From a plasmid: 64,000 nucleotides of DNA. Numbering within the stretch: the stretch's first letter is position 1; each line of letters starts with the position of its first letter. The stretch is from the NCBI RefSeq assembly GCF_055900595.2, contig NZ_JBVWEU010000002.1. One strand, 5' to 3'. The notes below the pieces were generated by a model. That model ran no database searches and had not been told where the DNA came from. It saw only the letters and a list, made by a program, of their open reading frames with translations. The position numbers were made by a program, and so were the translations under genes. This document shows, piece by piece, positions 1 to 64,000 of the stretch.

Positions 1-138
1 CAACCCAAAGTGGAAGCCATTATTGATTTCATCAATGCCAGCCAGCAACAAGGCAAACAGGCCAGCGGACTGATTACTTCACCGCAAACCATAAAAGCAG
101 CCCTGGCACATCAGAGCGGAACATGGATAACCCTTTAA
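1..138 (+). CDS. 3' terminal fragment of an unidentified gene (5' end outside window)
   Basis: Frame 1 is open from the window edge to TAA at 136-138; the next gene starts 17 bp downstream. Confidence 0.3.
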   Translation, partial: QPKVEAIIDFINASQQQGKQASGLITSPQTIKAALAHQSGTWITL

Positions 139-154
139 TTCTCTGGAGAACACA

Positions 155-544
155 ATGACTACAACACTTTTAGCCGTTAACGGAACGCTGATGCGCGGTC
201 TGGAACTCAACCCAAATATGCAAAAAGCTGGCGGTATTTTTGTCCGTGAAGACCGAACTGACGCCCATTACCGGTTATGGAGTATTAATGATCGTCATCC
301 CGGAATGATCCGCGTGAATGAAGGAGGAGCACACGTAGACGTAGAAATCTGGCAACTGCCTCTGGCCAGTTTTGCCGAACTGTTAATGAACGAACCCGAA
401 GGCCTGACCATTGGAAAAATCAAACTTGCCGATGGTAGCGAAGTACTGGGCGTACTGGCAGAAAGCTGGCTGACTGAAGGCCAGAAGGAGATTACAGCAC
501 TGGGGGGCTGGCGCAAATACACCGGGAATTTTCACACGATGTAA
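155..544 (+). CDS. small hypothetical protein, possibly gamma-glutamylcyclotransferase-like
   Basis: 129-aa ORF tightly linked upstream of the permease gene; family guess rests only on the N-terminal motif LLAVNGTLMRG. Confidence 0.4.
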   Translation: MTTTLLAVNGTLMRGLELNPNMQKAGGIFVREDRTDAHYRLWSINDRHPGMIRVNEGGAHVDVEIWQLPLASFAELLMNEPEGLTIGKIKLADGSEVLGVLAESWLTEGQKEITALGGWRKYTGNFHTM

Positions 545-569
545 CGCGCATTTATAAAGGAAACATATT

Positions 570-1790
570 ATGCGTAAAGAAGATAATATGAATACGGCAT
601 CAGGATTGCGTATTACCATGATTTTGCTGGGTATTGCCGTCACACCTGTGCTGTTGTCATCCTCAAGCCTCGGCAATCAACTTTCCAGTGGTAGTTTAAT
701 TAGCGTCGTACTATTAGGCGGCGTCATTCTGACCTTACTTTCAGCCATCACCATTAGTGTGGGAGAAAAAGCCCGCCTGCCAACATACGGTATTGTGAAA
801 TATTCATTTGGCGAAAAAGGGGCCATCGCCATTAATATTTTGATGGCTATAAGTCTGTTCGGCTGGATTGCCGTTACCGCTAATATGTTTGGTCATTCGG
901 TGCATGACTTACTGGCGCAGAATGGGATTGAAGCGCCACTGGCACTGTTAGTGGCAGCTGGTTGTGTCATTTTTGTCGCCTCTACGGCCTTTGGTTTTTC
1001 CATTCTGGGCAAAGTTGCCCAGGTCGCCGTGCCGGTTATCGCACTGGTGCTGTGTTATATACTCTATGTGGCAACCCATACCGAAGTATCAGCGCCAGCA
1101 GCGATAGCGGAGATGAGTACAGGTGTCGCCGTTTCCACCGTTGTTGGCACTATTATTGTGCTGGTTGCTACACTTCCCGACTTCGGTAGTTTTGTACATA
1201 ACCGAAAACATGCTCTGATTGCCGCAGGTATGACGTTTCTGGTTGCCTACCCTCTGCTATACTGGGCGGGTGCAACGCCGAGTGCCATTAGCGGCCAGGG
1301 CTCTTTACTGAATGCTATGGCAGTATTCGGTGCGGTTATGCCTGCAGCACTGTTGCTGATATTCGCCTGCGTCACCGGTAATGCGGGCAATATGTTCCAG
1401 GGGACGTTGGTAGTTTCCACACTGCTTAGCCGCTTTCCCAAATGGCAGATTACCGTTGCGCTGGGTATCCTTTCCGCCATCGTAGGCAGTATGGATATTA
1501 TGGCGTGGTTTATTCCGTTTCTGCTGTTCCTGGGTATCGCGACTCCCCCAGTTGCCGGAATTTATATCGCTGACTTTTTCCTTTATCGCCGTAATGGCTA
1601 TCAAGAGTCGGTGTTAACTCAGGAGTCACAGGTTAAAGTACTGACATTCGCTGCATGGATCACAGGCACAGCGGTTGGCTTTATGACCGTAAAAGGCTTA
1701 TTCACCCTGACGACGATCCCTTCAGTTGACTCCATTCTGGTGGCATGTATCGCGTATGCGATTCTCAGTCGGGCAAGTCAACACCGCTAA
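570..1790 (+). CDS. NCS1-family cytosine/purine permease (CodB-like)
   Basis: 406-aa polytopic membrane protein; length and hydrophobic-segment pattern resemble E. coli CodB as recalled. Confidence 0.65.
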   Translation: MRKEDNMNTASGLRITMILLGIAVTPVLLSSSSLGNQLSSGSLISVVLLGGVILTLLSAITISVGEKARLPTYGIVKYSFGEKGAIAINILMAISLFGWIAVTANMFGHSVHDLLAQNGIEAPLALLVAAGCVIFVASTAFGFSILGKVAQVAVPVIALVLCYILYVATHTEVSAPAAIAEMSTGVAVSTVVGTIIVLVATLPDFGSFVHNRKHALIAAGMTFLVAYPLLYWAGATPSAISGQGSLLNAMAVFGAVMPAALLLIFACVTGNAGNMFQGTLVVSTLLSRFPKWQITVALGILSAIVGSMDIMAWFIPFLLFLGIATPPVAGIYIADFFLYRRNGYQESVLTQESQVKVLTFAAWITGTAVGFMTVKGLFTLTTIPSVDSILVACIAYAILSRASQHR

Positions 1791-1867
1791 TTCCTGGGTA
1801 TACTCAGGCAATGATTACGGCTGAATCTGGAGAGATTCAGCCACTTTACCACTGACCAGGGAGCCTT

Positions 1868-2758
1868 ATGTTCATCTCAGACGAAACGATTCGAATTATT
1901 CATCTGGTCGCCAGACACCAGAACATCACCACCGCAGCCGAACAGTTAAATAAAGTCCCTTCTACTATCAGTTACACCCTGAAGAAAGCGGAAGAAACCC
2001 TGGGCGTTGAACTGTTCATTCGTAAGGGACGATATATTGAATTATCTCCGGCGGGGAGTTACTTCATCGAACATAGCAAAAATATTCTCCGCGATCTGGA
2101 TGCATTAAAGCGCAACACAGTGCTGATTCACGATGGTATTGAGCGTGAACTGACAATTGCGGTGAACAATATTATACCTGGTGATTTTCTGGTGTCATTT
2201 ATTCAAGATTTTGAACGGCAATTCACATCAACAACACTGACGGTAGATATTGAAGTATACAACGGCTGCTGGGATGCGCTGTACAGTAAACGTGCTGATC
2301 TGGTCTACGGTGCTCCTCATGCAGTACCAAGCAGTGAAGGCATCATTAGCGAACCGGTCGGACAAATAGAATGGGATTTTGTCGTCAGCCCACTTCATCC
2401 ACTGGCAGTGAAGCGGAATCCATTAGAAAATAGTGAATTGCGTCATTATCCTGCGGTTTGTATCCGGGATACCTCCGTTAACTTCCCCCCAATGCAAGCC
2501 TGGTTGTTGGAAGGACAAAAACCTATTTTTGTTCCTGACTTCGCCATGGCAATCAGCTTAATAGAACAAAACGTCGGTATTGGTTATATTCCACATCATC
2601 TGGCATTGCCGTTATTGAACAGAGGTAAATTGCTTAAAAAGCCAATGCGCGAACATAAACACGCCACCAAGTTATTTCTTGCCGCTCGTTCCGATGGTAT
2701 AGGAAAAGCCTGTCTGTGGTGCATGTCGTATTTAAGAAATAAGCAATTCATGGCGTAA
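1868..2758 (+). CDS. LysR-family transcriptional regulator (AllS-like)
   Basis: 296 aa; N-terminal HTH motif (ITTAAEQLNKVPSTISYTLKKAEETLGVELF) followed by a LysR substrate-binding domain. Confidence 0.8.
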   Translation: MFISDETIRIIHLVARHQNITTAAEQLNKVPSTISYTLKKAEETLGVELFIRKGRYIELSPAGSYFIEHSKNILRDLDALKRNTVLIHDGIERELTIAVNNIIPGDFLVSFIQDFERQFTSTTLTVDIEVYNGCWDALYSKRADLVYGAPHAVPSSEGIISEPVGQIEWDFVVSPLHPLAVKRNPLENSELRHYPAVCIRDTSVNFPPMQAWLLEGQKPIFVPDFAMAISLIEQNVGIGYIPHHLALPLLNRGKLLKKPMREHKHATKLFLAARSDGIGKACLWCMSYLRNKQFMA

Positions 2759-2976
2759 TACCATCAATACAGTGATATTGCCAGGCTCTTCCAGGGTTAT
2801 ACTGAATGCAATGATCCGAAAGGATGATGAATGGATTGATTCATACCACAAGTTTTCATTTTGACATCCTCCACGCCCTAAGGACGAGGGGTCCTGCTTC
2901 AACGGGCGGCATCCGTCATCCGCCAATACATTGAATAGCAGCAGACACCTGGTTAGGTGGAAAACAGCGCCTTATA

Positions 2977-2999
2977 TCCCCGCTGAAGGACGGGGTTTT
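2977..2999 (+). terminator. possible rho-independent terminator
   Basis: hairpin ccccg-ctgaagga-cgggg followed by TTTTA, about 220 bp downstream of the LysR gene. Confidence 0.3.
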
Positions 3000-3173
3000 A
3001 CGGTGCACGGATAAAAGGAGCATGAATGATGGAGTATGTAGAAGTATCGGAGAAAATTTGATATTCTTCTTGATAAAATGAGATTTTCTGCACATATAAG
3101 CATACAGGAGATTCATAGTACAAAAATAAAAAATCATAATAATAAACTTAAATTGACATAACTATAATCAACT

Positions 3174-3581
3174 TTGAACAGGAATATATTAATGATAAAA
3201 CAAAAGGTATTTTTCTCAGGTACTGTACTAGCTATTTTTTTATCTCTCAGCAACGTATCTTTGGCTTCCGGCCTGGATAAAAACATGCAGTCTCTTGCCA
3301 AAAGTATGAGTATTCTACAATCTTCCAATGATAAATCATCACTATTAAATGCTCTTGAAATGATGGATAAATCTGTAGATTCTTCTATGAATATTATTCC
3401 TGAAAAGATAGATGTTAATGATAAAGTTTCTGTAGATAATTATAAGGAAGAGTTAAAAAAACTACAACATGAAATCAATATTGCAAAAAAGAAAGTTGAG
3501 GACGGGAATATAGAATCATTACGTGAGTCTCTGGATAAAATGAACGATATAAAACTTGAAGGTCACCGAAAATTCAGATGA
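3174..3581 (+). CDS. cytochrome b562-family periplasmic protein (CybC-like), divergent
   Basis: 135 aa with signal peptide; alignable to cytochrome b562 including a Met near the mature N-terminus (LDKNMQSL) and a C-terminal His (EGHRKFR) at the expected heme-ligand positions; gene is AT-rich relative to its surroundings. Confidence 0.5.
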   Translation: MNRNILMIKQKVFFSGTVLAIFLSLSNVSLASGLDKNMQSLAKSMSILQSSNDKSSLLNALEMMDKSVDSSMNIIPEKIDVNDKVSVDNYKEELKKLQHEINIAKKKVEDGNIESLRESLDKMNDIKLEGHRKFR

Positions 3582-3832
3582 TCTACAAAAATAAATTTTA
3601 ATATTTAAATACGGCAATATATTTTATCATGTATTGCCGTCTTGGCGTATTCTTTCCGTTCCATTCAATTGCATCTGGCATAACAAGAGAAATAGTAGAC
3701 TCCTCATTACTGCTGTTGTATAACTGCGCACCATAATCTGCTAGACTGGCCCCCTGAATCTCCAGACAACCAATATCACTTAAATAAGTGATAGTCTTAA
3801 TACTAGTTTTTAGACTAGTCATTGGAGAGCAG

Positions 3833-4198
3833 ATGATTGATGTCTTAGGACCGGAGAAACGCAGACGGCGTACTACACAGGAAAAGATCGCTATTGTTCA
3901 GCAGAGTTTTGAACCGGGAATGACGGTCTCCCTTGTAGCCCGGCAACACGGTGTGGCAGCCAGCCAGCTATTTCTCTGGCGCAAGCAATACCAGGAGGGA
4001 AGTCTTACTGCTGTGGCCGCAGGAGAGCAGGTCGTTCCTGCCTCTGAACTTGCTGCTGCCATGAAGCAGATTAAAGAACTCCAGCGCCTGCTCGGCAAAA
4101 AAACGATGGAAAATGAACTCCTTAAAGAAGCCGTTGAATATGGGCGTGCAAAAAAGTGGATAGCGCACGCGCCCTTATTGCCCGGGGATGGGGAGTAA
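3833..4198 (+). CDS. insC: IS2 transposase OrfA (InsC)
   Basis: [40 protein letters not shown] matches IS2 InsC; the annotated ORF starts 15 codons upstream at 3788. Confidence 0.85.
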
Positions 4199-4821
4199 GC
4201 TTAGTCAGCCGTTGTCTCCGGGTGTCGCGTGCGCAGTTGCACGTCATTCTCAGACGAACCGATGACTGGAAAGATGGTCGCCGCAGCCGTCACTCCGATA
4301 ATACGGATGTGCTTCTCCGTATACACCATGTTATCGGAGAGCTGCCCACGTATGGTTATCGTCGGGTATGGGCGCTGCTTCGCAGACAGGCCGAACTTGA
4401 TGGTATGCCTGCGATCAATGCCAAACGTGTTTACCGGATCATGCGCCAGAATGCGCTGTTGCTTGAGCGAAAAACCGCTGTACCGCCATCGAAGCGGGCA
4501 CATACTGGCAAAGTGGCCGTGAAAGAAAGCAATCAACGATGGTGCTCTGACGGGTTCGAGTTCCGCTGTGATAACGGAGAAAAACTGCGAGTCACGTTCG
4601 CGCTGGACTGCTGTGACCGTGAGGCACTGTACTGGGCGGTCACTACGGGCGGCTTCGACAGTGAAACAGTACAGGACGTCATGCCAGGAGCGGTGGAACG
4701 CCGCTTCGGCAACGAGCTTCCGGCGTCTCCAGTAGAGTGGCTGACGGATAATGGTTCATGCTACCGGGCTAATGAAACACGGCAGTTTGCCCGGATGTTG
4801 GGGCTTGAACCGAAGAACACA
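4156..4821 (+). pseudogene. insD: IS2 transposase OrfB (InsD), truncated after about 222 codons
   Basis: [34 protein letters not shown] matches InsD; the frame then continues in-frame into unrelated ABC-transporter sequence. Confidence 0.8.
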
Positions 4822-5292
4822 GAGTTGAGTGCGTCTATCCTGGAGAACGTTGCTGTTGTGCCTCAAAAAGCCGTTCTGGTGCAGGGAACTATTCGTGATA
4901 ATATTCTGTATGGAACCGATGACATTCTTCCCGATGATGAACTGTTTTGCATCCTGAATTCATTAGGGTTAATTAAAGAGGACTGCGGAGAACATTTCCT
5001 TGCTTTCCTAGACCGGGATATTAATCCTCTGGGTAGTGGTTTGAGTGGTGGAGAGATCCAGCGATTATGCATAGCCCGCGCCCTAGCCCGTAAGAAAAAG
5101 ATTATCGTACTTGATGAACCCACGGCCTCTATTGGCGAAGAACTCGCGATAAAGATCATTACCTATATCCGGCAGCATTGCCCTACCGTTATTATTACAA
5201 CTCATAATCCACGAATTCTGGAGCTCGCCGATCATTTTTTTGATGGTATGTCAAAGTCTTGCGTCATTGCTGGAGAAGGCAGAGACCAATAA
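4822..5292 (+). pseudogene. 3' fragment of an ABC-transporter ATP-binding protein gene (exporter type)
   Basis: translation carries ABC signature LSGGEIQR, Walker [11 protein letters not shown] and H-loop TTHN; the 5' two-thirds of the gene is absent (replaced by IS2). Confidence 0.6.
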
Positions 5293-5493
5293 ACCACACA
5301 CGTTAATTCATTTATATCTAATCGGGGTTGTACGCCGGAAACGCCGAAATTTCCGATACAGCGAATTTGTTGATTTTTGAAGCATGTTTGGAAGGTTTTG
5401 ACGTGTACGTTTATGGTGCAGTAAGTGAGAATTTATTCGTACCAGCCATATGATACGTTACGGGCAGTGATTTTTCGCGCTAGACAGCTATTT

Positions 5494-5746
5494 GGGGTTT
5501 GGGGAGTAGTGGAACTCAAAAGGCGGTTAAGCGGTTCAATTGAATGGTCAATAACAGGTAAATCAATCTGTTGAGATCAACAACGTCGTTTGTTCCGCAA
5601 ACGGCCAGGATGAGTAAAGCCAACTTGGCCCCCCCCAAAACAGATAGCCAAGAACGCAGATTCACGATGTAAATTGGCTGGTTGATTTTTGGCTATTTAA
5701 AATGACCGCTTAACGGCGGTTATTGTTCCACTGAGCCTCAAACCCC
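5494..5746. mobile_element. Tn3-family-derived inverted-repeat miniature element (no transposase)
   Basis: 38-bp terminal inverted repeats ggggtttggggagtagtggaac...gttaag (5494-5531) and the reverse complement of ggggtttgaggctcagtggaacaataaccgccgttaag (5709-5746), closely resembling Tn3/gamma-delta 38-bp IRs, flanking about 177 bp of non-coding DNA. Confidence 0.5.
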
Positions 5747-5969
5747 GAAACCTGGATTTTTCCGCGACCAGTAACGGCGTGGGTTGTCACATAAACGACC
5801 GATTGAGTGACTGTCACTGAAACAACGATTTCTGCATCAGATTTCGTCACATAACCCGTCACCTATTCAACGTCATGCAAATCTGTCAATTACTGGCTTT
5901 GGTTACGGAATTTTCTAGGTTTTCGGCTTAGAACCCCAAATAGTCTTAACGTGGTTTATTTTCCGAATT

Positions 5970-6248
5970 TCAAGCGCCCCCCTGGATGAGCGTGATGATT
6001 ACTGGCGGACCTTTGACGTTCCAGCAAATTCCCCTGTTCCACATAGGTTTCCAGATATGACCGGTTATTTTCACGTTCGGTGTACGTGTTACAGCTGCAT
6101 TATCAATATCATCAGGGATAAAATTGTAAGATCGTGGAAAATGTTTATTCATAGCCCGGATGATGGCTGTCTGTGCATCCTTTGTTCGGGCGCGGTGTTT
6201 CCATTCACGCCAGCCATCCACCTCAGAAATAATAACAGTAATCATCAA
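5970..6248 (-). CDS. hypothetical protein
   Basis: 92-aa ORF immediately downstream of and co-oriented with the 233-aa ORF; no family recognised. Confidence 0.35.
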   Translation of the reverse strand: MMITVIISEVDGWREWKHRARTKDAQTAIIRAMNKHFPRSYNFIPDDIDNAAVTRTPNVKITGHIWKPMWNRGICWNVKGPPVIITLIQGGA

Positions 6249-6302
6249 AACCTCGTGTCGTTACTCAATTTTGATTCCATAGCGGGACAGCATTTCACAT
6301 AA

Positions 6303-7004
6303 TTATGCCCCGTTATGAATGCAGGCGTCCTTCAAATTGCTGTCCGGTGTGACAGTTTTCGATGGTTGGTTGCAACGAGCATCTTCTGTCTCTTTCATCC
6401 TGGCGTTATAACGCTGCGTGTGTTTTTCAAGTTTTGCCTGCGCATACAGCGCTTCTTCCTCCGTTACAGTTCCATGAACTTTGCCATCCAGACCATAACG
6501 CGGAGTACCTGCGACTGATATACGCTGCAGATATTTGTAACCGCCAGTAATCATCCTTACAGCACAATTCCATTCTTTTACAGTTAGTCCACACTCAGGA
6601 CTGGCCGAAATAAAAGCCATGACATCCTTTGAGATGCCTATTTTAAATGCATGATATCCCCCCTCTTCAGCCCGTAACTGAGGGAATGTTTTTTTAACAC
6701 AGTCCAGACTGTGTCGGATAAACTCATGATTCCATCTATTGTTCTTCTTTTTTTTCTTCTTCTTACGTCCTGTTTTTTTCTGTTGTTCCGGGGAACCGGC
6801 CACTGTGGCTGGTATTTCAGGAGGTAATGAGTCGGTTTTAAATTCCATTACTGGCGCTGGTTTTATATCATCAGGAACTGCCTGTACAGCATCATCCTGA
6901 TGAGAAAGAATTCGTCTTTTTTTCTTAATAATAACAACAGGTGACGGTTTCTTTGTAACACTGCCCATATACACACCTCTGCGTATCGTTAATATATAAT
7001 GCAC
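6303..7004 (-). CDS. hypothetical protein with internal poly-lysine tract
   Basis: 233-aa ORF (alternative start MGSV at 6968); KKTGRKKKKKKKNNRW tract encoded by AAG/AAA repeats including an A8 run (T8 on the plus strand at 6748-6755). Confidence 0.4.
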   Translation of the reverse strand: MHYILTIRRGVYMGSVTKKPSPVVIIKKKRRILSHQDDAVQAVPDDIKPAPVMEFKTDSLPPEIPATVAGSPEQQKKTGRKKKKKKKNNRWNHEFIRHSLDCVKKTFPQLRAEEGGYHAFKIGISKDVMAFISASPECGLTVKEWNCAVRMITGGYKYLQRISVAGTPRYGLDGKVHGTVTEEEALYAQAKLEKHTQRYNARMKETEDARCNQPSKTVTPDSNLKDACIHNGA

Positions 7005-7070
7005 GACATACAGATAGTATATATCTGAGTCGGTAAAGTCACCAACAGAAGAATAATAACATGTATTTCA

Positions 7071-7349
7071 TTACTGTTCGCGAATTATCACTCTGGATTC
7101 CTTCCTGGTGACATAAGTACAGTTATCAGGTACATCTTCCATAATAAAAGACATTGCCCCGATTTTAACATTACTTCCGATTTTCACATTTAACCCAATA
7201 ATACATGTATGGGCACCAATATCGACATTATCACCAATAACAATATAGTTTTCCCTACTGTCAGAAACCTTTTCACCAATGGTTGTATTCTGCCGTATAA
7301 TGACATTCTCACCGATATCAACATTACCATGAATGACGATTCCTGCATG
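7071..7349 (-). pseudogene. hexapeptide-repeat acetyltransferase (CysE/WcaB-like), C-terminal half
   Basis: reverse translation HAGIVIHGNVDIGENVIIRQNTTIGE...RVIIREQ* with no start codon; abuts the IS1 end at 7350. Confidence 0.6.
7341..7349. repeat. 9-bp target-site duplication tcctgcatg (left copy)
   Basis: identical 9-mer directly abuts the outward-facing IS1 ends at 7350 and 22357. Confidence 0.7.
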
Positions 7350-7630
7350 GGTAATGACTCCAACTTATTGATAGTGTTTTATGTTCAGATAATGCCCGAT
7401 GACTTTGTCATGCAGCTCCACCGATTTTGAGAACGACAGCGACTTCCGTCCCAGCCGTGCCAGGTGCTGCCTCAGGTTCAGGTTATGCCGCTCAATTCGC
7501 TGCGTATATCGCTTGCTGATTACGTGCAGCTTTCCCTTCAGGCGGGATTCATACAGCGGCCAGCCATCCGTCATCCATATCACCACGTCAAAGGGTGACA
7601 GCAGGCTCATAAGACGCCCCAGCGTCGCCA
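7350..7630 (-). mobile_element. IS1, about 280-bp fragment from the IRR end (inverted orientation)
   Basis: GGTAATGACTCCAACTTATTGATAGTG at 7350; encodes the C-terminal 88 aa of InsB on the minus strand, identical to the copy at 22079-22342; similarity ends at about 7630. Confidence 0.85.
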
Positions 7631-7639
7631 CGGAAAGAA

Positions 7640-8486
<847 letters not shown>

Positions 8487-9095
8487 TAATTACACTGTGG
8501 GTTGACGCCGGAAGAATCAGAGAACAGATACCGTTCTTACTGTAAAACGTGGCTAATATTAATTGAGCACTGCAGTGTTCAGAGCACAAAGAAGAAAAAA
8601 GATGTGTGCGAATGCCTGTAATGTGTTAAAAGAATGTTCCGCGTTTCCGGTACGCTTTTCGTAACTAACAATGCAGGGTGACGTAACGCTGGTTGTGCCG
8701 GAAACGCGTCCCTCCCCCTATCTTTCCTGTTTGGATTTGCCCCTATATTTCTGGATTATCCGACAAAACCGGCGTGAAGTATTACTCTCGTCGCCCAGCA
8801 CCATAAGGATAACGCCCATAAAATCATGAAACTTTTCTTCCAGATTGGATACAATCAGGCCGAAACGGTGATGAATATTATCCAAATCTGATGGTTCGTA
8901 GCGTTTTCAGCCCCCAGATTCTGAGTTGCCTGTAGGGATGATTTCAATTCCCGATTTGTCTATCGCATAGAGAAAAAGAATTTCATTTCTGTTCACCAGA
9001 ACCCATGTAACCCACTCCAATTCGTTATTTATCTCACTGATTGCCCTTCATTTATCTCATTGATGCACCGAAAGGTAAAACTGCCATCCGGTGCA

Positions 9096-10025
9096 TCACG
9101 CTCGATGCATCAAATCCTGATAAATCCCCGTCAGTATTCCTTGTAAGCTAAATTCTCTTTTTATCCACTGAGTGACTTGACCGCTTGCCGAATGCCTGGT
9201 TGCCAACAGCATTCGTGAATCCTGACGTGGGTTGTGGATCTGCCGTGTCACCAGCAATGACTTTTCCATCGCTTCACGCACCATATAGTCTGGCAGAAAA
9301 CCGATTCCCTCCCCCAAGATCTGGCACTGAAGCTTAGTATTAAAGTCGGGAACCAGAATCGACTCTTGCCCGTGTAACAGCCAGCCGACTTTTTTGTTTA
9401 TAGTGTTTGCAGTGTCTTCCACCATGATGTTCGGGTACAGACGTAACTGACTCTCAGAAATGGGCTCAGGAATAAACGCCAGCGGATGAGCCGGAGAAAT
9501 CGCGAACAACCAACGAATCATGCCGATTTCAATGTAATCAATTCCACCACCGTCCAGTAACGTATCGGGCGCGCCAATGGCGATATCAGCCTGGTTATTA
9601 ATGAGTGAATCCCAGACGCCATTATACACCTCTGTAGTAATAGCTATCTGGCAGGTTGGAAAGTGTTCCCTGAGCACTTGCAGAAGCCGAGCTGTATGCT
9701 GAGGGGTATACAACAGTTGATTAATACAAATGCGCACCCGGGATTTAATTCCCTGAGCGATGGCATCAACTCTACGTATGATGGAGTGGTAATCGTTGAG
9801 CAGGTCAGTTGCTTTGCAAAAAAGGTAGTGCCCGGGCTCGGTCAGCTCAATGCTACGGGTAGTTCGGGTAAAAAGCACCACGTCAAGCCCCATTTCCATA
9901 CGCTTGATAGTGTAACTAATTGCCGATGTGGTTAAGCCCAGTTCCTTCGCCGCCTTGCTGAAACTTCTATAGCGGGCAGCCATAGTAAATGCCAGTAAGT
10001 TTTCTTCCGTAAATATTGAATTCAT
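9096..10025 (-). CDS. LysR-family transcriptional regulator (YahB-like)
   Basis: HTH motif FSKAAKELGLTTSAISYTIKRMEMGLDVVLF; start placed at the internal ATG (MNSIFTEENLL) rather than the 352-aa extended ORF. Confidence 0.8.
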   Translation of the reverse strand: MNSIFTEENLLAFTMAARYRSFSKAAKELGLTTSAISYTIKRMEMGLDVVLFTRTTRSIELTEPGHYLFCKATDLLNDYHSIIRRVDAIAQGIKSRVRICINQLLYTPQHTARLLQVLREHFPTCQIAITTEVYNGVWDSLINNQADIAIGAPDTLLDGGGIDYIEIGMIRWLFAISPAHPLAFIPEPISESQLRLYPNIMVEDTANTINKKVGWLLHGQESILVPDFNTKLQCQILGEGIGFLPDYMVREAMEKSLLVTRQIHNPRQDSRMLLATRHSASGQVTQWIKREFSLQGILTGIYQDLMHRA

Positions 10026-10412
10026 CTTTCTTTCCTCTGGCGACAATACACATACACAACATGATGATTGTTGAATGTATTTGTAATTCTTATAACCGAC
10101 AATCAGTTTTGAAAAAACTAACACCGTATTTACATTTAATTTGAAGGAAATCACACATCTGAATTTTAATTACAGGCAGCTATCCGTGCTGCAGACCACC
10201 TTTATTTATATGACTGCGGATTAATGGCTAAAATATCCCCAGCTATAATAGAAATATTGCACTATATCACACTCTCTTATTATTGTTAATTTTGTTTCAA
10301 TAATTCATGGTCTAATGATGAGTAAATTTTAAATGGATGGTGCTCTATGCATTCTGTTGCTATTCTTGGCTTGTTATATTTGTAAAATCTTAAAAAGAGC
10401 AGGAGATCGATT

Positions 10413-11018
10413 ATGTCCAATAAAGAACTCATTACAGAATTTCTGCTGGCGGCAGAACAAGGTAATTCCGATGGATTAAAATCATGCCTTGATAAAAAGG
10501 TTGATATTAATGCGACTAACCGCGAGGGGCGTACTGCAATTATTATTGCCAGTCTGAATAAACATTATGACTGCGTTTCTTTATTGATTTCCGCAGGTGC
10601 TGATATTAATAAACAAGATCAAACTTGTTTTAATCCCTTCCTGATTGGCTGCCTGAATAATGATTTAACACTGTTGCGTACGGTATTACCGGCTAACCCC
10701 GACCTTAATTGCCTAACCCGTTTTGGCGGTGTTGGTATTACACCTGCCTGCGAAAAAGGCCATGTCGAGATTGTACGTGAATTGCTGATGCGTACTGATA
10801 TCAATGTCAACCATACTAATTTTGTTGGCTGGACGCCGCTCCTAGAGGCCATCGTGCTGAATGACGGCGGTGAAAAGCAGCAGGAGATCGTCAAACTGTT
10901 GCTTGAGCATGGCGCAAACCCGCACATGACGGATAAATACGGTAAAACCCCGCTGGAGCTGGCGCGAGAAAAAGGCTACCACAAAATTGCCGAGTTGCTG
11001 ATTTCGGCTGGAGCCTGA
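10413..11018 (+). CDS. ankyrin-repeat protein (YahD-like)
   Basis: 201 aa with repeated ankyrin motifs (GRTAIIIASLNKHYDCVSLLISAGADIN; GWTPLLEAIV...LLLEHGANPH; GKTPLELAREKGYHKIAELLISAGA). Confidence 0.8.
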   Translation: MSNKELITEFLLAAEQGNSDGLKSCLDKKVDINATNREGRTAIIIASLNKHYDCVSLLISAGADINKQDQTCFNPFLIGCLNNDLTLLRTVLPANPDLNCLTRFGGVGITPACEKGHVEIVRELLMRTDINVNHTNFVGWTPLLEAIVLNDGGEKQQEIVKLLLEHGANPHMTDKYGKTPLELAREKGYHKIAELLISAGA

Positions 11019-11103
11019 CAACAGGAGCACGATTATCGCTATATTATCACGGCAATCTTTTCGGGCACTAACCGCAGACTGCGCGTTTCTCACTTTTCGG
11101 GGA

Positions 11104-11952
11104 ATGGGCCAGGTTGAACAGGTTTTTTCCCATGCGGTAAATCTGTTAATACCTGAACAGCAGCGACTGCTGACGTTACTGAGTGAGGATTGTGATAACG
11201 CACCTAACAGTTGTCGTTTAGCACTGACACATTATGAAGACCTTTTTCACCCCGGTGAACAGGTCAATTTTAGCGGGTCTGGAATAACTGTTGGAAATGA
11301 TAAATGGATAGAAATAACCGGTTGTCAGATGTGGCGAATACCACGGTGGACATCTGATTCAGCAAGCCTTGCCAAAGTCGGCTGGCAGCATTGGGAAGAG
11401 TTTATCCGCCAACAACTAAGAAGCAACGACACATTATTTCTGTACCAGGGTGACAATCCATTTTATCAGGAAATTTCTCGCCAATTACTCAACCGCCGAA
11501 AAAATTTGCTGAAGGCGTTGTGTACAGGAGAAAACATCACTGCGGCAGTCAACCAGTTAATTGGTCTTGGAATAGGGCTGACGCCATCATCGGATGATTA
11601 TTTAGTAGGTTTAAGCACTATTTTATTTATTCAAGGACATCCACTAAGGAAGTATAGATACGATTTCTTAGCAGCATTACAACTTGCAGGAAATAACATA
11701 ACGCTTCTCAGCAAAATAACGTTAGAGGAAGCATTTAATCAGCGTTATCGGGAAAGAGTCGGACGGCTACTGAACCAATTTATTACTGAGCCACAACCCA
11801 TTTCTACGCAATATGTTACTGACATAAAAAATATAGGCTCAAGTTCTGGATGCGACATGCTGTATGGCATGGCGGATGCCTGCGCCCTGAGCCACAGGTC
11901 CGGAGGTAATTATGTCAATCAGGATAGTTGTAAAAAAAAACACGTATTTTGA
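11104..11952 (+). CDS. YlbF/YahE-family protein (DUF2877-like)
   Basis: 282-aa ORF overlapping the downstream FdrA-family gene by 41 nt; position and size match yahE in the E. coli yah cluster as recalled. Confidence 0.6.
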   Translation: MGQVEQVFSHAVNLLIPEQQRLLTLLSEDCDNAPNSCRLALTHYEDLFHPGEQVNFSGSGITVGNDKWIEITGCQMWRIPRWTSDSASLAKVGWQHWEEFIRQQLRSNDTLFLYQGDNPFYQEISRQLLNRRKNLLKALCTGENITAAVNQLIGLGIGLTPSSDDYLVGLSTILFIQGHPLRKYRYDFLAALQLAGNNITLLSKITLEEAFNQRYRERVGRLLNQFITEPQPISTQYVTDIKNIGSSSGCDMLYGMADACALSHRSGGNYVNQDSCKKKHVF

Positions 11953-13459
11953 TTCTGTTTCACTGATGTCTATCTCCACGCGCGCAAATAAGCTTGATGG
12001 AGTTGAGCAGGCATTTGTTGCTATGGCGACAGAGATGAATAAGGGGGTGCTGAAGAATCTCGGTCTGCTGACCCCTGAGCTGGAAGAGGCGAAAAGTGGC
12101 GATCTGATGATTGTCATTAAAGGTACCAGCGAGGAGGCGAACGAGCGGACGCTAATAGCGATTGATGAGCTGTTTGCGCATAAAGAACAGGGAGGCCAGC
12201 ACGAAGCACGCTATGCCACGATTGCCAGTGCGAAGAAGCATGCTCCAGAGAGTAATCTGGCGGTGATCTCTGTCAATGGCCTGTTTGCTGCTCGTGAAGC
12301 TCGTCAGGCACTACAAAATAACCTCAATGTTATGCTGTTTTCTGACAACGTCTCTCTTGAGGACGAGCTGGAACTCAAGCATCTGGCACATGAAAAAGGG
12401 TTGTTGATGATGGGGCCTGATTGTGGAACCGCCATCATTAACGGCGCAGCGTTGTGTTTTGGCAATGCAGTGCGTCGCGGCAACATCGGAATCATTGGTG
12501 CCTCCGGTACGGGTAGCCAGGAGCTGAGCGTACGCATTCACGAATTTGGCGGCGGGATTTCCCAGCTGATTGGGACAGGTGGACGCGATATGAGTGAAAA
12601 AATTGGCGGCCTGATGATGCTTGACGCGATTAGCATGCTGGAGGCCGATCCACAAACTGAGATCATTACGCTTATATCCAAACCTCCTGCACCAGCGGTA
12701 GCCCGTAAGGTGCTGGAACGTGCGCGCACCTGTCACAAGCCTGTGGTGGTGTGTTTCCTCGGACGTGAGTCCACCCCTGCGGATGAAGAAGGCCTACAGT
12801 TTGCCCGCGGTACTAAAGAGGCTGCCTTGAAAGCGGTACTGTTGACTGGTGTGAAAAAAGAGAGTCTGGATTTGCATCCGCTCAACTGGCAGCTGATTGA
12901 AGAGGTTCGCTCCCGTCTGACTCCACAACAAAAGTATATCCGTGGCCTGTTCTGTGGTGGCACGTTATGCGATGAAGCGATGTTTACTGCCATGGAAAAA
13001 CTCTCGGATGTGTATAGCAATATTCACCCGAATCCGGCGTTCCGCCTTACAGATCTCAACCGTAGCGTGGCGCATACCTTCCTCGATTTCGGCGATGATT
13101 ATTTTACCAACGGCAAACCACATCCGATGATCGATCCCACCAATCGCATTACCCGGCTCTTGCAGGAAGCACAGGATCCTGAAGTTGGCGTGATCGTGAT
13201 GGACTTCATTCTTGGATTTGGATCACATGAAGATCCGGTTGGAGTGATGCTGGATACAATTGTTGAAGCCAAAGAAATTGCTGCCGCAGACGGTCGCCCG
13301 CTTGAGATCCTCGGCTATGTGCTGGGAACCGACCTTGATACACCGTCGCTGAAAAAACAGTGTCAGATGTTGACCGATGCCGGGGTTATTTGGGCAAGCA
13401 GTAGCACCAACACCGGATTACTGGCACGTGAATTTATATTTAAAGGGGAGGAAGGCTGA
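11912..13459 (+). CDS. FdrA-family protein (YahF-like)
   Basis: 515 aa with CoA-ligase-like glycine-rich motifs (MMGPDCGTAIINGA, GNIGIIGASGTGSQE); length equals E. coli YahF as recalled. Confidence 0.75.
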   Translation: MSIRIVVKKNTYFDSVSLMSISTRANKLDGVEQAFVAMATEMNKGVLKNLGLLTPELEEAKSGDLMIVIKGTSEEANERTLIAIDELFAHKEQGGQHEARYATIASAKKHAPESNLAVISVNGLFAAREARQALQNNLNVMLFSDNVSLEDELELKHLAHEKGLLMMGPDCGTAIINGAALCFGNAVRRGNIGIIGASGTGSQELSVRIHEFGGGISQLIGTGGRDMSEKIGGLMMLDAISMLEADPQTEIITLISKPPAPAVARKVLERARTCHKPVVVCFLGRESTPADEEGLQFARGTKEAALKAVLLTGVKKESLDLHPLNWQLIEEVRSRLTPQQKYIRGLFCGGTLCDEAMFTAMEKLSDVYSNIHPNPAFRLTDLNRSVAHTFLDFGDDYFTNGKPHPMIDPTNRITRLLQEAQDPEVGVIVMDFILGFGSHEDPVGVMLDTIVEAKEIAAADGRPLEILGYVLGTDLDTPSLKKQCQMLTDAGVIWASSSTNTGLLAREFIFKGEEG

Positions 13460-14877
13460 TGAGCCAGACACTGTTTAATCAGCCGCTGAACGTTATTAAT
13501 GTCGGTATCGAAATGTTCAGCGATGACATGAAAAAGCAGAATGTACCGGTAACCCAACTTGACTGGACACCGCCAGGCCAAGGAAACATACAAGTGGTAA
13601 CGGCACTGGACGACATTGCCGCTTCACCACTGGCAGACAAAATTGCAGCTGCTAATCAGCTGGCGCTGGAACGCATTATCCAGTCGCATCCTGTGCTAAT
13701 TGGCTATGATCAGGCGATCAACGTCGTGCCGGGTATGACCCGTAACACTATCCTTCACGCCGGGCCGCCAATCCACTGGGAAAAAATGTGCGGCGCAATG
13801 AAGGGCGCAGTAACCGGGGCTCTGGTATTTGAAGGACTGGCGAAAGATCTGGATGATGCCGCCGAACTAGCTGCTTCAGGTGAAATCATCTTCTCTCCGT
13901 GCCACGAACATGACTGTGTCGGCTCAATGGCGGGTGTCACGTCTGCATCGATGTTTATGCACATCGTCGAGAACAAAACCTATGGAAACCGCGCATATAC
14001 CAATATGAGCGAGCAGATGGCAAAGATCCTGCGTATGGGCGCTAACGACCAGAGCGTTATAGAGCGTCTTAACTGGATGCGAGATGTACTGGGACCTATG
14101 TTGCGCGATGCTATGAAGCTGGCGGGCGAAATCGATCTGCACTTGATGTTAGCGCAGGCGCTGCATATGGGCGATGAGTGCCATAACCGCAACAACGCCG
14201 GGACGGCGCTGCTGATTCAGACGCTGACGCCGTGGATTATTCAGACTGGCTACCCTGTTGAGCAGCAGCGTGAGGTGTTCGAGTTTGTCCTCAGTAGTGA
14301 TTACTTCTCAGGACCAACATGGATGGCAATGTGTAAAGCCGCAATGGACGCTGCGCACGGCATTGAATACAGCACCGTGGTGACAACGATGGCACGCAAT
14401 GGTGTTGAGTTCGGTCTTCGTATTAGCGGTTTGCCGGGCCAGTGGTTTACCGGTCCGGCGCAGCAGGTGATTGGGCCGATGTTTGCGGGCTATAAGCTAG
14501 AGGATTCCGGACGTGATATCGGTGATAGTGCAATTACCGAAACCTACGGCGTTGGCGGTTTCGCTATGGCGACGGCACCAGCTATTGTGTCACTGGTGGG
14601 CGGAACAGTTGAGGAAGCTATTGATTTCTCACGTAAAATGAGAGAAATCACTCTCGGAGAAAACCCCAACGTCACCATTCCCCTGCTTGGTTTTATGGGC
14701 GTACCGACCGCTATCGATATTACACGTGTAGGCAGTACAGGCATTCTGCCGGTAATTAACACAGCCATTGCGCACAAAGACGCAGGGATCGGCATGATCG
14801 GCGCAGGAATTGTTCACCCGCCGTTCACTTGTTTTGAAAAGGCGATCCTCAACTGGCGTGACCACTACTGCCAATAA
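13459..14877 (+). CDS. YlbE/YahG-family protein (DUF1116-like)
   Basis: 472 aa; start codon overlaps the upstream stop (ATGA); length equals E. coli YahG as recalled. Confidence 0.7.
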   Translation: MSQTLFNQPLNVINVGIEMFSDDMKKQNVPVTQLDWTPPGQGNIQVVTALDDIAASPLADKIAAANQLALERIIQSHPVLIGYDQAINVVPGMTRNTILHAGPPIHWEKMCGAMKGAVTGALVFEGLAKDLDDAAELAASGEIIFSPCHEHDCVGSMAGVTSASMFMHIVENKTYGNRAYTNMSEQMAKILRMGANDQSVIERLNWMRDVLGPMLRDAMKLAGEIDLHLMLAQALHMGDECHNRNNAGTALLIQTLTPWIIQTGYPVEQQREVFEFVLSSDYFSGPTWMAMCKAAMDAAHGIEYSTVVTTMARNGVEFGLRISGLPGQWFTGPAQQVIGPMFAGYKLEDSGRDIGDSAITETYGVGGFAMATAPAIVSLVGGTVEEAIDFSRKMREITLGENPNVTIPLLGFMGVPTAIDITRVGSTGILPVINTAIAHKDAGIGMIGAGIVHPPFTCFEKAILNWRDHYCQ

Positions 14878-14989
14878 CAATAACCGGGGCTAACGCAGTT
14901 AGCCCCACAGTAGCGGAAAACGTTGTTTACCTTCAGGGCTGGGCGATCTCCATGATCGCAAACGATGCTTAACCTGTTAAGGAGATTCC

Positions 14990-16540
14990 ATGAACAGCAT
15001 AAAACTAGAATGGAAACGTGGTGACTGGGCGGCTTACTTTGGACTGATGACCAACAATCTGACTAACCTGCTGACAATGATGGGTCTGCTAATTTTTGTC
15101 GTCGGAATCCCTACTGAAATTGTCTATGGACGCATTGCGCCTGCCTTTGGTCTTGCAGTGCTGGCGGCCAGTGTCTGCTACTCCTGGTTTGGTCTACAGA
15201 TGGTGAAGAAAACCGGTCGTAGCGATGTAACGGCGCTGCCGTCTGGACCGAGCGCACCCTCAATCTTTACCGTGACATTCCTGGTGCTGATGCCGGTTTA
15301 TCAGCAAACCAAAGATGCCAACTTTGCTATTCAGATAGGATTGGTGTGGTGCTTTGTCGAAGCGTTGATCCTGGTCGGTGGCTCCTTCCTGGGTGAGACT
15401 ATCCGCAAGATGATCCCGCGTACAGTGCTGCTTTCTTGTCTGTCCGGACTGGGGTTATTACTGCTGGCAATGAACCCGATGCTGCAAGCGTTCGAAGCGC
15501 CGACAGTTTCTTTCATCGTCCTGTTATTGATCTTCATTAACTGGTTCGGTAAGAAGCCGATTTTTCCCCATATTCCTACCGGTTTGCTGTTGCTGATTGC
15601 TGGTACGTCCCTAGCGTGGATATCCGGTTTACAAAGCCCGGAAGACATTAAAGCGTCGATGTCTTCCTTCGGCTTCAACCCGCCGGAAATTCATGTAAGG
15701 AGCTTCCTGCAAGGTTTGCCGCACGCTCTGCCATATCTGGCTTCTGCAGTTCCTTTGGGCCTGGCTAACTACATTTTTGACCTCGAGAACATTGAAAGTG
15801 CGCACGCGGCTGGTGATGAATACAACACCCGTAAGGTCATGATGGCGAACGGCTTTGCCTCCATGCTCGGTTGCATGCTGGGTAATCCGTTCCCGGTAAC
15901 CGTATATGTTGGGCATGCAGGCTGGAAAGCTATGGGCGCTAGTATCTGCTATACCCTCGCATCAGGCATCACTATGTTCCTGGTGCCATTGTTTGGGTTG
16001 GGCGCGTTTATGCTCGCCATTATTCCCATGACTGCTATAGTGCCAATTCTGGTTTTTATCGGTGTGGTAACCGCCAATCAGGTGGTGCGAGAAACTCCTA
16101 AAGTCGAGGTTCCCGTCATTTTCATCTGTCTGTTCCCATGGGTCGCCAACTGGGCATTGACCATCGTTAACAGCGTGATGGGCGCAGCCGGAACATCCGC
16201 TGAGAAACTTGGTAGCGACCTGTTGCACAGCAAAGGCGTCTATTACGATGGACTGATGCATCTGGGAAGCGGTGCACCGCTGGCCAGCATGCTGTGGGGA
16301 TGCATTGCTATCTTTGCCATTATGAATAAGCCGCTGCGCGGGGCGATAGCTGCATCCTTTGGAGCACTGTTATCGCTGTTTGGCGTGATTCACTCCCCAG
16401 CGGTTGGCTTTGCGGAAGGCAGCTCGATTGTGTTTGTTGTGGCCTACCTGATGATGCTTGCTATGTTTGCCCTCAAGCATGTTATTGATAGCCGTGAAAC
16501 AGTGGCTGCGTCTGAGCAGGAAGAGACTAAAACGACCTGA
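14990..16540 (+). CDS. polytopic membrane permease (possibly NCS2/AzgA-like)
   Basis: 516 aa with many hydrophobic segments; sits between yahG-like and carbamate kinase genes; family assignment tentative. Confidence 0.6.
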   Translation: MNSIKLEWKRGDWAAYFGLMTNNLTNLLTMMGLLIFVVGIPTEIVYGRIAPAFGLAVLAASVCYSWFGLQMVKKTGRSDVTALPSGPSAPSIFTVTFLVLMPVYQQTKDANFAIQIGLVWCFVEALILVGGSFLGETIRKMIPRTVLLSCLSGLGLLLLAMNPMLQAFEAPTVSFIVLLLIFINWFGKKPIFPHIPTGLLLLIAGTSLAWISGLQSPEDIKASMSSFGFNPPEIHVRSFLQGLPHALPYLASAVPLGLANYIFDLENIESAHAAGDEYNTRKVMMANGFASMLGCMLGNPFPVTVYVGHAGWKAMGASICYTLASGITMFLVPLFGLGAFMLAIIPMTAIVPILVFIGVVTANQVVRETPKVEVPVIFICLFPWVANWALTIVNSVMGAAGTSAEKLGSDLLHSKGVYYDGLMHLGSGAPLASMLWGCIAIFAIMNKPLRGAIAASFGALLSLFGVIHSPAVGFAEGSSIVFVVAYLMMLAMFALKHVIDSRETVAASEQEETKTT

Positions 16541-16566
16541 ATAGCCTGCAAACGGAAGATAATTCT

Positions 16567-17529
16567 ATGAAAGAACTTGTGGTCGTTGCCATTGGTGGCA
16601 ACAGCATTATCAAAGATAACGCCAGCCAGTCGATTGAGCATCAGGCGGAGGCGGTGAAGGCCGTCGCCGATACGGTTCTGGAAATGCTGGCTTCCGATTA
16701 CGACATTGTGCTGACCCACGGCAACGGGCCGCAGGTCGGTCTGGATTTACGCCGCGCGGAGATAGCCCACGAGCGCGAAGGGCTACCCTTAACGCCGCTG
16801 GCGAACTGTGTGGCGGATACGCAAGGCGGCATTGGCTATCTGATCCAGCAGGCGCTGAACAACCGGCTGGCGCCTCACGGCGAGAAAAAAGCCGTCACCG
16901 TGGTGACTCAGGTGGAAGTGGATAAAAACGATCCGGGGTTTGTCCATCCCACCAAGCCCATCGGTGCATTCTTTAGTGAAAACCAGCGTGATGAACTACA
17001 AAAGGCAAACCCTGACTGGCGTTTTGTTGAAGATGCCGGACGGGGCTATCGCCGCGTGGTCGCCTCGCCGGAACCGAAACGTATTGTCGAAGCACCTGCC
17101 ATTAAGACTCTGATCCAGCAAGGCTTTGTGGTGATTGGCGCGGGCGGCGGTGGCATTCCGGTGGTGCGTACTGACGCAGGGGATTACCAAAGCGTGGACG
17201 CGGTTATCGACAAAGATCTCTCTAGCGCGCTACTGGCTCGCGAAATTCACGCCGACATTCTGGTGATCACCACCGGCGTGGAAAAAGTGAGTATTCATTT
17301 TGGGAAACCCAACCAGCATGCACTGGATACAGTGGATGTCCTAACGATGGCCCGTTACATGCAGGAGGGTCACTTCCCGCCTGGGAGTATGTTACCGAAG
17401 ATTCTTGCCAGTCTGGAGTTCCTGGAACGTGGAGGTAAAAGAGTGATTATCACCACGCCTGAATGCCTGTCCGCGGCACTGCGTGGCGAAACAGGCACCC
17501 ATATTATCCACTCCCAAGAGGAGACGTAA
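16567..17529 (+). CDS. carbamate kinase (ArcC/YahI-like)
   Basis: 320 aa; N-terminal motif VVVAIGGNSI and HGNGPQVG typical of carbamate kinase. Confidence 0.85.
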   Translation: MKELVVVAIGGNSIIKDNASQSIEHQAEAVKAVADTVLEMLASDYDIVLTHGNGPQVGLDLRRAEIAHEREGLPLTPLANCVADTQGGIGYLIQQALNNRLAPHGEKKAVTVVTQVEVDKNDPGFVHPTKPIGAFFSENQRDELQKANPDWRFVEDAGRGYRRVVASPEPKRIVEAPAIKTLIQQGFVVIGAGGGGIPVVRTDAGDYQSVDAVIDKDLSSALLAREIHADILVITTGVEKVSIHFGKPNQHALDTVDVLTMARYMQEGHFPPGSMLPKILASLEFLERGGKRVIITTPECLSAALRGETGTHIIHSQEET

Positions 17530-18316
17530 ATTAAGGAAAGCGACCGCCGCCGTGAATTTTTAATGTTCATTGCAGATTATCGTGGGCTGGAAATGATAAC
17601 GGTTGGGGAGTTATTGTTTAGTTGCTAAAACAGAACGATAACCAACCCCAACCGTTCTCAATTTCGAATACTATCTTTTCCATTTATCTCTGGATAGGCT
17701 TTGACGTCGTCCCTACTGAGTAAAATCCCCCTCATCATCCACCTAAAACCGATTGAAAACGGTCATTACTCTTGTGGCAAACAGGCTAAAGCCGTTCACG
17801 ATGCTTCACTTCGCACCTTATCGTAATGAACAATACTGGTATTTCCAGTTCAGTTACGCCTACCCGTCTACCGCATTCTTTGCCCTAACTACGGCATAGT
17901 TCGGGATTATATCAGCTGGCTAAAGCCTTATGCTCATCAGACCACATGACTCATTGAGCATGTTGAGGCGTTACTCAAAATCTTGCCGATTAAACATATT
18001 TCGTAATTTCTTACCCTGCACTAGCATATCATCAATACTATCGACAAACGTCAGTTGCAAATAGAGGTCACAGGGTCTGATTGATGTACTGCCAAGGCCG
18101 GGTCATGAAAGAGTTTGCCCTGTTCAAAGCTCATCGTTACGCACCGTCGTAGCCGATGCGGATACTCATCAATCCTCTGGATAGGTGAGGTGCGTAGTAG
18201 AGAAGCTCGGTCGTTTTTCGTTAATCTGAATCAGTACTGTCAACATATTCAAGTCGTTAATATGGATATGAATACCTCCTTTGACCTAGAGGTACAGATG
18301 CACTACCCCCCAAGCT

Positions 18317-18338
18317 GTCAACGACGGATGAAAAGTGG
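18317..18338 (+). repeat. orphan 22-bp copy of the IS100 left terminal repeat
   Basis: tgtcaacgacggatgaaaagtg is identical to the first 22 bp of the IS100 copy at 20039; flanking sequence is unrelated. Confidence 0.45.
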
Positions 18339-18626
18339 CTCTTCCGCAACCTGGATGGAGATTTTCATGCCAGTGGACTCATGACCCTCTGCCTGAGTAG
18401 TTCAAATCCGGCTCGACCATACATCTGGCCTTTCAGCATTTTTAGCCAATTTACATGACTTTCGACACCCCCCATTATTCCAGCGACTGCTGATTGCCTC
18501 ACATATAGCCGCAGCATCAGCTGCCATCCTTGCAGCCACGCGCCGAAGTTACCACTTTCTCGTTGCTCTTTTAACCACTCCCTCCATGGGTCCAGAAGTC
18601 CTCACTCTGGAGGCCGGGTTGACATT

Positions 18627-19439
18627 TCAGGGAATGTTCCTGAACACACCCAGAGACTGTCTGTCACACGTGATAAGCCTGTAATACGGGATAAGCCTGT
18701 AATACGGGATATTTCCCCTGAACCCACATCCCTTGTTATGTAGTGCCATAACCTCTGTCCAACGCTGATGCCGTTTTTGGCGGGTTTGCTGTTTAAGGCG
18801 TTCCGGACGACGGAGCGATGCTACAGGCACAGACAGTACTGGCTTAGGTGATTTCTTTGGTGACAACCCACTGGCAACAAGACGTATCAGAGGCATCTGT
18901 CTGTACATCATTCGTTCAGGCGCATCGCCAATATTTTTTAGCCGGTGCCATCGAGCTGCTATCTGTCTGGCCTGAGGTGCACCTTCACGTGATGCTGTCG
19001 CATAGACTCCGCCACGGTCACATGAGACAACCTGTATTTCCGGATATTTTCTGAACCAGGTCGCCAGCGTACTCTGCTCGCAACCGGGAAGCAGGACGAG
19101 GGGACGGTGAGTATAAAGATTGACGATTAACGTACCGTAATGGTAGCCCCGATGCCACGCCCACTCATCAATACCGACATGAGGCGCGCCTGACTGTTTC
19201 GTCTCCGGGGTATTAATAACCCTGCGAAGAAGAGTATCAGCACTGCAACGGAGCCCCACTGCCGTTGCTGCCTGTTTCCCGGCCTCACCTCCGGCTATTA
19301 ATCCCAGTTGATGTTGTAAATTTTGTAACACCTGTGAAGAATGCTGGGAGTGAACCGGCGAAGGGGGCAAGCGACCCGGCAAAAATTTTACGTGAACAAG
19401 CCGGGTTACGGCAGTACCAGTGGCGGACGGAAAATACAA
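18627..19439 (-). pseudogene. ISL3-family transposase, truncated/frameshifted
   Basis: motifs HVGIDEWAWHRGYHYGTLIVNL, DRGGVYA and ARWHRLKN; N-terminal region out of frame and cut by IS1 at 19631; contains an 18-bp tandem duplication at 18672-18707. Confidence 0.6.
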
Positions 19440-19685
19440 GCCATAGCGTCTGCCCTGAGCAGGGTAGATGCTGTATCCGGCGCCGACGATAACTATGAAC
19501 AGAGTCGCTACGCTTAAAGCATTCAGGACTTGTGCTGTTTTGCGTTTTCCGTGGAGATGGAGGGTTATACCGTCAGAGCTAATAATTTGTCGACTGCATC
19601 TCCATCCGCAAGGTAACTGTAGAAGTGTCTGGTGATGCTGCCAACTTACTGATTTAGTGTATGATGGTGTTTTTGAGGTGCTCCA

Positions 19686-21992
<2,307 letters not shown>

Positions 21993-22342
21993 CTAAATCG
22001 CGCCAGCGCTGGCTGTTTTACGCGTATGACAGTCTCCGGAAGACGGTTGTTGCGCACGTATTCGGTGAACGCACTATGGCGACGCTGGGGCGTCTTATGA
22101 GCCTGCTGTCACCCTTTGACGTGGTGATATGGATGACGGATGGCTGGCCGCTGTATGAATCCCGCCTGAAGGGAAAGCTGCACGTAATCAGCAAGCGATA
22201 TACGCAGCGAATTGAGCGGCATAACCTGAATCTGAGGCAGCACCTGGCACGGCTGGGACGGAAGTCGCTGTCGTTTTCAAAATCGGTGGAGCTGCATGAC
22301 AAAGTCATCGGGCATTATCTGAACATAAAACACTATCAATAA
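21993..22342 (+). pseudogene. insB: IS1 InsB, C-terminal part (split by IS100)
   Basis: resumes in frame with [15 protein letters not shown]... immediately after the IS100 right end. Confidence 0.85.
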
Positions 22343-22357
22343 GTTGGAGTCATTACC

Positions 22358-22366
22358 TCCTGCATG
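22358..22366. repeat. 9-bp target-site duplication tcctgcatg (right copy)
   Basis: immediately follows the IS1 IRR end at 22357; identical to 7341-7349. Confidence 0.7.
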
Positions 22367-22678
22367 ATGAGGTAACATGAGGCCTTTACCAATCCGCGCG
22401 CCCAGGCCGATATCACATCCATACCGTTCCATAAGTGCATTTTTTATCTTTATCGCACATTTCCTTTGTTTTTGGTTTCCAGAGATAAACATCTCATTGG
22501 CCAGGCGCCACCACATCAGAAAGCCTCGTTGTCTCTGCAACCCGTTTCTTATCAGGCGGTGTAAGACAAACTTATCCCGCATGATGACTTCGGCTTTCCA
22601 GTATTCTGACAGATTACGACTTTTACCTGACAATAAAAAGGTGGCAATATGAAAATAAGCTAATGGATTTTTCATCAT
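22358..22678 (-). pseudogene. hexapeptide-repeat acetyltransferase (CysE/WcaB-like), N-terminal half
   Basis: ORF MMKNPLAYFH...GCDIGLGARIGKGLMLPHHAG runs into the IS1 end; joins in frame with the fragment at 7071-7349 through the shared 9-bp repeat (HAG codons). Confidence 0.6.
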
Positions 22679-22781
22679 AAAAACGACCTTAAAGAATAAA
22701 GAAAATATTCTGTATTGTGGAATAAAATAACATAACTATCAGAAATACTTTTAAAGTAATATCAGTCAGCTTTAAAGATAA

Positions 22782-23069
22782 CTATCTCATTCTCTCACTG
22801 GCGAGATTATAAACGTTACTACGTTCACGTTTACCTACCGCGACAACCGCAATAATTAGCATGTCATCAATAACCTGATAGACCAGACGAAACCCCGATG
22901 CGCGAAGTTTGATTTTGTAGCAGTCTTTTAATCCACGCAGTTTTGCGGAAGGAATATGAGGATTTTCGCTGCATTTCTTTAGTTTTTTCGCAAACTGCTG
23001 TTGAATGGATTTATCCAGTTTCAGCCATTCTTTGAGCGCATCATCCCTGAATTTTACTGTATAAGTCAT
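22782..23069 (-). CDS. RelE/ParE-family toxin
   Basis: 95 aa, overlaps the upstream antitoxin gene by 4 nt; plasmid addiction-module context. Confidence 0.75.
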   Translation of the reverse strand: MTYTVKFRDDALKEWLKLDKSIQQQFAKKLKKCSENPHIPSAKLRGLKDCYKIKLRASGFRLVYQVIDDMLIIAVVAVGKRERSNVYNLASERMR

Positions 23070-23317
23070 AAATAACTGTCCAGGTCCACATCATGCAGTG
23101 GCTGATTGCTGCGTTCAGTAACCAGTTTCACCAGTTCCTGGTCATCCAGCGCATCAAGCATCCTTTCATAGAGTTCCGCAGGCACACAGTAGAATGCCGG
23201 CTGATTCCGGTTAAGAATGGCGACAGGATAACCATCTCCGGCACTGACTGTAGCCATAGGATTTTTTTTCAGTTCACTGACACTTGCACTGGTGTCAGAC
23301 AGAATGATGTTAGGCAT
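23066..23317 (-). CDS. antitoxin (RelB/StbD, Phd/YefM-like)
   Basis: 83 aa, immediately upstream of and overlapping the RelE-like gene. Confidence 0.7.
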   Translation of the reverse strand: MPNIILSDTSASVSELKKNPMATVSAGDGYPVAILNRNQPAFYCVPAELYERMLDALDDQELVKLVTERSNQPLHDVDLDSYL

Positions 23318-23336
23318 AACGTACCTTTGAGACTGT

Positions 23337-23382
23337 TTAACAAGTCTTAAAGATACCTCTGAAAGGACCGGTTAACAAGTCT
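23337..23382. promoter_or_regulatory. putative operator/promoter of the antitoxin-toxin operon
   Basis: direct repeat ttaacaagtct at 23337-23347 and 23372-23382, 20-65 bp upstream of the antitoxin start. Confidence 0.35.
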
Positions 23383-23929
23383 GTATTACTCATACTTTTG
23401 CAAATACATTTAATGCTGGTTTTATTGTTCTGATGCCGCGTGAGCGGCATGGAAGGCGGTATAATGTAGCTACATATGGCACAAGAGTAAAACCGCCGAA
23501 GCCCGGCGTAAGCCGGTACTGATTGATAGATTTCACCTTACCCATCCCCGTCCTGCTAAGCCATGCCCGCTGTCAGCCATGAGAGAGCTTATGTGCGCGG
23601 TCGGAGTGGTCCCGACGAGGGTTTACCCGAAGTCGGGGCGTATCTCCGCGTTAGCGGGCCGTTAGGGCCGCTTACGAGCGTGTACACGATACGTCCAGCC
23701 AGAAGACTGACAGCGATGACAACGTAGTTACAACATTCATAATTAAAAGCGACTCTGTTCCGGCCCTTTGGGCCGGGGCGGGGCCGCTTTTCAGTTATGA
23801 GGGAGGGGCTTTGTGGTTTCGGTTCTGCGCTGGACCGGGGTTTTCTTGGCGGTTGTATTTGAGTGTTGTAACTAAAATGGCTCCGGTCGGGGCCCGCCGC
23901 TTGCGGTGGGAGGTGCATATCTGTCTGTC

Positions 23930-24280
23930 CACAGGACAGGCAGTGAATAGGTTTTCTTTTTAAATGAATGTAATTAAGTAGTTTAAAGGAGATATAAACA
24001 GGTGTTTAAAAGATACATTGCACCCTGTAAGACTGGCGGCTGGCGCTTTATGACATGAACGGTTGTAACCTTATGGGGAAGTCCCTTGCAGTTTAATGTG
24101 GATAAGCAAAATTCCCCGTCTGTGAGGCGTGTTTTGTATCGAAAACAGGGGGGGCCGGATGCTCCAGAAGGTGGATGGTGAGGTTGTTTTTTGTATGTGG
24201 TGCTGATTTTTTGTGCACTGACGGGCTTCAGGCGTGCGAATGCCTCCGGCGCGTGCCAGATTATTCTGAGGAGGTCACTT
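23930..24280. other. IncFII-type vegetative origin (oriR) region
   Basis: AT-rich block immediately downstream of repA1 containing a DnaA box (tgtggataa at 24097-24105, TTATCCACA on the minus strand). Confidence 0.6.
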
Positions 24281-25150
24281 TCAGGGGGAAGCTGTGGCCA
24301 GCCGGCTGTAATTACGGTTACGTGACAGAATCATGCGCTCCTTCACACGACGCTCCACTTCGCGTTTTACCGCCTCACGATTGGCAGTGAAGCGCCCTTC
24401 TGAGATTTCACGTGTCAGCTGCCGTTTCACCAGGGTGACAATTTCCTGACGTTCCCTGCTTGCATCACGACGCGCACGGGCACGCTTTATTCCCCGGGAC
24501 TTAAGCTCTGTCTGGTAACTGCGGAAACGCTCACGCACAAAACGCCAGGCCTTCGCTATCAGCTCATCCATACTCAGCGCATCCAACCCCTGCTTTTTAC
24601 GCTGTCGGTTTTCCCATTCCACACGACTGCGACGCGCGGCGGCCACCGCATCCTCTGACACATCGAGGGCGGTAAACAGCGACGGTGTGAGTGTGATGTC
24701 GGTCGGAATGTTGCAGCCAATAAGTGGGTCATATTCCGTCTGGTAGGTAATCAACCCCAGCTCTGACAGAAACATCAGGGCACGGGTGGCACGGGTGATG
24801 GAGAGTTTTCCGGCAGCAGACTCCGTCGCCAGTCCGCACTCAATGGCCAGTGTGGTGATGGAGCACTGGACGCGGTTGGCCAGCGGGTCATAGTGGAAAC
24901 ACAGCCCCTGCAGCAGCGCATCAATAGCCCGTCGACGCAGCACCGGTGGCATGCGTCGACGCAGACCACGCGAACGGGCATGCGCCACATGAATGGCGAA
25001 ATCAAAACGGGAAGTGAAGCCCAGCGCCTTTTCCATCAGTTTTTCGCAGAACTTCAGCGTTCCGGCACCTTCACGGGGTGTAAACACCGGATTCGGGTTC
25101 TTTACCTGGCGGTAATACGTTTGTTGAAGATCAGCCACACCATCCTGCAC
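24281..25150 (-). CDS. repA: IncFII replication initiator RepA1
   Basis: 289 aa; [33 protein letters not shown]... through ...[14 protein letters not shown] matches R100/R1 RepA1. Confidence 0.9.
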
Positions 25151-25214
25151 TTACAATGCGCAGAAGGAGTGAGCACAGAAAGAAGTCTTGAACTTTTCCG
25201 GGCATATAGCTATA

Positions 25215-25312
25215 CTCCCCGCATAGCTGAATTGTTGGCTATGCGGTTTTATGGGGCCCCGGTAATCTTTTCGTACTCGCCAAAGTTGAAGAAGATTATC
25301 GGGGTTTTCGCT
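25215..25312 (+). ncRNA. copA: CopA-like antisense RNA of the repA1 leader
   Basis: two stem-loops on the plus strand (25220-25246 and 25257-25304); second loop contains cgccaaa and is followed by a T-run; boundaries approximate. Confidence 0.45.
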
Positions 25313-25450
25313 TTTCTGGCTCCTGTACATCCACATCAGAACCAGTTCCCTGCCACCTTATGGCGTGGCCAGCCACAAAATTCCTTAAACGATCAGCAAT
25401 CTATCACGCACACCAGAAACAGGCAAGAATGTGATGTCGCTACATTTTAG

Positions 25451-25699
25451 TTAGCTGAAAGCACTCTTCTGCTTTATCAGTTCAGCAATCATCTCAGCCT
25501 GAGTAACACCTTCAGCGTCACACATCTCCTGTAATTGCGCTTTTAACGCAGCAGGAATGAACACTCTGAGTTCTTTATGTGTGGCACGTTTTCTTGCCAG
25601 AGATGCCTGCTGACGTTCTGCAAGCGTCAGAGGATTACCTTTTCGGTATGCTCGCTTTGTACCTGATGAGGAAGTCACTGCATTTTCTGTCTGCGACAT
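25451..25699 (-). CDS. copB: replication regulatory protein RepA2 (CopB)
   Basis: 82 aa, [11 protein letters not shown]... resembles IncFII CopB. Confidence 0.8.
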
Positions 25700-25982
25700 C
25701 TCGCCTCCTCAATTCTCAAACAGGGATCGTTTCGCAGAGGATACTACAGTTTTTTGAAATCAGCGACTTGAAAGTTGTGATGATGATCTGTGTTGGCGCA
25801 CAAATCATGTCTGATTACGACCGTTTAATGTGATTTTGATGATGAAATGACTGAAAAACAGGAAATGCCTTAACATGGATGCCGGCCCCGGGCGGGACCG
25901 GCTGTTTCTGGCATGTCGGGTGTCTGCCCCTGAAATACCTCACACTTCCGGAAAGCGGGGACTTCCGTCCCCGCCCGGCAGC

Positions 25983-26132
25983 TTACTTCCGTGCTTCGTA
26001 GGCCAGAGTTACCTGCACCACTGTATTTCCCCTGTGAATATTCAGCTCACATAACCGTTCTCTGAATATCAGTGAAAAACACAACACCGTGGCGCACACG
26101 GCGAGCAGCCCGATAAGGGCATATTTCGTCAT
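25983..26132 (-). CDS. srnB: Hok/Gef-family toxin (SrnB-like)
   Basis: MTKYALIGLLAVCATVLCFSLIFRERLCELNIHRGNTVVQVTLAYEARK; an overlapping upstream reading frame (MKYLNTTDCSLF...) resembles the mok/srnB' leader. Confidence 0.75.
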   Translation of the reverse strand: MTKYALIGLLAVCATVLCFSLIFRERLCELNIHRGNTVVQVTLAYEARK

Positions 26133-26341
26133 AAACTTTGACCTCTCTGCAAAGAAGAGGCTACAATCAGTAGTGTTAAGGTACTTCATGCAGACCTCAC
26201 GAGTTAATGGATTAACGAGTGGGGTCTTCGCATTTCTGGTACCTGCGTCTTGCCTGAACCAGAAAGGCTCAGACACCCGCCGCGATAATACCACATTCCT
26301 GTCTGGTTACGACGATCTCCATGCCCCCGGTTTTTATTGCA

Positions 26342-26416
26342 GAAACGCCGGGAGCGGGGAAAACTTGCTTTTTCCCGTTTCCGGGGTTGGACAACTGAGC
26401 AACGCGAAGGCGTCAG
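26342..26416. repeat. structured repeat, copy A (hairpin plus conserved 3' tail)
   Basis: gaaacgccgg...hairpin...tttccggggttggacaactgagcaacgcgaaggcgtcag; paired with the copy at 37222-37293. Confidence 0.5.
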
Positions 26417-26915
26417 CTACGATGTTCCGGTGACTGCTGATCAGCCCCTGTTGTATTCAGCCATTCTCCGGTCATCTGCAGCAGTTTTCTGGCATCGTGG
26501 CTTCTGAGCAACGGAATACCAGCCTGCCTCAGAACCTCTTCCAGAAGAATATCCCGGCGTCTGCGTTCCGGTCGTAAATGGCTGGCATCATCCAGCTCTA
26601 CTGCTGCAACAATACTGAACGAACGCCGCTCAACGATAACCACATCAACATGCCACTGAGACACCATCCTGAATAACTGCCACCACTGGCGTGATCGTGG
26701 CCGGATATTCCCGTTCAGCTGGACGATATCCGCGACCCGTACCTGCGGACACAGATACCACCGCTGGACAGTATTCGCTCTGCATCACCGGTCCGTATAC
26801 CTGCCGTATGCAATTGCATCAGCAAAGGAGAATGCTGATTTACACTTCTGAGGATAATCCGGATAAGTAACGCTGCAATAATCAGAACAATGAGAATAAA
26901 AATAATCAACTTCAT
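26413..26915 (-). pseudogene. hypothetical protein, apparently frameshifted (two adjacent ORFs)
   Basis: ORF 26715-26915 (N-terminal hydrophobic segment) and ORF 26413-26667 lie in tandem in different frames. Confidence 0.25.
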
Positions 26916-26953
26916 TATTTATCTGCTCCTGGCAATTAATTATTGCTGAATTA

Positions 26954-27163
26954 TTACCTTACATATTTCCATATCTCTTTTGGTATCCTGTCATATAACT
27001 TTCCGGTGATTAATTCCGCTAACCGGTGGTCTGCTGCTGAATTAAATGACTCACGTTCACTGTTTGATAAACTGTCTCTGTTTTTATGAATAATTTTTTC
27101 CAGCGTATTGACTGATGAACATCGCCGTAACTGATACAGCCATTCCTGTTTTGTTTTTGCCAT
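26954..27163 (-). CDS. hypothetical protein
   Basis: 69-aa ORF in the finO-distal maintenance region. Confidence 0.3.
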   Translation of the reverse strand: MAKTKQEWLYQLRRCSSVNTLEKIIHKNRDSLSNSERESFNSAADHRLAELITGKLYDRIPKEIWKYVR

Positions 27164-27208
27164 TTTTATTCCCGCTGAGAACAGATGAATGATAGGATTG
27201 CCATCGCT

Positions 27209-27670
27209 TTATTTACGGTGCCTCCATATCCAGGGGGGAACCGGATCAGCATCTGACCAGAGCCCACGTTTTTGTTGTCTGGCTTCGTTCTGAAGGACAG
27301 GCAGCACGGGATCTGTGTTGTACTGCTCATATACCCAGGCAGCCCCGGCCCGGACCATAAACTGATTAATATTCATTCCGTCTGGTGCATAAACCTGCCC
27401 GAGAATACGACCATAACGATCTCGCTGAAAATATGTGACGGTAACCGTTTTTCCTGCGACCAGTGATTTCATCATGTCTGTTGACCACCGGCCATAATCC
27501 TGTTTCTTTTCCGGTGCATCAATATTTACCAGCCTGATCCGCACCGCCTTCCGTGAGTCCATGACCTCGATGGTATCACCGTCCAGTACACGAACAACCC
27601 GTCCATGAATATCTGCAGACAATACCGGCCATGAAAAGATAAATAATACCAGTGGAATATATTTCATCAT
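27209..27670 (-). CDS. nuc: secreted thermonuclease (staphylococcal-nuclease-like)
   Basis: signal peptide MMKYIPLVLFIFSWPVLSA; SNase motifs DGDT, NIDAPE, DRYGR. Confidence 0.8.
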   Translation of the reverse strand: MMKYIPLVLFIFSWPVLSADIHGRVVRVLDGDTIEVMDSRKAVRIRLVNIDAPEKKQDYGRWSTDMMKSLVAGKTVTVTYFQRDRYGRILGQVYAPDGMNINQFMVRAGAAWVYEQYNTDPVLPVLQNEARQQKRGLWSDADPVPPWIWRHRK

Positions 27671-27915
27671 GTTATTCTCCATATCAGATAAATGGCACCT
27701 GTATTTCAGGCATCCTGAACATTGCAGCACACAATGAATAACACCTTATTTTGTGAAATAAATCACAAAATATAAAATCACGACTTAATACGGAAAAAAC
27801 TCTGTGCTACTCAGAACTGTCCGGTCATACTGCCCGACCGGATATTAAAAAAAGCAAATCTCATAAACTCCTTTCAGCCTTCTGACTTCTGGTGTAATGA
27901 AGGCTGCTTTTTTCA

Positions 27916-28128
27916 TTACACCCTTCCCCGGCAGCGCCGGTGGCAGTGTTCAGCCTTTTTCCGGGCAAACTGCTGCCAGTCTGTCCGGGGAGCTATGCAG
28001 GCAGCCCGTCGCCATGCTTCTGCCGCTTCCATCCAGCGTCCACTGACCTCCAGAATAACGGCCCGCCCGCCGGCACGCTGGTAACGCCAGACCTGACCGT
28101 TCCGTGAACTGTTTCTGAATCCATTCAT
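27916..28128 (-). CDS. hypothetical protein
   Basis: 70-aa ORF downstream of finO. Confidence 0.3.
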   Translation of the reverse strand: MNGFRNSSRNGQVWRYQRAGGRAVILEVSGRWMEAAEAWRRAACIAPRTDWQQFARKKAEHCHRRCRGRV

Positions 28129-28263
28129 TTTTCTGCTCCTCCCTTTTAGTCGTCAGTATTATTGTGGTAAATAATTCAGTGGACTGGCTTCCTTTCGGGT
28201 ACGGAAGTTATTTCCTTTTAAGCCTTATTGTTTCAGCCTCCTCACTCTTTCGGGGAGGCCTTT

Positions 28264-28824
28264 TTATTTCTCATCAAGCACGGCCTGAAGTTCTGCCTTT
28301 ATCCGGTTCTGGCGGCGGATTTTATCCAGACGCGCTGCCGCATACGCTTCCTCCTCCTGAGAAATATGCTCCGTCACATACCCTTCCGTGTCATACCGGC
28401 AGGCACCGGCTTTCATGGCACACAGATAGCTTTCTGAACGGGTGATGGCCTTCAGCGCCCTGCGCAGTTTTTTATGCGAGAGCGGGATATTCCGCTGCGC
28501 CACGTCTTCCAGTAACACGTCCCGGATACCGCAGGCCAGAAGCCGGGGCGTGTCACCGTCAAATAATCCCGGCCACCAGGGCTTCAGGGTATTCACGGCC
28601 TCATCCAGTGAGGGCAGGTTCAGATAAATGGACAGCGCCTGTCTAGCCTGCGCTTTTTTTGCCGCCAGCTCTGCTTCCCGGGCCGCTTTCTCGGCCAGTT
28701 TCTGCTTTTTCACCTTCCATTTTGGTGGCGTGGTGACATTGATGATGGTTTTCCGGCTGCGGACAGGCGTCTCTCCTTCTGTTTTCCGCTTCAGTGTCAG
28801 TACCGGTCGTTTCTGCTCTGTCAT
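28264..28824 (-). CDS. finO: fertility inhibition protein FinO
   Basis: [25 protein letters not shown]... matches FinO; gene uninterrupted. Confidence 0.85.
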
Positions 28825-28877
28825 GCTGTGTTCTGCCTCTGACGAATCATCCTTTACGGTCAAAGATACCACACCCT

Positions 28878-29624
28878 TTACAGTGCCAGAACGCCCAGCA
28901 CAGCCAGATGGCAGGCGTAGAAAGTCGGGAAAAAATCCCCGGGCCAGAAACGGGGTAATGATTTCCCTGCACAGGACACCAGGCCAACGGTCAGCACCGT
29001 CATCACAAGGCCGGCCACCGCCGCTGTATCACTGGTGGCAAGGTTAAGCGCAGGAATCACAGTCAGCAGGCATGCAACCAGCACCAGACGTTCCGTTCTG
29101 TCTTCCGCCCGGTACAGCCGGTGACTGACTGCCAGCATCAGCAGCCCGGCAATACCGTAACTGGTGCCGGACAAAGGCCCCCACAGTGCCATCAGGAGAA
29201 TGGCCGCTGCAGTACGCCACAGACTGCGCGTTTCACACCACGTCAGCACCTGTGCCGCAACTGCAAAGGCAAACAGGATATTCCCCTCATACCAGGGAAA
29301 GCCGGCCAGATAATACGCGAACTGGGCAATCACACCCCATCCCCACAGCCGGTTAATGGCCGACTGCCGGATATGCGCATGGCGGGACAGATTCAGCCCC
29401 CACACCAGGGCAAAAAGCGGAAAGGCTCCACGCCCGGCCAGAAACATCCACGTCTGGTCCAGATGCAGAATGCGGTTTGCATGGTCCAGTACCATCAGCA
29501 CCAGTGCCACCGTTTTGATGATATCCCGCTGTCCGGGGGACCAGACCAGCAATGACTGCAACCAGGTATCGGTCCGGGCAGCCAGTGAATCGTTACGTGT
29601 CGTGTTCGTGTTATCCGTTGTCAT
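28878..29624 (-). CDS. traX: pilin acetylase TraX
   Basis: 248-aa polytopic membrane protein directly downstream of traI. Confidence 0.85.
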
Positions 29625-29643
29625 CAGCGTTTATCTTCCTGTA

Positions 29644-32600
29644 TCAGTCTCCGCCCAGGGTTTTCTCTTTCTGCAGGTCACGAACCATATCCCGCTCCAT
29701 CTGCTGCAGACGCTCCTGCAGCAGGTTTTCCCGGGCAACCTCGCGGACCGCTTCCCGTTCCCGTTGTGGTTCACGCAGTACACTCTCCGGCAGCGCGGCT
29801 TCCCGTTCAGTTATGGCAGCCCGGTCACGCTCCTGCCCGGCAATTTCCCTGACAGCCAGCTCTGTTTTGCCATCCGGCAGGTCAGGTTTGTTCTCTGCCA
29901 TTTTACGGACAATTTCATCTGCGCGGCGTTCCGTTTCACGGCGGATAGCCTCTTCAGCCTGCCGCTGTGCCAGTACCTCTGCCGTGACCGGTTCGCCATT
30001 TCCGGCACCCGGCTGGACGCTGTTGTCCGGGATATCCCCCCACACGCGGCCACCGGTGATGGCACCGGGATTCCACGGACGGCCTTCACCGGCGATTCTT
30101 ACCACCACACCACTGTCAGGATTATCACGGGCAATCCGGACGCCATCCTGCATATTATCAGCCAGCAGGCTCTCTCCGTTACGGCTGCCCTGCAGGGCCA
30201 CGAACTGCGCATCCCCGCTGCCTTTCACACGGCCTTCACCACTGAATCCCCGCAGCCCGTTTCCGTCATCCGTGGTCAGTGGGTTCAGCCAGATACCTGC
30301 TGACTTGCCGTTACGGTCAAACGCCGGCAGTGCCACATACGGCTGCGGATATTTGCGCCCCGGTGCAATAAACCGTGCAGGACTGTCTCCCCCGGCCAGC
30401 CCCGCCTGACGAAGAACGGCACGGCCTGCCGCCACGTCCCGCAGCTCCCGCGCCGTACTGAACAGCCGCTCTGCATTCATGACCTCCCGGTCCGGTTTCG
30501 GCTCAAACACATCGTGGGCCGTACCTTTCTGTACGGCATTGTTGATGGCATCCGTCCAGCCCTGACGGTTATCGGTGTACACCTGCACATGCTGCTTCAT
30601 ACGCGACAGGGCCACGTAGGCTGACTCAAAGCCGGCCATCAGTTTCCGGTTACCTTCCGTGCCTTCAAGCGCGATGGCAAAGGTTTCACTTGCCCCCTGC
30701 GCACCGTGGGCGGTGATGGCATAAGCCAGGTCAATATGTTGCTCTGCCCGCTCCTGACCGGGGCGAATCACCCGGGTCTGCTGTCCGTCCGACAGCGTGA
30801 CACTGTCACCGGAAACCGCTGTCACCGTCCAGACGCTGTTGGCCACATAGCCGCGCTCCCGATCACTCTTCGTGAAGCGCATCCGGTCACCGGTTCCCAC
30901 CCGGATGGTGTCCGGGGTGTACAGTGTGACGCCTTCAGCCACCGCCTCCCGGGGCGAAATCAGCCGCGTGTTACCTTCCGCATCCTGCAGGGTTATCAGC
31001 CCGTCATCCTTACTGATACCGGCAATCCGGTGATACGCATTATCCACCAGGACAAGTGCGTCCCGATGTGTCTCCCAGGTGGAGAGACGACGCAGTTCTC
31101 CGTCACGTATATTCGCTGTGTTCAGGACAGGCACCATGACCTGCTCTTTGCCCAGCTCACCGGCCTTTTCCCGTGCATCATGAATCATGCTGTTCAGTAC
31201 GCGCCGGTCCTCATTCAGGTGTGTGACAATCAGCGTCTGCTCCCGTGCTTCCGGTGTCCTGCCGGTATAGTCGCGGACAATGGCTTCATACAGTGTCATG
31301 GGGATATCCGGGAAAGCCTCGCCTTTCAGCATCGCCTTCTGCTGCGCTTCTGCCAGTTTCGCTTCCTGGCTGTGACTGAACTCCGTCACGGAGTGCTCCG
31401 GTGCCCATGCGCCCTCCAGACGTGGCACCTGAGACGGTTTCACGCTCTCAAGCCCGGACAGTGCCCTTTCCACATCCCGGTTAATCAGGCTGTATACCGC
31501 CTCCCGCAGTTCCGGCGTCTGACGCACAATCTCCTTCATGATGACCACATCGGCAGCACTGCGCGTCTGCTGGAGACGGAAAGGCTGACCGGGCGCGATG
31601 GCCTGCAGCTGGTCCGTGTCACCGCTGGCCACAGCCCGACCGCCACCGGCCGCAATCAGGGCGTATGCCCGTGCCATGTCGGTATTGCCCACCATTGAGC
31701 TCTCATCGAGCAGGAACAGCGTGTTGCTGAAATCCGGCGTTTCTCCGCTGCGCTGCTGCATCTGCGTGTCATGCAGAAAGGACGCCAGTGTCTGTGCATC
31801 CACGCCGGCGCTGCGCATCTCCCCGACCGCACGGTGCGTGGGGCCCAGCCCAACGACACGGGGACGCTCACTCTCCGGCAGCATGTTCACGGCTGACATC
31901 ACCGCCCGGAACTGTGTGGTCTTACCCACGCCGGCATAGCCCTGCACCACCGTGAAACGGTCGGACGTTTCCAGTATCATGCGGGTGGCGGCACGCTGTC
32001 CTGATGTCAGTTTCTCCATGAGTTCGCCAGGTACTCTCTCCATCAGCGGCGTGACCGCCTCCTTACCTTCGAGAATATGGCGAAGAATGCTCTTTTCTGC
32101 CTCATACGACGCACGGGAAACCAGCAGGCCTGTGCCATAGCCTTTTGCCACATCCACATACAGTAAATCACCGCGTTTTATCTGCGCATTGATTTCCCCT
32201 CCCAGGTCGATAAAACTGGTTCCTTCTGCAGCAAACGACTTCGCCTCTGTCAGCAGGTCCACCATGCTGAAGGCCAGGTTTTTACTTTCCAGCACAGGAA
32301 GGGCCAGATGAATAGCCTGCTGTGCCGGCGTGTGAAGCCCGGCTTTCTGCAGACTGATAGCGGTTTCCAGCAATGTCTCACCGGCACGCGCCTTTATCTG
32401 CTCAGAAACCACCGTAAAGGAGGGATGACGGGCAAGTTTTTCCGCAGTACGGGTTTCATCCAGTGAAGAATACAGCCGGACATCACGACCGCTGCGGGCC
32501 AGACCGTTCAGGGTGGCGTTGTCCATTGCCATCTGTGTGACGGAGGCAAAAACCTTCGCACTGTCGCTGACGGAATGCCCGGGCGTTTCCACCCAGCCGT

Positions 32601-34914
32601 TCTCCAGCTTCAGTGCCGTGAACGGTGAATCAGCCACAGGCAGGGTGGCCGGTTCAGCCCGCCCCGGCACAACAACCGTCATCGCATCTTCACTGACGGA
32701 TGCCACCTGCAGGCGGTCACCGCCGGAGACGCGGAGTCCGGGAATTTTCCCTGTCACCCTCAGACGCTCGCCGTCTGCCACCGGCATTTTTTCCGGCCGG
32801 AACAGCGACCAGCTGCTGTCCAGAGAAGAAATACGCACCACCTGCGTTTCACCCTGCGCATCCCGCAGGGTCAGGCTGTGACTCTGCGCCGTCACCCGGT
32901 CTATCACATAGCGGTCATGACTGCGTGTCTCCGGGTTCCACTGCTCCATCACCATTCCCGGGCGGTACATATCCCGCAGATAACGGCTCCGGCTGTCCAG
33001 CCAGACCGGTGACAGTGCCGTCATGGTCACCTCCTGATGTCCGAGCACGCCCTGTGTTTTCAGCTCACTGCGAATGGCCTGTGTCAGTATGGCCTGTTCC
33101 CGTACCCCGCTGACCTGTGCCACGCTCTCTTCTCCGGCTTTCACGCTGGCCGCAAAATCTCCTGCCAGCCGGGCATAGCGGACATTACGGTCCGGTTCAC
33201 TGATGATGGTGGCCGGTCGCTGTTCTCCCCCCTGCCAGCGATATGTGTTCACCCCGGCATCCTTCATGGCCATCAGCGCACTGCCTGTACCGGTTCGCTG
33301 CCCGCTGTCGGTTATCAGGACCTGTACGTTATGACGTGCGGCACCGTCCAGCAGGGTTAACGTCTCTTTCAGGGAGAGTTTTTCGCCCTGGTCAACGATA
33401 ACAGTACTGCCCGGCGTGAAGGCCATGCCTTCCAGCAACTGACGACGTCCGGTTATCAGCTCACCGGACAGCCGTTCATCCTGCTTCAGGTTCATCTGCG
33501 AGCGACGGTCAGCAGCGATAATCTGCACTTCCCGCCCCTGCTCCCGGGCCATCATGACCAGTTCAGCCACCCGCTCACGCTGCCCGGCTGCACCGCCCTG
33601 CCCGGACACAATGGCCAGCGACGGACGGTCCTGTGCCAGAACACTGACCGCATCGCTGTAACCAGCCGTCCGGGGGACACTTTTCTCCGGATGTACGGTC
33701 ACCCGGTTCTGTTTCATGATGTCACGACTGAGTGCCCGGACGGACAGCTCATCGAGCACATGAATTCCTGATGCGAACAGCCCCTTCTCACGGTCGAGGG
33801 GGATAAGCTGCTCACGACTGATGGTCTCATCGATACCGGCGCGTGCCCGTTCAATCACACCATTTTCCGGCGGCAGTATACCGACCGTTCTGGCCAGCAC
33901 GTCCGTGTACGTAAACTGCACTTTTCGTTCACTTAATCCGGCAATCGCCTGTGTCACCGCCTGCTGCACATCCGGCCCCTCCTGTGAAACAGCCCCGGGC
34001 GCCTGCGTGCGGGTCTCCGCACGCTGATCCGCCGCGTCACGATATGCCCGGATGTCGAACCCGGTTTCCTTCAGCGTCTGCATCCATTCAGCCATTCTGA
34101 CTTCAGGATCGACGTGCTGTTTGGATTTTCGCGTATCCAGTGCCGCCACATCCCGGGATTTCAGCGAGGCATCTTCCCCGACGGCCTCCCGGATTGCCTG
34201 TGAGCGTCCGGAAAAGGCCTCCACCGGTACGCCCGGCATCTCCCACATACCGTGCTTACCCACCACTTCGGTTTCATAGCCCAGCGCCTCAACCTGCTCT
34301 TTCAGTTTTTCCCGGTAGAGCCTGCCAAAGGCAATCTGATTAGCGTACACATTCTCAATGAACCCCGTTTTCCCCACTTTGTCACTGCTCAGTGTCTTCC
34401 ATTCGCCGTTATGCTGCGTGACATTAGCCACCACCGCATGCGTGTGTAACTGTGGTTCCTGATCGCGACTGGTGTCGTGGTTAAACAGTGCCATCACCAG
34501 ATTACCGGTCAGCACCGTTTCTGACTGTCCGTCCGTCATCACCCGTGTGGAGGCCAGCGCCTCCACCTGACGAACAGCAAAGTCCACGGCCTGGTTATGT
34601 GCATCAATCAGGCGCTTATCGCCACCTAACATGGCCATCATGGAGACACTTTTGGGGGCGGAGAAGGTCAGGTCGTAGCCGGGACGATGCCTGTTACTGC
34701 CATCCTGCATGCGGCTTAGATCCGCTCCGTCCGGCAGCCTTCCCTCCAGAAGACGGGTAAAAACATCCTTATCGACACTGCCCTGCAGTCCCAGCTGTTC
34801 AGCCCCCCTGCCGGCCCAGCGTTCTCCCATGCTGCCCAGCACATAGTAATTATCCTTGTCGGTATAATAGTTACCGGCACTTCCGGCCGATCTGACCTGC
34901 GCGATACTCATCAT
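29644..34914 (-). CDS. traI: relaxase/helicase TraI
   Basis: 1756 aa; N-terminal relaxase ([24 protein letters not shown]) and helicase domains. Confidence 0.95.
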   Translation of the reverse strand: MMSIAQVRSAGSAGNYYTDKDNYYVLGSMGERWAGRGAEQLGLQGSVDKDVFTRLLEGRLPDGADLSRMQDGSNRHRPGYDLTFSAPKSVSMMAMLGGDKRLIDAHNQAVDFAVRQVEALASTRVMTDGQSETVLTGNLVMALFNHDTSRDQEPQLHTHAVVANVTQHNGEWKTLSSDKVGKTGFIENVYANQIAFGRLYREKLKEQVEALGYETEVVGKHGMWEMPGVPVEAFSGRSQAIREAVGEDASLKSRDVAALDTRKSKQHVDPEVRMAEWMQTLKETGFDIRAYRDAADQRAETRTQAPGAVSQEGPDVQQAVTQAIAGLSERKVQFTYTDVLARTVGILPPENGVIERARAGIDETISREQLIPLDREKGLFASGIHVLDELSVRALSRDIMKQNRVTVHPEKSVPRTAGYSDAVSVLAQDRPSLAIVSGQGGAAGQRERVAELVMMAREQGREVQIIAADRRSQMNLKQDERLSGELITGRRQLLEGMAFTPGSTVIVDQGEKLSLKETLTLLDGAARHNVQVLITDSGQRTGTGSALMAMKDAGVNTYRWQGGEQRPATIISEPDRNVRYARLAGDFAASVKAGEESVAQVSGVREQAILTQAIRSELKTQGVLGHQEVTMTALSPVWLDSRSRYLRDMYRPGMVMEQWNPETRSHDRYVIDRVTAQSHSLTLRDAQGETQVVRISSLDSSWSLFRPEKMPVADGERLRVTGKIPGLRVSGGDRLQVASVSEDAMTVVVPGRAEPATLPVADSPFTALKLENGWVETPGHSVSDSAKVFASVTQMAMDNATLNGLARSGRDVRLYSSLDETRTAEKLARHPSFTVVSEQIKARAGETLLETAISLQKAGLHTPAQQAIHLALPVLESKNLAFSMVDLLTEAKSFAAEGTSFIDLGGEINAQIKRGDLLYVDVAKGYGTGLLVSRASYEAEKSILRHILEGKEAVTPLMERVPGELMEKLTSGQRAATRMILETSDRFTVVQGYAGVGKTTQFRAVMSAVNMLPESERPRVVGLGPTHRAVGEMRSAGVDAQTLASFLHDTQMQQRSGETPDFSNTLFLLDESSMVGNTDMARAYALIAAGGGRAVASGDTDQLQAIAPGQPFRLQQTRSAADVVIMKEIVRQTPELREAVYSLINRDVERALSGLESVKPSQVPRLEGAWAPEHSVTEFSHSQEAKLAEAQQKAMLKGEAFPDIPMTLYEAIVRDYTGRTPEAREQTLIVTHLNEDRRVLNSMIHDAREKAGELGKEQVMVPVLNTANIRDGELRRLSTWETHRDALVLVDNAYHRIAGISKDDGLITLQDAEGNTRLISPREAVAEGVTLYTPDTIRVGTGDRMRFTKSDRERGYVANSVWTVTAVSGDSVTLSDGQQTRVIRPGQERAEQHIDLAYAITAHGAQGASETFAIALEGTEGNRKLMAGFESAYVALSRMKQHVQVYTDNRQGWTDAINNAVQKGTAHDVFEPKPDREVMNAERLFSTARELRDVAAGRAVLRQAGLAGGDSPARFIAPGRKYPQPYVALPAFDRNGKSAGIWLNPLTTDDGNGLRGFSGEGRVKGSGDAQFVALQGSRNGESLLADNMQDGVRIARDNPDSGVVVRIAGEGRPWNPGAITGGRVWGDIPDNSVQPGAGNGEPVTAEVLAQRQAEEAIRRETERRADEIVRKMAENKPDLPDGKTELAVREIAGQERDRAAITEREAALPESVLREPQREREAVREVARENLLQERLQQMERDMVRDLQKEKTLGGD

Positions 34915-37076
34915 CAGAAATCATCTCCCGGCTCAACATCCTCCCCGCGCTCCCGGTGCACATTAATGTTCACCTCTTCACGACGCTGCATCTGCTGCTG
35001 GATGTCCGGATGATTTTCCTGTTGCCATGCCTCATAAGCGGCCATATCCACCACTTCACCGGATTCACTGATCCCGGGTGGCAGTTGCTGTTCCATCTCT
35101 TCTTCCGGTTTCATTTTCAGCTCCTGCTCGATCCCCCCTGCCGGAACATTCACACCTGAATCTGACTTCTTATCGTTGATGGCAGGAGACACCGGCTGTT
35201 GCGGCTGTTGCGGCTGTTCAGCCTGAGTCACGTCTTCTCCGGAAACAACTTCCGGCACATCCGGTTCGAAGAGGCTGGCCATCTGACGACCTTCTGCTTC
35301 CCTTGCGGCAAGTACGGCACTCAGACGGTTCTCCATTTCCGGGTTGATGTCACGCGGAATAAACTCCGGAGCGACCTTCGGACGTGCCTGATATTTCAGT
35401 GAGAGTTTTACTGCCGGATACGGTCCGGGCAGGGTGACATAACAGGTCAAATCCGGCAGAGACTGAATGTCAGAATAACTGACCAGCGTCTGGCGCTCCA
35501 TATCCTTACCGGTCGATACCCCGTCACGTACCGGATCAGCACCGTAGGAGTACTGCTCGCTGGCTTTCAGGTGCTCTTTCTCACCAATCTCACCGGCAGC
35601 GAACTCTGCAATCTTATGGCTGGGAGAACGGAAAAAGGCACGGGTGTTCATGACGTCAAACAGCGTGGCAGCCGCTTTCTCACCGTAGATATCTTCCAGC
35701 TGGGCATAGGACTGGATACCAAACACATAACAGCCACCGAACTTACGGGCTTCCGGCAGGATCTCCACCAGGTCCGGCAGTTTGTGTAACGTGGGTAGCT
35801 CATCACAGAAAAACCACACACGACGGTTACGGTTTTCTCCCATTGCCAGCAGACCACGAATGGCAATGGACAGCCACATGGAGATCACCGGCTTCAGGGA
35901 GGCATGGGTGTCGGCATTCGACGAGATAAACAGCCAGCCGTTTTTCTGATCTTCCCGGACACCCCGCATCCAGTCACGGATGGTAAAAGACTCACCGTTA
36001 TGCTCAATCCCCTGCAGGTAACGGATGGCTTTCACGTAGTTGGTCAGCACAGCACGGATGGAAATCGCCGTTTTCTCAATTTTCTCTTCCACCAGGTTGG
36101 CCGCCGGTGAATTACGCAGGAAGGTACGCAGTTTTTCGATTTTGATGGAAAGCAGTGTGTCCACCAGTTTGCTGTAGCTGCGGTTGGGGTCATTACGCAT
36201 CAGGTACGCCGCTTCCGCAAAAATGGTACGTCCTGAACCCTGCCAGAACGGGTCCTCTTTTGTGCCCATCGGGATCAGGGTATTTGCCGTATTATCAAAA
36301 TCCGGCTGTGTCAGACACTCCTTCCATAAATCCCAGGCGGCACAGCGGGCATCCAGCGGATTCAGGATCTTATCGATGGAGGGATCATAGTAACTTTTAA
36401 CAAATTCCCCTGAACGGTCATAAATCACCACCATATCACCGCGCTGACGGGCGTAGTTGGCCAGACGACGGATAACTTCCGACTTACCGGCCCCGACCGT
36501 GCCGTGCAGACAGAAGTTCTGGATTTCAGAATCCCGGATAATCGGCAGGTCGCCAATCCGGATATCGGAGTCCTTGCCGTCTTTTTTCAGCATCCGGGCA
36601 ACGTCTTTCGGATTGTCTGTCAGCTGACGACCACCTGTGACTTCATTTTCGCTCTGTTGTTTACCCTGACGCCCCAGAATCCAGGAGACAACAAAGAAGG
36701 TAATCAGGCAAATAACCAGTGCCACAACTGTGGCCAGAACGAATGCGGACCATAGCTGCTCTCCGCACCAGATCATATATTTATCATGCAGTACCTGAGC
36801 AGCATTCATCCGGAAGGTTTTGCCGTAATACTGGATCTCATAGACCGGCTGGGACTTGATTAAATCCCGCATGCCTTCCAGCGTGGTACACCACCAGTAA
36901 ATACAGCCGTTCACAAACGTCTGCCAGCTTATTTTTACCCATAAAACCAGACCAACGAGTATCCAGAAAAAAATAAACAGGCAGTAAAGCATGATATTGG
37001 CGATCTGGCTGAACATGCGGATACGCATGGACGCAATCTGACCGCCCTGGGTCATATCCTTTGCGTTAAAACTCAT
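34914..37076 (-). CDS. traD: type IV coupling protein TraD
   Basis: 720 aa with Walker A and C-terminal QQP repeats. Confidence 0.95.
35194..35219. repeat. 9-bp tandem repeat ggctgttgc (about 2.8 copies) encoding the TraD QQP repeat
   Basis: read directly in sequence; translates on the minus strand to QPQQPQQP. Confidence 0.8.
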
Positions 37077-37221
37077 GATGATATTCCGAAGAAAAAAAGT
37101 TAGTCGGACTGATTATTAATGATGAAAAGATTAATAACCGTTAAATTCCGGCTTCGCCGGCAACACTTCACGGTCGCACAAAGAATTTGCACAACCGCTC
37201 AGTGTTTTCATATTTATTTCG

Positions 37222-37293
37222 GAAACGCCGGGGAGAAATAAAATTTATTTTATTTCTTTCCGGGGTTGGACAACGAGCAAAGCGAGGCGTCAG
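37222..37293. repeat. structured repeat, copy B (hairpin plus conserved 3' tail)
   Basis: gaaacgccgg...hairpin...tttccggggttggacaacgagcaaagcgaggcgtcag in the traT-traD intergenic region. Confidence 0.5.
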
Positions 37294-37328
37294 TCAGGAG
37301 GCCGGTCAGACCAGCCTCCGGAAGATAA

Positions 37329-38060
37329 TCAGAGAATATTTGCGATTGATTTGGCCAGCTGGTCTTCGAGAACAGGCTTCGCCTCTTCAAATTTCAGGTT
37401 AACCTTGTTCGCATTTGAGACCACACGGGTCTGGTATTTATGCTGGTTACCTGTTTCAGTACTGGTCTGAATTTTCGCACCTGATGTGCCCTGACGCAGG
37501 GCGGCTACATTGTCCGTTGTCACCGTTGCCTTAGTACGCTCTGCAATCTGCACATCCGTGATCATGGTATAGTTCACATCTTCCACCATCGCATCTGCAG
37601 CCATACCCACCAGACCGGCAGCAAGGCCCACACCGAGTGTGGCACCGGCAGAACTGGAATTATATCCGGTGATACCGGCACCTAACGCTGCACCAACTGC
37701 TGCGCCTTCATAACCACGGTTCAGCCATCCCTGAGACTCCCGCAGATCCATCTTATCGGCCTTCAGCACATTCGCCTGAATCCAGTAGTAGGCTTTATCC
37801 GGAGAAGTCACCACCTGATACCCTTTTGCTTTCACAGCATCAGCAATTTTGCCCTGCAGCCCACTCATGTCTTTATCAGACGTGTTTTTGATCTGCAGAA
37901 ATACCGTGCGTTCGCTGGCGGGTTCAAGCCAGATGGTCTCACTCATCTGAGTCTTCACCTCAAGGTTACGCTTCTTGATTGCTGTGCTCATCGCACCACA
38001 CCCTGAAACGGCCAGAGTGGAACTGACCAGTGCAACCATCATCAATTTTTTTGTTTTCAT
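37329..38060 (-). CDS. traT: surface exclusion lipoprotein TraT
   Basis: [21 protein letters not shown] lipoprotein signal; start set at the internal ATG of the longer ORF. Confidence 0.9.
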
Positions 38061-38091
38061 CAAATTACCTTTATTACAAACCACAGTTTTC

Positions 38092-38607
38092 TTATCGCCT
38101 GTCATCATAGTCCTGCCAACAAGTCCCAAAAGTATTTCCTGCTGAATCAAATCCTCCATGCATAGCTAATCCTGTTGCCGGATTAGTACGATAAAAATCC
38201 ACATAATCAAAATTCACATCATCAAAATCCAGATGCAAATCTTCATTAGTTTGTTCATTTACCTGAGATTGCATCCATTCTCTTACACTTACACAACCAC
38301 TAATTCGCCTTAATTCGTATAGTGTACCAATGATAAAAACCATCAGGCTTAATAACGGAGAGAGTAAGGAAGATACTGGCATCAGTATATACCAAACGCC
38401 TTTACTGAATTTAAACTCATCCGACACATGCCGTTTTTTTCGTATTTGAGAAAATAACCATATAAACAATCCCTGCCATAGTACAATAAAGCACAGGATA
38501 AAAACTGTTTCGGCACTCCCCCAATCAGCCAGATAACAGGCAATGAACTGTATCACCGTCACCAGAGCAATATGAGCTAAATTTTTCATTATCATCTCCC
38601 CATACAA
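38092..38607 (-). CDS. traS: entry exclusion protein TraS
   Basis: small hydrophobic protein between traG and traT. Confidence 0.6.
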
Positions 38608-38609
38608 TA

Positions 38610-41432
38610 TTATTGCTTGTGCTTATCCTGATACTCCTTTGCTCTTTTCATCAGTTCCTGTGGACTGTCAGCCCCGGGCATTCTTTCCTGACCCGATTTT
38701 TCTTCATTATATTTATTATTCTGAGATAATGCCTCTGTTTTATGGTGATTTTGTAGTTCAGAATACTGTCTTCCTACAATATTTTCTTCGCCACGTATGC
38801 TGCTCTGAGTATCTCCGATATTGCCTCTGTATTCTGTGACCATATTATCAACCTGATGTTTTACATCATTACGGATATTACTGTCCTGCGTTCTTTGCTC
38901 AATAATGGCCTGATGCCCCTGATGATCAGCAATAATATCCTGGCTGCCACCCCCCGAAGGTACGCTCTCCATTCCTTTACCGATGTCCCCACGGGATTCA
39001 CGCCAGGCATTATCAACACCAGGCTGCACCTGTTCCTGAACAAAAGACCACGCCATAGCCCGACGGCGTTCTGCAATCTCCGGGGAACTGGTGTTTGTCA
39101 GAATAGCTTCGGCATCCTGCGGCGCGTGTTTCATCACATACTGTGCAAACTGTTGCGACAGGTCTTCACTCATCTGCCCACTCATGCTTTCAGTACGGGA
39201 TGCCATTTCAGCATATTCATGGCTGCGGGTCATATTCGTCGTGTACTGGTCGTAACTCTGTTTTGCTGAGTTCAGGGCTGCAGACAGCTGGTCCACACGG
39301 GAATCGGCATTATTGTCCGTATGGCTGCCGGATTCACTGACCTTGCGACTGGTAAAGTAATCGCTGGCCTCTTTAAAGTCTTGTGTAGCCCTGGCATCGA
39401 TATCATGGCGAGCATCATGGCTGGCCCGTGAACCACTGCTGGCCTGATGCGCATCCTCATCACTCCAGTCAATACTTGCCCGACCACCACCTCTAACACC
39501 TACGCCACCACCAACACCAAGAATTTTAGGTTTAACCCCCCATTCAGCATGAGCATCGCCATACATCCCCGCAGAACCTCTCGTACTTCTTGATGCCAGT
39601 TCTCTTGTCGCCTGCTCATTACTGATATTATGCGCCTTCGCATAGCTTTCCACTGCGCTGCGCATACGGCTGGCCATCATGGAGTCCTGTGCACTCATCG
39701 TGCTGTCAGCACCACCGGTGACAGAATCACTGCTCCCCCGGTTAGAACCAAACTGACTGAGCGAGTTCCAGGCACTGGCAATACTGCTGCTGAACCCATG
39801 CAGGGCGCTTTCTGCTCTGTTCGACGCCTCCCGGGCCATTTCCTGTTGTGCCGCCGCAATCTGACGCGTTGCATTGATACCGACCGGTAAACGGGACATC
39901 GCCCCGCTCGCATCCATCACCATATTACCGTCACGGGTCTGTGTGGCGGTTGCGCCACTGCCGGTCTGGTACATCATCTGACCAAACGACGTGGTGCTGT
40001 TGGTGCTCCAGCTGAATCCGTTCACGTTTTCCGTCTGCATGTTGCCGTAGGAGTAATTACCGTCAACCACACTACCTGCCGCACTGGCAGTCGGGCTGAT
40101 AGCAGAGGAAGCGAAATGGCTGTACACACTGGAAAATCCGGCCCCGAGTCCCCTGACCATCATCCAGGATAATGGCGGGATCATCATGGAAAGATACCCG
40201 GCAGTGGAAGCCAGATCGGAGTATTTCAGCTGTATCTGTGAAATTTCCGAGAGCACCACCGGTGCACCATTCTGCTTCGCATAAAATGTCATGGCGCTGT
40301 TCAGAATGGCGTACAACATTGGCCATGACTGCAACCACATCAGGGCAAACACATAGCCTTTCAGGACGGACAGCGTCAGTTTGTTGAAGACAGCCGCCAG
40401 TACCAGAAGCGGGAAAATACCGATGGCGATCCCCGTCAGGATGGTCTGCGTCATGGGCAGTGTCCGCATCGCCACATGACCGATGGAGACATGTGCCAGA
40501 CGTTGCTTCTCCATCGATGACGTGGTGGCCAGATTCACCAGGCTGGCTGAATCACCATTACGCGCGGCATAACTGGTGATCCCCTCCTTCAGCGCATTGA
40601 TGGTGACATTCTGGCGGATGATCTGGCTGGCTGATTTACTTGAGCCATAGAAGTAACTGTAACTGTCGCCAATCAGCGTACTGAACAACAGGTTCGGATC
40701 AGGGCGTCCACCAAATAGCTGCTGGGCATAATAATGCCAGGTTTTTCCGCCACTCTGTGTATCCAGATTCAGCTTGTCTTTCAGCGAAACCGACGCGTCC
40801 TTACAGGTCACGAAATTATTATTGCTGTCATAAACGCCCCGTAGCGGACTGGGGCGGGAAAAAATCAGCGTGTAGGGATCAGCGGAGGCCATCAGCTCCT
40901 CCAGCGTGTATTTGTGGTTCAGGTAAATATCCCCCATCACGCAGTTCTGCACATAATCCTGGAAAAGATTGGCGATTTCCGGATTGCGGGACAAAAAGTC
41001 GGTGCTTTTTGATACCAGTTCTGCGCCAAACAGCATCCCCGTTTTGCTGTAGGTGACACTGTCCGGTTGCGTGAAGATCATCTCGTAACTGGCCACCATT
41101 GCATGCCCGATACGGGTCGTCAGTGAAAGTGGCATCGCCAGTCCGACCGGCACATTATCCACCCGGTGAACTTTGACCAGGTCACTGTTATCAATAATCT
41201 GCACCGATGTGCGGACATTAACCAGCAGGCTGATAAGCACAAACACGGCCACCCAGCCCAGCAAATCCATCACGTTGTGCCGCTGTACCCACATTACGGC
41301 CACCGCGAGAACAGACAATGTGAGCGCAATTTTTTCAATGGAATCCCACGTCCGGGTCCCCATAAAGGCGGCAATGGCATTCAGGTTATTCCGCAACCAC
41401 TCACCACCGGCAATCACATAAACTTCATTCAC
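38610..41432 (-). CDS. traG: mating-pair stabilisation protein TraG
   Basis: 940 aa; position and size. Confidence 0.9.
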   Translation of the reverse strand: MNEVYVIAGGEWLRNNLNAIAAFMGTRTWDSIEKIALTLSVLAVAVMWVQRHNVMDLLGWVAVFVLISLLVNVRTSVQIIDNSDLVKVHRVDNVPVGLAMPLSLTTRIGHAMVASYEMIFTQPDSVTYSKTGMLFGAELVSKSTDFLSRNPEIANLFQDYVQNCVMGDIYLNHKYTLEELMASADPYTLIFSRPSPLRGVYDSNNNFVTCKDASVSLKDKLNLDTQSGGKTWHYYAQQLFGGRPDPNLLFSTLIGDSYSYFYGSSKSASQIIRQNVTINALKEGITSYAARNGDSASLVNLATTSSMEKQRLAHVSIGHVAMRTLPMTQTILTGIAIGIFPLLVLAAVFNKLTLSVLKGYVFALMWLQSWPMLYAILNSAMTFYAKQNGAPVVLSEISQIQLKYSDLASTAGYLSMMIPPLSWMMVRGLGAGFSSVYSHFASSAISPTASAAGSVVDGNYSYGNMQTENVNGFSWSTNSTTSFGQMMYQTGSGATATQTRDGNMVMDASGAMSRLPVGINATRQIAAAQQEMAREASNRAESALHGFSSSIASAWNSLSQFGSNRGSSDSVTGGADSTMSAQDSMMASRMRSAVESYAKAHNISNEQATRELASRSTRGSAGMYGDAHAEWGVKPKILGVGGGVGVRGGGRASIDWSDEDAHQASSGSRASHDARHDIDARATQDFKEASDYFTSRKVSESGSHTDNNADSRVDQLSAALNSAKQSYDQYTTNMTRSHEYAEMASRTESMSGQMSEDLSQQFAQYVMKHAPQDAEAILTNTSSPEIAERRRAMAWSFVQEQVQPGVDNAWRESRGDIGKGMESVPSGGGSQDIIADHQGHQAIIEQRTQDSNIRNDVKHQVDNMVTEYRGNIGDTQSSIRGEENIVGRQYSELQNHHKTEALSQNNKYNEEKSGQERMPGADSPQELMKRAKEYQDKHKQ

Positions 41433-42805
41433 AGCGTGCTCCCTCCGAAGTGATAGTTGTTCTGGTAACGACTGAGCATGCGGGCGGAAAGCTGCTGACG
41501 CATGTAGCTCATCTGACGATCGACGACCAGCAGCGCATCCTGCTGTACCTGCACCTGTGACTGAAACGCCGCAATCTGCCGGGTGGCATCATTCATGTTG
41601 TCGTTAATATGTTCGATAACTGCTTCGTCATAATTTCCTGTGGCCACCATCGCCCGGGCCTGCTGTATCAGCTCCTGAATGTACTGCAGCAGGATGTCGT
41701 AACCGATATAGTCCGTCAGCTGGTAAATCATACTGTTGGAAACACCGAGCATTTGCGGGTCAACCAGGTATTTGAAGACGGGGATGGTGGTACTGGAAAT
41801 AAAGCCTTTTTCCTTGTCATCCAGAGGCGTGTCACTGACCGCCTTGTTCTGAATGCTGGCCAGAAGTTTAGTAATCTGAGACTTCAGTGCATTATCCCGG
41901 CTGATGGTCACCGGTGTGTCTGCCACCACTTTCAGGCATTTATCAGAATCGTTGCAGTGATAAATTTTTGCTGTGCCGCCTTCCATCATGACCCGGATAA
42001 TTGAGCGGTCAGTGGTTCTGGCTGACAAGGGTGTGATTTCGCCGTTAGGACCAAACACCAGTGAGCCGGTCAACGTCATCACAAACTCTTTCAGCTCTTT
42101 GTTGCCGTCAAACATTCTGTTTTTGGAAAGCGCATTCCACATGATGTTGATGTTTTTGGTCACCCGCTCCTTATCCTTGTCGCTGGCTTTATCCCTGACA
42201 CTGTCAGATTTCCCGCCAACGGTACATCCCTGCCGGGAAGCCGCCCAGTCAGCAAAAATATTGCTCTCACCGGCAATGTCCTGACAGACTTTCTGCTGGG
42301 ACACCTGCGTCCGGGGGAAAAGCCCGCCGATAATCCCCTGTGCCGCCTGGCAGGAACTGAGGTTCATACTGTTAATGTCGCTTGCCATTTTCTGCAGGAA
42401 GTCTTTTGCGGTTTTGATTTCCGGCACCGTTGTCTGCAGGGCAAGGTCAAAAAAGTAACCGGCAGCATTGCTCATAATCTGCTTAACAAAACGCTGCAGC
42501 TGCTCGCCATTAATAAAACTGAACGAGCCGAGATAAGCGTCGATGCCGCCACATCCGGCATTGATATCCGGCAGCGTCATGGAAATCAGCTGAACATTTT
42601 TGACCTGAGTACGGGCATACAGGGAGCCACCGTAAGCATAACCGGCGGCCTGCCCCTGCCAGACGCCCGGCTGTGTGGTATTGGAGGCGAAGCCCAGCTT
42701 GTTAAAGAACTGATTCATGTCGCTGTTCACATCCGCTGACGCTGCGGGTGTGACCGTCAGTAAAGCAGCACAAAGAACCAGAAGAGGTTTAATGCGTGGC
42801 ATCAT
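41429..42805 (-). CDS. traH: pilus assembly protein TraH
   Basis: 458 aa with signal peptide; position and size. Confidence 0.9.
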   Translation of the reverse strand: MMPRIKPLLVLCAALLTVTPAASADVNSDMNQFFNKLGFASNTTQPGVWQGQAAGYAYGGSLYARTQVKNVQLISMTLPDINAGCGGIDAYLGSFSFINGEQLQRFVKQIMSNAAGYFFDLALQTTVPEIKTAKDFLQKMASDINSMNLSSCQAAQGIIGGLFPRTQVSQQKVCQDIAGESNIFADWAASRQGCTVGGKSDSVRDKASDKDKERVTKNINIMWNALSKNRMFDGNKELKEFVMTLTGSLVFGPNGEITPLSARTTDRSIIRVMMEGGTAKIYHCNDSDKCLKVVADTPVTISRDNALKSQITKLLASIQNKAVSDTPLDDKEKGFISSTTIPVFKYLVDPQMLGVSNSMIYQLTDYIGYDILLQYIQELIQQARAMVATGNYDEAVIEHINDNMNDATRQIAAFQSQVQVQQDALLVVDRQMSYMRQQLSARMLSRYQNNYHFGGSTL

Positions 42806-43197
42806 TCTTGCCCTCCCTTAATTTGTTCTCCCGGCGCATACGACATTTCAGCAGGAATATCCCGATATTTCCGTCCAGTCCTGCGGCTGTAATATATTTC
42901 AGACACCGAAATCCATCCCACAATTGCCCCCACAAAAAACACAACAGAAACAGAAAAGGTAAGGCACAGCGAAACGACAATTTCTACAGGGCTGGCGGGA
43001 TAAAAAAGCCCCTGATGGATAAAGGGGATATTCAGGCTGACGATTATTCCCGTCGCGATGCCGGATATTCCGGCAATGAGTAACACCACCTGCTTATTTC
43101 GCACCTTTTTTTCCTCCGTACATCTGCAGAACGGTATCCATCCGCGCCATAAAACCGGCGGCATCCGTTGCCCCCTGTAAAAGCGGTAATGCCTCAA
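42802..43197 (-). CDS. TrbF-like (or TrbJ-like) transfer protein
   Basis: small membrane ORF between trbB and traH; only one ORF occupies the slot that holds trbJ and trbF in F. Confidence 0.45.
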   Translation of the reverse strand: MRHYRFYRGQRMPPVLWRGWIPFCRCTEEKKVRNKQVVLLIAGISGIATGIIVSLNIPFIHQGLFYPASPVEIVVSLCLTFSVSVVFFVGAIVGWISVSEIYYSRRTGRKYRDIPAEMSYAPGEQIKGGQE

Positions 43198-43639
43198 GCG
43201 TGTTGACGTTGACCAGGAAGGTGGTCGGTGTGGCCACCGGGATATTCGGGAAGAAGGTCTGCATCACGTCCGGTGGCACCGGTAATGCTTCCGGAAAGGC
43301 GGTATCCCCCTGACCATCCAGGGTGTAGGGAAAAACGGAAAAGCCGTACTGCTGTGCCAACTGCTTCAGTACCGGGTCAAACTGGTGACAGTAAGGGCAA
43401 TGCCCCTGCATAAACAGCACCACCTTCCAGTCGGCCAGGTTAACCTGCCTGCCGTTGCTGAGGCGGAACCAGCGGGGGGCCGGCTTTTCTGTCCTGGCTG
43501 ACGTGTCTGCTGCCGGTTGTGCAGGCTGCGCGGCCATACCCTGCGGATTCCAGAGTCGCTCTATTTCATCCCGGGTGGAGGCCTGCACACCTGTGGCCAT
43601 CATCAACAAAATGACCGGCAGTAAGTTAGTGAGAGACAT
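43094..43639 (-). CDS. trbB: thioredoxin-like transfer protein TrbB
   Basis: 181 aa with signal peptide and a CPYC thioredoxin motif. Confidence 0.8.
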   Translation of the reverse strand: MSLTNLLPVILLMMATGVQASTRDEIERLWNPQGMAAQPAQPAADTSARTEKPAPRWFRLSNGRQVNLADWKVVLFMQGHCPYCHQFDPVLKQLAQQYGFSVFPYTLDGQGDTAFPEALPVPPDVMQTFFPNIPVATPTTFLVNVNTLEALPLLQGATDAAGFMARMDTVLQMYGGKKGAK

Positions 43640-43910
43640 GTCCGCCCTCCTGCTGCTCTGCCATCATGGCCTGTTGCCTGGCTTCCAGTGCCTCACGCTC
43701 TTCCCGGCTGACACGGGCAATCCATGCATCCAGCACCTGGTATGCGCCGAACAGCACAAGGATGGCCGCAATCAACTCCGCCAGAAAAAAAGCCATCCAG
43801 GGTTTGCTGTAAACAAGACGGGCGACGATATGAAACCAGACACCCAGGGAAAATACCCACATTCCCGTAATATCAAGCCGGGGTAAAGAGAATCTGCGTT
43901 TACTTATCAT
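43626..43910 (-). CDS. traQ: pilin chaperone TraQ
   Basis: 94-aa membrane protein; position and size. Confidence 0.8.
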   Translation of the reverse strand: MISKRRFSLPRLDITGMWVFSLGVWFHIVARLVYSKPWMAFFLAELIAAILVLFGAYQVLDAWIARVSREEREALEARQQAMMAEQQEGGHVSH

Positions 43911-44028
43911 GTTAAACTCCGGTTATTATTTACATGAGAGTATTTATGTCTGTAATATTCGCGTTTGTGTGATATTAATCAGATCAACCTCATTATTTTG
44001 TATGGTTTTTATTACCGTTTTATATGAC

Positions 44029-44376
44029 TTAGCCTGTCATAAGCCCCCTTATAAAAAACCACATCACTCCGGACCATACTGATGACAACATAATACAGAT
44101 AAATATTCTTCTGAACCCGTCGAAGCTCGTAACGTTCGGTAATGAGCCAATAACCATTGGAACAACCATTGCTGCGCCCTGATTCATAATTGCACCACAC
44201 AGAAACCAGAGACTGGCAGTCAGCACATATAAACACGCGATATTAATAACAAGGAAAACCAGTGAGCTCAGGAGAAACATTTTCCTGTCATTACGCTCAG
44301 AAAAGAAATAACCGGCAATAATGACAAATATTAACAGAACAACACCTGTAAACAGTTTCAAATAATCTTCACTCAT
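44029..44376 (-). CDS. trbA: TrbA
   Basis: 115-aa membrane protein between traF and traQ. Confidence 0.65.
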   Translation of the reverse strand: MSEDYLKLFTGVVLLIFVIIAGYFFSERNDRKMFLLSSLVFLVINIACLYVLTASLWFLCGAIMNQGAAMVVPMVIGSLPNVTSFDGFRRIFICIMLSSVWSGVMWFFIRGLMTG

Positions 44377-44391
44377 AAATCAAATCCGCGA

Positions 44392-45165
44392 TTAAAAATT
44401 GGGTTTAAAATCTTCAGAAACGTTCAGGAATTGTTTTGCCAGGTCGTCCTGCGAAATAAAGCCGTATGATAACGGGCGAACACTGCCCTGTTTCGGGTCA
44501 ACCAGCATCATGGCCGGGAAATATTTCACGCCGAGGCGCTGCGCCTGCCCCTGGTCAGTCCGGGAATCCGGCAACAGCGGATTAATCACACCATCCACGG
44601 AAACGGGAATAACACTCAGACCATAGGTATCCCTGAAGCCATTAATGACCTGCGCCAGCTGCCCGTCGATGGGGTCCTGCCCCCGGTAAAAGAACATGAT
44701 GCCGTAGTGTTCAGCCAGTTTCGCAATGGCCTGTCGCTGCTGCACCTGGTCTGCCGCCAGCTGGTTCCGGACCGTGCCGTTGTAATGGCTGTACTGCAGG
44801 TTATAGTCCAGTTCGGGATGCGCCAGCATGGCTTTTTTGGCGCTCATGGTGAAAAGCCCGGCCTGCTGAGTCCAGTAATTCTGCAGCCGGAAATATTTCA
44901 CAAAATTATCCACGCCGGGATACAGAATGGCTTCGTACAGCGCCCGCTTTGTTGCCGTCTGCAGTGCGGCCAGTTTCTGCATAATGTCCGGCTCCTGACG
45001 GGGGGCTGCAGGTACTGGTTTATTTTCTTTTTCCTTCGGATTTATTTTCTCGTTATACCACTGCCAGCCTGCATCTTTTCCTGACGCCGGAAAAATAAAG
45101 CAGCAGAGTAACAGTGGCAGTAATGCTTTATTCATCTTCATTCCTTTCATCACTTTTTCTTTCAT
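44392..45165 (-). CDS. traF: pilus assembly protein TraF
   Basis: 257 aa with signal peptide; position and size. Confidence 0.9.
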   Translation of the reverse strand: MKEKVMKGMKMNKALLPLLLCCFIFPASGKDAGWQWYNEKINPKEKENKPVPAAPRQEPDIMQKLAALQTATKRALYEAILYPGVDNFVKYFRLQNYWTQQAGLFTMSAKKAMLAHPELDYNLQYSHYNGTVRNQLAADQVQQRQAIAKLAEHYGIMFFYRGQDPIDGQLAQVINGFRDTYGLSVIPVSVDGVINPLLPDSRTDQGQAQRLGVKYFPAMMLVDPKQGSVRPLSYGFISQDDLAKQFLNVSEDFKPNF

Positions 45166-45355
45166 CAGGTTTCTGCAGGTCAGTCAGGGCAGAAAAACAA
45201 AAATACAGAATAAACAGGAGCACACCGGAGTAAAAAATAACGAAAGCAGCAGCAAGTATCTCACCTGCAGTGGTTTCTTTTACCGTATCCCACGACCAGA
45301 TAATTACCGGGGAAATGACAATCGCTGTAATCAAAAGCCGGATGCGTATTCTCAT
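45128..45355 (-). CDS. trbE: TrbE
   Basis: 75-aa membrane protein (MRIRIRLLITAIVISPVIIWSW) overlapping the traF start. Confidence 0.7.
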   Translation of the reverse strand: MRIRIRLLITAIVISPVIIWSWDTVKETTAGEILAAAFVIFYSGVLLFILYFCFSALTDLQKPDERKSDERNEDE

Positions 45356-45442
45356 GAAAGGAGATCACTCAATAACTTCCATCGAGATCGGGTAATAACG
45401 GCGTTTTTCAAGGTAGTTGTCGCCTTTTGTAATAAAATTACG

Positions 45443-46348
45443 TTATGCCGCTTCTTTTTCTGGATTCAGATAAACTGCCTGAATGAGTTCCCAGTCACGC
45501 AACTGTTTGCTCCAGCGCTCAGGATGACGTTTGCGAGCTTCGCGATAAACTTTTTTTCTGGCTTCCAGTATTTGTGCGTCAATTCCGCGATGGCGTTCAT
45601 CCGGAGTAACATACTTAATACCGCTGTGCTTGTGTTCCAGGTTGTACCATCGCGTGAACTTGCTTAACCAACTTCTGGCTTCATCTATGGTTCGAAAACC
45701 ATTCTCTGGCCACCATGGACAATACTTAATCGTCCGGAAGAGCGATTCGGAATAAGGGTTATCATTGCTGACCCGGGGACGGGAATAAGAACTTAATACG
45801 CCAAGCGCGTACATTTTTGCCAGTAACGTACAACTGCGCATTGGTCCTCCGTTATCAGAATGAAGCACGAGATTGCGGGATGAACATTTTTCATTCCATA
45901 CAGCACGTTGAAGCAGTTCTGCCGCATACTGCCCAGATTCTTTCGTAAATACTTCGGCAGCAATAATTTTTCGGCTATAAATATCGACGATCATATAGAG
46001 ATAAAAATGCTGCCCCTTAACCCACGATGGGATATAACTAATATCCCAGCTCCACACCTGGTTGGGGGCTACAGCTTTGAGTACTTCAGGCCGCTTATAT
46101 TGGTGTTCACGGGTTCTCCTTGTCAGTTGGTTAGCTGATTTTAATACGCGATAAAAAGTTGATTCTGACGCGATATAAACCCCTCTGTCGGCAAGAGTCG
46201 GAACAATAATATTCGGAGACAATGATGCAAACTCCGGAGAATTGCATACATCAAGTATTCTTAATCTTTCTGTTTCTGACAGTTTATTCCCCGGGGTACG
46301 CCTTGATGCACCTGGTCTCTGATCTGTATGAACCACACCACCCTGCAT
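45443..46348 (-). CDS. IS3-family transposase OrfB (integrase core)
   Basis: 301 aa with DDE-type motifs; frame is open upstream of the first Met, consistent with frameshift fusion to orfA. Confidence 0.75.
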   Translation of the reverse strand: MQGGVVHTDQRPGASRRTPGNKLSETERLRILDVCNSPEFASLSPNIIVPTLADRGVYIASESTFYRVLKSANQLTRRTREHQYKRPEVLKAVAPNQVWSWDISYIPSWVKGQHFYLYMIVDIYSRKIIAAEVFTKESGQYAAELLQRAVWNEKCSSRNLVLHSDNGGPMRSCTLLAKMYALGVLSSYSRPRVSNDNPYSESLFRTIKYCPWWPENGFRTIDEARSWLSKFTRWYNLEHKHSGIKYVTPDERHRGIDAQILEARKKVYREARKRHPERWSKQLRDWELIQAVYLNPEKEAA

Positions 46349-46467
46349 CCAACGTTGAAGTGTTCTGACTGAAATACCAATACACTGGCAGGCTTGTGTT
46401 TTTCTCGCTCCTGAACTGACAGCCTCGCTGACCAGATTAATAATCTTCTGCCGCTCTGGAAGAGGAG

Positions 46468-47013
46468 TCAGCCTTCCTCGCTGTTGTCCCAGAGGGCATT
46501 GAACTTTTCCCTTAACATCAAAAGAGCAGCTGCTTCCGCCAGAGCTTTATCTTTACGGAGAAGTTCTTTTTCCAGTTCCCGTAACTGGGTCTTTGCTTCG
46601 CGTAATTCTTTATCAGCACGGCGACTTTCTGCCATTTTCATTTCATGAGCCTGAATGGATATAGCTCTCCATTCTTTAACTTGCTCAACAAATAACCCCA
46701 TTCTCCGACAATAATCAGCCAGTTCCATTTCAGATAATGTTGCAGTTTCAATTACAACAGAAAATCGTCGCTCCGGTGTCCATTCATTTCCATCGACAGA
46801 AGATATTTTTTCATTTTCAGGTAACAGGCCTTGTTGCACCAGTTCAAGTCTCCATCTTGCTATTACTGAAGGGCTCAGGTCCAGTTTACGAGCAATATGC
46901 CGTATGGACCAACTATAAGGTGGTAATAACCAGGTAACACCTTGTTCTTTTATATCAATTGGTACTGCATGTGCGGGCATAGTCTCTCTCCTGTGTAAAA
47001 ATCTAGGCGACAA
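46468..47013 (-). CDS. IS3-family transposase OrfA
   Basis: 181 aa (likely start MPAHAV at 46980); DNA-binding N-terminus and C-terminal coiled coil. Confidence 0.7.
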   Translation of the reverse strand: MSPRFLHRRETMPAHAVPIDIKEQGVTWLLPPYSWSIRHIARKLDLSPSVIARWRLELVQQGLLPENEKISSVDGNEWTPERRFSVVIETATLSEMELADYCRRMGLFVEQVKEWRAISIQAHEMKMAESRRADKELREAKTQLRELEKELLRKDKALAEAAALLMLREKFNALWDNSEEG

Positions 47014-47172
47014 CTATGCTGACACAGGGGGATAACATTTGAACAGATCGCTGAATAACATCGATGGAGATCACTTTTGACTCATTTTGTTATTCAGTGA
47101 TCTCCATCAATGTTATTGGAACTTCACAGGTGTGTTGATCTGTATCTTTTGCCATTCCGGTAAAGGATACCT

Positions 47173-48714
47173 ATGCCAACAGTTCCAATTTCTATGAGAA
47201 AACTTAAAGAAATTCTTAGGCTTAAATACGGTGTTGGACTCAGCCATCGACAAATTGGTCGTAGTCTTGCAATCTCCCCTTCCGTTGTATCCAGATATGC
47301 TAATCGGGCGGCTCAACTTGGCATAAAGCAGTGGCCCTTACCTACAGGATGGGATGATACAAAACTAAAACATGCGTTCCTTCAGACCCAGGTTAAGATG
47401 AAGAAGCACTCTCTGCCTGACTGGGCTACAGTACACCGGGAACTGCGTAATAAATGCGTGACGCTGCAGCTACTCTGGGAAGAATACTGTGAGCGTAATC
47501 CAGGCGGTTTTTACAGCTATAACCATTACTGCCGGATGTACCGTGAATGGCTCAAAACCACTTCACCATCAATGCGTCAGGTACATAAAGCTGGCGAAAA
47601 ACTTTTCGTTGATTACTGTGGACCTACCGTTGGCGTTACCGACCCTGAGACCGGAGAAATAAGAACTGCTCAGGTCATCGTAGCTGTTCTCGGGGCATCA
47701 AGTTACACATGGGCAGAGGCCACCTGGTCTCAGCAGCTTGAAGACTGGGTGATGAGTCATGTTCGCTGCTTCCAGTGGTTGGGTGGCGTTCCTGAACTTG
47801 TTGTTCCGGACAATCTGAAAAGCGCCACATCCAGGGCATGTAAGTATGATCCTGACGTTAACCCTACCTACCAGCAGATGCTTGAGCATTATAATGTCGC
47901 AGTTTTGCCTGCGCGGCCACGTAAACCGAAAGATAAAGCCAAAGCTGAAGTTGGCGTTCAGGTTGTTGAACGCTGGATCATGGCCCGAATCAGGCATGAG
48001 ATCTTCTACAGCCTTGCATCGCTTAATCAGCGCATTCGGGAGTTGCTGGAAAGACTGAATAACAAAATAATGCAGAAGTTGGGTTATTCACGTGCAGAAC
48101 TCTTCATCCAGCTTGATAAACCCGCACTGAAGCCTCTTCCTGAAGCCAGTTACAGTTACACCCTGGTGAAGAAAGTCAGAGTTCATGCCGATTACCACGT
48201 GGAAATCGACAAACATTACTACTCGGTTCCATGTTCGCTGTTAGGCCAGCAACTGGAAGCATGGATCTCCGGAGAACTGGTAAGACTCTTCAATCAGGGG
48301 CAGGAGGTTGCTGTGCACCCGCGCAAGCGTACTTATGGCTACAGTACCCGCAACGAGCACATGCCTGAAGCTCATCGACAGCATGCCACCTGGACGCCAG
48401 AGCGTCTTCTGGAATGGGCGGGGCACATAGGCAGTGAAACTCATAGTTATGTGCTTCATATACTGAACTCTCGTCCACATCCGGAACAAAGCTATCGCTT
48501 CTGCCTTGGACTCCTGAACCTTCATAAAAAATACAGTAAAGCCAGACTTAATGCAGCATGTGCAAGAGCTCTGAAAACAAAGGTATGGCGTCTGTCAGGT
48601 ATTAAATCGATCCTGGAAAAAGGTCTGGATAAACAACCTGTTCAGGATCCAAAACCAGATCTGTTATCCACGATGGAACACGAAAACGTACGCGGCAGTG
48701 AGTATTACCACTGA
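47173..48714 (+). CDS. istA: IS21-family transposase IstA
   Basis: 513 aa; N-terminal HTH and DDE core. Confidence 0.85.
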   Translation: MPTVPISMRKLKEILRLKYGVGLSHRQIGRSLAISPSVVSRYANRAAQLGIKQWPLPTGWDDTKLKHAFLQTQVKMKKHSLPDWATVHRELRNKCVTLQLLWEEYCERNPGGFYSYNHYCRMYREWLKTTSPSMRQVHKAGEKLFVDYCGPTVGVTDPETGEIRTAQVIVAVLGASSYTWAEATWSQQLEDWVMSHVRCFQWLGGVPELVVPDNLKSATSRACKYDPDVNPTYQQMLEHYNVAVLPARPRKPKDKAKAEVGVQVVERWIMARIRHEIFYSLASLNQRIRELLERLNNKIMQKLGYSRAELFIQLDKPALKPLPEASYSYTLVKKVRVHADYHVEIDKHYYSVPCSLLGQQLEAWISGELVRLFNQGQEVAVHPRKRTYGYSTRNEHMPEAHRQHATWTPERLLEWAGHIGSETHSYVLHILNSRPHPEQSYRFCLGLLNLHKKYSKARLNAACARALKTKVWRLSGIKSILEKGLDKQPVQDPKPDLLSTMEHENVRGSEYYH

Positions 48715-48725
48715 TACGGGATCCA

Positions 48726-49475
48726 ATGATGAATCATCTTTACGAACAACTGACCGCACTTAAACTCACCGGCTTCCGTGATGCGCTTAAAAAGCAACTT
48801 GCTCAGCCGGGCACATACCAGGAGCTGGGCTTCGAAGAACGCCTGTCATTACTGACAGCAGAAGAACTAACCTGCCGTGAAAACAGGAAGGCAGAGCGTC
48901 TGATCAAACATGCACGGTTCAGACTTAATGCTGAGTTATCAAAGCTGGATTATCGTAACAATAGAGGGCTGGACAGGGCCCTCATCCGTTCACTCAGTCA
49001 GGGAAACTGGTTAACCCTGAAACAAAATATTTTACTGACCGGGGCCACCGGCAGCGGTAAAACGTTCCTGGCATGTGCACTTGGTCATAATGCCTGCCGA
49101 CAGGGATACAAGGTCTACTATTATCGCCTTAAAGCGCTGATGGAACAGTGCTATCAGGGGCATGCTGATGGAAGATACAGCAAACTTTTGACCAGGCTGA
49201 ATAATAGCGATCTGCTGCTTCTGGATGACTGGGGGCTGGAACCTCTCTCATCAGAACAGCGTAGCGACCTGCTGGAAATAGTGGATCTGATGTACCAACG
49301 AGGCTCAATCATCGTAGTGAGCCAGTTGCCGGTGGAAAACTGGTACAAAATGATCGGAGACTCCACACATGCGGATGCCATCCTAGATCGACTGGTTCAT
49401 GGCAGTATCAAGATCGAACTTAAAGGAGAATCAATGCGGAAAATACAATCTCCGTTGACCGAAGGAGATCAGTGA
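48726..49475 (+). CDS. istB: IS21-family helper ATPase IstB
   Basis: 249 aa with Walker A GATGSGKTF and Walker B LLLLDDWG. Confidence 0.85.
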   Translation: MMNHLYEQLTALKLTGFRDALKKQLAQPGTYQELGFEERLSLLTAEELTCRENRKAERLIKHARFRLNAELSKLDYRNNRGLDRALIRSLSQGNWLTLKQNILLTGATGSGKTFLACALGHNACRQGYKVYYYRLKALMEQCYQGHADGRYSKLLTRLNNSDLLLLDDWGLEPLSSEQRSDLLEIVDLMYQRGSIIVVSQLPVENWYKMIGDSTHADAILDRLVHGSIKIELKGESMRKIQSPLTEGDQ

Positions 49476-49634
49476 AGGTAATTTAAAAACGGTTCTGTGA
49501 AAGTGACACGAACCGATCTCCATCGATGTTACTCACCGATCTCCTTCACGGTAATACGCACCGGATAAGAAAATCAATAAAACGGTTCGACGTGAATATG
49601 ACTTTCATCATTTTCCCCGGTTATTTTCCCTACC

Positions 49635-51443
49635 TTACTGTCCTGCCTGTTTCAGCTGGTCAGCAATCTGCTCTTTCACTTTCTGCGTCAGAACACCACT
49701 GTCCGGGATTTTCTGGTTATTCATCAGGTCTTCGTAGAAGTTAGTGAAATCCAGTCTGTCGAACTGAATTTTCTGCAGCTCATCAACCGTAATCCCCCGA
49801 CAGTCAGGATGCTTCGCACTGCCAAAACTGATACGCAGCTGTCCGTTGCGCCCCTGCTGCTGGACTATCTGCGCCAGCTTCGAATCAAACTGACAGTAAC
49901 TGCGTTTTTTCTCCAGGCAGACACCCAGCACTTTCTTCGAACAGAACTCTCCGACACTGACGGTCAGTTTGTTTGATTTTGCTTTAGCCAGGGCTTTTTC
50001 ATCACTGCTGCATTTGGCCAGCCCGATGTCCTGTCCCCAGCCGCTGTCCTTACAGCAGTTGCTGTATCCGGCTGCAGCCTTCTTACAAAATTTCGCCTGA
50101 CCGGTGAAAGCACGGACATCCACCCCGTTCAGCGCCGCAACATCCTTACCTGCTGCGGCCAGTGCCGCCAGCTGAGAAACGGCTTCGGCAAAATCATTAC
50201 TCTTCCCGCTCTGAGCCTTATCGCATTCGCCATCGAGACAGAAGACGTCTCCCCCACAGACCATCACTTTCCCGGATGTTTTTGACTCACAGGAGTACGT
50301 GGCATATTCATGCAGACAGGCACCTTCTTCGGAGTAAAAGGCACACTGGTGTGACACCAGGGTACAGGCTGGATTGTCGGTGTAGGTCTGACAGGTTCCC
50401 TTGTCTGCTGACTGTGTGACATACGTGTCCCGGTATGCCCAGCAGCTCTGGTACATGCTGTATGACTGACCGTCTTTCACCAGCGTCCTGTTCCCGCCAG
50501 CCTCCGTACATTCTGTTTTTGTCAGTTTCCCCAGCTCCTTGCTGAACGGGCAGCTTTCAGACCAGACAACATACGGGGTGTACGAGGCTTTTTTTACCCT
50601 GACAACCAGACGCAGCTTCATTGCCGTATGACGTTTGAATTTTGTATTCCCGACCCGGACGGGGTGAGATGACGTAAAAGCAACACCGGCAGTCAGTGTT
50701 TTCTGTACTGGTGTAAATGAGGCATCTGCTGAGTATTTGGCATTCCAGCTCAGTGGGGTTCCCAGTACTGTAATTGTCATAGGTACACTCTTCTGCAGGT
50801 AAGTACGACTCCAGCTGTAATGCGCATCGACAATTTCACCGGTAACGGGAGAGGTAATGGAGACAACATACTGACCATTCACTTCACGTGCAGGTAGCTG
50901 ACTCATTTCATACTCCAGCGTCCGGGTTTCCCATGTGGTACTCCCCTGCAGCTCCATACGGGCAGTTCGTGTGCAGTACTGCTCCACCTGTAAATCCCGC
51001 TCACAGGTGTAATTCGTGTATTCACTCCGGCTAATCTCCTGCGCACTGCACTGCTGCCCGGTGTTTCCCACAATGCTGTCAGCCCGGTTCACCACATCCC
51101 TGCCGGTCTGGATAAACGGTGCATCCGGTGAAAGAATGTCTTTCGGCTTGTTCATGAATGACTCTGTGATGGTTTTTCCGGTTTCACCGGTCGCCCATTC
51201 CGTGGTGCCGTCATTTTTCAGGCCGCCATCCCCGCCGGCAGTCACGCCACCGTAGTATTTTGTCTCGTCCGGATTCGCGTTATAGCCGGGGATACTCTCC
51301 TGTGGCTTAAAGCCCTGAATACTGCTGCTTCCCTGTCCTTTGATCTGGTGAGCAAAATCAGAGCCGGCCCGGTAATCACTGTTGCTGTCAGCCTGTGCCA
51401 TGCCGGCAACCAGAGCCAGTATCAGAGGTAAAATACGTTTCAT
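49635..51443 (-). CDS. traN: mating-pair stabilisation outer-membrane protein TraN
   Basis: 602 aa, cysteine-rich, with signal peptide. Confidence 0.9.
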   Translation of the reverse strand: MKRILPLILALVAGMAQADSNSDYRAGSDFAHQIKGQGSSSIQGFKPQESIPGYNANPDETKYYGGVTAGGDGGLKNDGTTEWATGETGKTITESFMNKPKDILSPDAPFIQTGRDVVNRADSIVGNTGQQCSAQEISRSEYTNYTCERDLQVEQYCTRTARMELQGSTTWETRTLEYEMSQLPAREVNGQYVVSITSPVTGEIVDAHYSWSRTYLQKSVPMTITVLGTPLSWNAKYSADASFTPVQKTLTAGVAFTSSHPVRVGNTKFKRHTAMKLRLVVRVKKASYTPYVVWSESCPFSKELGKLTKTECTEAGGNRTLVKDGQSYSMYQSCWAYRDTYVTQSADKGTCQTYTDNPACTLVSHQCAFYSEEGACLHEYATYSCESKTSGKVMVCGGDVFCLDGECDKAQSGKSNDFAEAVSQLAALAAAGKDVAALNGVDVRAFTGQAKFCKKAAAGYSNCCKDSGWGQDIGLAKCSSDEKALAKAKSNKLTVSVGEFCSKKVLGVCLEKKRSYCQFDSKLAQIVQQQGRNGQLRISFGSAKHPDCRGITVDELQKIQFDRLDFTNFYEDLMNNQKIPDSGVLTQKVKEQIADQLKQAGQ

Positions 51444-52081
51444 TTCCCGGAATCTCCTTTCCCTGCCAGTAAATCATGAGCCACCTGCCGGCAGTCACCC
51501 GTGGCGGCCACTTTCTCCAGCGCCTGGCCGACCCGCAGGTTTCCCCGGATGATGTCGTATCCCTGACTGCAGAACACCACCAGTGCCGGTACACTGCGAA
51601 TGCCGTACTGTGAAAACAGCGTCGGGTCGATCTGAACACCATCAGTCGCGCCGTCTTTCACCAGGGACAGCACGGCTTCAGCGGTGGTCTTCAGGTCATT
51701 GTTCACCATGCCCCGCAGTGTGGCGGGTATACCGTAGTGCCGGGTTTCGCCCAGCATTCGTTTCAGCCCCTCTTCGGAAATGGAAAACGACACAAAATAC
51801 AGAGCACCCTGCCGGGGTTTCCCGTCCTGCGAAGCCTGCTGTTTACGAACCAGCTCATCCAGGAAATGGTTATCTGAACGCTGAAGGGGGTTTTCCAGCA
51901 CCTGCTTCTCCGCCCAGGCTTTCAGCTGATGGTCAGGTTTTTCACGCAGTTGTCTGCTTAAATTTTCCTGCTGCTTCAGGAACTGGCGGTTTTCAGGAGT
52001 GTTCACGTTTTCTGACGCCATAACCGCCCCGTTCAGCATCATCAGCAGTGCTGCCAGAAATTTCATACTCAGCTTCATCAT
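51440..52081 (-). CDS. trbC: TrbC
   Basis: 213 aa with signal peptide; position and size. Confidence 0.85.
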   Translation of the reverse strand: MMKLSMKFLAALLMMLNGAVMASENVNTPENRQFLKQQENLSRQLREKPDHQLKAWAEKQVLENPLQRSDNHFLDELVRKQQASQDGKPRQGALYFVSFSISEEGLKRMLGETRHYGIPATLRGMVNNDLKTTAEAVLSLVKDGATDGVQIDPTLFSQYGIRSVPALVVFCSQGYDIIRGNLRVGQALEKVAATGDCRQVAHDLLAGKGDSGK

Positions 52082-52086
52082 TCACC

Positions 52087-53079
52087 TCACAGGAAGACAC
52101 AGTTACGTTTACGCCACATCAGGTAGCCGAAGTTTTTCTTTGTGTTGGGCGGATTTTTCCCGGTTTCCCAGCGGGTCACGCTGCGCCCGAACGGGTGGCA
52201 CTGTCCGCTGTCCGGATACATATTCACCATCTGGTAACGCCAGCGTTCTTTGGGCAGGATTGGGGACGGATATTCATTACAGACGGCGTTATTTTTCCCG
52301 ATGGTTTCCATAATCATGCCCTGACGGTGCAGCTTGAACGCCATGCGTTCACTGACCAGCAGGGAGGACTGCAACGGACTGGACTCATTACTCACCCAGC
52401 CATTGAACGGGTACATACTTCCCTGCGAACCGGCACACCAGAACAGAACATCGAGAGGCATATTAAAGGCGCTGGCAATCGCATCTGCTGCGCAGGCTCC
52501 CTGTGCTATCGGATTGGCAAAGATGACAGCTTCCGGATTGAGAATGGTGGTCAGGCTGCTGTCCGTCCAGGTGGGGTCGATTTCAGAAAGATAAGCGATA
52601 TCCAGGTCACCACCTTCCAGACAGCCCAGCGATGTGATGATGTTAAGCCAGTACGTCAGCGGGTATTTGTACCAGTGAACGTGATAGAACGCCCCGTTCA
52701 CCTGCTTCTCATCCTTTTTCGCCGTTCCCTGTGCCGTTTTACCAAAAGCCGGCAGGCTGAAGCCCAGGTTAACCATGCATCCCGGTGATCGGGTGACGTC
52801 CGTCAGCGCCATCGGCTCCCAGTAACCAATGGCCAGCCCGATACGCCTGAACAGCGGCGGCGGTGCCGGACAAATCTGAATGGGCATCGACGGGTTCGCC
52901 GTGTCGGGGACCTTACCCTGACTGACTTTGATACTGCCCAGCGAGAGCGGGAAAATACAGCTCCAGCAGATATCCGTGATCGGGTTTACAAAACGCCCCT
53001 CACAGGCAGAATCCGCAGACGCTGCAGGGACATGACCGGCGAGAAGGAATAACATCAGCAGCCACAGGCTTCGCTTCAT
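52087..53079 (-). CDS. traU: TraU
   Basis: 330 aa with signal peptide; position and size. Confidence 0.9.
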   Translation of the reverse strand: MKRSLWLLMLFLLAGHVPAASADSACEGRFVNPITDICWSCIFPLSLGSIKVSQGKVPDTANPSMPIQICPAPPPLFRRIGLAIGYWEPMALTDVTRSPGCMVNLGFSLPAFGKTAQGTAKKDEKQVNGAFYHVHWYKYPLTYWLNIITSLGCLEGGDLDIAYLSEIDPTWTDSSLTTILNPEAVIFANPIAQGACAADAIASAFNMPLDVLFWCAGSQGSMYPFNGWVSNESSPLQSSLLVSERMAFKLHRQGMIMETIGKNNAVCNEYPSPILPKERWRYQMVNMYPDSGQCHPFGRSVTRWETGKNPPNTKKNFGYLMWRKRNCVFL

Positions 53080-53708
53080 TTTCTGCCCTCCTCTGCCGGA
53101 ATAAATTCCACCTTCAGGAAGCGATCGCCGGGAACGGCGCTCACCCGTGCCGGGACCTGATCAATGCCGAGGCGCTGGCAGAGCACACCGTTCTGGTCAA
53201 AGTAAACACGGCTGTCCAGAGACTTCTGCATCTCCGGGATACTGCCCTGCACGAGGATAATTTTGCTCTCCAGTGTGGGCGGCGTCTGGCGTTTCATCCA
53301 GGCCACCTGCGCCGGATCATCGCCATTGATGAAATACAGCGTCTGGTTAAAAGGAACATACTGCAGCGGATTCATCACTTCACCCTGACGGGCAAACACC
53401 CGCCCTTCGTTATCCCGGATATCCGCAGCCAGTCTGACGGACGGGTCAAACAACCGGCTGCCGTATTTCTCCGTGCGTCCGATACCGGGCACGGCAGGGG
53501 GCCGCAGACTGTTGCGGATCACCCGCTCCTTAAAGGCATCCATTTTCCGGCCCATCTCACCGGACTGCTCCAGTGCCGTCAGGCGCTGCATGATCACCGT
53601 CAGCATGTCCGGCTCCTTTACCGGCCACAGATCGCCCCAGGTACCAAGATCGGCGGCGGCCACACTCTGCCCCCATATCAGCAGGGCAATCAGCCCCCGG
53701 CATCTCAT
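53076..53708 (-). CDS. traW: TraW
   Basis: start set at MRCRGLIALLIWGQSVAA (signal peptide) inside the longer annotated ORF. Confidence 0.85.
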   Translation of the reverse strand: MRCRGLIALLIWGQSVAAADLGTWGDLWPVKEPDMLTVIMQRLTALEQSGEMGRKMDAFKERVIRNSLRPPAVPGIGRTEKYGSRLFDPSVRLAADIRDNEGRVFARQGEVMNPLQYVPFNQTLYFINGDDPAQVAWMKRQTPPTLESKIILVQGSIPEMQKSLDSRVYFDQNGVLCQRLGIDQVPARVSAVPGDRFLKVEFIPAEEGRK

Positions 53709-54091
53709 GGCTCCGCCCTCATTCGCCGGGCGATATCCTGCTGGATTTCCCGGGTGATATCCGGAGCCCCCTGTACCACGGCAGGCGACACCAGAATGAC
53801 CGCGTGGTGTTTCTGCTGCCATGCCTGCAGGCTGGCTTCCAGTGCCGTGTTAAAACGCGCTGAAAGGGCTTTTGACTGTACTTCTGACAGTTGTTTCTGA
53901 CTGGCGCTGTCAAAAAACGCATCCACGGTCTGTTTCATGTTGAAGGCGGCAGTCACCGGTGCGTTCAGTCTGACAATGCCGTAACTGATGGCTGCGTTCA
54001 GTAACACCATTGCCAGGCATCCCGGCACCGTCCACCACCAGTGGCTGCGTCGACGGGCTGTAACGTCAGTCGTTTTTTGCGTTGTGGTCAT
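53705..54091 (-). CDS. trbI: TrbI
   Basis: 128-aa membrane protein between traC and traW. Confidence 0.8.
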   Translation of the reverse strand: MTTTQKTTDVTARRRSHWWWTVPGCLAMVLLNAAISYGIVRLNAPVTAAFNMKQTVDAFFDSASQKQLSEVQSKALSARFNTALEASLQAWQQKHHAVILVSPAVVQGAPDITREIQQDIARRMRAEP

Positions 54092-56718
54092 GCAACACTC
54101 CTGTATTTCTCATGTTCTTCCAGCCAGGCTTCCAGCGAAGCCATCTCCGGCCCTGACTTCTTCCACGCCAGCTGCCACACCGCCTCATGAATACTCAGCC
54201 CCTCTTTACGTTTCTGCTGCACAAACTCAAAATCCGGGCCGTCAGAGCTGTACATGGCGCGGCTTAACGGGTCCACAAACAGGCGGTGCCAGGAGGAATG
54301 GTTTTCCACCTGCAGCAGGAAGGAACTGAACCACTGATCTTTGGCCGCACCGAACTTACCAATCATGTCACGCTGCAGTGGCAGGAACTGGTCCGGATAC
54401 AGCTGGTTGTATTTCGCGAACTCCTTCGCACTCTGTTTGAGGATAATTTTGTAGGAGGAGTTACCCCATGCTGCACGGGCCGCACTGGAGGCCTTGTCAG
54501 AGTCAAAGTCGACGATGTTCTGTGTGATGGTGATATAGGCACCGGTATGACGGCGGGCGGTACGGTAGCCTTTCTCAATAAATTCACCGACCTTGTGATT
54601 TTTGAAGTCCAGCAGACGCCAGCCTTCATCAATGACGTTCAGTTTCTTGAGGTTACGCGGCGTGCGGTACATCCGGTTCTCAATGTAAATGATAAGGCTG
54701 AACATCACCGCAACCAGCAGGGATGGACGGTCTTCCAGTCCGCCCAGCTCCAGCACCACCATTTTCGCATCATCCCGCAGGGACGGCTCATCGGAGTTGA
54801 AATACTGGCCATAAGTGCCGTTAGCAGTGTACTGGTCAAGCAGCACAATCATTTCGTCCAGACGGCTGCGGATGGTCGGTGATTCGGCATACTGCTCGCT
54901 GTCACTGGCGTTTTTCAGGAAATCCACCACGTCATCAATACGTGCCCTGTTCTCTTTGGCCAGCCATGATGCCCTGACTGCCTGCAGCAGCAGACCTTCA
55001 TGCACTTCATCCAGGTTACCGTTGGGGCTGGCCATCACCGACAGCTGGTCGCGGACACGCTCCGCTGACTGGTCAATATCGGTGATGTTCGCAAACGGGT
55101 TAAAGCGCAGGGTTTCACCGTCCAGATATACGCCCCCCATGTTCTCACACAGGGACTTGTAGCCATCCCCCATGTCGAACACCACGGCAAAGCCCCCGGA
55201 GTCCAGCACGCTGCGGATAAGTGGCTGTATCAGCCCGGTTTTACCGGCCCCGGAGGTGCCACAGACCGCCATGTTATAGTTGGTGTTATTCATCCCCCGG
55301 AAGAAAATATCGATAAACGCCAGCTGGTTACGGTAGGTGGGTGCCAGCAGACCTGCCGGTGTCAGGGGGTTATCCGCCACTAACGGCATCAGGTTGGCCA
55401 CATTAAAGCTCTCTGCGCGCTGTACCACTCCGGCCTCTTTCAGCTGTTTAAACAACCCTTTCCCGGCCATAAAGGGCAGACAGGTCAGGAAATTGCGCAT
55501 GTGGTTAAAGCGCGGTGAAATCAGCTCAAAACCGTTTTTACGGAAGCTGTTCAGGATGTCCTGCTCCACTTCCAGTGCCGTTTCATTATTGTCCTTGCAG
55601 AAGGCTGTGATGTTGAGGAAGTAGGACACGACAGAGGACTGACCGGAGCCCAGCCGCTGACGCAGTTCCCCCCACTCCTTCGCCTCTTTCTCCACGGACG
55701 GAAACCATTTGGCATAGGAGGTCTTCGACTTTTTCTCCAGGTCCATGTACTTCAGGTTGGCTTCGCTGTGGGTTTTCACCTGGTCTTCCACCACCAGAGT
55801 CAGCGTCAGGATGAACGGACAGGAGATGGACAGTTCCGGGTTCAGCAGGTTGCTGTAGTTGTCGGCCATGTTCCACAGGAAGGCGATTTCCGGGTTACGG
55901 GCCAGATGGAAATTCAGGATGCGGGCCGTGCTGTTCCTGCCGTTCTCACGCAGGCCCAGCGTCAGGTAATCAGCCCGGACTTTCAGGTCAAAACTGTCCT
56001 CCACACACTGATAATTCAGATCAGAATACGGGTCCAGCTGACGTCTTTTCGGGTACAGGGAGTCCGGGTTATGGTTAATCATCTCCCCGACAATATCGAT
56101 AAAGGCCTGTGCATCCACCGTCTGTGTGGTGATACTGGCCCCCTGTAACGACGCCCGGATGATTTTCACCAGGTTTTCCATTTCCAGAATGTCGGCCCGG
56201 CTTTTTTTCTTCGAAGGAGAACAGTACGAGATAAACACCCGGTAATGGCGCAGGGTCAGGGGCAGATTCATCCCCTCCGGCAGCGGAAACTGTGTCGCTG
56301 CCGCTTTCATATAATAGGCCCGGGTAATGGCGTTAAACCGTTCAGCCTGTTCACCTGACCAGGAGAACTCACGCAGCCCGTATTCAATCCTGTCACCAAC
56401 CAGCTGACTGGACATCAGATGGATACACAACGGAATACCGCGCGGCAGTTTGGTGCGCAGCATGTGATCGAGGGCCTCCACAATGGACTCATTCGCCCCA
56501 TTGATGGGAATGGCTTCCAGCATAAAGCCCATCGTGGTGTCATTCATGAACAGACCGGATTCCTGGTTGTAATCACGATACGGCAGCAGACGGCTGAACT
56601 GCGGGAAGCTCATTTCGCCCAGCACTTCATTGGCCTTTGCTGATTCGTCAGGCAGTTTCAGTGCTGTGACGAGGGAGTTAACCGCCTGAGTGACGGCCTC
56701 AAGTGGGTTATTACTCAT
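54088..56718 (-). CDS. traC: pilus assembly ATPase TraC (VirB4-like)
   Basis: 876 aa with Walker A GTSGAGKT. Confidence 0.95.
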   Translation of the reverse strand: MSNNPLEAVTQAVNSLVTALKLPDESAKANEVLGEMSFPQFSRLLPYRDYNQESGLFMNDTTMGFMLEAIPINGANESIVEALDHMLRTKLPRGIPLCIHLMSSQLVGDRIEYGLREFSWSGEQAERFNAITRAYYMKAAATQFPLPEGMNLPLTLRHYRVFISYCSPSKKKSRADILEMENLVKIIRASLQGASITTQTVDAQAFIDIVGEMINHNPDSLYPKRRQLDPYSDLNYQCVEDSFDLKVRADYLTLGLRENGRNSTARILNFHLARNPEIAFLWNMADNYSNLLNPELSISCPFILTLTLVVEDQVKTHSEANLKYMDLEKKSKTSYAKWFPSVEKEAKEWGELRQRLGSGQSSVVSYFLNITAFCKDNNETALEVEQDILNSFRKNGFELISPRFNHMRNFLTCLPFMAGKGLFKQLKEAGVVQRAESFNVANLMPLVADNPLTPAGLLAPTYRNQLAFIDIFFRGMNNTNYNMAVCGTSGAGKTGLIQPLIRSVLDSGGFAVVFDMGDGYKSLCENMGGVYLDGETLRFNPFANITDIDQSAERVRDQLSVMASPNGNLDEVHEGLLLQAVRASWLAKENRARIDDVVDFLKNASDSEQYAESPTIRSRLDEMIVLLDQYTANGTYGQYFNSDEPSLRDDAKMVVLELGGLEDRPSLLVAVMFSLIIYIENRMYRTPRNLKKLNVIDEGWRLLDFKNHKVGEFIEKGYRTARRHTGAYITITQNIVDFDSDKASSAARAAWGNSSYKIILKQSAKEFAKYNQLYPDQFLPLQRDMIGKFGAAKDQWFSSFLLQVENHSSWHRLFVDPLSRAMYSSDGPDFEFVQQKRKEGLSIHEAVWQLAWKKSGPEMASLEAWLEEHEKYRSVA

Positions 56719-56843
56719 ATGAGTATTCCTTAGTGCGTTTAAAAAAGGAAAATATCAGTCTGTGGCCGTGGATATATCACGCAGTGCCATTCCTGAAACC
56801 ACAGCACAAATAAGAGATGGAGGCTTTTAACAGGAAACCAGGA

Positions 56844-57233
56844 TTAACGTTCCTTTACTGAATGAGCATCATTTAATGCCTGAATTTGTTTTTCGCGAAT
56901 CTTATTGCGCTCATTTTCTCTTACCCGTTTCACCTCTGCCATTTCGTTTCTTTCTCTACACGCTGATGCAAGCTCTTTTGCCTTACCAAGACTTAAAGGT
57001 TCAGGCTGATAATCAGATGTGTCAGACTTAATAGCTTCCTTAAATGCTTCTGCTGCACAGGGGATATCCTGTGTAATCTCTGTCAGTTGTTCTGGTGTTG
57101 CAGGTTGTTGCTCAAGGTAGTCATTGTAAAAAAGACCACATATCAACATAGCCATAACGCCAACAAATATAAAAGCCAGAACAGATTTTAAATATATCGA
57201 CTTCATTTCATTTTCCTTCGAAGCAGTAAGCAC
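56844..57233 (-). CDS. hypothetical membrane-anchored protein (between traR and traC)
   Basis: 129-aa ORF; possible start MKSIYLKSVLAFIFVGVMAMLICGLF (signal/TM); lower GC than flanking tra genes. Confidence 0.45.
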   Translation of the reverse strand: MLTASKENEMKSIYLKSVLAFIFVGVMAMLICGLFYNDYLEQQPATPEQLTEITQDIPCAAEAFKEAIKSDTSDYQPEPLSLGKAKELASACRERNEMAEVKRVRENERNKIREKQIQALNDAHSVKER

Positions 57234-57452
57234 TCATTGCCCACCACCATTCAGTGTTTCCATCACGTTGTTCAAAGGTTCATTTGTTTTAACTTCAATA
57301 CATTCCCCTGTATTTCCAAAGCCCCTGCCTCCGTGTGCTTCGATTGTCCGAAGAACCTGCACGCATACGTCCGTATTTGGCATGGGAGTAACATTCCAGC
57401 TTCCGCCACCGTTAATATTTTTTATCAGCACAAGAAAAATAAAGGTATGCAT
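57234..57452 (-). CDS. hypothetical small protein (between traR and traC)
   Basis: 72-aa ORF abutting the downstream ORF. Confidence 0.35.
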   Translation of the reverse strand: MHTFIFLVLIKNINGGGSWNVTPMPNTDVCVQVLRTIEAHGGRGFGNTGECIEVKTNEPLNNVMETLNGGGQ

Positions 57453-57531
57453 TCTTTATTACCGCCTGTTAAATATTAATCACTGAATATCCCTTCAGTT
57501 AACTTATGAGGTCATAAAACACTGCAGATTC

Positions 57532-58008
57532 TCATTCGGATTTATTCTCTTCAGTAAACTTCCGGATGGTATCCTGTTCACGCTGACGGGTGGCAGACTC
57601 CTGCATTGCATCCACTTTCTCCTGCCAGAGACGCCGGATATCCTGTTCATCCCGACCAGTCAGTTTTTTACCGGACAACAAACGGTTAAGCAGTTCCTGT
57701 CTCGCATCCGGTACGTCTTCAGTCAGACGCATAAGCTGAAGCAGGCTCTGACGGCTGAGGACCATGCGTGATTCCTCCGGTACGCTGTAATAATTAAAAA
57801 TACGACTGAATACCCCACAACAGCAGGCAACGGACAGGCACAGGGATTTCAGATACAGGCCAGAAACACAGAATGTGGCAACACCACAAAGAATAGCTAT
57901 AACTAAAAAGCCCTTACCCAGCGCCATACACAAAGAACCCTGTTTTCTGGATATCCGCTCATGCTCATCCAGAATAAAATCTATTTTTTCATTTTCTGAT
58001 TTATGCAT
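57532..58008 (-). CDS. hypothetical membrane protein (between traR and traC)
   Basis: about 158-171 aa with a central hydrophobic segment and charged C-terminal coiled coil; overlaps the traR 3' end. Confidence 0.45.
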   Translation of the reverse strand: MHKSENEKIDFILDEHERISRKQGSLCMALGKGFLVIAILCGVATFCVSGLYLKSLCLSVACCCGVFSRIFNYYSVPEESRMVLSRQSLLQLMRLTEDVPDARQELLNRLLSGKKLTGRDEQDIRRLWQEKVDAMQESATRQREQDTIRKFTEENKSE

Positions 58009-58222
58009 AGTGTTTCCTCTGCCTTTCCTGATACGCCTGACATTCAACGCACAACGTCACACCGGGAAATATTTTCCGCCGGGCTTCCGGAATAGGATTT
58101 CCGCATGCTTCACAGAGATAAACAGGAATACCATGAGCATTTATTTTCTGGCGTATCCGGTTTATTCCTGTCATGGTCAGTTGTTCTGTCACTGAATATG
58201 CTTCATCGACTTCATCACTCAC
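58001..58222 (-). CDS. traR: TraR (DksA-like zinc-finger protein)
   Basis: 73 aa with C4 zinc finger CEACGNPIP...CVECQ. Confidence 0.9.
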   Translation of the reverse strand: MSDEVDEAYSVTEQLTMTGINRIRQKINAHGIPVYLCEACGNPIPEARRKIFPGVTLCVECQAYQERQRKHYA

Positions 58223-58356
58223 GGAATATTCCTCCCGACATGTTCTGACACGCTACCGCCCATCCCTTTTCACGCACAGGGCACTCGTTTTACAGGCAGA
58301 TTTTGAATACAGAAAGCCCGCCGGCATTGCCGGCTGATATACAACTTCAGGGCCAG

Positions 58357-58872
58357 TTAATTAATACGTGGTTTTCCCCACGCAGACGGTTTAATAACAA
58401 AAAACACGCTGGATGGCTGATGATAAACATCCTGATTATCAATATAAGGCGCTATCCATAATGCTGCCGTCTGCTCACCCGTTCTTAGCGGACGGGGAGG
58501 CGTTACCGGCGCAACTGAACTGACCGGGACAACCGTTTTCACTTCCCGGGCTGCAGTAAACAGCGGGCGAGGTGTCAGCAGTTTCTGCTCCGGAAGTGTC
58601 GTCACCGCAGGTCTGCTGCCGGACGGAGTGGTTGCGGTGATGGTCTGCACCGGCATTGTCCGGAAGTTCCCTTCAGCCAGGCGCGGCAGTGATGCCGCAA
58701 CCGGCTTTGCTTCTGAGGACTGCTCCAGTTTTTTGGCCTTCTCATTGGCCTGCTCCATCGTCATACAGGTATCGGATGTGGTGGCGTTACACTCAAATTC
58801 CGTATTTGTTCCTGCGCAGCCGGAAAGTAATAAGGTTCCCAGCAGAGGAATAAATAAAGAAATCTGTTTCAT
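58357..58872 (-). CDS. traV: pilus assembly lipoprotein TraV
   Basis: 171 aa with lipoprotein signal LLLSGCAG. Confidence 0.9.
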   Translation of the reverse strand: MKQISLFIPLLGTLLLSGCAGTNTEFECNATTSDTCMTMEQANEKAKKLEQSSEAKPVAASLPRLAEGNFRTMPVQTITATTPSGSRPAVTTLPEQKLLTPRPLFTAAREVKTVVPVSSVAPVTPPRPLRTGEQTAALWIAPYIDNQDVYHQPSSVFFVIKPSAWGKPRIN

Positions 58873-59237
58873 TGCCCTTCTCCTTTTTTATTACTCCCCA
58901 CAACAGCAGAAATTAACTCTGCTGTCAGATTTGTTTTCCCTGCACAGGGATGTCCGGAGACCACTGTATTTCCCGGAGAAGAAAATAAGCTCATCGACAT
59001 TCCCTTCTTCATCACACCGACAGCAGCCATATTAAAATTGTGCGGCAATGATTCAGAACTGAACTCCTTCGGAGCAGGAAGAACTATTTTTGTGGTGCAG
59101 TTACTGAGAACAGCATGCATAAAATCATCTGATACGTTTTTATCCGGCACAACGCGGGCTGTAATAACATTAATATTACGCATGTTCATTTTTATCTCCG
59201 TTGCCTCTGTTTGTTCGGTCATCAGGGAAATAAACAT
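58869..59237 (-). CDS. TrbG/TrbD-region ORF
   Basis: 122-aa ORF in the traP-traV interval where F carries trbD and trbG; exact start uncertain. Confidence 0.35.
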   Translation of the reverse strand: MFISLMTEQTEATEIKMNMRNINVITARVVPDKNVSDDFMHAVLSNCTTKIVLPAPKEFSSESLPHNFNMAAVGVMKKGMSMSLFSSPGNTVVSGHPCAGKTNLTAELISAVVGSNKKGEGQ

Positions 59238-59766
59238 GGCATTTCCTGATTTTTCCCGGCAGGGAAGCGTCTTCCGTATAAACGTCCTTCAGATATTCAT
59301 CTGCGGTTACCACCCGGATACATTTCATTTTTCCGGGCAGCACCGGATATTTCCCGGTGATCGCTGCCAGCGAGACATACATCAGTGCCAGTGTTGCCCA
59401 TAATGCGGTGACCAGTTGCATCAGTGACCGGTCAGTCTCCCTGACATAATCTGCAGCATCAGCCGCGCGGTAATGGCAGATATCCTGTATTTCTGATCTG
59501 CCTGAAGAATCAGAGGAAGAAAACCAGCATTCACTGACCGGGAACTGTCCGGCAGGTGCTGTTTGTCTTACGAAGTTAATCTCCTTAACCAGTAATTTCC
59601 CCGGCGTGGTGTTGTCCTTCCATAAAACAAACAGAGCCATCAGGGCCATTGTGGCCAGTGGCAGAATGACGGTGTACTTCAGACACCAGAACAGTCCTCG
59701 CAGAACCCGGGCGACAACATACCGGGCGGCATGGCACGCCTGACGGGACGACATATTATTTGCCAT
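59176..59766 (-). CDS. traP: TraP
   Basis: 196-aa membrane protein downstream of traB. Confidence 0.8.
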   Translation of the reverse strand: MANNMSSRQACHAARYVVARVLRGLFWCLKYTVILPLATMALMALFVLWKDNTTPGKLLVKEINFVRQTAPAGQFPVSECWFSSSDSSGRSEIQDICHYRAADAADYVRETDRSLMQLVTALWATLALMYVSLAAITGKYPVLPGKMKCIRVVTADEYLKDVYTEDASLPGKIRKCHVYFPDDRTNRGNGDKNEHA

Positions 59767-61183
59767 CGTTGCCCCCTCCCTGGCTGCCGGACATAAACTG
59801 CTGCGGATTCAGGTTGCCCAGCTGCTTCAGCATCTGGTCAGTATTAAAGCCGTTAAGATGACTTTCAGCCGATGGCGGAACAGGAACCGGACTTTCCGGA
59901 TTGTCTTCTTCCGCTCTGCTCTGCGTGCGTTCCAGCGCCATCTCTTCCACGGTTTTCAGCTGGAAGCCGTCCTGGAACACCACGGTCACTTCGTTGCCCG
60001 CACCAATCGGTATCACCGGGTGATACTGTTCGGCACGTTTGATGTAGTAGTCACTGAGCGTCTGTGCGGCTTTCGATGCGCCGCCACCGATACCCATTTT
60101 CAGGACATCACCAGCCCCGTAAGCGGCTGTGGCACCCAGCCCGACAGCCGGCTGGGAAGCGCGCTCCATTCCCTGACCGATACCGTCAACAAATCCCGCG
60201 CCCCATGCCCAGCCGAGGATTTTGCCGTTACGCATCACCACTTCGCCCTTGATACCGTTTTTACCCCGGAAGCTGACATGCCCCTTAATCGGCATATCAA
60301 TGGTTTTGCCGTCCTTCAGGCAGCTGATATTGCGGGTGCGTACAATGGCACGTTCACTGGACACATCCCCCCAGGCTTCCAGCCCCACAAAACATCCCGT
60401 TGCGTCATACGTTTTGCTGTTCGGCATTTCCACCAGACCGGTGATACGCAGCTGCATCGGCACCGTGGATTCATTACCGGTGACTGAGGCATTGGCATCC
60501 GCTCCTTCAATCAGCATGGCTTTCGCAAAACTTCCTGACGGAATGTACGGCAGTGATGGTCCCTGTTTTCCCTCATTACGGGTGAACACCTTACGCTGTA
60601 TCCGGTTAGGCACCGGTACAGACTGGTACGTCACCTGCGGTGGTGGCGTGACACCATTACCTGGATAAAACGCCGTCGGCGGTGGAACAGCAACGCTGCC
60701 CTGCGGCGGGAAAGATACGGGTGTGTTTCCTGGCTGTGGTTCGCCTTCCGGGCCGGGCGGTGAGGCTGGCGTCTGCGGTACTGGCTCACCGGTCGCGGTG
60801 ACAGGATTTGCACCCAGGGCTTTCACCTGCTCTGCCAGTGCAGCATTGTCCTGTCCCAGCTTTTCAATACGACGCTGGTCATCACCGCGCTGTTTGTTCA
60901 GGACATCCAGCTCACGACGGATTTCCTCATACTGCTTCTGCATCTGTGCTGCCGTCACCTGCATCTCTGTGGTGGCATGCTGACGCACCTTGTCATCAAA
61001 GGTCGTATCCACCACACCGGTCATATCCGGCACAGGCTCCTGTTCAGCCACGGCTTCACCGTTACCGGACATGTCCACATCAGACAGATACAGTGCCCCA
61101 CCAATCGCGGAGGCTGCACCGACAACCACAATCCCCAGCCACAGGTACTGCTTGCGTTTCACAATGGTATTGATACTGGCCAT
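59756..61183 (-). CDS. traB: TraB (VirB10-like)
   Basis: 475 aa with N-terminal TM segment and proline-rich linker. Confidence 0.9.
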   Translation of the reverse strand: MASINTIVKRKQYLWLGIVVVGAASAIGGALYLSDVDMSGNGEAVAEQEPVPDMTGVVDTTFDDKVRQHATTEMQVTAAQMQKQYEEIRRELDVLNKQRGDDQRRIEKLGQDNAALAEQVKALGANPVTATGEPVPQTPASPPGPEGEPQPGNTPVSFPPQGSVAVPPPTAFYPGNGVTPPPQVTYQSVPVPNRIQRKVFTRNEGKQGPSLPYIPSGSFAKAMLIEGADANASVTGNESTVPMQLRITGLVEMPNSKTYDATGCFVGLEAWGDVSSERAIVRTRNISCLKDGKTIDMPIKGHVSFRGKNGIKGEVVMRNGKILGWAWGAGFVDGIGQGMERASQPAVGLGATAAYGAGDVLKMGIGGGASKAAQTLSDYYIKRAEQYHPVIPIGAGNEVTVVFQDGFQLKTVEEMALERTQSRAEEDNPESPVPVPPSAESHLNGFNTDQMLKQLGNLNPQQFMSGSQGGGNDGK

Positions 61184-61911
61184 CAGTTGCCCTCCCCGTC
61201 ACGGATGACATACACATCCATGCGCGCACCTGCCAGTAACTGGCTGGCAGGCTGGCTGAACATCACGGCACGGGTTCCCGGCTGCCAGAAATCACTTTCC
61301 CGGATATTCAGGGCAGACAGCGTTTTATTTTCCACGGCAAAGCGGACCATCTTCAGGTGATTCCCCGTCCATACGGCATCTGCCACTGAAGACAGCCCCG
61401 CCGGGGCCTGCAGGGTTTCCTTTGTCACCGGGACCTGATACCAGCCTGCGGGTAATTTTCCGCCACGGACGGCCTGGCTGATGGTCACAAGCAGGGATTC
61501 GTAAGGCGTGGACGTTTCCCACGCACCGGCTTCTTCTCCGGTTCCGCGCAGGTCACTGACCAGCTGAATGGTACGCCCCGCGCCTTCACGGGGAACGGCC
61601 TGAATGGAAAGATTCAGACCACGTTCTGTTTCCAGAATGAACGTAAAGGGCTTTTTGTTGACGGTGGCCACCACCACACCGCCGGAGGCGGTCTGCTCAT
61701 TATTGGTCAGGGCACCATCCAGACTGTTCACGGCGATAATCCGGTCACCGGGAACGGTAAACAGATTCGGGCTGGTATTGCTGATGGCAATACTGGCCTG
61801 ACCACCGTTCACCATTGGCACCACGGTGGGGGCCAGCGTACCTGTACCGGCCATCACGCTGCAGGAAAAAAACAGGCTGCCGAATATTATTGCCGTATTA
61901 TTTTTTCTCAT
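61183..61911 (-). CDS. traK: TraK (secretin-like)
   Basis: 242 aa with signal peptide. Confidence 0.9.
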
Positions 61912-62464
61912 CGTCTGTTTCCCCGAAATTATCCAGCCAGGTCACCCCGTTTTCCCGCTTCAGAATAAGGATGTAATGTTTGATATCAGTGAAAGGTTTT
62001 GAATCACCAATCCAGGTTTTAAGCACACCACGAATTTCCACACGGCCATACTGAGGCCAGACACGAACACTGGTCTGGAAAAAGGCTGAGTTCACGTTAT
62101 CGTTTTTAATACGCTTCGCTTCTTCAGCCAGAATAACTTTCATCTGGTTCTGTGCGCCCGGGCGGATATATTGCAGAAGCGCCTGATGTGAGGCATCGAC
62201 GGTTTCTGATGAAACATTCAGACGGAGGGCAATAAATGACAGCGCCATCTGCTGTAAATAAGAGGCGTCGGCACTGTTCTGTGACACGGCAAAGGGAGCA
62301 TTAAATGCCATTGGCGTCACGGCAGTGCGTTGCTCATTCTGAAGACGGTAGTTATTCACCCCCTGAATGACGTTAACAGAGAGGCTGAGAACAATAAGCA
62401 CTGACATAAATATAAAGGCGATGGCCATTACACGACTGGTACTTAAACGGGCACCGTGTTCCAT
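61898..62464 (-). CDS. traE: TraE
   Basis: 188 aa with N-terminal TM segment. Confidence 0.9.
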
Positions 62465-62485
62465 ATAACAATCCTGGTATCAGTT

Positions 62486-62797
62486 CTATTTAATCCACTG
62501 CCGGAAACACGAATCGGGAACATTATGAAAAATACCGCGCAGCAGGGCTGTTGGCATATACCAGTAAATCAGGTCACGTAACCAGGAACTGCCCCGCCCT
62601 TTTTTCAGTTTTTTAATCCCGAAATAAACCAGAACCGCTGCACCAATACCGAACAGATATTTCGATGTTGTGATACCCCAGCCAATACAGATTGCTGCGG
62701 GGATCAGTTCATCCAGTGGCAGGCCAAACCAGCGGCTCTGGTTGGTCAGTGTTTCCGGGAAACGATATTTCTTAAGTTTATTCTCGTCTCCCGACAT
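62486..62797 (-). CDS. traL: TraL
   Basis: small membrane protein [31 protein letters not shown]. Confidence 0.85.
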
Positions 62798-62811
62798 CGT
62801 TTTATTTCCTG

Positions 62812-63171
62812 TCAGAGGCCAACGACGGCCATACCCACAGCAATAAATACAGAGATGATGGCAAAACCGGCCAGGAACTTGACGTTTTTGGTCATCATGT
62901 ACATGACAGCACCGACCAGAACTTCAGCCAGAACAACCCATTTAACAACACTGGAGTCCTTACCGAAGGTCGCCTTAACCGTGGTGTTACCGCTTGCCAT
63001 CAGGTCCTGGCCCTGTGCTGCCATTGCCAGTTGCGGGAAGAACATCATCAGAACAGCAGCCGGGATCACAGCGCGAGCCAGGCGAAGCATATTCAGACGA
63101 GTGAATTTAGAAAAAAACGATTTCTTTTTGACGGGCGCAGAAGCACCCTGAACACTTAAAACAGCATTCAT
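62812..63171 (-). CDS. traA: F-type propilin TraA
   Basis: 119 aa; [35 protein letters not shown]... leader and mature pilin. Confidence 0.95.
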
Positions 63172-63203
63172 AAGTTACCTCAATTTCGGATAAATGAATA
63201 AAA

Positions 63204-63605
63204 CTAGAGTGTATTAAATGTTATATCTTCCTCTTTATCTGCCTCCCTGAATATCTCCGAGTTATAAAAATCAGGAAACTTGATCAAATGATCAATAACT
63301 CTGTCTGCAGCCTCATCTGTTTTACACCATCCACTACGATTTTTGGCTGCAATAAGTAGCTGGTTAGTTTCATCATCCAGACGCATTGTCAGATACTTAA
63401 CCAGCGACTTACCATAGATATTCCCTGCCCTGTTAAACTTTGGATAGCGGTGAAGATGATCTTTAAGTCTTATTACTGCCTCAAACGATCGACTTCTTCC
63501 GCTTCTGTTACTTGCCTCAATTAATAGACTTTCCACATCTACAGGTAATTTTAGTTTTACCATCTTACCTGTTGCAGAACGTGTACCAAATCTTTTCAAT
63601 AACAC
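63204..63605 (-). CDS. traY: relaxosome accessory protein TraY (ribbon-helix-helix)
   Basis: 133 aa with two RHH-like repeats. Confidence 0.85.
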   Translation of the reverse strand: MLLKRFGTRSATGKMVKLKLPVDVESLLIEASNRSGRSRSFEAVIRLKDHLHRYPKFNRAGNIYGKSLVKYLTMRLDDETNQLLIAAKNRSGWCKTDEAADRVIDHLIKFPDFYNSEIFREADKEEDITFNTL

Positions 63606-63697
63606 CTCCCGCTGTTTATCTTCTGGTTACCACTTATGTTTGCAGAATAATCAGAAAAGGTAAATAGACGGAAAGTCTATATTTTATTAACACTTTA

Positions 63698-64000
63698 TTA
63701 ACGCGTATTTATGATACACATAGCCTTCTCGTACAAATAATGAATAAACTTTTTATTGTAGAGTAAGATGATTAACTCATCTTTATTAGAAACAGAGAAG
63801 TAGTCGCATATCAGAGATGCGTGTTTCTTTGATGTGGAGATGGATATTTTTAATATTCTTGCTATAGCATTATGACTGATTCCGGTGCTATATAAGTAAA
63901 AGACATCATTTACATATGATGATACAGAAGAATCATCACTCATTCTTCTGATTATATTTCTGATATCATCACTGACAATCGTTTTTTGATTATAACTGTC
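63698..64000 (-). CDS. traJ: transfer activator TraJ, C-terminal part (5' end beyond window)
   Basis: reading frame stays open upstream of the annotated Met to the window edge (..DSYNQKTIVSDDIRNIIRRMSDDSS..). Confidence 0.8.
   Translation of the reverse strand, partial: DSYNQKTIVSDDIRNIIRRMSDDSSVSSYVNDVFYLYSTGISHNAIARILKISISTSKKHASLICDYFSVSNKDELIILLYNKKFIHYLYEKAMCIINTR

What the first reader, a model, noticed from the sequence alone, without database searches (positions are those of the whole stretch)
155..2758. Small unassigned gene, CodB-like permease and LysR regulator as a possible substrate-uptake unit
Three co-oriented genes follow the 3' end of an unseen upstream gene. The 129-aa protein has no secure assignment. 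The unit may be the distal end of a catabolic operon for a pyrimidine- or ureide-like compound.
Basis: inference. Interest (0 to 1): 0.25.

Follow-up and report, generated by a model that had tools for sequence, protein, structure and literature searches.

The report
Tail of an acyl-urea catabolic operon
The three genes are real and form the end of a widespread but experimentally uncharacterised eight-gene E. coli accessory cluster, which probably imports a small urea-derived compound (triuret/biuret-like) and breaks it down to ammonia, CO2 and ATP.

Summary
ORFs lie at 155-544, 570-1790 and 1868-2758 (+), after the last 45 codons of a carbamate kinase gene.

The 129-aa protein is not unassigned. 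It is a standalone allophanate-hydrolase C-terminal domain (Pfam AH_C, E=4e-42). Its chromosomal allele is the crystal structure PDB 5C5Z, which I recall to be UPEC protein c4763.

On identical ColV-type plasmids, and in about 1,500 E. coli chromosomes (between ysgA and metE; absent from K-12), the unseen upstream genes are:
- a cysteine hydrolase carrying the full triuret-hydrolase (TrtA) residue signature;
- paralogues of AllH, AllF and AllG (oxamic transcarbamylase);
- a carbamate kinase.

This order is kept across Proteobacteria in 80 sampled loci.

The permease is CodB-like but lacks CodB's cytosine-contacting Gln and Phe. In some genera an unrelated transporter replaces it at the same position.

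A covarying hairpin (1819-1842) separates the permease from the LysR gene.

Best reading: uptake of an acyl-urea, amide hydrolysis, phosphorolytic release of carbamoyl phosphate, then ATP formation. The AH_C protein would handle an N-carboxy intermediate. The substrate and the AH_C role are inferred, not shown.

The cluster has been noticed in print but never tested. I rate it a new variant of known systems, of moderate interest.

The parts
1..138 (+). 3' end (45 codons plus stop) of the carbamate kinase gene, fifth gene of the operon
   Evidence: RefSeq annotates arcC on 100%-identical plasmids. The fragment gives a weak TIGR00746 match. The full-length protein scores 365.2 bits, above the 358.25 cut-off.
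155..544 (+). Standalone AH_C protein of 129 aa (allophanate-hydrolase C-terminal-domain family, GGCT-like fold). It is the plasmid allele of the protein solved as PDB 5C5Z.
   Evidence: Pfam AH_C E=4.2e-42. PDB 5C5Z E=1.7e-78; residues 1-129 of 5C5Z are identical to the UTI89 allele, and the plasmid allele differs at 11 variable sites. 47 columns are invariant across 24 homologues from several orders. dN/dS is 0.14.
570..1790 (+). NCS1-family permease of 406 aa. It has the CodB fold but a different binding pocket. Presumed importer of the operon's substrate.
   Evidence: Pfam and NCBIfam matches. It aligns to CodB (7QOA) over residues 11-401. Trp108 is kept, but Gln105 is Leu, Phe204 is Ile and Phe33 is Thr; this pattern is conserved in 42 of 54 aligned sequences. 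An unrelated 516/528-aa transporter family occupies the same position in Phytobacter/Kosakonia-type loci. RefSeq starts the gene at 567.
1793..1804 (+). Conserved CCTGGGTATACT motif directly after the permease stop codon (GGTATAAT in related genera). It may be the -10 element of a promoter for the LysR gene.
   Evidence: Nearly invariant columns in the alignment of 10 Enterobacterales intergenic regions. The consensus promoter scan did not call it, so its function is inferred only.
1819..1842 (+). 10-bp stem, 4-nt loop hairpin (GGCTGAATCT-GGAG-AGATTCAGCC) between the permease and LysR genes. Terminator-like boundary of the operon.
   Evidence: 96% of cells are paired; 7 of 10 pairs show compensatory changes; 0 of 500 shuffles reach the observed score. 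The equivalent position carries a canonical T-tailed terminator in Rahnella, Silvimonas and Caballeronia. The whole 77-nt spacer is 100% identical between plasmid and chromosomal alleles, although the flanking genes have dS of 0.16-0.25.
1868..2758 (+). LysR-type transcriptional regulator of 296 aa in the PunR/AllS/YahB clade. Presumed substrate-responsive regulator of the operon.
   Evidence: Pfam HTH_1 plus LysR_substrate. PunR model 275.8 bits (cut-off 345) and AllS model 205 bits (cut-off 372). 33% identical to YahB. Found next to the cluster in 50 of 80 loci, either downstream or upstream. dN/dS is 0.28.

Best explanation
Bases 155-2758 are the distal end of a conserved accessory operon whose first four and a half genes lie just outside the window. 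The full order is: TrtA-type cysteine (isochorismatase-like) hydrolase, AllH-like, AllF-like, AllG-like, carbamate kinase, AH_C protein, NCS1 permease, then a LysR regulator behind a hairpin.

Proposed mechanism (inferred):
1. The permease imports a small planar acyl-urea, most likely triuret or a close relative such as biuret.
2. The hydrolase removes a terminal amide as NH3 and leaves an N-carboxy ureide (carboxybiuret or allophanate type).
3. The three-subunit paralogue of AllF, AllG and AllH transfers a terminal carbamoyl group to phosphate, as AllFGH does with oxalurate.
4. The carbamate kinase converts carbamoyl phosphate plus ADP to ATP, NH3 and CO2.
5. The 129-aa AH_C protein acts on the N-carboxylated intermediate. 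The likeliest reaction is decarboxylation, by analogy with the second step ascribed to the C domain of allophanate hydrolase. In that case it stands where TrtB or AtzF stand in the canonical triuret pathway.
6. The LysR protein senses the substrate or an intermediate and activates the operon.

Shown here: gene identities, operon architecture, conservation, residue signatures and the hairpin. Inferred: the substrate, every reaction, and the regulatory logic.
For: Operon context:
- Identical plasmids and about 1,500 chromosomes carry the same eight genes with gaps of 0-94 nt or overlaps.
- The order is kept in Paraburkholderia, Photobacterium, Dyella and Silvimonas, where precomputed Pfam labels are Isochorismatase, AllH, AllF_N plus Ligase_CoA, AllG, AA_kinase, AH_C and Transp_cyt_pur.
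- Counts across 80 AH_C loci from species-representative genomes: IHL 68, AllG 61, CK 61, AllF 60, NCS1 56, LysR 50.

Hydrolase:
- Best PDB matches are TrtA 6XIX (269 bits), then BiuH (243 and 233 bits), then RutB (109 bits).
- All 13 catalytic, binding and TrtA-versus-BiuH diagnostic residues named in PMC7948467 are of TrtA type.
- The same signature is present in all 67 hydrolases of this kind next to AH_C. The 9 second paralogues in Verrucomicrobia carry the BiuH-type residue (per PMC7948467) at every diagnostic position, or all but one in one sequence.
- It scores below the BiuH equivalog cut-off (279.8 against 370), whereas the Verrucomicrobial second paralogue passes (410.7).

AllF, AllG, AllH and kinase paralogues:
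- 40%, 48% and 32% identical to K-12 AllF, AllG and AllH; 49% to YahI.
- The OXTCase activity of AllFGH and the kinase activity of AllK are experimentally established (PMC11326118, PMC9843812).

AH_C coupling:
- Natural fusions exist: IHL-AH_C in both orders, CK-AH_C, and cupin-AH_C.
- TrtB is absent from all 80 AH_C loci and an AtzF-type amidase is present in 1 of 80. Both canonical trtA loci examined carry TrtB, and one of them (L090) also carries AtzF.

Permease: its pocket differs from CodB's and is conserved. A non-orthologous transporter takes its place in some loci.

Selection: dN/dS is 0.07-0.28 for all eight genes.

Independent literature: biuH and trtA lie next to allFGHK, and sometimes codB, in comammox Nitrospira and ammonia-oxidising archaea (PMC12625717).
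Against: - No experiment exists for any gene of this cluster apart from the 5C5Z crystal structure.
- The TrtA signature rests on one paper's consensus, and the protein is only about 60% identical to TrtA. Another acyl-urea or ureide could be the true substrate.
- Nothing shows that the AllFGH paralogue accepts carboxybiuret, biuret or allophanate rather than oxalurate or something else.
- Pathway variants that end in urea would waste half the nitrogen in urease-negative E. coli.
- The standalone AH_C family lacks the His found in the two AH C domains aligned (Leu12 instead) and has its own invariant polar residues. Its chemistry may therefore differ from the AH C domain's.
- The catalytic role of that C domain is itself disputed: AtzF truncated of it is fully active (PMC3944691).
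- The IHL-AH_C fusions involve BiuH-type rather than TrtA-type hydrolases.
- In cyanobacteria AH_C sits alone among housekeeping genes.
- No promoter or LysR-binding site was identified.
Confidence: 0.55

Rival explanations
1. Pyrimidine nitrogen scavenging, as suggested for the chromosomal copy ('GR 29') of APEC BEN2908. A CodB-like permease would import cytosine or uracil, a RutB-like hydrolase would release carbamate from a ring-opened pyrimidine, and the FdrA-like and YqeA-like enzymes would process the carbamoyl units.
For: PMC12928451 proposes this from 32% identity to RutB and 26.5% to CodB. The permease is annotated as cytosine permease. RutB belongs to the same superfamily.
Against: - The hydrolase is far closer to TrtA/BiuH (269 and 243 bits) than to RutB (109 bits). 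Its RutB equivalog score is 117 against a cut-off of 378.
- No ring-opening enzyme (RutA/RutF, dihydropyrimidinase or barbiturase type) occurs in any of the syntenic loci inspected.
- CodB's cytosine-contacting Gln105 and Phe204 are Leu and Ile.
- The permease scores 148 bits against the 326-bit CodB cut-off.
Confidence: 0.1
2. An isofunctional back-up of the allantoin/oxalurate branch. The AllFGH-like complex and the kinase would degrade oxalurate exactly as AllFGH and AllK do. The hydrolase, AH_C protein and permease would feed an oxalurate precursor into it, for example an amide or cyclic precursor such as parabanate or an oxaluramide-type compound.
For: The subunits belong to the same Pfam families as AllF, AllG and AllH and are 32-48% identical to them. 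The LysR regulator resembles AllS. Urate oxidation products include oxalurate precursors (general knowledge).
Against: - Identity to AllF, AllG and AllH is no higher than to the YahE, YahF and YahG paralogues, so orthology is not indicated.
- E. coli strains carrying this cluster normally also have allFGHK (my own knowledge; not tested here).
- The hydrolase keeps every TrtA pocket residue, which argues for a triuret-shaped substrate.
- No allantoin-pathway gene is linked in any locus.
Confidence: 0.15
3. A urease substitute. The 129-aa protein, as a homologue of allophanate hydrolase, would take part in urea breakdown and serve UPEC as a fitness factor in urine. This is how the c4763 structure paper is cited.
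For: PMC7558591 summarises the c4763 paper in this way. The protein is homologous to the AH C domain. The cluster is enriched in ExPEC-type genomes such as UTI89 and ST131.
Against: - Urea amidolysis needs a biotin-dependent urea carboxylase and the amidase domain of AH. Neither is in the cluster.
- The protein matches only positions 440-562 of the 563-position AH model, scoring 103 bits against a 511-bit cut-off.
- An amidase gene is next to AH_C in only 1 of 80 loci.
- The cluster also occurs in the laboratory B strain lineage and in soil and marine bacteria.
Confidence: 0.05
4. The AH_C protein is not an enzyme. It would be a structural or assembly subunit that docks the hydrolase or the kinase onto the AllFGH-like complex, as the C-terminal part of AtzF influences oligomeric state.
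For: AtzF lacking its C-terminal 14 kDa is fully active but changes oligomeric state (PMC3944691). Fusions to the hydrolase, kinase or cupin partners are equally compatible with a scaffold role. The His found in the two AH C domains aligned is absent.
Against: 47 of 129 positions are invariant across orders. Many are polar or charged (N9, T11, R14, N19, N21, R31, E32, D36, D46, H48, E64, E80, K88, E103), which fits a ligand-binding or catalytic site better than a variable interface. AH_C also occurs with only the two hydrolases, or alone, without AllFGH.
Confidence: 0.12

Closest known systems
AllFGH oxamic transcarbamylase plus AllK carbamate kinase of E. coli K-12 (fdrA-ylbE-ylbF-ybcF)
   Same: The same three protein families (AllF, AllG, AllH) are followed by a carbamate kinase. 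An AllS-like LysR regulator is linked. The expected logic is the same: acyl-urea plus phosphate gives carbamoyl phosphate, which gives ATP.
   Different: Only 32-48% identical. The gene order follows the yah cluster (H-F-G-K), not F-G-H-K. The module is embedded with a TrtA-type hydrolase, an AH_C protein and an NCS1 permease instead of the allantoin genes. The substrate is unknown.
Canonical triuret/biuret pathway TrtA-TrtB-BiuH-AtzF (Herbaspirillum; PMC7948467)
   Same: The first enzyme has the TrtA residue signature. The AH_C domain is present there as the C-terminal domain of AtzF. A dedicated transporter and regulator are linked.
   Different: There is no TrtB, no BiuH and no amidase domain. 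The AllFGH-type complex and the kinase take their place. The transporter is NCS1 rather than Bmp-type ABC, and the regulator is LysR rather than GntR.
yahEFG-yahI cluster of E. coli K-12 (uncharacterised)
   Same: Same gene order (DUF2877, FdrA-like, DUF1116, carbamate kinase) and a YahB-like LysR regulator. A copy of this cluster lies in the same window at 9096-17529.
   Different: 25-49% identity. The yah cluster has an ankyrin protein and an amidohydrolase (YahJ) or a 516-aa transporter, instead of the cysteine hydrolase, AH_C protein and NCS1 permease.
c4763 of UPEC CFT073 / PDB 5C5Z
   Same: The same protein. Residues 1-129 of 5C5Z are identical to the UTI89 chromosomal allele, and the plasmid allele is 91% identical.
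   Different: The deposited name is 'Glutamyl-tRNA amidotransferase', and the urea-degradation role given in secondary citations is not backed by the gene context found here. That 5C5Z is c4763 is my recollection plus the citation in PMC7558591; the primary paper is not held.
Cytosine permease CodB (NCS1; PDB 7QOA)
   Same: Same fold and length, aligned over about 390 residues. The TM3 tryptophan (Trp108) and Asn280 are kept.
   Different: About 26% identity, and below the equivalog cut-off (148 against 326 bits). Gln105 is Leu, Phe204 is Ile, Phe33 is Thr and the sodium-site Thr279 is Gly.

Membership tests
AH_C domain family (Pfam PF21986) | Full-length match to the domain model above the gathering score | tested here: met
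   143.5 bits against a cut-off of 27, covering residues 5-123 and model positions 2-122 of 123.
Allophanate hydrolase (TIGR02713 / EC 3.5.1.54) | Amidase-signature N domain together with the C domain, and a score above the equivalog cut-off | tested here: not met
   103.3 bits against a cut-off of 511. Only model positions 440-562 are matched and there is no amidase domain. No amidase gene lies in the cluster.
GGACT/AIG2-like gamma-glutamyl cyclotransferases (PF06094) | Match above the gathering score | tested here: not met
   20.1 bits against a cut-off of 22.8. A distant fold relationship only.
NCS1 transporters (PF02133) | Match to the family model over the whole 12-TM core | tested here: met
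   53.1 bits against 23.5, covering residues 15-398. Aligned to CodB 7QOA over residues 11-401.
Cytosine permease CodB (NF008241 equivalog) | Score above the equivalog cut-off, and the cytosine-contacting residues Gln105, Trp108 and Phe204 | tested here: not met
   148 bits against 326. Gln105 is Leu and Phe204 is Ile; only the tryptophan is kept.
LysR-type transcriptional regulators | N-terminal HTH_1 domain plus C-terminal LysR_substrate domain | tested here: met
   56.5 and 88.3 bits, both above their cut-offs.
PunR or AllS (specific LysR equivalogs) | Score above the equivalog cut-off | tested here: not met
   PunR 275.8 bits against 345; AllS 205.3 bits against 372.
Triuret hydrolase TrtA (upstream gene of the operon, outside the window) | Catalytic triad D24/K129/C162; binding residues F29, E72, K132 and Q202; diagnostic residues F35, N41, A134, E160, Y187 and I205 (PMC7948467) | tested here: met
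   All 13 positions are identical to 6XIX in the E. coli protein and in 67 orthologues.
Triuret hydrolase TrtA | Hydrolysis of triuret to carboxybiuret with strong discrimination against biuret | not testable with these tools
   This is an enzymatic property and needs purified protein.
Biuret hydrolase BiuH (NF050097 equivalog) | Score above the equivalog cut-off | tested here: not met
   279.8 bits against 370. The second paralogue in Verrucomicrobia passes with 410.7 bits.
AllFGH-type three-subunit carbamoyltransferase (upstream genes) | Presence of all three subunit families (AllF, AllG, AllH) as adjacent genes | tested here: met
   Pfam AllH, HMA_AllF_N plus Ligase_CoA, and AllG in syntenic loci. 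FdrA subfamily model 491.6 bits against 433. 40%, 48% and 32% identity to K-12 AllF, AllG and AllH.
AllFGH-type three-subunit carbamoyltransferase | Oxalurate plus phosphate giving carbamoyl phosphate plus oxamate | not testable with these tools
   Activity and substrate range need biochemistry. Orthology to AllFGH, as opposed to YahEFG, is not indicated.
Carbamate kinase (TIGR00746) | Score above the equivalog cut-off | tested here: met
   365.2 bits against 358.25 for the full-length plasmid protein. The window holds only its last 45 codons.

The most novel reading that the evidence does not exclude
The cluster encodes a phosphorolytic, ATP-yielding route for triuret, biuret or allophanate-type acyl-ureas. 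An AllFGH-type enzyme would cleave carboxybiuret, biuret or allophanate to carbamoyl phosphate, replacing hydrolytic allophanate hydrolase. A standalone AH_C protein would be an N-carboxy-ureide decarboxylase that replaces TrtB. In ExPEC, APEC and their ColV plasmids this would let urease-negative E. coli gain nitrogen and energy from products of urate oxidation in urine or bird excreta. The same logic would explain why biuH/trtA lie next to allFGHK in nitrifiers.
Probability: 0.25. Interest if true: 0.7.

Novelty: new variant of a known kind. Interest (0 to 1): 0.4.

Why it matters
The operon is present in more than a quarter of complete E. coli genomes, including UTI89, ST131 and BL21. It is also present on about 120 ColV-type virulence plasmids and in at least several hundred bacterial species. 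No gene in it has a tested function.

If the reading is right, it would:
- assign a physiological role to a third AllFGH-type paralogue set;
- give the AH_C fold a testable activity outside allophanate hydrolase;
- correct the misleading annotations 'cytosine permease' and 'glutamyl-tRNA amidotransferase';
- connect triuret/biuret turnover to substrate-level ATP formation.

A natural strain pair makes the idea directly testable: BL21 has the cluster and K-12 lacks it at the same site.

If the reading is wrong, the three genes remain an ordinary permease, regulator and small-enzyme tail of an accessory catabolic operon.

Tried and rejected
- **Long-range anti-Shine-Dalgarno helix.** The single-sequence fold suggested pairing of TCCTGG (1792-1797) with the LysR ribosome-binding site CCAGGG. 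Covariation does not support it: 106 of 500 shuffles reach the observed pairing, and only one pair has compensatory change. Dropped.
- **Consensus sigma-70 promoter and intrinsic terminator scans.** Window 1-3300 and the region upstream of the first operon gene gave no more sites than shuffled sequence. They did not call the 1819-1842 hairpin, which lacks a T tract in E. coli.
- **Rfam scan of the whole operon region at a permissive threshold.** Only two chance-level hits, and no riboswitch.
- **Primary papers not held.** The c4763 structure, the K. lactis allophanate hydrolase and TrtB papers could not be read. The catalytic residues of the AH C domain therefore could not be checked against the text, and I did not rely on my recollection of them.
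- **Failed search.** The first homology search with the TrtA sequence timed out; it was repeated successfully.
- **Transporter family.** Pfam, NCBIfam and PDB sequence searches gave nothing for the 528-aa and 516-aa membrane proteins. They were linked only by pairwise BLASTP.
- **CFT073 locus tags.** A literature search for c4759-c4765 found only a synteny table that lumps c4760-c4780 as 'Entner-Doudoroff pathway'.
- **Structure prediction.** Not run, because an experimental structure of the protein exists.


Full report
**1. Observation**

They follow an ORF that runs in from the left edge and stops at 136-138.

Each matches a curated family well beyond chance:
- 129 aa: AH_C, E=4.2e-42.
- 406 aa: NCS1 family 'permease for cytosine/purines'. 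The NCBIfam cytosine-permease model gives E=3e-43 but only 148 bits against a 326-bit cut-off.
- 296 aa: LysR HTH plus substrate domain. The nearest equivalogs, PunR and AllS, both score below their cut-offs.

The plasmid and chromosomal alleles differ mostly at synonymous sites. dN/dS is 0.14, 0.12 and 0.28 for the three genes, and 0.07-0.26 for the five upstream genes.

**2. Source and the unseen upstream genes**

Window 1-3000 is 100% identical to many large E. coli plasmids from poultry and other hosts. They carry eitABCD and bacteriocin-related genes, so they are of ColV/ColBM type. The window is 93% identical to a chromosomal segment present in about 1,500 of 5,426 complete E. coli genomes.

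On plasmid pAMSC2 the co-oriented genes upstream are a cysteine hydrolase, a DUF2877 protein, FdrA, a DUF1116 protein and the carbamate kinase arcC. Gaps are 5-94 nt or the genes overlap. The AH_C protein, the permease and LysR follow.

In UTI89 and a BL21(DE3) derivative the same eight genes sit between ysgA and metE. In K-12 those two genes are adjacent, so the cluster is absent there. The plasmid proteins are 91-97% identical to the UTI89 ones.

**3. The 129-aa protein**

Its best PDB match is 5C5Z (E=1.7e-78). Residues 1-129 of 5C5Z are identical to the UTI89 allele. The plasmid allele differs at 11 positions, none of them invariant in the family. I recall 5C5Z as c4763 of UPEC CFT073, and PMC7558591 cites that structure paper. 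The primary paper is not held.

The next PDB matches are the C-terminal domains of allophanate hydrolases and urea amidolyase, at E of about 1e-11.

The standalone form is a large family. There are 4,415 database proteins at E<=1e-5, relatives in 451 species-representative genomes, and 599 clusters (50% identity) at E<=1e-10.

Across 24 members from Enterobacterales, Burkholderiales, Neisseriales, Vibrionales, Alteromonadales and Xanthomonadales, 47 of 129 columns are invariant, and many of these are polar.

I aligned the family with two true AH C domains. It shares the fold-defining glycines and prolines and E64/E103. It has Leu where those domains have a His in the VVGAHL motif, and it carries its own invariant set: N9, T11, R14, N19, N21, R31, E32, D36, D46, H48, E80 and K88.

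**4. Synteny**

Four loci from other orders have the identical order Isochorismatase, AllH, AllF, AllG, AA_kinase, AH_C, NCS1. LysR lies downstream or upstream.

In 80 loci recovered with an AH_C alignment, tblastn with the eight plasmid proteins found these partners next to AH_C:

| Partner | Loci of 80 |
|---|---|
| Cysteine hydrolase (IHL) | 68 |
| AllG-like | 61 |
| Carbamate kinase | 61 |
| AllF-like | 60 |
| NCS1 permease | 56 |
| LysR | 50 |
| AllH-like | 43 |

AllH is only 23-58% identical to the plasmid AllH in loci outside E. coli, so it is undercounted.

Three other arrangements are informative:
- **Verrucomicrobial loci** lack AllFGH and the kinase. They have a porin-like gene, a TrtA-type hydrolase, a 528-aa membrane protein, a second hydrolase that passes the BiuH equivalog cut-off, a cupin, and then AH_C.
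- **Phytobacter/Kosakonia-type loci** have a homologue of that 528-aa membrane protein directly after AH_C, in place of the NCS1 permease.
- **Cyanobacterial AH_C genes** stand among housekeeping genes.

**5. The hydrolase points to the substrate class**

The cluster hydrolase matches TrtA (6XIX/6XJ4) at 269 bits, BiuH structures at 233-243 bits and RutB at 109 bits.

The TrtA paper names the catalytic triad, the binding residues, and six positions whose consensus differs between TrtA and BiuH. The PDB chain numbering is the paper's numbering plus 3. All 13 positions are of TrtA type in the E. coli protein and in every one of the 67 orthologues next to AH_C. The nine second paralogues in Verrucomicrobia carry the BiuH-type residue named in the paper at every diagnostic position (one of them has Ala rather than Ser at position 134).

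Canonical trtA loci in Herbaspirillum and Paraburkholderia contain a Bmp-type ABC transporter, BiuH, TrtA, an AtzH-like gene in the position of TrtB, and GntR; the Herbaspirillum locus also has AtzF (amidase plus AH_C). Among the 80 AH_C loci, none has a TrtB homologue and only one has an AtzF-type amidase.

**6. The carbamoyl-phosphate module**

The FdrA-, DUF1116- and DUF2877-like proteins are 40%, 48% and 32% identical to K-12 AllF, AllG and AllH. They are 42%, 47% and 25% identical to YahF, YahG and YahE. The kinase is 49% identical to YahI and 39% to AllK.

AllFGH is the experimentally shown oxamic transcarbamylase, and AllK is the catabolic carbamate kinase (PMC11326118, PMC9843812).

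A 2025 metagenomic study found biuH and trtA next to allFGHK, and sometimes codB, in comammox Nitrospira and ammonia-oxidising archaea. It read them as two separate pathways. It also noted that the comammox contigs with allFGHK lack trtB (PMC12625717).

**7. Fusions**

Among the closest representatives of the AH_C family there are natural fusions:
- carbamate kinase-AH_C (458 aa);
- isochorismatase-AH_C (408 aa);
- AH_C-isochorismatase (369 aa);
- cupin-AH_C (251 aa).

The fused hydrolases carry mostly BiuH-type residues at the diagnostic positions, by my reading of the sequences. A cysteine hydrolase joined to AH_C mirrors the amidase-plus-AH_C architecture of allophanate hydrolase. Its N and C domains are reported to catalyse sequential steps (PMC5770610). 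However, AtzF without its C-terminal part is fully active (PMC3944691).

**8. Permease and regulator**

The permease aligns with CodB (7QOA) over residues 11-401. Comparison with the CodB residues described in PMC9379551:

| CodB residue | Role | Here |
|---|---|---|
| Trp108 | stacks on cytosine | Trp (kept) |
| Gln105 | hydrogen bond to cytosine | Leu |
| Phe204 | stacks on cytosine | Ile |
| Phe33 | pocket wall | Thr |
| Thr279 | sodium site | Gly |

This pattern is the same in 42 of the 54 aligned sequences (53 orthologues plus the query), and the other 12 differ only at Phe32-, Phe204- or Thr279-equivalent positions. 'Cytosine permease' is therefore an over-annotation.

Replacement by an unrelated transporter at the same position supports the view that this slot encodes the pathway's importer.

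The 77-nt spacer between the permease and LysR genes is 100% identical between the plasmid and UTI89 alleles. At 93% overall identity about five differences would be expected.

The spacer contains a 10-bp hairpin at 1819-1842. In ten Enterobacterales sequences the hairpin is 96% paired, 7 of 10 pairs show compensatory changes, and no shuffle reaches the observed score. In Rahnella, Silvimonas and Caballeronia the same position holds a classical T-tailed terminator.

A conserved GGTATA(A/C)T motif lies just upstream at 1793-1804. It may be a -10 element for the LysR gene, but the scan tools do not support this.

**9. Interpretation**

Shown:
- The three genes are the tail of a conserved, selected eight-gene accessory module.
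- Its enzymes combine a TrtA-type amide hydrolase with an AllFGH-type carbamoyltransferase, a carbamate kinase and an AH_C protein.
- A transporter and a LysR regulator are linked to it.

Inferred: an imported acyl-urea, with triuret as the best candidate, is deamidated to an N-carboxy ureide. A carbamoyl group is then transferred to phosphate and converted to ATP, NH3 and CO2. The AH_C protein processes an N-carboxy intermediate.

I cannot decide whether the AllFGH-like enzyme acts on carboxybiuret, biuret or allophanate. I also cannot decide whether AH_C decarboxylates carboxybiuret (a TrtB-like role) or allophanate. The variants that end in urea would be wasteful in urease-negative E. coli.

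Rival readings are weaker for the reasons given under each: pyrimidine scavenging as proposed for BEN2908 'GR 29' (PMC12928451), an oxalurate back-up, a urease substitute, and a scaffold role for AH_C.

**10. Novelty and score**

The genes are annotated. The small protein's structure is published, and the cluster has been described in passing. The finding as stated is therefore not new.

I found no published link between the TrtA signature, the AllFGH-type module, the AH_C fusions and the transporter displacement that reads them as a single pathway, and I found no experimental test. I rate it a new variant of known systems, with interest 0.4.

Noticed in passing
window 9096-17529: A second AllFGH/carbamate-kinase-type module lies about 6 kb downstream (LysR ends at 2758; this module starts at 9096) on the same plasmid. 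It is homologous to K-12 yahB-yahD-yahE-yahF-yahG-yahI, with amino-acid identities of 85% (YahB), 53% (YahE), 83% (YahF), 90% (YahG) and 93% (YahI). Layout: LysR (minus strand, 9096-10154), ankyrin protein 10413-11018, DUF2877 11104-11952, FdrA-like 11912-13459, DUF1116 13459-14877, a 516-aa protein 14990-16540, carbamate kinase-like 16567-17529. The plasmid therefore carries two paralogous modules of this rare enzyme type.
   Followed up: partly
window 14990-16540; L079 6993-8579; L065, L067-L069, L071 and L075 at about 10420: A 516-aa polytopic membrane protein has no Pfam, NCBIfam or PDB match. It occupies the place of yahH in the yah-like module. It is 39% identical to the 528-aa protein that lies between the TrtA-type and BiuH genes in Verrucomicrobia. 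The same family replaces the NCS1 permease directly after AH_C in Phytobacter/Kosakonia-type loci. It is an undescribed transporter family that links all these clusters.
   Followed up: partly
window 1791-1867: The intergenic spacer is 100% identical between the plasmid and UTI89 chromosomal alleles, although the flanking genes have dS of 0.16-0.25. It contains the covarying hairpin 1819-1842 and a conserved GGTATA(A/C)T motif at 1793-1804. A possible helix sequestering the LysR ribosome-binding site was tested and not supported.
   Followed up: yes
window ~2739-3000: Homology between the plasmid and chromosomal copies ends within the last 10-20 bases of the LysR gene. The plasmid protein is 296 aa and the chromosomal one 301 aa. 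The right-hand boundary of the captured module therefore lies at the 3' end of the LysR gene. G+C content falls to 0.29-0.38 just beyond it.
   Followed up: no
window 3192-5292: A cytochrome b562 gene (3192-3581; Pfam E=8e-15) is followed by an IS3-family transposase remnant. Its reading frame runs into a fragment of an ABC-transporter ATP-binding domain, giving the ORF 4156-5292. RefSeq annotates a frameshifted IS3 transposase plus an 'ATP-binding cassette domain-containing protein'.
   Followed up: no
L070, L072, L073, L077, L079-L081, L084, L086, L088 (Verrucomicrobia): A distinct cluster type: porin-like gene, TrtA-type hydrolase, 528-aa transporter, BiuH, ChrR-like cupin and AH_C. It has no AllFGH, kinase, TrtB or amidase, and a sigma-54 response regulator lies upstream in the one locus annotated (L079). 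A cupin-AH_C fusion protein also exists (P0247).
   Followed up: partly
P0244, P0252, P0259, P0269, P0279, P0266 (database proteins): AH_C occurs fused to carbamate kinase, to isochorismatase-like hydrolases in both orders, to DUF3810, to a flavodoxin-like domain, and (in P0266) to an HMG box. The hydrolase moieties of the fusions carry mostly BiuH-type rather than TrtA-type residues.
   Followed up: partly
window 567-572: RefSeq starts the plasmid permease at 567 (ATT), giving 407 aa. The first ATG is at 570, giving 406 aa. The chromosomal allele has one extra codon near the N terminus and starts at the ATG.
   Followed up: no

Follow-up and report, generated by a model that had tools for sequence, protein, structure and literature searches.

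Organisation of the locus

The locus lies within a window of 64 kb (the whole stretch of plasmid DNA that was analysed) and, as judged from its sequence, holds one intact gene, which encodes a protein of the cytochrome b562 family and is flanked by defunct pieces of four unrelated elements. On its left the AT-rich patch is bordered by a fragment of about 105 bp (2911..3016) from the terminus of an IS609-type element of the IS200/IS605 family. This fragment is approximately 91% identical to sequence lying under or adjoining the annotation "tnpA: IS200/IS605 family transposase" in 5397 out of 5426 E. coli genomes, and in K-12 RV308 its counterpart is found where the insQ/tnpA (IS609) element ends on the tnpA side. 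To its right follow the b562-like gene, a piece of a serine protease autotransporter gene, the 5' part of IS2 and the 3' end of an ABC exporter gene. The b562-like gene has a GC content of 31% and its flanks are still poorer (26% at 3017-3191 and 21% at 3582-3639), compared with 50% for the entire window. All the elements named in an earlier note on this DNA were found in the places it had assigned to them. The single islet in which it had united them was not upheld, as the IS609 fragment lies to the left of the b562-like gene and both the autotransporter fragment and IS2 separate this gene from the ABC tail.

The autotransporter piece (3640..3741, minus strand) is a 100-bp internal fragment of the passenger domain of a SPATE (S6 serine protease autotransporter) gene, truncated on both sides, with about 80% nucleotide identity to plasmid genes encoding S6 peptidases. 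A tblastn search matched it, on the minus strand, to residues 489-539 of a 1363-residue S6 peptidase (E=1e-13); only residues from approximately 503 to 539 match inside the fragment, the first residues of the alignment extending into the end of IS2. When EspP and the autotransporter of L002 were used as queries, no match was obtained. A remnant of the b562-espP gene order seen in pO157 was also considered and rejected, the fragment being internal and in the opposite orientation.

The same sequence is present, with 100% identity at this locus, in pAPEC-O2-211A-ColV and many other ColV plasmids. Among the matches listed, all those of full length are at least 99.9% identical over the 2.6-kb stretch; copies covering at least 80% of it occur in 103 complete E. 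coli genomes and in at least 70 plasmid records of PLSDB, and ColV copies are at least 99% identical. RefSeq already labels the locus with "cytochrome b562" and "IS3 family transposase, frameshifted pseudogene". It is an ordinary mosaic in the accessory part of a ColV-type IncF virulence plasmid of E. coli, already annotated and containing no new system. The locus belongs to a widespread plasmid lineage and is of little consequence for the window.

The b562-like gene and its cassette

The longest open reading frame of the b562-like gene (3174..3581, plus strand) begins with TTG and would encode 135 residues. The ATG at 3192 is the likelier start, since it is kept in all homologous cassettes, since it is preceded, at a distance of 9 nt, by an AGGA ribosome-binding site, and since it is the start used by RefSeq (WP_000595317.1). 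The gene would then span 3192..3581 and encode a predicted periplasmic protein of 129 residues. The secreted b562-like protein proposed in the earlier note therefore stands as regards its family and its ligands, with its length shortened from 135 to 129 residues.

A search with family HMMs, which the same note had suggested, gave a match to the Pfam family Cytochrom_B562 (PF07361; E=9e-15, 55.6 bits against a gathering cutoff of 30 bits) extending over the whole domain (residues 34-135 counted from the TTG, profile positions 2-102 of 102). The score against the NCBIfam equivalog PRK15058 was 66.2 bits, under the curated cutoff of 130, so that the protein is a member of the family whose match to E. 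coli CybC falls short of ortholog grade. To judge by these comparisons it belongs to a paralogous, plasmid-specific clade. Its N-terminus shows the features of a Sec-type signal peptide, as read from the residues (a positive n-region, a hydrophobic core and SLA/S at the putative cleavage site), covering approximately residues 1-25 with cleavage at …SNVSLA/SGLDKNM, and export to the periplasm by the Sec pathway is predicted.

The predicted heme ligands are Met32 and His125, numbered Met7 and His100 in the mature chain. In the phmmer alignment with the E. coli b562 precursor (PDB 9tmp) LDKNM falls on LEDNM (Met7) and GHRKFR on YHQKYR (His102). Moreover, in an alignment of 12 sequences Met32 is invariant and His125 is present in 11, the exception being apparently frameshifted. 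Both alignments agree with the earlier claim that the two heme-ligand positions align to b562 in an otherwise diverged protein, the identity to E. coli CybC being only about 19-21%. The AlphaFold model (mean pLDDT 77.6) contains helices at residues 7-44, 48-68, 75-103 and 107-128, and the best Foldseek matches were the b562 structures 4er9 and 256b and BRIL fusions, with a TM score of 0.85 normalised to the target. The predicted fold is accordingly the antiparallel four-helix bundle of b562. The first helix of the model continues out of the signal-peptide region. One heme b is predicted to be bound through Met32 and His125, and the protein may serve in the periplasm as a small redox carrier or a heme holder.

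With the E. coli and Salmonella CybC proteins (256B, 4ER9) the ColV protein shares PF07361, a Sec signal, a mature four-helix bundle of approximately 104-106 residues and the placement of the axial ligands, with Met7 near the N-terminus and a histidine four residues from the C-terminus. It differs from them in its low identity, its plasmid location and low GC content, its score below the equivalog cutoff and a loop between helices 2 and 3 that is two residues shorter. When 100,044 species genomes were scanned for a donor of the AT-rich gene, only five short contigs that resemble contamination were returned, and a word-based protein search retrieved only E. coli and Klebsiella sequences.

The gene is the centre of a self-contained cassette comprising an upstream region, the open reading frame and a terminator hairpin. 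The AT-rich upstream region (3017..3191, same strand) is conserved in L018 and L020, two variants of the cassette, and in part in L002. A promoter scan of this region gave nothing beyond a weak sigma-70-like match at 3112-3140, hits being no more frequent than in shuffled sequences, and the best matches to Fur and OxyR boxes (with 6 of 19 and 7 mismatches, respectively) were equalled by 15% and 22% of the shuffles. Downstream, an inverted repeat (ACGGCAAT…ATTGCCGT) at 3606..3643, on the plus strand, forms a terminator-like hairpin that closes the cassette, with a terminator-like hit at 3635-3647. Its stem is kept in L017, L018 and L020, the sequences diverging directly downstream, and in every variant the homology among the cassettes stops at this hairpin, at about position 3640. 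No terminal repeats suggestive of a mobile cassette were seen at the cassette ends, and an Rfam search gave no match. An apparent deletion of window positions 2908-3082 in L017 was discounted, there being Ns at the L017 junction.

The IS2 remnant and the ABC exporter tail

The IS2 remnant (3742..4820, plus strand) consists of the first 1079 bp of the element, with the left inverted repeat, insC and codons 1-227 of the 301 of insD. The insC gene (3788/3833..4198) matches the NCBIfam model for IS2 TnpA (E=4e-83), and at the nucleotide level the remnant is 95% identical to the intact copies of IS2 carried by L002 and L008. The remnant retains the insC/insD overlap of an intact IS2 and differs from it in that its right end is missing and it is fused to foreign DNA. 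The last 252 bp have been lost, and with them the right inverted repeat as well as residues 228-301 of InsD, which include the region of the …NGIAESF motif; lacking its right end and the catalytic-E region, the remnant is immobile.

The ABC exporter remnant (4816..5292, plus strand) comprises codons 417-574, the last 157 codons, of the 574-codon D gene in a lasso-peptide cluster. It is 99.4% identical in amino acids and 99.6% in nucleotides to the ABC gene of CP057820.1 and NZ_CP126939.1. A three-way alignment of the window, an undamaged IS2 and the complete ABC gene maps the junction to 4816..4820, where 5 bp of microhomology (AACAC) are common to both partners. The earlier note had described a truncated insD running in frame into the end of an ABC gene and had attributed it to a deletion that removed the 3' end of IS2 and the 5' part of the ABC gene, and the alignment bears out both statements. 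The resulting frame of 378 residues (4156..5292) matches positions 1-227 of the 301 of IS2 TnpB (NCBIfam NF006918, E=1e-152) followed by the last 157 residues of the exporter, its residues 226-361 matching the C-termini of ABC exporters. A sequencing artefact, which would have undermined the chimera, is ruled out, as the stretch recurs almost unchanged in the many plasmids and genomes described above. The tail keeps the signature motif, Walker B and the H-loop and has lost the transmembrane domain and Walker A (SAPSGFGKST, which in the intact protein aligns upstream of the breakpoint, at approximately residues 381-390), and is for this reason non-functional. The chimera is an accidental in-frame pseudogene, capable of neither transposition nor transport. 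As to the order of events, IS2 would have inserted into the SPATE gene, of which the 100-bp internal piece survives, and a microhomology-mediated deletion would have joined the 5' part of IS2 to the end of the exporter gene.

The search for the intact exporter gene and its partners in related plasmids, also suggested earlier, led to a complete four-gene lasso-peptide cluster on 23 other plasmids. In L003 and L004 the intact gene encodes a full-length half-transporter, with both its transmembrane and its nucleotide-binding domain, and adjoins the genes for an Asn-synthase-like cyclase and a lasso B2 protein, and none of the lasso A, B or C genes was found near the tail in the window. The tail with the same endpoint is present on about 75 plasmids and, among those listed, all the tail-only plasmids have their endpoint at query position 3697. 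The parent cluster resembles mcjABCD of microcin J25, in which McjD is both the exporter and the immunity protein, in being plasmid-borne in E. coli and in combining a short precursor with an Asn-synthase-like cyclase, a B protease of the transglutaminase-like type and an ABC exporter. Its gene order differs, being A-C-B-D on one strand, and its 62-residue precursor is presumably unrelated to McjA. An identification of the tail as mcjD was dismissed, McjD being absent from the 39 PDB sequences matched at E<=1e-30, and cvaB was likewise judged improbable by comparison with the CvaB sequence. Literature searches gave no match to the lasso core peptide, and no description of this cluster of E. 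coli IncF/IncK plasmids was found in the searchable literature. The remnant points to a microcin-like lasso cluster on such plasmids that may encode a new antibacterial peptide.

CydDC is required for the assembly of periplasmic b562, and CydD and CydC are among the best NCBIfam matches of the tail, which lies downstream of the b562-like gene on the same strand. It could therefore be imagined that the two genes were once partners in a CydDC-like heme-export/b562 operon that was broken by IS2. We regard this as extremely improbable. The scores against CydD and CydC fall far short of the family cutoffs (80 against 435 bits), the SPATE fragment lies in opposite orientation between the b562-like gene and IS2, the cassette homology ends before the tail at the hairpin, and the ABC gene adjoins none of the b562 relatives examined. 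Moreover, the near identity of the tail to the exporter of the lasso cluster, near which there is no b562 gene, in practice refutes a heme/thiol exporter partner of the CydDC type. The two genes are, from the gene comparisons, best described as unrelated neighbours.

Plasmid relatives, selection and the katP link

An AT-rich gene of this kind had been thought unusual for a plasmid accessory region, which was wrong: relatives of the b562-like gene are carried by 581 PLSDB plasmids, including pO157 (L7018). In three diverged lineages (pO157, L007 and L015) the relative lies directly downstream of a gene encoding a periplasmic catalase-peroxidase, at a spacing of 38-46 nt. The gene orders are katP-b562-espP in pO157, a katG-like gene followed by b562 in L007 and a peroxidase gene followed by b562 in L015. 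Between the KatP-like proteins identity is 86-87%, whereas the adjoining b562 proteins share just 48-53%, and the gene order has nonetheless been kept.

The ColV protein is 41-45% identical to L7018 (EDL933_p0016) and the katP-linked relatives, and shares with them the plasmid-borne clade, the length of 129 residues, the AT-rich gene and the motifs LDxxMQxLAxNMSxLQSS…GH+KFR. It differs in the absence of katP upstream, in having its own upstream region and terminator and in its position between the IS609 and SPATE fragments; its upstream neighbours are the IS609 fragment and a LysR gene. No KatP homolog was found within the 64-kb window by tblastn. As neither katP nor another obvious partner is present there, the physiological role of the protein on ColV plasmids is a matter of conjecture. 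The pO157 homolog has been found as a protein (PMC3686733; PMC5120812).

Cassettes without katP also occur in other contexts. The variants L017, L018, L020 and L002, with 77-90% DNA identity, retain the full-length open reading frame and both ligands, and among the five orphan cassettes dN/dS is 0.15-0.41, mostly 0.2-0.3. The near identity of the ColV copies reflects recent common descent and is uninformative on selection, and the signal comes from these distant variants. The ColV copy is an orphan cassette that, by these substitution rates, remains under purifying selection, and the orphans show that the protein is selected without KatP too. The gene might instead be a hitchhiking relic, cut off from katP, silenced in AT-rich DNA (as such DNA may be), inert and still intact through recent acquisition. 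The mobile-element and gene fragments on both sides, the lack of a consensus promoter above the shuffle expectation, the absence of katP from the window and the high identity of the ColV copies would all fit such an origin. The constraint on the katP-free variants and the likewise conserved terminator stem and ribosome-binding site argue against it, and we consider it unlikely. A live b562 cassette, encoding a heme or redox protein and lying amid IS609, SPATE, IS2 and ABC debris on a ColV-type plasmid, is in our view probable.

The protein may also have kept the fold of b562 and not be a heme electron carrier, serving for metal binding, heme scavenging or the chaperoning of other heme enzymes in the periplasm, or as a protein-protein adaptor. 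Its low identity to characterised b562, its score under the equivalog cutoff and the fast evolution of the clade next to the conserved KatP-like proteins are compatible with this, and we know of no established physiological role for canonical cytochrome b562 itself. The two axial ligand positions are however the best-conserved functional positions of the clade, the Pfam match spans the entire domain and the structure match the whole b562 chain, which makes such a different role quite unlikely. A heme-binding redox protein, which we prefer, would take part in the response to peroxide stress or in heme-related redox chemistry of the periplasm, and could possibly make use of partners encoded on the chromosome, cytochrome b561 for instance.

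Of the leads that arise here, the katP link alone merits pursuit. The presence of b562 after a catalase-peroxidase gene in three plasmid lineages and in Yersinia provides a testable hypothesis for the function of b562. The b562 proteins of the plasmid clade might be dedicated partners, in the periplasm, of catalase-peroxidases of the KatP/KatY type, as electron donors to the peroxidase or in heme delivery, with the ColV orphan retaining, in avian and extraintestinal pathogenic E. coli, a related function in protection or heme handling. This proposal is speculative and for the present rather doubtful; if true, it would supply a physiological function for cytochrome b562. At the family level the arrangement resembles the katY-cybC-cybB operon of Yersinia, in which a b562 gene is likewise tied to a catalase-peroxidase gene. 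The Yersinia operon differs in being chromosomal and in including cytochrome b561 (cybB), no cybB-like gene having been seen adjoining any member of the plasmid clade examined. In Y. pestis the co-transcription of katY, cybC and cybB was confirmed by RT-PCR (PMC2231364), and in Y. pseudotuberculosis H2O2 co-induces cybB, cybC and katG (bioRxiv 10.64898/2026.03.04.709318).

Provenance and composition of the islet

Many ColV/ColBM-type IncF plasmids found in avian and extraintestinal E. coli are identical (100%) to the stretch from 2900 to 5500; one of them, pAPEC-O2-211A-ColV, is broadly collinear with the window across all 64 kb. At least 80% of this stretch is carried by at least 70 PLSDB plasmids and by 103 of 5426 complete E. 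coli genomes. The locus is an ordinary plasmid mosaic and has been annotated already. The open reading frames described in the earlier note are all present where it had placed them: a b562-like frame (3174..3581, +; 135 aa counted from a TTG), IS2 insC (3788..4198, +) and an InsD-ABC chimera (4156..5292, +; 378 aa). The AT-richness that it ascribed to the islet is also real, GC being 26-31% from about 3017 to 3640 against 50% in the whole window, and its description of the islet is correct overall.

In NC_007675.1, the pAPEC-O2-ColV reference of 2006 (locus positions 5175-6313), the b562 frame is frameshifted (116 aa), unlike in the window, and a run of Ns with a fimbrial-subunit fragment stands in place of 3578-3741, between b562 and the IS2 left end. 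The difference reflects either a genuine rearrangement or a fault of the old assembly.

The b562 protein and the katP linkage of its clade

The protein had been described as secreted and 135 aa long. The frame does extend from the TTG, but the ATG at 3192 follows an AGGA, and all cassette variants of the gene (upstream region, ORF and terminator hairpin) keep this ATG, so the protein is more probably 129 aa, the length that RefSeq gives for its 'cytochrome b562' (WP_000595317.1). It matches Pfam Cytochrom_B562 with E=9e-15 and 55.6 bits (gathering score 30) over profile positions 2-102 of 102, and scores 66 bits, under the cutoff of 130, with the NCBIfam CybC equivalog. A Sec signal peptide can be read at the N-terminus (MIKQK, a hydrophobic core, then SNVSLA|SGLDKNM); the predicted mature protein would start S-G-L-D-K-N-M, and its Met would fall at position 7, the very place that it has in E. 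coli b562. The alignment to both heme ligands reported earlier was recovered by phmmer against the PDB, where Met7 and His102 of the only match, the E. coli b562 precursor, are both aligned (E=1e-3); across a 12-sequence alignment the ligand Met is invariant and the ligand His nearly so. The AlphaFold model is a four-helix bundle (pLDDT 77.6), against which Foldseek ranks b562 structures and BRIL fusions highest (TM 0.85 to 4er9 and 256b). By these in silico tests the window protein belongs to the b562 family, and it probably binds heme. A role other than that of a carrier, built on the same fold, seems distinctly unlikely for a protein with these ligands conserved.

Among 1.84 billion representative proteins searched with a profile, the whole family comprises only 260 clusters, and the plasmid clade accounts for just two of them; none of 100,044 species genomes scanned gave a plausible donor. 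By tblastn, relatives occur on 581 PLSDB plasmids, about 85 of them ColV-type (at least 80% identity) and about 494, mostly pO157, at roughly 45% identity. The pO157 homolog L7018 lies 46 nt downstream of katP and upstream of espP (the katP-b562 pair spanning 4345-6988 of locus L005), and in two further diverged lineages a katP-like gene lies 38-44 nt 5' of a b562 relative (L007, 3743-6390; L015, 3749-6390); in all three the gap holds a GC-rich hairpin. Linkage to katP is thus recurrent in this clade. Among themselves the three KatP-like proteins share 86-87% identity, whereas the adjoining b562 proteins share just 48-53%; the gene order has survived strong divergence of the b562 protein, and the two proteins have changed at very unequal rates.

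In Y. pestis katY-cybC-cybB form a single operon by RT-PCR (PMC2231364), and in Y. pseudotuberculosis H2O2 co-induces cybB, cybC and katG (bioRxiv 10.64898/2026.03.04.709318). The pO157 b562 protein has been seen in proteomes and was 6.3-fold higher in piglet gut (PMC3686733; PMC5120812). For the plasmid clade, a literature search turned up no study of function. We suggest that the window protein is a heme b protein of the periplasm that serves as a small redox carrier or holds heme, in connection with peroxide stress. The katP-b562 partnership hypothesis is one of only two forward-looking leads from the region, the other being the lasso-peptide cluster discussed below.

The ColV cassette is an orphan, with no katP within the 64-kb window. 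Its nearest cassette variants lie in other contexts, also lacking katP, at 90% (L017), 80% (L020), 77% (L018) and 74% (L002) nucleotide identity, and their homology to the window stops just past the conserved hairpin at about 3640. Pairwise dN/dS among these orphan cassettes is 0.15-0.41, mostly 0.2-0.3, so purifying selection acts on the protein even where KatP is absent. Upstream of the gene, Fur/OxyR consensus and promoter signal did not exceed chance. That the ColV gene is a silent relic is a reading we regard as rather doubtful given the selection signal; a functional b562 on ColV plasmids would need partners encoded on the chromosome.

Several other occurrences were seen. On the Salmonella plasmid pCFSAN058598_01 (L006, 3812-6375) about 1.7 kb separates a gene of the b562 clade from sodC, for periplasmic Cu,Zn superoxide dismutase, which is another oxidative-stress neighbour of the clade. 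A different b562-family gene (P0077, 127 aa; L016, 5001-5384, from a Logan SRR30858635 contig) is flanked by an SLT transglycosylase gene and psiA/psiB in the leading region of an F-type plasmid, so b562 genes have reached plasmids more than once. Sequences of pO157 type (45-49% identity to the query) on very short contigs placed in Lachnospiraceae MAGs and in assemblies of Acinetobacter idrijaensis and Terrisporobacter mayombei (L010-L014) most likely stem from contamination by E. coli plasmids or from misbinning.

Debris around the gene and the IS2-ABC junction

Everything else in the region is debris. With an IS609 (IS200/IS605 family) terminus at 2911-3016 (about 91% identity; an element of nearly all E. 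coli chromosomes) on one side and an S6 serine protease autotransporter (SPATE) fragment followed by IS2 on the other, the b562 gene sits in a bracketed AT-rich patch of about 620 bp. The fragment at 3640-3741 has about 80% nucleotide identity to plasmid SPATE genes; on the minus strand tblastn matches residues 489-539 of a 1363-aa SPATE (E=1e-13), residues 503-539 or so falling inside the fragment. It is an internal scrap of the passenger domain adjoining the IS2 left end, and a SPATE gene was evidently the target of the IS2 insertion and later whittled away.

IS2 homology begins with the left inverted repeat at 3742 and extends to 4820 (95% identity to intact copies), ABC homology sets in at 4816, and the overlap is five shared bases, AACAC; the right inverted repeat is absent. 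The fusing deletion proposed earlier is thereby confirmed, as is the in-frame passage of insD into the ABC gene: the 378-aa frame matches IS2 TnpB positions 1-227 of 301 (E=1e-152) and then ABC exporter C-termini. The chimera is not a sequencing artefact, since it is identical on many plasmids and RefSeq already records 3833-5292 as a single frameshifted 'IS3 family transposase' pseudogene. Because intact InsD continues beyond the junction, the window copy lacks 74 C-terminal residues. Transposases of the IS3 family carry a DD(35)E signature, and the missing residues probably include the catalytic glutamate. Missing from the ABC tail are the transmembrane domain and Walker A (SAPSGFGKST); the latter aligns 5' of the breakpoint. 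The IS2 copy is no longer mobile and the fusion is incapable of transport; the in-frame run-on is a one-in-three accident.

Further upstream, the LysR gene ceases to be homologous to ExPEC chromosomes at about 2752. Two paralogous LysR-regulated operons (1-2758 and about 9096-17529) encode DUF2877, fdrA/AllF-like and DUF1116/AllG-like proteins and carbamate kinase, together with a permease of the cytosine/purine type and a protein with an allophanate-hydrolase C-domain. The operons resemble E. coli oxalurate/allantoin-branch genes, which could conceivably be of use in uric-acid-rich bird hosts.

Origin of the ABC remnant in a lasso-peptide cluster

The intact ABC gene and its partners, which the earlier note had proposed to seek in related plasmids, were found on CP057820.1 (L003, 3361-7472) and NZ_CP126939.1 as a four-gene, single-strand lasso-peptide cluster whose last gene is the ABC exporter. 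The remnant at 4816-5292 corresponds to codons 417-574 of the 574-aa exporter gene (99.4% amino acid and 99.6% nucleotide identity). The b562 gene and the ABC tail have no linkage by descent, and a former operon of the two is effectively refuted. The intact cluster is present on 23 PLSDB plasmids (E. coli IncF/IncK) and the tail alone on about 75; the start nucleotide is identical in every one listed, which points to a single ancestral deletion.

The exporter is preceded by a 62-aa precursor ORF, a 462-aa Asn-synthase-like protein (Pfam Asn_synthase 26.9 bits, cutoff 21; NCBIfam macrolactam-cyclase family 57.9 bits, below cutoff) and a lasso-peptide B2 protein (NCBIfam 82.8 bits, cutoff 33; Pfam Transglut_core3). 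With Thr at -2, Gly1 and Glu9, the putative precursor, MKKQ…KSTN|GTGGGSIIEGSYTVYRCDGGSVPSRPFGPPFCP, fits the known rules for lasso precursors; its predicted core, GTGGGSIIEGSYTVYRCDGGSVPSRPFGPPFCP, would form a G1-E9 ring and contains two Cys. The cluster is of the same kind as that of microcin J25, yet it is not MccJ25: the precursor seems unrelated to McjA, and McjD is not among the PDB matches of the exporter at E<=1e-30. The core peptide sequence had no match in the searchable literature, nor was a description of the intact cluster found there.

Just 3' of the ABC remnant, and conserved on several plasmid backbones, are a 92-aa ORF (5970-6248, -; a 96-aa hypothetical protein in RefSeq) with no Pfam match, and a gene for a ProQ/FinO-domain protein (6303-7004, -; 233 aa from GTG, 220 aa in RefSeq) with a lysine-rich tract, KKTGRKKKKKKKNN.

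Follow-up and report, generated by a model that had tools for sequence, protein, structure and literature searches.

The question raised by positions 5494-5746 of an IncF ColV-type virulence plasmid of Escherichia coli, examined here within a window of 64,000 nucleotides, is whether two inverted repeats that enclose no gene are the ends of a mobile unit, from what such a unit would derive and whether it can still move. A preliminary description of the locus had placed two 38-bp inverted repeats around 177 bp, and these coordinates are exact. The complete 253-bp element, given the working name TIME-A, occupies 5494-5746 on the plus strand, and the breakpoints of BLAST matches from other plasmids fall at both of its borders. 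It starts with GGGGTTTGGGGAGTAGTGGAACTCAAAAGGCGGTTAAG, which is the 38-bp left terminal inverted repeat (IRL, 5494-5531, plus strand), and ends with CTTAACGGCGGTTATTGTTCCACTGAGCCTCAAACCCC; the 38-bp right repeat (IRR, 5709-5746, minus strand) reads GGGGTTTGAGGCTCAGTGGAACAATAACCGCCGTTAAG as the reverse complement. The two repeats agree at 28 of 38 positions (binomial P = 4e-10), and a repeat search extends the arms as an imperfect inverted repeat to 64 nt with 70% complementarity. The proposal that the ends are of the Tn3/gamma-delta type is borne out by comparison with known termini, as IRR matches the gamma-delta repeat at 30 of 38 positions (the latter confirmed on plasmid F at 10171), matches at 31 of 38 a string that we take to be the Tn3 repeat and that was confirmed as present in published vector sequences only, and is identical at all 38 positions to the res-side repeat of a Tn3-family transposon on the E. 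coli plasmid pSTEC299_1. IRL agrees with the reconstituted repeat of a Salmonella transposon at 30 of 38 positions by hand count. The small size of the element is the one feature that would favor an inverted repeat that arose by chance or belongs to a common palindromic terminator or operator, but the probability of this reading is negligible given the P value for 28 of 38 matches, the specific similarity to the gamma-delta repeat verified on plasmid F and the spread of the family over several genera.

The interior contains no gene for transposase or resolvase, in agreement with the preliminary description. No open reading frame lies wholly inside TIME-A, the listed frames of 49-50 aa spanning its borders, and the element codes for no DDE transposase of family NF033527. 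A tblastn search with the proteins of the parent lineage described below likewise yields no TnpA or TnpR homologue, and hence no cognate transposase, in the 64-kb window. The best conserved stretch of the family is a subterminal core at 5532-5578 (plus strand), which is near-invariant across 11 aligned copies and homologous to the stretch between the inverted repeat and the tnpA stop codon in autonomous relatives (the tnpA-proximal ends at loci L018, L004 and L027). A predicted IHF site at 5561-5573 (plus strand; TIME-A positions 68-80) fits the consensus WATCAANNNNTTR perfectly as AATCAATCTGTTG and is one of four such matches in the 64 kb; at the tnpA-proximal end of the Xenorhabdus transposon, a match read by eye also falls at positions 68-80. 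In gamma-delta, IHF sites adjoin the inverted repeats, and IHF may bind TIME-A at 5561-5573. As RNA, the element is predicted to adopt a very stable fold (-106.5 kcal/mol, z = -8.5), which follows from its inverted ends and is no evidence of an RNA function; an Rfam scan of TIME-A matched no family, and promoter and terminator scans of it gave nothing above background. Length variation among copies includes a run of 8 C in the res-like region (window 5629-5636) that comprises 7-8 C across the family, and a 12-bp tandem duplication (GGTTGATTTTTG twice) in the chromosomal copies (L003, 2501-2764).

The distribution of TIME-A bears on whether it has ever moved as a unit. With TIME-A alone as the query and a threshold of at least 80% of the element, full-length copies are found in 142 of 5426 complete E. 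coli genomes (~2.6%) and in 142 PLSDB plasmids from six or more genera, with identities of 76-100% and with 193 of 200 places located on plasmids. Among species-representative genomes there is one further full-length copy, in Erwinia typographi. Copies aligned together with their flanks, including those from 24 metagenome contigs and one Erwinia genome, place the unit in ~16 unrelated contexts in Escherichia, Klebsiella, Enterobacter, Serratia and Erwinia. Perfect 5-bp duplications around full-length TIME-A are kept in only three of these ~16 contexts, namely AACTA on an E. coli chromosome, AACGT on an Enterobacter bugandensis plasmid and AAAAC inside the rop gene of a 4.4-kb Klebsiella ColE1-type plasmid. 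For the rop insertion, taking out TIME-A and one repeat restores the open reading frame, and an empty site exists in which the joined flanks form one uninterrupted 500-bp piece at 97% identity, the occupied plasmids spanning 757 bp. A search for an empty site of the chromosomal copy gave none, all six of the six genomes with that locus being occupied. The comparative evidence thus indicates that the unit has moved as such and is no local accident, and the earlier reading of a miniature non-autonomous Tn3-family element is upheld by Tn3-type repeats in many unrelated contexts, three 5-bp duplications and one empty site. TIME-A carries no annotation in the two records inspected, and among the matches listed the only feature beneath it is a "hypothetical protein" in two Klebsiella plasmids.

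The source of the element can be traced to a specific transposon lineage. The parent type is a Tn3-family transposon of ~3.9 kb with the order IR-tnpA-tnpR-[~113 bp]-IR, in which tnpA and tnpR are co-directional, and such transposons are identified in Xenorhabdus, Salmonella, Klebsiella and E. coli. The transposon on plasmid II of X. nematophila (L018, 2223-6082) has an end that is 90% identical to the terminal 82 bp of TIME-A; its TnpA scores 948 bits on NF033527 and is 45% identical to that of gamma-delta, and its TnpR is a divergent serine recombinase of 207 aa with an E value of ~1e-7 and 27% identity against gamma-delta resolvase. The TnpA clade is small, with 44 plasmids at >=60% identity by tblastn, and its hosts include Salmonella, Klebsiella, Shigella, Serratia, Arsenophonus and E. 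coli. In E. coli pSTEC299_1 (L026), a copy of the lineage is inserted in the colicin B gene, and the right 143 bp of TIME-A, including IRR, is 97.9% identical to L026 7069-7211, the tnpR-upstream region with its adjoining inverted repeat. Over the same 143 bp, identity to the autonomous transposons of X. nematophila, Salmonella pCFSAN017963_01 (L027) and pSTEC299_1 ranges over 80-98%, and a multiple alignment with these three shows that homology to TIME-A begins 6 nt from the tnpR start codon, so that TIME-A keeps the whole tnpR-upstream intergenic region, where the res site and the tnpR promoter would be expected. The left 84 bp is ~65-70% identical to the tnpA-proximal ends of the autonomous transposons, and the left 111 bp as a whole represents a lineage absent from the autonomous copies found. 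TIME-A therefore differs from the autonomous lineage in having neither tnpA nor tnpR and resembles it in the right 143 bp, more distantly in the left end, and in the position of the IHF match. Among the matches listed, all E. coli copies of the parent tnpA are truncated or interrupted. By these homologies, TIME-A descends by deletion from a Tn3-family lineage that can be identified.

Several observations extend the picture of this lineage. In the Salmonella pCFSAN017963_01 transposon, both terminal repeats are split by group II introns, present as two inverted copies of ~1.93 kb (99.8% identical, at ~934-2868 and ~6706-8642 of L027) that lie at the same position in both repeats, after nt 10 (GGGGTTTGGG|GAGTA). 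The intron seems to home into the Tn3-type repeat of this transposon. The left repeat of TIME-A shares a 15-nt tip with the intron-split repeat. Six loci in Photorhabdus, Citrobacter and Morganella (L019-L024) carry the right ~130 bp alone, comprising the res-like region and inverted repeat, with no nucleotide match to tnpR or tnpA of the lineage or to the left half of TIME-A; these may be other miniature variants or divergent transposons. Some TIME-A copies (L004 2326-2499 on pO104_H21; L010 5725-6005) directly adjoin a Tn3-family tnpA or a recombinase gene, in either case truncated, and this tnpA is 81% identical in amino acids to the parent lineage, so that these copies lie inside relatives of the parent.

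Descent from a full transposon would also be compatible with an in situ remnant, in which a complete transposon at this very locus lost its genes by internal deletion and the 253-bp unit never moved. The 97.9% identity of the right 143 bp to a real transposon end on another E. coli plasmid and the missing target duplication of the window copy would fit such a history. A 253-bp unit with an identical internal junction (position ~111) nevertheless recurs in ~16 unrelated contexts in several genera, and independent deletions would not hit the same breakpoints repeatedly; three of the contexts have 5-bp duplications, one of them with an empty site, and the left 111 bp forms one lineage distinct from the known parents. 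An in situ remnant is thus extremely improbable, and the analysis favors a unit that moved as such.

The interior of the element proves to be more than filler, which refines the preliminary description of 177 bp between the repeats, since its right ~105 bp corresponds to the parental region upstream of tnpR in its entirety, a probable res region. Alignment with the three autonomous transposons assigns this putative res, homologous to their entire tnpR-upstream intergenic region, to 5604-5708 (plus strand; TIME-A positions 111-215), and TAGCCAA/TTGGCTA motifs recur in it six times, the subsites being assigned by eye. The Xenorhabdus transposon has here a 30-bp palindrome, TAGCCAAAATAAGT-AT-AGTTAATTTGGCTA, with arms symmetric at 12 of 14 positions. 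Serine-resolvase crossover sites such as res site I of gamma-delta and Tn3 are built as palindromes centered on AT, and by this analogy the corresponding stretch at 5602-5631 of the window, with 14-bp arms at 5602-5615 and 5618-5631 around a central dinucleotide at 5616-5617, is a candidate res site I. The arms are symmetric at 9 of 14 positions in the window copy and at 5-10 of 14 across miniature copies. The lineage-specific left arm CGGCCAGGATGAGT is common to the whole set of miniature copies, and the right arm follows one of the three autonomous transposons. Because the miniature elements have a degenerate left arm (CGGCCAGG vs TAGCCAAA) and the central dinucleotide differs between copies (AA, AT, AG or GA), present-day res function is uncertain.

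The history of this region is recorded in a left/right mosaic. When each copy is split at position 111, the left parts are 84-99% identical among themselves and form one lineage, and the right parts fall into three groups, near the transposons of pSTEC299_1 (96-98%), Xenorhabdus (92-94%) and Salmonella (88-90%), respectively. The copies of Erwinia and Enterobacter sp., for example, are 97% identical on the left and 80% on the right. The switch point coincides with the center of the 30-bp palindrome, and the ~7 bp shared at the switch is too little for a RecA-type crossover. The mosaic suggests that it is a trace of resolvase exchange between miniature and full-length elements, and the location of the switch at the palindrome center supports past res activity of the TIME-A family. 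Such exchange at res would swap the right flank as well, which would account for the small number of contexts (three of ~16) with target duplications.

The surroundings of TIME-A in the window form a nest of Tn3-type ends, four of which lie within 660 bp. On the left, 5324-5493 (plus strand) is the left 170 bp of a Tn3-type miniature element of ~264 bp, here called MITE-C, and is 99.4% identical to positions 1-170 of an intact copy in NZ_CP032516.1 (L014, 3031-3294) with perfect 32-bp inverted repeats (GGGGTTGTACGCCGGAAACGCCGAAATTTCCG), so that the left junction of TIME-A falls inside MITE-C at its position 170. The right part of MITE-C recurs, at 74-100% identity, in numerous plasmids of E. 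coli, Klebsiella and Serratia, and no name was found for this element. On the right, joined directly to IRR, 5747-5937 (plus strand) is a second Tn3-type miniature element of ~204 bp, MITE-B, without its first 14 bp; it is 87-93% identical to intact copies (L016, 2996-3199; L013, ~2997-3200) with inverted repeats GGGGTTCCAAGCCGGAAACC..., is intact in NZ_CP128591.1 and has a further intact copy at L007 777-972. The MITE-B repeats match those of MITE-C at 26-27 of 36 positions, and a clear 5-bp duplication is absent from all MITE-B copies examined. A lone terminal repeat of the Tn21 subgroup type follows at 5945-5982 (minus strand, tip at 5982; 27 of 36 positions shared with the IRL of TIME244), within a 46-bp segment (5938-5983) that occurs at ~94% identity in hundreds of IncF plasmids and, in L015, beside the colicin B/M genes. 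Upstream of MITE-C, window positions 4816-5292 match, at 99.4% identity, the 3' end of the ABC-transporter gene in a lasso-peptide cluster of L014, and the stretch 3833-5292 is a frameshifted IS3-family transposase in one RefSeq record and labeled in part as an ABC-domain protein in another. In other plasmids, TIME-A, MITE-B and MITE-C co-occur within ~2 kb (L029 4551-4828 and 2809-3063, also L041; L007 777-972 and 2501-2752), and in L029 and L041 positions 53-204 of MITE-B are fused to positions 138-264 of MITE-C; the three elements appear to nest in one another repeatedly.

This composition also explains a partial inverted copy of the left flank that had been taken as a sign of rearrangement. 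The 12-bp match between CTATTTGGGGTT (5488-5499) and AACCCCAAATAG is real, and the second copy lies at 5932-5943, one base from the position first given, but it is not a copy of the left flank: AACCCCAAATAG consists of the right tip of MITE-B (AACCCC) and 6 bp of IncF backbone (AAATAG), and the CTATTT to the left of TIME-A is ordinary MITE-C interior, so that both 6-bp flanks pre-exist at unrelated loci. Their agreement is regarded as a probable coincidence, perhaps helped by the preference of these elements for AT-rich targets. Rearrangement did occur at the locus, but the 12-mer is not its footprint, and an intramolecular inversion marked by it was dropped. The window has no other pieces of MITE-C, MITE-B or the L015 backbone, and for this reason a local inversion cannot be reconstructed.

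The clustering of four Tn3-type ends within 660 bp could alternatively mean that TIME-A belongs, as one arm, to a larger composite (TIME-COMP) or to a larger active transposon across the window, since TIMEs are known to form composites that move the intervening genes (PMC4133298, PMC13367494). TIME-A, MITE-B and MITE-C are, however, each present in a single copy in the 64-kb window, also by a fuzzy search for the inverted repeats, the neighboring elements are truncated and of different repeat types, the outer flanks are reverse complements rather than direct repeats, and the window has no Tn3-family transposase. TIME-A lies in no larger intact transposon, and a composite is highly improbable. 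The single, independent miniature element thus remains the favored reading.

For the window copy itself, the data point to a history distinct from a simple insertion. Its 5-bp flanks are TATTT on the left and GAAAC on the right, so that the direct repeat is absent, as had been reported. The missing duplication, together with neighbors truncated exactly at the ends of a complete TIME-A, points to one deletion event or a later exchange. Synthetic versions of the presumed earlier junctions, namely TIME-A followed by TATTT and the rest of MITE-C on the right, and nt 1-19 of MITE-B followed by TIME-A on the left, found no full-length match in PLSDB. The deletion could have occurred between two TIME-A copies, by resolvase or RecA, or have extended from the right end of TIME-A by transposase-mediated, intramolecular transposition.

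Many IncF plasmids of the ColV/ColBM type from avian and extra-intestinal E. coli, pAPEC-O2-ColV and pAPEC-O2-211A-ColV among them, carry this region at 100% identity, and TIME-A with both junctions is found at 100% conservation in 71 plasmids of PLSDB and in 99 complete genomes of E. coli. As the copy and its flanks are identical in ~70-100 ColV/ColBM-type plasmids, it is most likely an inherited, currently immobile fossil, and because the window has no TnpA or TnpR and the listed E. coli copies of the parent tnpA are broken, the copy is most likely inert. The same conservation could also mean that TIME-A is kept in ColV plasmids for a function in cis, as a multimer-resolution site, an outward promoter or a structured RNA. 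The res-like region, one promoter-like match directed outward through IRR (5674-5703), the very stable RNA fold and the weak promoter activity of Pseudomonas TIME1 (PMC4133298) would all be in line with such a role. Flanking junk such as the truncated MITEs and an IS3 pseudogene is, however, equally conserved, in keeping with plain clonal inheritance; a matching resolvase is absent from the window, promoter-like matches number 2 against 1.1 in shuffled sequences and show no excess, a fold of this stability is what long inverted ends would produce, no Rfam family is matched and the neighbors are pseudogenes and remnants. Retention for a cis function is thus unlikely, and the window copy has probably been passed on with the plasmid backbone as an immobile fossil.

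Taken together, the evidence makes it highly probable that TIME-A is a miniature TIME that arose from a Tn3-family lineage, was mobilized in trans and is now a fossil at this locus. In this scheme, a ~3.9-kb IR-tnpA-tnpR-[~113 bp]-IR transposon would have lost tnpA and tnpR, leaving two pieces: the tnpA-side end, in which the inverted repeat is followed by the subterminal core containing an IHF-type site, and, with the second inverted repeat, the tnpR-upstream region in full. The transposase of a resident autonomous relative would bind the two 38-bp repeats and generate a replicative cointegrate with a 5-bp target duplication, which could be resolved by RecA or by the serine resolvase of the relative acting at the res-like region of TIME-A. 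Such resolvase activity would also let miniature copies exchange the right half and the right flank for those of autonomous transposons or of other copies, and these swaps may account for both the mosaic structure of the family and the frequent loss of target duplications. Mobilization in trans is put forward from the behavior of the family, and a resolvase would bind at the res-like region. Candidate helpers are the intact TnpA proteins of the lineage, for example those of Salmonella pCFSAN017963_01 and of the Klebsiella sp. PL-2018 plasmids. What speaks against the scheme is the low number of contexts with a duplication, the failure to find either presumed earlier junction in PLSDB, the degenerate left arm and variable central dinucleotide of the candidate site I, the broken tnpA copies listed for E. 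coli and the intron-split repeats of the Salmonella transposon.

Among known systems, TIME-A falls within the TIME class, sharing ~38-bp Tn3-related inverted repeats, a size within 50-500 bp and the lack of a transposase; the 5-bp (rarely 6-bp) duplication of the class is seen in three contexts of the family and is missing at the window copy. It apparently represents an unnamed family, as a full-text literature search by inverted-repeat strings and possible names, with ISfinder and TnCentral outside the search, found no description of it. Identity with IS101, TIME244/MITEEc2, IMU or MITESen1, whose sequences were taken from Table S2 of PMC13367494 (Gomi and Yano 2026), was considered and rejected, as blastn at word size 7 gives only 8-14-nt matches and global identity is at the level of shuffled sequences. 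The closest functional analogue is best seen in IS101 of pSC101, a 209-bp TIME with a functional res that is mobilized by the gamma-delta/Tn1000 transposase (Ishizaki and Ohtsubo 1985, summarized in PMC4133298 and PMC13367494). Both elements are gene-less, have 38-bp ends of the Tn3-subgroup type and a res-derived interior, and reside on enterobacterial plasmids, but the interiors are dissimilar, with matches of 8-11 nt at the tips only, and the inverted repeats agree at 22-26 of 38 positions. Their parents also differ, since the tnpA and tnpR genes of gamma-delta lie divergently on either side of res, whereas in the TIME-A parent they are co-directional and the res-like region lies against the inverted repeat; TnpA and TnpR of the two are 45% and 27% identical, respectively.

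The other named elements are more distant. TIME244/MITEEc2 (244 bp, with a putative Tn21-type res and present in ~1% of genomes; PMC13367494) is likewise an enterobacterial plasmid TIME of similar size with a putative res interior, but its repeats belong to the Tn21 subgroup (18-19 of 38 positions shared with TIME-A), there is no sequence similarity, and it is known to bracket resistance genes, whereas no such composite was found for TIME-A. MITESen1 (256 bp), copies of which are often without direct repeats (PMC13367494, Fig. S4 legend), and IMU (288 bp) are enterobacterial TIMEs of about equal length to TIME-A; they resemble it only in the GGGG tips, share 17-21 of 38 repeat positions with it and have no recognized res. 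The class was founded on TIME1-TIME4 of Pseudomonas (262 bp; Szuplewska et al. 2014, PMC4133298), whose 38-bp repeats agree at 29-30 positions, whose duplications measure 5-6 bp and whose RNA folds lie between -70 and -115 kcal/mol (PMC4133298); the corresponding values for TIME-A are 28 of 38 matches, a 5-bp duplication and a fold of -106.5 kcal/mol. Compared by description, TIME1-TIME4 differ from TIME-A in host and in a G+C content of 53-54%, against ~46% by rough estimate for TIME-A, and Pseudomonas is not among the ten named genera of TIME-A blastn matches, five further genera being unlisted.

It is possible, if doubtful, that the res-like region of TIME-A is active now or was so recently, with the resolvase of relatives swapping right-hand modules at 5616-5617 and TIME-A serving as a portable recombination hotspot. 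If so, the swapped module would comprise the res subsites, the inverted repeat and flanking DNA, passing between miniature copies and full transposons; the hotspot would reshuffle segments of virulence plasmids and erase its own target duplications, and the four Tn3-type ends within 660 bp would reflect mutual attraction of the elements rather than chance.

TIMEs are easily overlooked, and they can move or rearrange neighboring genes given a helper transposon; a 2026 survey ties other TIMEs to blaKPC-2, tet(A), qnrS1 and floR (PMC13367494). Its presence in ~2.6% of complete E. coli genomes makes TIME-A at least as common as the four TIMEs of that survey, where the denominator is RefSeq Enterobacteriaceae, and it sits on ColV/ColBM and STEC virulence plasmids. 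Naming TIME-A, MITE-B and MITE-C would improve plasmid annotation and explain seemingly arbitrary breakpoints. Beyond cataloguing, the res-centered mosaic and the nest of Tn3-type ends are suggestive features of these sequences, and the mosaic with its switch at the palindrome center provides a specific instance in which exchange of modules by a resolvase, between a miniature element and the transposons it came from, can be tested.

Follow-up and report, generated by a model that had tools for sequence, protein, structure and literature searches.

The window, a stretch of 64,000 nucleotides from an IncF ColV-type plasmid, carries two open reading frames (ORFs) on its minus strand. Set mechanically from the ORF list, their limits are 6303–7004 for the large ORF (233 aa, with an in-frame GTG at 7004) and 5970–6248 for the small one (92 aa, from TTG), and the first-pass annotation had rightly described the two as co-oriented. 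Identical reference plasmids have the large ORF annotated from an ATG at 6968, which gives a 221-aa product and a gene, here called fopA-like, that spans 6303–6968 on the minus strand with its stop codon at 6303–6305. The annotated ATG of the small ORF lies at 6245 (5970–6245, minus strand; reference WP_000633743.1), 5 nt downstream of a GAGG ribosome-binding site, and yields a hypothetical protein of 91 aa in the window, 96 aa in the references and 96–108 aa across plasmids elsewhere. On one side of the two ORFs, as was also reported at first, lies a miniature element bounded by inverted repeats (5491–5749, unstranded; arms of 64 nt at 5491–5554 and 5686–5749, 70% complementary), and on the other the 3′ part of a truncated serine acetyltransferase gene (7071–7364, minus strand), recognized by comparison with IncK2/Z plasmids and from PGAP annotation. 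The gene is interrupted by IS1 at 7365. In the PGAP annotation, the ColV copy bears the label ‘incomplete; missing N-terminus’, and an IS1 InsB-like ORF occupies 7365–7631, where the reference plasmids have an annotated IS1A transposase.

The first-pass annotation had found neither ORF assignable to a family, which holds for the small ORF but not for the large one. Pfam PF04352 (ProQ/FinO) matches the large ORF at 49.3 bits (E = 5.5e-13; gathering score, 27) over profile positions 7–108 of 109, and the product has no further Pfam match. It is 100% identical to RefSeq WP_000536047.1 of pAPEC-O2-ColV, already named ‘ProQ/FINO family protein’, and belongs to an established type of RNA-binding protein encoded by plasmids. 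The NCBIfam models for ProQ and FinO (equivalog and subfamily) also match, with scores under their cut-offs, so the product is neither ProQ nor FinO proper. A sequence search of the PDB with the 221-aa product matched ProQ (2e-06), RocC and FinO (E = 0.021). A word-indexed protein search returned five near-identical clusters only, and the FopA clade, including YafB (FopA) as a full-length alignment partner, was reached through an exhaustive search of representative sequences. On this sequence evidence, we place the large ORF in the FopA clade of the ProQ/FinO RNA chaperone family with a probability of roughly 0.8.

The domain layout predicted for the product is consistent with this placement. 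Residues 81–199 (6372–6728, minus strand) match the solved ProQ, RocC and FinO chains in sequence, and AlphaFold2 models them at a pLDDT of 93–97 as five helices and a two-stranded sheet forming a β-hairpin (H81–94, H112–122, H130–141, H144–150, E156–158, E164–167 and H170–199). The FinO fold grips a stem–loop and the single-stranded 3′ tail that follows it, typically supplied by an antisense-RNA terminator, and residues 81–199 would bind RNA of this form. The modelled order of secondary-structure elements in the 221-aa product agrees with the published description of the ProQ/FinO fold (PMC9977716). Moreover, Tyr146 and Arg157, named as RNA-binding residues in FopA and ProQ (PMC7491321), are invariant when the product is aligned with YafB and a further two homologues from plasmids.

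Residues 1–80 (6729–6968, minus strand) form an N-terminal extension that is predicted to be disordered (pLDDT 53–66, without secondary structure) and that contains two basic stretches, KKKRR and RKKKKKKK, in a layout shared across alignments of the FopA clade. The first stretch (codons 15–19; 6912–6926, minus strand) includes an A7 run at 6917–6923, and the wider clade alignment keeps it as a PV(I/V)VVKK(K/R)R motif across homologues at 24–43% identity; the second stretch, shortly ahead of the FinO fold, is variable within the clade. Judged by these alignments, the lysine tract is part of the normal basic extension of the family, a family trait. The N terminus of FinO has been proposed to help in RNA–RNA annealing and affinity, and the two basic stretches here most likely would add non-specific RNA affinity and help in RNA–RNA annealing.

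About 2.5% of complete E. coli genomes contain a member of the orthologue group, in every case on a plasmid. In IncK2/Z plasmids, the gene order is repA, a toxin–antitoxin pair, serine acetyltransferase, the fopA-like gene and the small ORF, and the acetyltransferase gene there is intact and lies upstream of the ProQ/FinO gene in the same orientation. Rfam PK-repZ matches beside repA in pTMSA970 (169 bits), and an antisense CopA-like match lies beside repA in L003. These I-complex IncK2/Z plasmids, in which repA is of the repZ type with a pseudoknot and an antisense RNA, are by sequence comparison the native setting of the fopA-like gene. A literature search combining FinO, ProQ and IncK found no paper. 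FopA (YafB) itself is an RNA chaperone of the IncI plasmid pCol1B9 in Salmonella (Gerovac et al. 2020, PMC7491321), where it binds Inc RNA and speeds Inc–repZ duplex formation (PMC7491321). By analogy with FopA, for which experiments on pCol1B9 demonstrated this role, the IncK2/Z chaperone probably helps an Inc-type antisense RNA to repress the replication initiator; the RNA binding, targets and copy-number effect proposed for the fopA-like product are all modelled on FopA at 41–44% identity.

Within the 64-kb window, IncFII CopA was the only such match, and neither PK-repZ nor a repZ-type replicon was detected. Because the presumed cognate replicon is thus absent from the ColV plasmid, the FopA mechanism cannot apply there as such. 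The three-gene segment in the window is a relic of about 1.4 kb bounded by IS1 and the miniature element, and one reading of it is that it is decaying and without current function, having come from an I-complex fragment captured between mobile elements. The absence of the repZ-type replicon and of PK-repZ fits this reading, as do the two mobile-element borders, the truncated upstream acetyltransferase and the frameshifted alleles present in several plasmids. The small ORF contributes a further sign of decay. Alignment with two reference plasmids, together with the protein alignment, places the junction of a 15-bp in-frame deletion at 6095–6096 (minus strand), between two TGCA repeats; it removes residues 50–54 (APVLF), two of which (L53 and F54) are near-invariant, and it is private to the window copy, being present in 0 of 132 complete-genome plasmid records. 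Set against decay are the chaperone ORF itself, whose reading frame is whole in the window, as in about 110 of 136 complete plasmids, and the capacity of FinO-domain proteins to adopt the RNAs of co-resident replicons, as reported for FinO binding to RepX (PMC8136791, PMC9977716); the CopA antisense RNA in the window could act as such a ligand. The pN/pS values of the chaperone gene (0.15–0.50) and of the small ORF (0.49–0.61) suggest that both are under purifying selection. However, the DNA of ColV copies is over 99% identical, so intactness is a poor guide to selection in the ColV setting. We consider loss of function on ColV plasmids a possible reading, though not the likelier one. With somewhat less support from us still, the FopA-like chaperone stranded on ColV plasmids may have taken IncFII CopA (25223–25313 in the window) or FinP as a new target, a cross-replicon control of the kind exerted by FinO with RepX. 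Antisense terminator-like hairpins within the gene itself were not above chance (3, against 1.4 ± 1.2 expected), and a promoter scan was uninformative (5 sites, against 4.0 ± 2.2 expected).

The small ORF remains without an assigned family: no match was found in Pfam, NCBIfam, PHROG or PADLOC, and there was no robust fold match. It is nevertheless a real, separately distributed gene, and the conserved family to which it belongs occurs only on enterobacterial plasmids. Its relatives form 55 protein clusters at 65–98% identity, all without a Pfam domain, and the family alignment contains 27 invariant columns. AlphaFold2 models the protein as an α+β fold (pLDDT 87.9). A structural resemblance to the anti-CRISPR protein AcrIE2 (PDB 7chq; 7% identity, r.m.s.d. 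3.2 Å) is a lead and not an assignment; Foldseek against PDB and BFVD returned nothing under E = 0.001, and a sequence-profile signal between AcrIE2 and the small ORF was not found.

We also considered whether the two ORFs constitute one functional module in which the small protein partners the chaperone or regulates it. They are co-oriented and 54 nt apart, the small ORF has its own GAGG site, and both genes occur together in ColV, IncK2/Z and pO145-like plasmids. Against such a module, diverged homologues of the small protein (65–79% identity) occur on other plasmids without a PF04352 gene within 5 kb, the DNA of the small ORF matches other plasmids at 72–79% without the chaperone part, and the IncI FopA gene has different neighbours, yafA and yagA. 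An obligate gene pair is ruled out, because diverged small-ORF homologues occur without a FinO-domain neighbour, and we regard even a looser functional module as improbable.

The remaining question concerns the homopolymeric runs in the fopA-like gene. The K7 tract (codons 69–75; 6744–6764, minus strand) is encoded by AAG AAG AAG AAA AAA AAG AAG and contains an A8 run, which is T8 on the plus strand at 6748–6755. Upstream of it in the gene, an A7 run in the QKKT codons (CAG AAA AAA ACA) corresponds to T7 on the plus strand at 6773–6779, and the coding strand across both reads CAG AAA AAA ACA GGA CGT AAG AAG AAG AAA AAA AAG AAG AAC. Direct reading of the sequence thus confirms the positions of the two runs, and the origin of the lysine tract in AAG and AAA codons with an A8 run, as first reported. 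Two further A7 runs lie in the gene, at 6917–6923 and 6689–6695. The first-pass annotation had also put the homopolymers forward as candidates for slippage-based switching or frameshifting, and the analysis lent no support to a programmed mechanism of this kind.

Simulations with random lysine codon choice gave an A-run of at least 8 in 96–99% of K7 tracts, so the A8 run is no more than expected by chance. Indeed, the maximum A-run was at most 8 in just 12–22% of the simulated tracts. The AAG:AAA ratio is 5:2 in the tract, compared with 4:17 elsewhere in the gene (p = 0.004); this AAG enrichment shortens the A-run, and the maximum run is below expectation. In FopA, the corresponding tract RKKKKKR is encoded by AGG AAG AAG AAA AAG AAA AGA and contains no long A-run; the basic stretch is kept at the protein level, but the A-run at the DNA level is not. 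The A8 and A7 runs are therefore best read, with good confidence, as the mere outcome of encoding lysines, mutational weak spots and no programmed switch.

A survey of about 136 complete E. coli plasmid records bears directly on the idea of a contingency locus, in which slipped-strand mispairing at A8 would flip the chaperone gene between on and off states within the population. The exact tract is present in about 110 of the 136 records. Exact-match A7 tracts occur in three (about 2%; counted over a 99-nt matched stretch), namely the complete ColV plasmids of IMT5155, APEC37 and EC7072022BGR, in which the change from A8 to A7 is the sole difference from the window tract, and A9 occurs in none of the roughly 136. 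In a fourth record, pO145-12761, A7 accompanies other changes in A-runs; A6 occurs in one record, and an in-frame K6 allele of the tract exists. The copies of APEC37 and EC7072022BGR, the two for which annotations were fetched, are labelled as ‘frameshifted’ pseudogenes, and in a further frameshifted copy, that of AF5 plasmid 4, it is the QKKT run that is cut, from A7 to A6. Over the first 600 nt or so of the gene, every indel lies within an A-run or the AAG repeat, as slippage would have it; in the 3′ tail, single-base indels occur away from runs. A reversible switch, however, should yield changes in both directions and a large off fraction, and the survey did not reveal the bidirectional polymorphism with frequent on and off alleles that is expected of a phase-variable locus. 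The run is, moreover, shortened and not lengthened through codon choice, and the lysines are kept in FopA without it. Run length differs among assemblies in a manner that does not tell real alleles from sequencing error, and several of the variant records contain multiple A-run errors, one of them annotated with many fewer genes than its sibling plasmid, which fits long-read or 454 homopolymer error. A run of 8 nt is in any case short for phase variation in mismatch-repair-proficient E. coli. The variation in tract length has the look of ordinary mutation in homopolymers, or of sequencing error, rather than of a switch, and we give a contingency locus very little credence. The first-pass annotation had named homology to a known family together with an invariant tract as the outcome that would speak against its proposal; this was borne out by half, because the family is known, yet the tract is not invariant.

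Programmed recoding, the last alternative, would produce a second protein from the tract through a −1 frameshift on the heptamer A_AAA_AAG or transcriptional slippage on A8, paralleling dnaX tau/gamma. The heptamer does lie in the zero frame (codons 72–74), the −1 frame stops three codons on to give a 77-aa basic N-terminal peptide ending KKKKKK-EEQ, and a weak AGGA is present about 14 nt upstream. In these respects, namely the identical heptamer, its frame and the early −1 stop, the gene resembles the dnaX site. The dnaX frameshift site, however, combines a close-spaced downstream hairpin with a stronger Shine–Dalgarno-like element upstream, and the fopA-like gene has no such hairpin and at most the weak AGGA. 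No stimulatory structure was found at the usual spacing of 5–9 nt; the sole hairpin lies 32 nt downstream of the heptamer, and the 141-nt region around the heptamer folds no better than its shuffles (z = −0.54). Among homologues, the heptamer is kept only in copies more than 90% identical, and it is absent from the YafB (FopA) tract, AAG AAG AAA AAG AAA. A_AAA_AAG is present in 68 genes of E. coli; in vivo, frameshifting arises spontaneously at about 1e-4 to 1e-5 (PMC9307594). We attach scarcely any credence to programmed recoding, and the same applies to the idea that A8 or A_AAA_AAG is in use at a low level, with −1 frameshifting or RNA-polymerase slippage supplying the 77-aa basic peptide beside the full chaperone and perhaps partly rescuing A7 alleles, thereby tuning chaperone dosage; retargeting to CopA or FinP is more likely than such use.

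The overall finding is largely ordinary, a chaperone of a known family and an uncharacterised plasmid gene, and it mostly removes a false lead: what looked like an orphan carrying a slippery poly-lysine tract can be recognized as a FopA-like, FinO-domain RNA chaperone. Its orthologue group spans IncK2/Z plasmids and a relic on the ColV virulence plasmids of avian and extra-intestinal pathogenic E. coli. On the latter, the chaperone is apart from its presumed cognate replicon, and its RNA partners there would bear on the control of plasmid copy number and on fitness cost. The small ORF, for its part, defines a conserved plasmid-only family with a confidently predicted fold.

Several plasmid-encoded proteins offer points of comparison. 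PcnR of IncI2 plasmids is likewise a plasmid ProQ/FinO protein and represses plasmid copy number (PMC8053102), a study that also lists putative ProQ/FinO proteins from plasmids of types IncI1 and IncB/O, and it is phylogenetically close to FopA (reviewed in PMC9977716). It acts, however, by binding a stem–loop in the repR leader mRNA, independent of an antisense RNA (PMC9977716), and IncI2-type matches reach just about 37% identity to the 221-aa product over the domain. FinO of F-like plasmids (PDB 1dvo), a plasmid-encoded chaperone for antisense RNA (reviewed in PMC9977716), likewise joins a FinO domain to a disordered, lysine-rich N-terminal extension. Its sequence similarity to the 221-aa product is weak (E = 0.021), its N-terminal region is unlike that of FopA, and its target is FinP/traJ, through which it controls conjugation and not replication.

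The closest counterpart is FopA. The 221-aa product differs from it in belonging to a distinct orthologue group without DNA-level similarity to yafB, in having K7 where FopA has K5 in the second basic stretch, and in an extra C-terminal tail of about 20 aa. Neighbours and orientation differ too, with the serine acetyltransferase and the small ORF here and yafA and yagA at IncI fopA. In having a repZ-type replicon (with PK-repZ, absent from the window, about 3 kb from the gene), the native IncK2/Z plasmids resemble the FopA setting. The proteins themselves align end to end at 41–44% identity with both basic stretches in register, and both are plasmid-borne, of about 200–220 aa, with a central FinO domain that contains Tyr146 and Arg157 and an N-terminal extension with two positive stretches.

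Open reading frame (ORF) calls place two genes on the minus strand, a small ORF at 5970–6248 (92 aa from a TTG) and a large ORF at 6303–7004 (233 aa from a GTG), and direct reading of the plus strand gives a T8 run at 6748–6755 and a T7 run at 6773–6779, all as described in the first-pass annotation. The true starts are likely to be an ATG at 6968 for the large ORF, giving 221 aa, and an ATG at 6245 for the small ORF, giving 91 aa; both have a GAGG-type ribosome-binding site upstream and are the annotated starts in identical reference plasmids. On the coding strand, the K7 region reads CAG AAA AAA ACA GGA CGT AAG AAG AAG AAA AAA AAG AAG AAC, and the large gene holds two more A7 runs. Across its first 25 kb, the window agrees at 99.5–99.7% with many IncF ColV-type plasmids of avian and extra-intestinal pathogenic Escherichia coli. 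Over 5700–7300, identity is 99.1% with about 85 plasmids, including pAPEC-O2-ColV; reference annotations call the large ORF a 'ProQ/FINO family protein' (WP_000536047.1) and the small ORF a 'hypothetical protein' (WP_000633743.1). Every base of the large gene is the same as in the references, and the alignment is ungapped except where the window's small ORF has lost 15 bp in frame.

Both ORFs had been regarded as orphans, which for the large ORF is wrong. Its protein scores 49.3 bits with the Pfam ProQ/FinO profile PF04352, whose cut-off is 27, has sequence matches to solved chains of ProQ (E = 2e-06), RocC and FinO, and aligns end to end with YafB of IncI plasmids at 41–44% identity. The NCBIfam ProQ and FinO models also match, but below their equivalog or subfamily cut-offs. 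In a translated search of plasmids, copies at least 90% identical occur in 128 records, and homologues below 60% identity, sharing the domain only, in more than 3,000, including IncI genes labelled yafB. Gerovac et al. 2020 (PMC7491321), who renamed YafB FopA, showed that pCol1B9 expresses this RNA-binding protein abundantly, and that it binds Inc antisense RNA and accelerates Inc–repZ duplex formation. By sequence, the large ORF is thus an unstudied FopA-clade member of the FinO-domain RNA chaperones, with a predicted chaperone role. The K7 tract (residues 69–75) is modelled within a basic, disordered arm that immediately precedes helix 1, because AlphaFold2 gives residues 1–80 no secondary structure (pLDDT 53–66) and residues 81–199 a confident FinO-type fold (pLDDT 93–97).

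The A-runs had been proposed to act in slippage-based switching or ribosomal frameshifting. When Lys codons were chosen at random in simulated K7 tracts, 96–99% contained an A-run of at least 8, and the longest run was 8 or less in only 12–22%. Given the rarity of such short maxima and an AAG share of 5/7 in the tract versus 4/21 in the rest of the gene (p = 0.004), codon choice in the tract shortens the A-run. FopA keeps the lysines without a long A-run, coding the stretch AGG AAG AAG AAA AAG AAA AGA, in which the A_AAA_AAG heptamer is absent. That heptamer lies in frame in the window gene, where a −1 shift would yield a 77-aa product. The sole hairpin near it begins 32 nt downstream, and its surroundings fold no more stably than shuffled sequence (z = −0.54). 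A_AAA_AAG is present in 68 E. coli genes, with spontaneous shifting in vivo at about 1e-4 to 1e-5 (PMC9307594). On the antisense (plus) strand, two terminator-like hairpins with T-runs lie at 6664–6696 and 6401–6424, one of which includes a T7 at 6689–6695; the total of 3 such hairpins does not exceed what shuffled sequence gives (1.4 ± 1.2).

The fopA-like gene is found in 133–134 of 5,426 complete E. coli genomes, on plasmids every time, and 113 of 135 records carry the 98-nt region around the tract unchanged. Among these genomes, an A9 query had no exact match and an A7 query had three (IMT5155, APEC37 and EC7072022BGR), with PGAP labelling the gene 'frameshifted' in the latter two. One group of IncK2/Z plasmids carries a K6 allele through an in-frame AAG deletion, to which AF5 plasmid 4 adds a run 2 cut to A6. 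Several A-run changes occur in the pO145/pO157-like lineage, in which the gene is a decayed pseudogene: pO145-12761 and pUTME-3-pO157 (IncFIB lineage) have run 1 at A8, run 3 at A7 or A6 and run 4 at A6, and the gene is annotated as a frameshifted pseudogene beside an intact small ORF and acetyltransferase. In pSTEC399_1, three A-run deletions together with 68 annotated features versus 116 in a sibling plasmid point to assembly error. Frameshifted protein clusters have 1–2 members each versus 806, 92 and 10 for the intact forms. The A-runs are sites where indels fall, as in any homopolymer; the pattern, rare and contraction-only, is not that of a switch, and part of it is probably artefact. 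Taken together, codon choice, the FopA coding, the missing signals and the population data all argue against a programmed mechanism.

For the small ORF, the orphan label holds. Its homologues fall into 55 protein clusters at 65–98% identity, every one from Enterobacteriaceae and without a Pfam domain. An alignment of 20 members has 27 invariant columns, with a GHIW motif inside a largely conserved GHIWKPMW. The 15-bp deletion (junction 6095–6096, flanked by two TGCA repeats) removes residues 50–54 (APVLF), where the second helix begins; L53 and F54 among them are near-invariant. None of 132 matching complete E. coli genome records shares it, nor do the best plasmid hits. The site may tolerate change, since one homologue has a 3-residue gap there. 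Comparison of the window with IncK2/Z copies gives a pN/pS of 0.49–0.61 for the small ORF and 0.15–0.50 for the chaperone gene; ColV copies are mutually too similar to inform on selection on the relic itself. An obligate module of the two genes was rejected because diverged relatives of the small ORF occur on different plasmid backbones, where a FinO-domain gene is lacking in the vicinity. On Salmonella plasmid contigs (L013–L016, about 3482–5324), the homologue directly follows a gene that the plasmid carries for a cysteinyl-tRNA-synthetase-like protein (463 aa, PF01406), near TraX-like and TraW-like transfer genes. In the IncK2/Z plasmid pTMSA970 (2440–4607), the fopA-like gene is 3′-truncated (202 aa) and closely followed by an IS91-family transposase gene, and the small ORF is absent; the pair is therefore separable.

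The IncK2/Z order is repA, a Phd/RelE toxin–antitoxin pair, serine acetyltransferase, the ProQ/FinO gene, the small ORF and a colicin lysis gene. In the window, IS1 cuts the acetyltransferase gene at 7365, the opposite flank carries a miniature inverted-repeat element, and Rfam finds no PK-repZ anywhere in the 64 kb; the segment is therefore a relic of about 1.4 kb of I-complex backbone on an IncF plasmid. The only Rfam matches, all above gathering score, are the CopA-like antisense RNA of the IncFII replicon (25223–25313, plus), sok (26120–26278, minus) and three tra antisense RNAs on the plus strand, AS-pc02 (27834–28019), AS-traI (31989–32065) and AS-traG (40628–40713). A one-base indel near the 3′ end of the fopA-like gene (window 6303–6370; TCGA-AAAC in ColV versus TCGACAAAC in IncK2/Z) makes the C-terminal tails beyond the FinO domain diverge: the ColV protein has 221 aa and ends in DACIHNGA, whereas the IncK2/Z protein has 218 aa and ends in FEGRLHS. 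Separately, a 378-aa mechanical ORF at 4156–5292 (plus) looks like a chimera whose N-terminal part resembles an IS3-family transposase and whose remainder is the C-terminal part of an ABC-transporter ATP-binding protein (LSGGEIQRL motif); references annotate only an approximately 166-aa 'ATP-binding cassette domain-containing protein' there, and it is probably an IS inserted into an ABC gene.

Next to repA in pTMSA970, Rfam detects the PK-repZ pseudoknot, at 169 bits, together with a CopA-like antisense match; FopA acts on replicons of this repZ type. Away from such a replicon, one possibility for the ColV gene is that it is a relic, another that its product has come to target CopA or FinP; the CopA encoded in the window could conceivably bind the stranded chaperone. 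Tyr146 and Arg157, RNA-binding residues named for FopA and ProQ (PMC7491321), are invariant when the window protein is aligned with YafB and two other plasmid homologues. Among 127 relatives from an exhaustive representative search, the full-length ones conserve a PV(I/V)VVKK(K/R)R motif, and most have a second basic stretch of variable sequence, one with its own K7. The lysine tract is part of the FopA clade's basic N-terminal arm, whose first stretch is KKKRR in the window protein and KKRRT in YafB, and whose second is RKKKKKKK and RKKKKKRHR, respectively.
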